Sequence record: EF516996.1
Length of the DNA: 532 nucleotides
Direction: 5' to 3' (one strand)
Origin: a phage
Shown here: piece after piece, positions 1 through 532 of the stretch
Layout of the letters: the number at the start of each line of letters is the position of its first letter
How positions within the stretch are numbered: the stretch's first letter is position 1
The notes under the pieces: model-generated
What the model saw: only the letters and a program-made list of their open reading frames with translations
Databases searched by the model: none
What the model was told of the DNA's origin: nothing
Position numbers and translations under genes: made by a program

Positions 1-532
1 GCTTCGGTCGTATCCGTGACCTTGAAGCTAAGCACTTCAAGAAAAACGTTGAGGAACAACTCAACAAGCGCGTAGGGCACGTCTACAAGAAAGCATTTAT
101 GCAAGTTGTCGAAGCTGACATGCTCTCTAAGGGTCTACTCGGTAGCGAGGCGTGGTTTTCGTGGCATAAGGAAGACTCTATTCATGTAGGAGTACGCTGC
201 ATCGAAATGCTCATTGAGTCAACCGGAATGGTTAGCTTACACCGCCAAAATGCTGGCGTAGTAGGTCAAGACTCTGAGACTATCGAACTCACACCTGAAT
301 ACGCTGAGGCTATCGCAACCCGTGCAGGTGCGCTGGCTGGCATCTCTCCGATGTTCCAACCTTGCGTAGTTTCTCCTAAGCCGTGGACTGGCATTACTGG
401 TGGTGGCTATTGGGCTAACGGTCGTCGTCCTCTGGCGCTGGTGCGTACTCACAGTAAGAAAGCACTGATGCGCTACGAAGACGTTTACATGCCTGAGGTG
501 TACAAAGCGATTAACATTGCGCAAAACACCGC
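1..532 (+). CDS. 1: Internal fragment of bacteriophage T7-type single-subunit DNA-directed RNA polymerase (T7 gene 1); partial at both ends, codon phase begins at position 3, covers approximately residues 151-326
   Basis: Frame 3 on the + strand is open across the entire window (176 complete codons, positions 3-530), whereas frames 1 and 2 hit stops within the first 75 nt. The translation is near-identical to my recollection of T7 RNA polymerase, including the KR and KK motifs at residues 172/173 and 179/180, the GVVGQD hairpin motif and the TGGGYWANGRRPLALVRTHSKK stretch. Codon usage is phage/E. coli-like. Confidence 0.95.
240..287 (+). other. Coding segment for the promoter-intercalating beta-hairpin of T7 RNA polymerase (approx. 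residues 230-245, HRQNAGVVGQDSETIE; Val237 encoded at 261-263)
   Basis: Residue numbering derived by counting from F151 at position 3. The hairpin assignment comes from established structural knowledge of T7 RNAP promoter complexes, not from anything computable in this window. Confidence 0.6.

Follow-up and report, generated by a model that had tools for sequence, protein, structure and literature searches.

Six G:C>A:T differences in a fragment of phage T7 gene 1, with G198S and S202F as probable passengers

An internal fragment of T7 gene 1

The stretch of DNA analysed here, called the window throughout, is the whole 532-nt sequence taken from record EF516996.1. It is an internal piece of gene 1 of phage T7 (Teseptimavirus T7), which encodes the single-subunit RNA polymerase (RNAP). 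By megablast the window aligns over its full length, collinearly and without gaps, to positions 3619-4150 of NC_001604, with 526 of 532 bases the same (98.9%). The same 98.9% was found to more than 40 other T7 records and DE3 prophage, and to 28 E. coli DE3-type chromosomes. The fragment occupies window positions 1-532 on the plus strand and corresponds to nt 449-980 of the coding sequence, running from the last two bases of codon 150 to the first two bases of codon 327. The catalytic C-terminal domain, with D537, Y639, D812 and the specificity loop, lies beyond this end. Translation in the gene 1 frame, which starts at window position 3, gives 176 codons with zero stops; T7 RNAP chains from the PDB align to this translation at residues 151-326, and our residue numbering agrees with both NP_041960 and PDB chain 1cez. 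The sequence contains no ambiguity codes and no other signs of low quality, and shows no indels relative to T7. A minus-strand open reading frame of 95 codons with a TTG start (237-524) lies antisense inside gene 1; nothing supports it as a gene, and the codon composition of the sense frame most likely accounts for it.

Base-by-base comparison with NC_001604 found six differences in the 532 bases (~1.1%), every one of them G:C>A:T, all given here on the plus strand. Two are silent: E187E (codon 187 at 111-113, GAG>GAA, G>A at 113) and E218E (codon 218 at 204-206, GAG>GAA, G>A at 206). The other four are missense: G198S (codon 198 at 144-146, GGC>AGC, G>A at 144), S202F (codon 202 at 156-158, TCT>TTT, C>T at 157), A247T (codon 247 at 291-293, GCA>ACA, G>A at 291) and P274S (codon 274 at 372-374, CCT>TCT, C>T at 372). 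On sequence comparison, the window carries the derived state at all six sites. The initial annotation had singled out G198S and S202F, which together turn LLGGEAWSSW into LLGSEAWFSW. It had correctly given GGC (Gly198) and TCT (Ser202) as the wild-type codons: the T7 references all carry them, AGC and TTT are not the reference state, and comparison with T7 gene 1 confirmed both substitutions. As an account of the differences, its pair was real but incomplete, with P274S among those overlooked.

The wild-type G and C at the codon 198 and 202 sites were found in more than 40 T7 records, 28 DE3 lysogen genomes, five viral contigs and one metagenomic T7 contig. The contigs came from a search with a degenerate 30-mer in which each flagged site could hold the wild-type or the window base; it matched five viral contigs and one metagenomic contig, and six of six were wild type. 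The metagenomic contig (ERZ807347 NODE-48, 39,820 bp, a near-full-length T7 genome) is identical to the reference across the window, so it differs from the window at the same six positions; it is probably laboratory T7 or a spike-in rather than an environmental phage.

We searched for a second copy of this haplotype in several ways. Megablast found no match to the window above 98.9% among 50,697 phage records or among 5,426 E. coli genomes, and 72,556 plasmids gave no match to it of any kind. None of the viral, metagenome and genome contig collections contained the exact 30-mer spanning G198S and S202F. With a 30-residue mutant peptide, tblastn matched 709 phage records, neither substitution was present in any of them, and the best identity was 28/30. 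Scanning IMG/VR with patterns that included WFSWHKED and MFQPCVVS (for F202 and S274) recovered 22 loci, all with S202 and P274. Five distinct T7 RNAP sequences from the PDB are wild type at all four missense sites. Protein-database searches were given no weight as evidence of the allele's absence, since their best matches were at 50-66% identity and they failed to return T7 RNAP and its close relatives.

Across 8 million full texts, no paper was found to name G198S, S202F or P274S in T7 RNAP, and the literature search turned up no deep mutational scan of this enzyme. Only A247T has been reported already, in another background, as part of Mut7 (F162S/A247T; bioRxiv 10.1101/2024.05.23.595468). 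An A247T that appears in an interferon-stimulated-gene preprint was set aside, because it belongs to the gp4 primase and not to the polymerase. The haplotype is thus an unreported allele of a very well-studied enzyme.

Conservation and structural setting of the changed residues

Two groups of relatives were used to judge the changed sites. The close relatives are the 22 IMG/VR loci, at 74-100% nucleotide identity; the distant relatives are 152 family representatives, at most 52% identical, obtained from protein searches. G198, S202 and P274 are invariant in the close relatives (22/22). Among distant relatives, position 198 is Gly in 37 of 74, followed by Asn and Asp, with Ser in one of 74; only 74 of the 152 align there, which makes this column less secure. 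Position 198 looks like a turn position from this residue pattern. At position 202 the distant relatives have variable polar residues (Glu, Asp, Thr, Gln and others) and none of 129 has Phe; the neighbouring tryptophans are conserved, W201 in 69% and W204 in 94%.

Position 247 behaves differently from these. Thr is present in two of the 22 close relatives and is the commonest residue in the distant ones (76/152, against 20/152 for Ala). At position 274, Pro is found in 116 of 149 distant relatives and Ser in two of 149. P274 lies within the motif P270-x-V-V-P274-P275-K-P277-W278, in which P275 and W278 are invariant, and by these counts none of the other three substituted sites is as conserved. 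As for the silent sites, A at window position 113 (E187E) is found in 11 of the 22 natural relatives and A at 206 (E218E) in five of the 22, these five being among the more distant of them. Such sharing is expected by chance, because 68% of the window's silent G:C>A:T sites are polymorphic in the relatives.

An AlphaFold2 model of the fragment was built from a 41-sequence alignment (mean pLDDT 88); made from the mutant sequence, it is silent on the effects of the substitutions. It places helices at residues 152-157, 159-171, 176-192, 206-224 and 248-264, with residues 198 and 202 on a non-helical connector or loop at 193-205. A beta-hairpin at 227-232 and 241-246 is the intercalating hairpin. 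Residue 247 directly precedes the 248-264 helix, and residue 274 lies in an extended proline-rich stretch at 265-281.

The boundary of the H subdomain is reportedly placed near residue 205 (205/206) in the 2002 work of Yin and Steitz. Boundaries in a published review are 151-190 for the H subdomain, 72-150 plus 191-267 for the promoter-binding domain, and 251-296 for the C-linker. Whether the H boundary is taken at 190/191 or at 205/206, G198 and S202 sit where the refolding H subdomain meets the promoter-binding domain. The initial annotation had put the pair in a part of the N-terminal domain that refolds between initiation and elongation, which is approximately right under either boundary.

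These placements suggest what each substitution might do. A247T would be harmless, since Thr is the family consensus at this position. G198S and S202F may alter the connector at 193-205, which joins the H subdomain to the promoter-binding domain. P274 is a C-linker residue, eight residues from P266; the rigidity of the C-linker, P266 especially, governs abortive cycling and sets when the promoter is released (PMC3961267). P274S removes a conserved C-linker proline and, going by conservation, is the most likely of the four to affect function. The encoded polymerase is probably still folded, and any change in its behaviour would probably fall on the initiation-to-elongation transition.

Origin of the six changes

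The uniformity of the changes is unlikely to be accidental. Six of six would be G:C>A:T with a probability of 2.7e-5 if every substitution were equally likely, of 1.7e-3 if transitions were favoured 2:1, and of 7.8e-4 under the spectrum of the natural relatives, in which G:C>A:T makes up 199 of 656 differences (30%). The frame offers 272 possible G:C>A:T changes, comprising 173 nonsynonymous, 85 synonymous and 14 stops. Against the expected 173:85, the observed ratio of 4:2 gives an omega of ~0.98, from a small sample (n=6). Natural close relatives, over the same 528 bases, show 39 nonsynonymous and 617 synonymous differences (6% nonsynonymous), and the window's 4:2 departs from their 39:617 with a Fisher p of 2e-4, in a comparison where the relatives are mutually non-independent. 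The open frame itself is uninformative on selection, because so few of the possible changes are stops that six hits would include none with a chance of ~73%. Nor does the proximity of the two flagged changes carry information. The initial annotation had read their clustering as a signal, and a spacing of 13 nt is at chance level for six hits: when six hits were placed at random on the window's G and C sites, the minimum spacing was 13 nt or less in 54% of simulations (P=0.54).

Our preferred reading, to which we assign a probability of roughly 0.65, is that the window is standard laboratory T7 gene 1 bearing an untargeted G:C>A:T load, and that G198S and S202F are passengers rather than a designed or co-selected pair. 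The starting molecule would have been a T7 gene 1 descended from the standard laboratory sequence. G:C>A:T hits would then have fallen on ~1.1% of positions. Their cause would be an O6-alkylguanine former (nitrosoguanidine or EMS), hydroxylamine, or cytosine deamination, whether enzymatic or chemical. Purifying selection on the protein would have been weak or absent while the mutations piled up, leaving G198S and S202F as two of four missense passengers. The uniform G:C>A:T type, the two silent changes and the dN/dS of ~1 together point to untargeted mutagenesis or damage and away from design or selection acting on two residues; that two of the six changes are silent itself argues against design.

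The sequence context of the changes is compatible with several agents. MNNG and EMS favour G after a 5' purine, APOBEC-type deaminases favour 5'-TC or 5'-CC, and transcription-coupled deamination appears as C>T on the non-template strand. Cytosine deaminases, in base-editor or MutaT7-type tools, also yield G:C>A:T. In the window, a 5' purine precedes the mutated G in four of six cases (p = 0.28; n=6), the contexts on the C strand are TC three times, CC twice and GC once, and G>A to C>T on the coding strand is 4:2 (p = 0.69; n=6). With n = 6, the candidate agents are inseparable by sequence context. Two more specific processes were rejected. Deamination of Dcm or CpG methylation sites does not fit, with a single CpG among the six sites (window 291) and zero in CCWGG. 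Transcription-coupled deamination of the non-template strand is unsupported, the 4:2 majority on the coding strand being G>A and not significant.

Precedent for such a spectrum exists in T7 itself. G:C>A:T is the dominant change when T7 is treated with nitrosoguanidine or hydroxylamine (Springman et al. 2010; Bull et al. 2013, as summarised in PMC6042481), and that summary gives the mutation supply as ~4 viable mutations per genome in each infection under nitrosoguanidine, and as up to 8 per genome under hydroxylamine. In T4, G:C>A:T is raised by heat (PMC8923235). If the density seen in the window were uniform, a 40-kb genome would carry ~450 changes, which would take ~110 generations to accumulate at 4 per generation if they were neutral. 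A first difficulty for the preferred reading is that 1.1% far exceeds what one round of chemical mutagenesis would be expected to leave, and needs many cycles or local hypermutation. A second difficulty is that an essential gene in a replicating phage should normally show some purifying selection.

A possible objection to an untargeted load is that the changes are an artefact of sequencing or template. The underlying DNA would then be wild-type T7 gene 1, whether of a DE3 lysogen, of an expression plasmid or of the phage, read from a deaminated template (through heat, storage, bisulfite-like or FFPE-type damage) or left uncorrected in a low-coverage assembly. Changes confined to C>T and G>A are the classic damage signature, a dN/dS of ~1 is what errors never under selection would give, and both the lack of indels and the lack of a second copy of the missense changes in the public sequences searched suit this explanation. 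However, six errors in 532 bases (1.1%) is high for an assembly consensus once coverage exceeds one or two reads at each site, and the ambiguity codes or other low-quality marks that might accompany such errors are absent. We consider an artefact of sequencing or template unlikely.

A second objection is that all or a subset of the changes (for instance G198S, S202F and P274S) were selected or engineered, with the silent changes hitch-hiking in directed evolution. The routes would be PACE with a deaminase mutagenesis plasmid, error-prone PCR, or selection of a weakened T7 RNAP in expression hosts, and such an allele would act on promoter clearance, abortive cycling, dsRNA by-products or the level of activity. 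Three of the missense changes do lie in parts that move at the initiation-to-elongation transition (the loop at 193-205 and the C-linker at 251-296). N-terminal-domain substitutions (P266L, F162S/A247T, K180E and V214A) alter by-products and abortive cycling, A247T itself came out of a screened variant, and the frame is intact. The intact frame carries no information, however, and designed variants come without silent transitions. G198S, S202F and P274S occur in no paper found and in no plasmid, PDB or genome record searched, and the 4:2 ratio is the neutral expectation and so gives no statistical sign of positive selection.

Restriction sites offer no rescue for design. The C>T at 157 destroys a BbsI/BpiI site (GTCTTC, window 155-160), one of three BbsI sites; those at 171 and 477 are intact, as is an AarI site at 324. 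We therefore reject Golden Gate domestication, given that S202F is missense and that the BbsI sites at 171 and 477 remain. On this evidence a selected or engineered allele seems improbable. Its functional version, in which G198S, S202F and P274S, arising through evolution driven by a deaminase or an alkylating agent, would jointly retune the initiation-to-elongation refolding (abortive cycling, promoter release and by-products), we hold to be distinctly improbable.

Natural variation, with the window coming from a wild T7-like phage close to T7, is very improbable. Three of the six states (A at 113, A at 206 and Thr247) do occur in some relatives, but sharing of this extent is expected by chance (P = 0.47 for the pair of silent sites and 0.36 for one or more of the missense sites). 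The natural relatives differ from T7 at no fewer than 25 window positions, nearly all silently and with G:C>A:T in the minority, and G198, S202 and P274 do not vary in any of them. Recombination with a natural relative is ruled out as well, as the relative-specific differences that lie 1-9 nt from the shared sites are missing in the window. Here the initial annotation, which had not expected neutral drift to produce the pair, is borne out: G198 and S202 do not vary among the 22 IMG/VR relatives, and neither change occurs in the 709 phage records. Its proposal of an engineered or selected allele, or an artefact, was in the right general area insofar as a laboratory allele or an artefact is concerned; the special status that it gave to the pair is unsupported, these being two of six G:C>A:T changes with a dN/dS of ~1.

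The allele has little biological weight in itself, being unreported but unremarkable, with a pattern that fits a familiar mutational process. Its use is rather that it flags the source sequence as mutagenised, damaged or error-laden and not natural, which bears on how the other parts of that sequence are read. It also shows how misleading the two flagged changes are when judged by themselves; the full set of differences from the ancestor must be weighed jointly. Should the encoded enzyme prove active, its P274S, G198S and S202F changes would serve as cheap probes of the C-linker and of the connector between the H subdomain and the promoter-binding domain in the initiation-to-elongation transition.

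Relation to known T7 polymerases and mutagenised T7

The nearest known system is wild-type T7 gene 1 (NC_001604 3171-5822, NP_041960), also present as the DE3 copy in BL21(DE3), with which the window shares 172 of 176 residues. It is set apart from that gene by the six G:C>A:T transitions, that is, by G198S, S202F, A247T, P274S and two silent changes, none of them seen in the T7 and DE3 records searched. The mutagenised T7 populations of Springman 2010 and Bull 2013 have the same phage genome, and in the summary given by PMC6042481 they combine a spectrum dominated by G:C>A:T with a high mutation supply. The likeness of the window to these populations is one of spectrum and implies no identity of genome; the source of the window may be a phage genome, a plasmid or a lysogen copy.

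Among polymerase variants, P266L gives fewer short abortive products and a delayed transition to elongation (PMC3961267). P274S differs from it in affecting another residue, in lying outside the 258-266 hinge, and in being Pro>Ser rather than Pro>Leu; an effect of P274S on abortive cycling is conjecture. Mut7 (F162S/A247T), a low-dsRNA variant obtained by error-prone PCR and droplet sorting (bioRxiv 10.1101/2024.05.23.595468), is active and has the window's A247T, which makes A247T compatible with activity. The window, in contrast, is wild type at F162, and its G198S, S202F and P274S are absent from the Mut7 study. The best combined variant of that study, Mut17 (A70Q/F162S/K180E), dropped A247T.

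Follow-up and report, generated by a model that had tools for sequence, protein, structure and literature searches.

The window, a single stretch of phage DNA of 532 bases, encodes threonine at residue 247 of a T7-type RNA polymerase (RNAP), where the polymerase of bacteriophage T7 has alanine. The question is whether this substitution, just downstream of the hairpin that opens the promoter, affects promoter melting or hairpin positioning, as the initial annotation had proposed, or whether it has another and simpler explanation.

The window and its differences from T7

The best match to the window among 50,697 phage records was wild-type T7 gene 1, with 98.9% identity over 532/532 bases and no gaps (megablast). 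The alignment placed the window at positions 3619-4150 of NC_001604, corresponding to nt 449-980 of the gene 1 coding sequence (CDS); the two sequences were colinear and shared 526/532 bases and 172/176 residues. Frame 3 (window 3-530, plus strand) was the only frame open from end to end, and its translation, FGRIRDLEAKHF...IELTPEY...NIAQNT, is a partial CDS of the T7 RNA polymerase gene comprising codons 151-326. These codons cover the H subdomain, the latter half of the promoter-binding domain and the C-linker, and extend into the beginning of the polymerase domain. It scored 51.2 bits against the N-terminal domain family RPOL_N (PF14700), above the cutoff of 30.1, and matched PHROG 414 'RNA polymerase' with an E value of 3.5e-46. 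The T7 RNAP chains in the PDB (1CEZ, 1QLN, 1MSW and others) aligned to it at residues 151-326. The window ends at residue 326, so that the catalytic palm residues D537 and D812 and the specificity loop (739-770) fall outside it. The data establish that the window is a piece of gene 1 of bacteriophage T7 and encodes residues 151-326 of its RNA polymerase.

Two open reading frames were also present on the minus strand inside gene 1, one of 95 aa with a TTG start (237-524) and one of 42 aa (266-394). Both appear to be mechanical antisense frames, the 95-aa frame being without evidence of being a gene.

Wild-type T7 RNAP (gene 1, NC_001604 3171-5822; PDB 1CEZ/1QLN/1MSW) has the same hairpin at residues 230-245 as the window and differs from it by six transitions, namely the missense changes G198S, S202F, A247T and P274S and two silent changes. 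All six were G:C>A:T transitions, seen as four G>A and two C>T on the coding strand, and 4/6 were missense. Codon 247 (window 291-293, plus strand) reads ACA (Thr) in the window and GCA (Ala) in the gap-free T7 reference, the result of a G>A change at 291 in a CpG context, and frame 3 around it reads SETIELTPEY. The wild-type sequence that the initial annotation had given for this site, SETIELAPEY, and the residue number 247 both agreed with the reference CDS and with the PDB chains at 151-326. The possibility that the reference itself carries ACA at this codon was thus set aside, and the A247T substitution is real. The annotation had treated it as an isolated change, and this part did not hold: it is one of six changes of the same kind.

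The intercalating beta-hairpin comprises residues 230-245 and includes Val237 (PMC4176174), and the promoter-binding domain consists of residues 72-150 and 191-267, with the C-linker at 251-296 (PMC11617373). By these published ranges, the placement of residue 247 two residues beyond the hairpin and within the promoter-binding domain was correct. The hairpin itself, HRQNAGVVGQDSETIE (window 240-287, plus strand; coordinates from the CDS offset), was unchanged from T7, and Val237 was intact.

The remaining five changes also lie on the plus strand. The codon of E187 (111-113) is GAA in place of GAG through G>A at 113, a silent change to a codon common in natural relatives. G198S (144-146, AGC for GGC, G>A at 144) and S202F (156-158, TTT for TCT, C>T at 157) both fall in the promoter-binding domain, only four residues apart, and the latter, which brings in a bulky aromatic residue, is a radical change. 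The codon of E218 (204-206) is likewise GAA for GAG through G>A at 206, again silent, and GAA occurs at this codon in more distant relatives (L018-L022). P274S (372-374, TCT for CCT, C>T at 372) falls within the C-linker motif QPCVVPPKPW. The C-linker is also the site of P266L, the well-known abortive-cycling mutation.

Residue 247 among natural polymerases

Column 247 was surveyed in 44 Studiervirinae DNA loci, comprising 22 T7-like IMG/VR loci, ten GenBank Teseptimavirus phages and twelve phages of other Studiervirinae genera. A profile-based locus search gave essentially the same 23 loci as a single-sequence search. Ala was found in 31 of the 44 natural T7-group RNAPs, Thr in 11 and Ser in 2, the frequency of Thr being somewhat inflated because the ten GenBank phages were picked as neighbours of known carriers. 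Among the Teseptimavirus-level relatives sampled, Thr was present in 8 of about 30. A distant phage RNAP with Ser at this column has also been noted in a published survey (PMC13029058).

Thr247 was encoded by two codons, ACA and ACG, and was spread over at least four genera. The phiA1122 group (YpP-Y, YpP-R, YpsP-G, R and Y; Yersinia pestis phage) carries Thr247 with the same ACA codon as the window, whereas Escherichia phage 64795_ec1 encodes it by ACG; further carriers were the Escherichia phages PDP351P2, LNA7, AV103 and MeretOppenheim, Serratia phage UFV01 and Yersinia phage YpYeO9. The local context of these native Thr247 Teseptimavirus enzymes, QDSETIELTPEYAEAI, is the same as that of the window, whereas the phages differ from the window by 24-40 or more scattered, mostly silent differences and none has G198S, S202F or P274S. 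The nearest natural protein to the window, that of LNA7 (98.3%), is itself a Thr247 carrier. More distant carriers were found in one Berlinvirus, one Helsettvirus and one Pifdecavirus.

The other three missense positions gave a different picture. Gly198 was conserved in 32/32 close relatives, with G, Q, D, K, E or A in distant genera. Column 202 was Ser in 32/32 close relatives and held only S, T, A or G, never an aromatic residue, in the 44 natural sequences. Pro274 was invariant in 44/44 natural sequences over about 10 genera.

Beside the survey, a homologue search of a large protein database gave five distant hits, all of them fragments, with neither T7 RNAP nor any near relative of it among them. 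Short, partial sequences of T7-like RNAPs (P0001, P0002 and P0005) were assigned to assemblies of Streptococcus danieliae, Xylella fastidiosa and Klebsiella pneumoniae, and are probably contamination from phage or from expression strains. In Salmonella phage PSP2-22 (ON886116.1 23041-24372, 'UNVERIFIED_ORG'), the RNAP CDS is annotated with 1332 nt, compared with about 2652 nt in relatives, which could come from a frameshift, from splitting of the gene or from faulty annotation.

Phage phiA1122 offers a natural Thr247 enzyme that is close to that of T7. Its RNAP differs from the T7 enzyme at 13/883 residues (S228N, A247T, M369T, E484D, R551L, R557L, E565A, E580V, A586V, S606P, S684A, R873Q and E877K), and matches it exactly in the AT-rich loop, the intercalating hairpin and the specificity loop. 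The T7 promoter consensus TAATACGACTCACTATAGGGAGA was matched 10 times in the phiA1122 genome, over positions 357-36864; five of these matches were exact 23-mers, and 0 are expected by chance. The natural co-occurrence of Thr247 with ten T7-consensus promoters in this phage, whose polymerase is not exactly of the T7 background, suggests that a Thr247 enzyme can open and use T7-type promoters adequately for the phage life cycle.

In T7 RNAP, A247T has been described before, recurs in nature and is tolerated as a polymorphism. The column, situated between the hairpin and the next helix, takes Ala, Thr or Ser in the T7 group, and enzymes with Thr would open and use T7-consensus promoters. In the T7 background the substitution is very probably near-neutral; to be counted on the other side, the natural carriers differ from T7 at other residues as well, and the engineered variants described below carry A247T only together with other substitutions.

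Spectrum of the six changes

To place the six changes against natural divergence, the same stretch was compared between T7 and its natural close relatives, in which 30% of differences were GC>AT, 43% AT>GC and 27% transversions. Under this spectrum, six GC>AT changes out of six would arise with P of about 8e-4. Natural divergence was 9.8% nonsynonymous, and four or more missense changes among six would have P of about 1.2e-3. Of GC>AT changes falling at random over this stretch and without selection, 64% would be missense and 5% nonsense, with which the observed 4/6 missense agrees. Three of the six changes (both silent changes and A247T) are states that also occur as natural variants. This could be a hint of natural origin, but such an overlap is not significant, with chance probabilities of about 0.5 for the two silent sites and about 0.36 for at least one of the four missense changes.

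The 5' neighbours of the mutated G were A, T, A, A, C and G (purine in 4/6), and those of the mutated C were C, C, T, T, G and T (n=6). No mutagen motif stood out at the six sites among purine-G, the context of nitrosoguanidine, and TC/CC/WRC, the contexts of deaminases; CpG was present only at window position 291, and CpA (RIP-like) at 1/6. Clustering of the six sites, which span positions 113-372, was not significant (P about 0.10).

When T7 is mutagenised with nitrosoguanidine or hydroxylamine, GC>AT mutations dominate (PMC6042481), and heating of phage particles raises GC>AT transitions (PMC8923235). The mutagenised T7 populations, as far as they are described in PMC6042481 (nitrosoguanidine, Springman et al. 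2010; hydroxylamine, Bull et al. 2013), are dominated by GC>AT like the window, a likeness of spectrum alone. The six changes may carry the signature of a mutagen or of deamination under little purifying selection, and an alkylating agent (nitrosoguanidine, EMS), hydroxylamine, or heat- or enzyme-driven cytosine deamination could each have produced it; six sites are too few for the agent to be told from sequence context. The spectrum makes a mutagenic origin of the changes reasonably likely. The simplest reading would be that a laboratory T7 backbone acquired the six point mutations independently, and overall we consider it probable that the window is a T7 gene 1 fragment with six independent G:C>A:T mutations on an otherwise exact T7 backbone, with A247T among them and near-neutral by itself.

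The changes might instead be artefacts of sequencing or of template damage, such as cytosine deamination or low-coverage reads. Exclusive GC>AT change is also a signature of cytosine deamination in damaged templates, and the changes were tied to no record or publication that we found. Set against this, an error of 1.1% would be high for a consensus sequence, and the window contains no frameshift or stop, although six GC>AT changes would miss a stop about 73% of the time in any case. We regard an artefact as improbable.

A247T in engineered T7 RNA polymerases

The substitution has been reported in two engineered T7 polymerases. Mut7 (F162S/A247T) came from an error-prone-PCR droplet screen for reduced dsRNA and was judged to meet production requirements, whereas Mut17 (A70Q/F162S/K180E), the best shuffled variant, is without A247T (10.1101/2024.05.23.595468). 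Since A247T was dropped from Mut17, F162S is suggested as the effective partner. A247T is also one of the substitutions in PCD9, a thermotolerant PROSS design with activity at 48 C (PMC13384301). PROSS uses natural sequence variation, and the presence of A247T in PCD9 is consistent with the natural survey.

The window shares A247T with both enzymes and is neither of them: wild-type F162 sets it apart from Mut7, and wild-type V214 and T256, in place of V214I and T256K, set it apart from PCD9. No T7 RNAP literature was found that combines two or more of G198S, S202F, A247T and P274S. G198S, S202F and P274S were not found linked to T7 RNAP in the literature, the matches to G198S and P274S concerning unrelated proteins. 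One A247T in the literature was rejected as belonging to the T7 gp4 primase and not to the RNAP.

A T7 RNAP from deliberate engineering or directed evolution, with A247T (alone or along with G198S, S202F and P274S) selected for a property such as lower dsRNA, thermostability or altered initiation, would be in keeping with the recovery of A247T by both the error-prone-PCR screen and PROSS, and with the share of missense changes (4/6), all four of which lie in the N-terminal domain and the C-linker that govern the transition from initiation to elongation (PMC11617373). Neither design nor standard error-prone PCR is expected to leave two silent changes and exclusively GC>AT transitions, however, and the missense fraction equals the unselected expectation, with S202F and P274S at naturally conserved positions. 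The mismatch with Mut7 and PCD9 and the absence of any pairing of the four substitutions in the literature searched point the same way, and deliberate engineering is an unlikely source of the window.

Somewhat less likely still is a functionally important A247T, which, placed at the base of the hairpin, would shift the hairpin or alter promoter melting. The position two residues after the hairpin, in the promoter-binding domain, speaks for such a role, as does a preprint that places A247T at the transition from the hairpin to the J-helix and reports an altered template preference in simulations of the F162S/A247T double mutant (10.1101/2024.05.23.595468). The same preprint finds that the residue makes no template contact, and its best low-dsRNA variant does without the substitution. 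The natural sequences argue further against the effect on promoter melting or hairpin positioning that the initial annotation had raised, with Thr native in 11/44 and Ser in 2/44 relatives and with phiA1122 combining Thr247, an identical hairpin and T7-consensus promoters. The annotation itself had held that Thr being common among close T7 relatives would make this an ordinary polymorphism, and common it was; the proposed functional significance is therefore unsupported.

The four missense changes together might also form a co-selected set that retunes promoter release or the transition from initiation to elongation in the manner of P266L, which would make the window an undescribed functional variant and not mutational debris; we give this little credence. 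If the behaviour of the enzyme has changed, S202F and P274S are likelier than A247T to be responsible, because these positions never vary in this way in nature.

Searches for a natural source

The next nearest natural relative after T7 differed from the window at 24 or more positions. The plasmid collection contained no match to the window, and the matches in complete E. coli genomes were all DE3 copies of the wild-type sequence (megablast). Among phages, no sequence matched the 59 nt around codon 247 at 100%, and a 41-mer carrying A247T and a 37-mer carrying G198S/S202F had 0 exact matches in viral, genome and metagenome contigs.

Recombination was considered as a source of Thr247 and was ruled out: around position 291 no carrier matches the window over more than 29 nt, and 291 is the sole donor marker that they share. 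The natural Thr247 Teseptimavirus haplotypes have the codon state in common with the window, whereas their linked silent polymorphisms are absent from it; over this stretch these loci differ from T7 at 24 or more positions. Import of the two silent sites from a donor was likewise ruled out, as no linked donor markers were present. Over the three shared states, the tracts in common with donors reached at most 39 nt.

An origin in a natural T7-like isolate, or in a recombinant of T7 with Thr247 from a relative, would account for the occurrence of Thr247 (ACA) and of GAA at E187 and E218 in relatives and for the 98.3% protein identity with LNA7, but is very unlikely given 6 nt of difference from T7 against at least 24 nt from any other natural relative, short shared tracts with no linked donor SNPs, a spectrum and missense excess far from natural divergence, G198S, S202F and P274S in 0/32 close relatives, and no exact match in the phage, E. 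coli, plasmid, viral, genome and metagenome collections.

Significance

A247T should not be flagged as a candidate for altered promoter melting, being a recurrent natural substitution that is also published as tolerated. Users of a clone with this sequence should be aware that it is not wild-type T7 RNAP and has six GC>AT changes that together look mutagen-like. It is S202F and P274S, and not A247T, that lie outside natural variation, and these two could impair or alter the enzyme. For biology the finding carries little weight; its practical value lies in provenance and quality control.

Follow-up and report, generated by a model that had tools for sequence, protein, structure and literature searches.

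P274S in a partial gene 1 sequence of bacteriophage T7: one of six G:C>A:T transitions and probably a passenger substitution

The analysed stretch of DNA, 532 nt in length and hereafter called the window, comes from the interior of gene 1 of bacteriophage T7, which encodes the T7 RNA polymerase (T7 RNAP). It differs from the T7 reference at six positions, all of which are G:C>A:T transitions, and one of these replaces Pro274 by Ser in the C-linker of the enzyme. The window is probably derived from canonical T7 gene 1 by chemical mutagenesis, deamination or some other artificial alteration, and P274S would be a passenger in it.

The sole open reading frame of the window extends from position 3 to position 530 on the + strand and comprises 176 codons without a stop. 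The window could be aligned without gaps to nt 3619-4150 of NC_001604.1 with an identity of 98.9% over 532/532 nt, and the aligned T7 stretch falls within gene 1 (CDS 3171-5822). Compared with T7 RNAP (gene 1, NP_041960; PDB 1CEZ, 1QLN, 1MSW, 1H38), 526/532 nt and 172/176 residues are identical, the frame is shared and indels are absent. A megablast search against the phage collection resulted in 254 records, with canonical T7, T7.1 and phage DE3 at the top, each matching over the full length at 98.9%. Furthermore, the window matches the Pfam family RPOL_N (PF14700) with 51.2 bits (cutoff 30.1), and its product is matched by the T7 RNAP chains of the PDB at E=3e-114. An AlphaFold2 model of the window fragment reached a pLDDT of 90.9, and a Foldseek search with this model returned T7 RNAP elongation complexes as top matches, with E-values down to 3e-23. 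With its end in codon 327, the window does not reach the catalytic C-terminal domain (palm, fingers and thumb, with D537 and D812).

The domain borders used here are taken from the literature (PMC3961267, PMC10110463, PMC11617373), where subdomain H is formed by residues 151-190, the promoter-binding domain by residues 72-150 and 191-267, and the C-linker by residues 251-296, including the hinge loop 258-266. The features of the window are:

1..532, + strand: T7 gene 1 fragment, beginning with the final 2 nt of codon 150 and ending 2 nt into codon 327, with whole codons 151-326; subdomain H (151-190), the later half of the promoter-binding domain (191-267) and the C-linker are included
303..440, + strand: C-linker, residues 251-296 by the literature definition, with the hinge 258-266 at window 324-350
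360..386, + strand: motif P270-C-V-V-P274-P275-K-P277-W278 (reference residues), family consensus P-x-[VIL]-[VI]-P-P-[KR]-P-W
372..374, + strand: codon 274 with P274S, TCT (Ser), where the reference has CCT (Pro; NC_001604 nt 3990-3992)

P274S results from a C>T transition at window position 372, which corresponds to T7 nt 3990 and the first base of codon 274 because the alignment to NC_001604.1 is ungapped. In the translation of the window, Ser274 is found in the context MFQPCVVSPKPWTGITGGGYW. An earlier note on this DNA had read TCT (Ser) at 372-374 against CCT (Pro) in T7, and this was confirmed by the reading frame and the alignment to the T7 reference. The same alignment bore out the residue number 274 and the change of the motif CVVPPKPWTG to CVVSPKPWTG. 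The case allowed for in that note, a T7 reference that itself carries TCT, was checked as well, and the reference codon is CCT. Proline is present at position 274 in every solved T7 RNAP chain, in 28/28 matching complete E. coli genomes (DE3 and other T7-expression laboratory strains) and in 22/22 relatives from IMG/VR, down to 79% amino-acid identity.

The earlier note had taken P274S alone, whereas the comparison with the reference reveals it as one of six G:C>A:T differences in 532 nt. In total, four amino-acid substitutions (G198S, S202F, A247T and P274S) and two silent changes were detected, which on the coding strand are four G>A and two C>T transitions, with both strands hit, and which correspond to T7 nt 3731, 3762, 3775, 3824, 3909 and 3990:

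113, + strand: G>A, GAG>GAA, E187E, synonymous; GAA is found in 10/22 natural relatives
144, + strand: G>A, GGC>AGC, G198S in the promoter-binding domain; Gly in 22/22 close relatives
157, + strand: C>T, TCT>TTT, S202F in the promoter-binding domain; Ser in 22/22 close relatives, variable in distant ones
206, + strand: G>A, GAG>GAA, E218E, synonymous; GAA is found in 5/22 relatives
291, + strand: G>A, GCA>ACA, A247T between the intercalating hairpin and helix J
372, + strand: C>T, CCT>TCT, P274S in the C-linker

Beyond window position 372, the sequence is identical to the T7 reference. None of the six changes was seen in any of the references, DE3 lysogens or solved structures found.

All four missense changes are located in the promoter-binding domain or the C-linker. 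Like P274, the residues G198 and S202 do not vary among the 22 close relatives, whose amino-acid identity goes down to 79%; judged by this conservation, G198S and S202F could weigh as heavily as P274S, or more heavily. For codon 247, Thr was counted in 76 and Ala in 20 family representatives, and A247T thus leads to the family-majority residue. Thr247 is also present in two wild T7-like contigs (L022 and L028) among the 22 close relatives. Furthermore, A247T was recovered in the T7 RNAP variant Mut7 (F162S/A247T), which was obtained by error-prone PCR and droplet sorting in a screen for low dsRNA (bioRxiv 10.1101/2024.05.23.595468). A247T is common to the window and Mut7, whereas the window has the wild-type F162 and Mut7 is without P274S, G198S and S202F. 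A further mention of A247T, in a preprint on interferon-stimulated genes, was discarded, as it concerns the gp4 primase and not the polymerase.

The mutation spectrum was set against the variation that occurs naturally in these 528 nt, for which the counts of 14 distinct close relatives with 25-65 differences from T7 each were pooled. Among these natural differences, 43% are A:T>G:C transitions, 30% are G:C>A:T transitions and 27% are transversions, and six G:C>A:T transitions out of six are expected under this spectrum with P about 8e-4. The natural differences are 90% synonymous (567 synonymous to 64 non-synonymous); at this ratio, at least four non-synonymous changes out of six are expected with P=0.0013. 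In contrast to this, random G:C>A:T hits in the window stretch would, in the absence of selection, yield 173 missense, 85 synonymous and 14 nonsense changes, and the observed ratio of 4 missense to 2 synonymous agrees with the unselected expectation of 173:85. Two marks of G:C-specific mutagenesis or deamination were found: an exclusive G:C>A:T excess over the natural spectrum, and a missense-to-synonymous ratio close to that expected from mutation alone. Three of the six changes (E187 GAA, E218 GAA and A247T) coincide with natural states, which is compatible with chance (28% expected per site, P=0.23).

Since all six changes are G:C>A:T transitions and their missense-to-synonymous ratio is that of unselected hits, P274S is best read as a passenger of mutagenesis or damage rather than as a meaningful single substitution. 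We infer that the burst of six transitions over 532 nt arose by base-specific mutagenesis of G:C pairs, which would have been followed by little purifying selection. Alkylation (nitrosoguanidine or EMS), hydroxylamine, or deamination of cytosine, be it by an enzyme or spontaneous, would be candidate causes; alternatively, the sequence may have been altered in silico or by other artificial means. P274S would then most likely be a passenger, and neither a natural polymorphism nor a designed change.

A precedent is given by mutagenised T7. Treatment of T7 with nitrosoguanidine or hydroxylamine results mostly in GC>AT changes, with 4-8 mutations per genome per treatment (PMC6042481). As far as they are described in the summary of PMC6042481, the T7 lines mutagenised with nitrosoguanidine (Springman et al., 2010) and with hydroxylamine (Bull et al., 2013) resemble the window in a G:C>A:T-dominated spectrum and in several hits per genome against the background of canonical T7. 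However, the density in the window is 6 changes per 532 nt, which, if uniform, would correspond to several hundred changes genome-wide. Regarding the sequence context, 5′-purine-G, the context of nitrosoguanidine, was found at 4/6 sites (P=0.28) and 5′-TC at 3/6 sites (P=0.14); neither amounts to an enrichment, and six sites are too few to name a mutagen. Likewise, at these six sites no informative preference was observed for the contexts of AID (WRC), RIP (CpA), CpG or APOBEC/DddA-type enzymes (TC).

Several collections were searched for the allele. By megablast against the phage and complete E. coli genome collections, the allele was not found and the best identity was 98.9% throughout; because this is exactly the value of six mismatches, no record in these two collections carries even one of the changes on the reference background. 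In the plasmid collection, megablast gave no match to the window, and neither IMG/VR nor the JGI metagenome contigs contained an exact copy of the 32- and 36-mers that span mutated sites. A degenerate back-translation of CVVSPKPW had 19 matches in GTDB genomes, all of which were rejected as chance matches that showed no homology to RNA polymerases. Among them, CVVSPKPW occurs near the N-terminus of a glycosyltransferase-like ORF of 401 aa in three Rhodoferax genomes (L007 2447-3652; also L009 and L020). A word-indexed protein search resulted in five partial proteins. Three of these (P0001, P0002 and P0005) are partial T7-like RNA polymerases with 65-76% identity, which NCBI lists under Streptococcus danieliae, Xylella fastidiosa and Klebsiella pneumoniae; their contigs measure about 300-400 nt, and they probably stem from phage or contaminating reads that entered bacterial assemblies. 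In a full-text search of 8 million papers, no T7 RNAP paper naming P274S, G198S or S202F was found, and a search for mutational scans was likewise without a relevant result.

The absence of the allele from every collection searched is also what would be seen if the six differences were non-biological, that is, if they stemmed from cytosine-deamination damage, from a sequencing or assembly artefact or from a deliberate or synthetic alteration. This is possible, with a modest likelihood. An exclusive G:C>A:T spectrum is at the same time the signature of deaminated template DNA, and the background of the window is otherwise base-for-base that of the reference. On the other hand, random damage is normally averaged out in consensus assemblies, and the window contains neither a stop codon nor a frameshift, which argues against an artefact.

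If P274S is a passenger of mutagenesis, its consequences depend on its position in the C-linker. [quoted passage not shown] Residue 274 is located 8 residues past the hinge (258-266), on the C-terminal, catalytic-domain side of the 267-268 pivot. The placement of residue 274 between the N-terminal domain and the core, as proposed in the earlier note, agrees with this, since the residue lies inside the published C-linker (251-296). In the AlphaFold2 model, residues 263-281 are non-helical. The lowest pLDDT (77) was obtained over residues 261-270, consistent with a mobile hinge, and residues 271-280 are modelled confidently (pLDDT 94) and non-helically, consistent with a fixed extended segment. 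The fragment model was superimposed on elongation-complex structures (8DH*, 1MSW, 1H38) with TMq values of 0.53-0.59, and on initiation, promoter and lysozyme complexes (1CEZ, 3E2E, 1ARO) with 0.34-0.35. AlphaFold therefore arranges subdomain H relative to the promoter-binding domain in an elongation-like manner.

To determine conservation, residues were counted per alignment column in 153 representatives drawn from the entire single-subunit RNAP family:

position 266: Pro in 137/150
position 270: Pro in 147
position 274: Pro in 116/149, other residues in 33/149 (K 11, E 10, Q 3, S 2, R 2, A 2, others)
position 275: Pro in 149/149
position 277: Pro in 101
position 278: Trp in 149/149

Accordingly, P270, P275 and W278 are invariant or nearly so, and P274 and P277 are variable in distant relatives. 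A natural Ser at position 274 occurs in two distant family members, for example in P0033 (PCIISPKPW). These counts indicate a position that favours Pro and is clearly replaceable, and P274S is most likely tolerated with a mild effect. A stronger defect is possible, given that Pro274 is retained in 78% of the family.

P274S exchanges the first proline of the conserved P-P-[KR]-P-W segment of the C-linker. This proline follows closely on the hinge and on the 267-268 pivot, towards the catalytic domain, and the N-terminal domain turns about that pivot in the initiation-to-elongation transition. The expected consequence would be a small gain in local backbone freedom at residue 274. The nearest known case is P266L in the hinge of the C-linker, which has a strong effect on abortive cycling and leads to fewer short abortive transcripts (PMC3961267). 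Both substitutions remove a proline within the C-linker 251-296, and greater flexibility of the linker may be a shared mode of action; by this analogy, a loosening of the backbone upon loss of the proline at 274 is plausible. However, P266 is located inside the hinge 258-266 and is more conserved (137/150), whereas P274 follows 8 residues downstream, past the pivot (116/149). P274S shares the location in the C-linker (251-296) with P266L and lies outside the hinge loop 258-266. The idea of a loss of rigidity is weakened because K, E, Q, R, A and S occur naturally at position 274. For P274S we infer no more than a slight reduction in rigidity or stability, or a small P266L-like shift in the balance of abortive cycling and promoter clearance. 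As regards P274S alone, the polymerase is expected to be functional.

It is improbable that P274S is instead a selected C-linker mutation, derived from a screen or an evolution experiment for altered promoter clearance or for reduced toxicity, activity or dsRNA, which loosens the linker in the way of P266L. For such an origin speak the position of residue 274 in the C-linker (251-296), near the hinge where P266L acts strongly, the clustering of the four missense changes in the promoter-binding domain and the C-linker, and the recovery of A247T from an independent low-dsRNA screen. However, two synonymous G:C>A:T changes occur alongside the substitution, and taken together the changes have the missense-to-synonymous ratio expected for unselected hits. 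The literature search yielded no T7 RNAP paper that names P274S, G198S or S202F, and position 274 varies naturally and sits on the static side of the 267-268 pivot. Very improbable is the pair of more far-reaching readings in which P274S, either by itself or jointly with G198S, S202F and A247T, was selected as a change to the promoter-binding domain and C-linker that alters the initiation-to-elongation transition, or in which the burst of G:C>A:T changes records an in vivo attack of a cytosine deaminase on T7 DNA.

A natural lineage is unlikely for the window, and an origin from a natural close relative of T7 with P274S as an ordinary polymorphism is scarcely credible: E187 GAA, E218 GAA and A247T do match the states of wild relatives and Ser occurs at column 274 in two distant family members, but the nearest non-identical relatives differ at at least 25 of 528 nt, 90% synonymous and with a mixed spectrum, whereas the window has six changes of one class, four of them missense, and natural polymorphism was rejected in the tests of both spectrum and dN/dS (P about 1e-3 each).

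Few enzymes have been studied as thoroughly as T7 RNA polymerase, and its point mutants are commonplace. Both the gene and the kind of variant described here are already known, and the window represents an ordinary laboratory-type variant. The useful outcome is the corrected context of P274S, which should be taken not as a single informative variant but as part of a G:C>A:T cluster, by which the sequence can be recognised as a copy of the reference gene that was mutagenised, damaged or altered. If P274S does affect promoter clearance, it would be a modest addition to the C-linker mutations available for the tuning of in vitro transcription. If it should prove to have been selected, it would provide a new P266L-like handle on abortive cycling or on dsRNA by-products.

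Follow-up and report, generated by a model that had tools for sequence, protein, structure and literature searches.

Six G:C>A:T transitions in a 532-nt segment of bacteriophage T7 gene 1 point to a mutagenised or otherwise altered copy

The window and its six differences from T7 gene 1

The window, by which we mean the whole 532-nt stretch of DNA that was analysed, lies inside gene 1 of bacteriophage T7, which encodes the single-subunit T7 RNA polymerase (T7 RNAP), and it covers codons 151-326 on the plus strand. In a megablast comparison, the window aligns with positions 3619-4150 of the T7 reference genome, NC_001604, as a colinear and gap-free match with 98.9% identity and 100% coverage. 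Read from window position 3, the gene 1 frame is free of stop codons throughout. Its 176 residues match the Pfam family RPOL_N (PF14700) with an E-value of 1.7e-13 and a score of 51.2 bits, compared to a cut-off of 30.1 bits, and the T7 RNAP chains in the PDB align with them at residues 151-326. The encoded stretch is part of the N-terminal domain of the enzyme. When wild-type T7 gene 1 (NC_001604 3171-5822; the DE3 prophage; PDB entries 1CEZ, 1QLN, and 1MSW) is compared to the window, the two agree at 526 of 532 nucleotides and at 172 of 176 residues, and the difference consists of six G:C>A:T transitions that give rise to the amino acid substitutions G198S, S202F, A247T, and P274S.

Apart from gene 1, no annotated feature lies within NC_001604 3619-4150. 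There are no promoter-like matches in the window, and the six changes create no such signal. Two weak terminator-like matches are present on the minus strand, at positions 66-47 and 474-461, and neither of them includes a changed base. The small open reading frames found in other frames or on the other strand, such as those of 95 and 42 amino acids on the minus strand, were set aside as by-products of the coding sequence.

The window shows the same 98.9% identity to about 100 further T7, T7.1, and DE3 records, and to 27 E. coli chromosomes that carry T7 gene 1 (DE3 lysogens and T7 Express-type strains), all of which are wild type across the window. A 28th E. coli chromosome, that of strain BL21-AI, is 98.3% identical to the window. 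In the RefSeq assembly of BL21-AI (NZ_CP047231.1, locus 2053-4704), the T7 RNAP gene has 8 differences from NC_001604. They are of mixed type; seven are nonsynonymous (V92M, N165Y, H176R, L246P, K333R, E580V, and E717G) and one is silent (T794T). These could represent either a genuine strain allele or an assembly error.

Differences were called base by base against NC_001604 3619-4150, and the six lie at 3731, 3762, 3775, 3824, 3909, and 3990 of that genome. All six are G:C>A:T transitions, with four G>A and two C>T changes when read on the coding strand. Four of these are missense changes and the other two silent; insertions and deletions are absent. The preliminary description of this DNA had listed five differences, at positions 144, 157, 206, 291, and 372, all of one class, and had stated that four of them change the amino acid. 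The bases and codon effects of all five are confirmed by comparison with NC_001604, as are the four amino acid changes and the single-class spectrum, and the check that it had named, a comparison with the T7 reference, shows that the two sequences are not identical. Its count was incomplete, however, in that a sixth transition, the G>A change at position 113, lies outside the 144-372 span and was missed.

We considered each site in relation to a comparison set of 22 natural T7-like gene 1 loci, taken over the same 532 nt. At position 113 (plus strand), a G preceded by a purine is changed to A, which converts GAG to GAA and is synonymous (E187E); the A is frequent among natural T7-like relatives, occurring in 12 of the 22 loci. 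The second silent change, G>A at position 206 (plus strand), likewise converts GAG to GAA (E218E), and the A at this position is found in the five most distant natural loci. The G>A change at position 144 (plus strand) converts GGC to AGC and is missense (G198S). The base is invariant in all 22 natural loci, and Gly198 is retained in homologues with at least 64% identity and is variable in remoter ones. Also invariant in 22 of 22 natural loci is the base at position 157 (plus strand), where C>T converts TCT to TTT to produce the non-conservative missense change S202F; in homologues, residue 202 is Ser, Thr, Glu, Ala, Gly, or Val, and is never aromatic. The missense change at position 291 (plus strand; G>A, GCA to ACA, A247T) is a natural polymorphism, with Thr247 occurring naturally in two of the loci (L003 and L009), in vB_EcoP_LNA7, and in Kvp1. 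The same substitution is part of Mut7 (F162S/A247T), a T7 RNAP variant obtained by error-prone PCR (bioRxiv 10.1101/2024.05.23.595468). Finally, C>T at position 372 (plus strand) converts CCT to TCT and produces the missense change P274S at a nearly invariant proline, which the alignment shows to be present in 14 of 15 homologues, down to 38% identity. The four missense changes are the mix of harmless and probably harmful substitutions that would be expected of blind mutagenesis. With S202F and P274S, the encoded enzyme is probably impaired rather than improved.

The C>T change at position 157 also removes the window's sole BbsI/BpiI site (GTCTTC, positions 155-160). Because the change is missense, the loss of this site looks like a coincidence rather than a case of Golden Gate domestication. 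Deliberate design of the allele was considered and rejected: no restriction site of at least 6 bp is gained, the BbsI site is the sole one of that length affected, and design is unlikely since a designer would avoid losing the BbsI site through a missense change such as S202F. It is also disfavoured by both silent changes moving to the rarer Glu codon.

Natural T7-like divergence and sequence collections

Natural T7-like phages differ from T7 in this stretch in a manner that is quite unlike that of the window. Among 175 distinct differences collected from relatives with at least 87% identity, 30% are G:C>A:T and 15% are nonsynonymous (a fraction of 0.154), compared to 100% and 67%, respectively, for the window. 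Individual relatives show 25-65 differences from T7 here, of mixed type and about 85-100% synonymous, which is what the preliminary description had supposed natural divergence to look like. The nearest non-T7 relatives differ from T7 at no fewer than 25 sites, with 0-3 nonsynonymous changes. If substitution were uniform, six of six differences would be G:C>A:T with a probability of 2.7e-5, and with the natural T7-like spectrum this probability becomes 6.9e-4. The probability of at least four nonsynonymous changes in six is 6.5e-3 under the natural fraction. When spectrum and coding effect are taken jointly, the likelihood is 4e-6 for natural divergence and 0.29 for an unselected, G:C-specific mutagen, a ratio of about 7e4. 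Furthermore, more than 100 independent T7 and DE3 records match the reference exactly in this stretch, except for experimental-evolution lines with 1-3 changes, and the record with 3 changes is that of a mutagenised isolate. The pattern is very unlikely to be natural.

It follows from these comparisons that ordinary divergence, whether in a wild T7-like phage or in a drifted laboratory stock, is scarcely credible as the source of the window, even though three of its six states (113A, 206A, and 291A, the last encoding A247T) do exist in natural relatives. At most two of these are found in any one relative, as in the locus L003, where 113A is combined with 291A; 113A is never seen with 206A. One relative, vB_EcoP_LNA7, is marginally nearer to the window by protein than T7 is. 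All of the relatives resemble T7 more closely than they resemble the window. This finding, together with the limit of two of the six states per relative, also excludes recombination with a wild T7-like phage.

The protein similarity of vB_EcoP_LNA7 (OM630586.1), a natural Teseptimavirus from Brisbane wastewater, is 98.3% to the window, compared to 97.7% for T7. It is closer than T7 solely because of its natural A247T.

We are all but certain that the window is not a wild virus, and that it is a copy of gene 1 that was mutagenised in the laboratory or altered in some other way. The preliminary description had reached this same view, proposing a mutagenised or altered sequence in place of a wild phage isolate, and the exclusively G:C>A:T differences, unlike those of natural relatives, bear it out. 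In proposing a G:C-specific mutagen, or an alteration that was either deliberate or accidental, it had named the right class of explanation for a spectrum of six G:C>A:T changes in six.

We then looked for the allele in sequence collections. By megablast, it has no match in phage, plasmid, or E. coli collections. A 31-mer spanning positions 144 and 157 has no exact match in viral, genome, or metagenome contigs; a 24-mer covering G198S has none in viral contigs; a 24-mer covering S202F is absent from viral and genome contigs; and a 27-mer covering P274S is absent from viral and metagenome contigs. As a positive control, the wild-type 24-mer at the S202 site matches 8 viral contigs. The exact 176-amino acid product is absent among 15 billion proteins. 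No PDB chain carries these changes, and in the literature searched we found no paper that pairs G198S, S202F, or P274S with T7 RNAP. One apparent literature match for A247T, in a preprint on interferon-stimulated genes, was discarded, since the residue is in the gp4 primase and not in the RNAP.

A word-indexed search of 5.8 billion proteins returned five short, unrelated fragments with 54-76% identity and did not return T7 RNAP itself. Absence from that search is therefore not evidence of absence.

Selection, sequence context, and candidate agents

The preliminary description had also remarked on an excess of nonsynonymous changes. Relative to the natural fraction of 0.154, that excess is real (P = 6.5e-3), but it vanishes when the changes are judged against what mutation by itself would produce. 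The window's reading frame allows 272 different G>A or C>T changes, and an enumeration of these shows that 63.6% are missense, 5.1% are nonsense, and 31.2% are synonymous, so that 68.8% are nonsynonymous. The observed four of six is typical of this unselected expectation (P for at least four = 0.72; omega about 0.9). There is therefore no excess that needs explanation. These data indicate no visible purifying selection in the window, and they do not speak for positive selection. That purifying selection seems to be lacking, measured as four of six relative to the 33% seen in viable mutagenised isolates, is not significant by Fisher's test (P = 0.17). A high nonsynonymous fraction needs to be judged against the mutagen-specific expectation, which is 69% here, before selection is invoked.

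This result bears directly on the suggestion that the window derives from a functionally selected, laboratory-evolved T7 RNAP, produced by directed evolution, PACE, or a deaminase-driven scheme, in which the four amino acid changes were enriched because they alter the enzyme's properties. We regard this as quite unlikely. Parts of the T7 RNAP N-terminal domain in this region refold between initiation and elongation, a circumstance that we count in favour of selection, and P274 and its neighbours have been changed repeatedly in viable mutagenised phage. Four of the six changes are missense, but this equals the neutral mutational expectation of 68.8% and is no excess. All residues except the changed ones are wild type, and E222K, which we take to be a well-known T7 RNAP substitution in this region, is absent. 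A247T came from a screen for low-dsRNA T7 RNAP variants, and A247 sits between the intercalating hairpin and helix J (bioRxiv 10.1101/2024.05.23.595468). The overlap with engineered variants that the preliminary description had thought worth looking for is thus confined to A247T of the F162S/A247T enzyme, with G198S, S202F, and P274S unpaired with T7 RNAP in the papers searched and found in no PDB chain. The mutagenesis plasmids used for PACE have broad spectra (PMC4633624), as opposed to the single class seen in the window, and LySE, the sole T7 hypermutator that we found in the literature, is a dual A and C deaminase system (PMC13236587) that would add A:T>G:C changes. With a neutral nonsynonymous fraction and none of the usual marks of directed evolution, the lab-evolved reading offered in the preliminary description is not supported. 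Error-prone amplification, which it had also named, fits a single-class spectrum poorly.

We next considered whether the sequence context of the changes identifies an agent. A 5'-purine-G context is found at four of the six sites (baseline 0.46; P = 0.27) and a TC context at three of the six (baseline 0.23; P = 0.14), each of these being based on six events. Pyrimidine-C (YC) accounts for five of the six (three TC and two CC; baseline 0.41), with P = 0.047 before correction for the five contexts tried. CpA and CpG are each found once in six, with a baseline of 0.27 apiece. There is no strand bias among the six changes (four G>A and two C>T; P = 0.39) and no significant clustering (span P = 0.10). 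Along the window the order is G>A, G>A, C>T, G>A, G>A, C>T, such that the two kinds of change are interleaved and show no polarity toward the fragment ends. With six events, context does not suffice to tell one agent from another. In the chemically treated T7 isolates of the K and P series, which are described below, 60% of events are likewise at YC, and the YC signal therefore does not discriminate between agents.

Several processes that produce G:C>A:T changes were nonetheless ruled out. Repeat-induced point mutation (RIP) was dismissed with only one of the six changes at CpA. Bisulfite conversion, which the preliminary description had raised in the form of bisulfite-like damage, does not agree with the alteration of only 2 of 131 C and 4 of 145 G residues, on both strands. 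Ancient-DNA damage was ruled out by the lack of end polarity.

Another candidate origin is enzymatic hypermutation in vivo, in which a DNA cytosine deaminase in the carrier cell would have acted on T7 DNA or on a transgene for T7 RNAP. Such an editor might be APOBEC/AID-like, might be a bacterial toxin or defence protein with deaminase activity, or might be fused to a polymerase. Deamination of C to U on both strands gives this spectrum, and five of the six edited cytosines would follow a pyrimidine, compared to 41% at baseline. That test fails correction for the five contexts tried, however, alkylation-treated isolates also have 60% of their events at YC, and neither strand asymmetry nor significant clustering is seen. 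We judge this origin to be very improbable. A particular form of it, in which a cytosine deaminase of the cell restricts a dsDNA phage by editing its DNA in the manner of APOBEC and leaves the six transitions, with their pyrimidine-C context (five of six), as its footprint, appears more improbable still, and we know of no demonstration of such antiviral DNA editing for T7. In the one study to have looked for C>T editing of T7 DNA, in which the phage was subjected to a bacterial cytidine-deaminase defence, none was found, because the enzyme acts on dCTP (bioRxiv 10.1101/2021.04.26.441389).

Mutagenised T7 isolates and the origin of the window

A precedent for the spectrum of the window exists in T7 itself. 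Isolates K, K115, P, and P82 form a single GenBank deposit series, AY264775-AY264778, and we take them to be the mutagen-plus-bottleneck lineages of Bull, Badgett, Rokyta, and Molineux (2003; J Mol Evol 57:241). In gene 1, isolate K has 27 differences from the reference, all 27 of which are G:C>A:T (14 G>A and 13 C>T), and those within the window's region are I264I, P266P, V273I, P275S, and D310N. Isolate K115 has 28 differences, 27 of them G:C>A:T, and carries the same five within the region. Of the 19 differences in isolate P, 18 are G:C>A:T, with R150R, H230H, and P274L falling within the region; isolate P82 also has 19, 17 of which are G:C>A:T, and it carries the same three. Altogether, 43 distinct events are represented in these isolates. 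A 5'-purine-G context is found in 31 of the 43 (72%), relative to a baseline of 47% (P = 9e-4), a preference that is the expected footprint of an alkylating agent. Only 33% of the events are nonsynonymous compared to 64% expected (P = 2.8e-5), indicating purifying selection in viable phage.

Two features of these deposits deserve mention in their own right. Lineages K and P, which are otherwise independent, share the synonymous C>T changes A38A and H790H (gene 1 coding positions 114 and 2370), which suggests either a common pre-mutagenesis ancestor that differed from NC_001604 or parallel changes. In addition, the isolate P deposit (AY264777) has an N at gene 1 coding positions 1637 and 1704.

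When the isolates and the window are considered together, four independent G:C>A:T changes from three sources fall within 7 nt, at window positions 369-375 (gene 1 coding positions 817-823). These are V273I and P275S in isolate K, P274L in isolate P, and P274S in the window, and all are at 5'-purine-G. A gene-wide scan gives P = 0.016 for this clustering, or P = 0.017 if purine-G is given a threefold weight. This recurrence at codons 273-275, where the Pro-Pro motif is nearly invariant, could reflect either a hotspot of mutation or a patch of the polymerase in which changes are tolerated or adaptive.

The same observations bear on the view that the window is not a biological allele at all, and is instead the product of an in-silico change, such as simulated deamination or damage or a planted test, or of uncorrected deamination damage or low-coverage errors. 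A computer-generated, deamination-like alteration would be indistinguishable from what we observe. The allele and its three unusual missense variants are missing from the searched collections while the positive control worked, the nonsynonymous fraction equals the unselected expectation, as with purely random placement, and two changes fall where close relatives show no variation, with one replacing a proline that is nearly invariant. Uniform random substitution in silico is excluded (P = 2.7e-5), however, and a purpose-built G:C>A:T model would be needed. Among the forms of molecular damage, the absence of end-of-fragment polarity is unlike ancient DNA and the two-stranded, sparse pattern is out of keeping with bisulfite-type conversion. 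Two further points, each of which is weak evidence, favour a real mutagen: one change lies in the codon 273-275 patch that is recurrently hit in real mutagenised T7 lines, and four of six changes are at 5'-RG, as in real alkylation. On balance, we think an artificial or artefactual origin is unlikely, though it deserves to be taken seriously.

The reading that we favour, and consider reasonably probable, is that the window is a copy of T7 gene 1 after heavy G:C-specific mutagenesis with little selection. Its differences fit the marks of chemical mutagenesis, namely, exclusive G:C>A:T change, hits on both strands, and a density like that of documented mutagenised T7. On this reading, a G:C-specific mutagen would have acted on a copy of gene 1 at a high dose. 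An alkylating agent of the MNNG/EMS type or hydroxylamine would be the most likely mutagen, with an enzymatic cytosine deaminase less likely; here we infer the agent from the spectrum. EMS and MNNG are known to greatly raise G:C>A:T mutation (PMC4633624), and GC>AT mutations dominate in T7 treated with nitrosoguanidine or hydroxylamine (PMC6042481). By the alkylation route, O6-alkyl-G would pair with T, and lesions on either strand would be fixed by replication as G:C>A:T transitions. The outcome would be six independent events in 532 bp, equivalent to 2.2% of the G:C pairs. The copy would then have been recovered with little or no selection, perhaps as a clone from a mutagenised library, as a mutation-accumulation line, or as a read or contig from a mutagenised T7 population. 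We infer that the event took place in a laboratory.

Heavy G:C>A:T mutagenesis of T7, gene 1 included, has been documented and deposited since 2003, and the phenomenon is in this sense an ordinary one. For annotation, the window should be flagged as a non-natural and, from its sequence, probably impaired T7 RNAP allele, and it should not be annotated as a wild variant.

Compared to known systems, the window differs from engineered T7 RNAPs and resembles chemically mutagenised T7. Mut7 (F162S/A247T) shares A247T with the window, whereas F162 is wild type in the window, and the window's changes belong to a single class as opposed to a broad spectrum. None of the six mutations is common to the window and isolates K, K115, P, and P82, and because no mutation is shared, the window does not come from the K or P lineages; it is an independent allele of the same kind. 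The 33% of nonsynonymous events in the isolates and the 67% in the window do not differ significantly with n = 6. In other respects the likeness is close. The phage and the gene are the same, the changes are near-exclusively G:C>A:T and affect both strands, the proportion of G:C pairs hit is comparable (1.3-2.0% in the isolates, with 1.3% for P and 2.0% for K, compared to 2.2% in the window), and the isolates carry several changes in this very stretch, including codons 273, 274, and 275. According to the summary in PMC6042481, T7 populations exposed to nitrosoguanidine during growth or to hydroxylamine (Springman et al., 2010; Bull et al., 2013) are like the window in being GC>AT-dominated, and they have high per-genome mutational loads.
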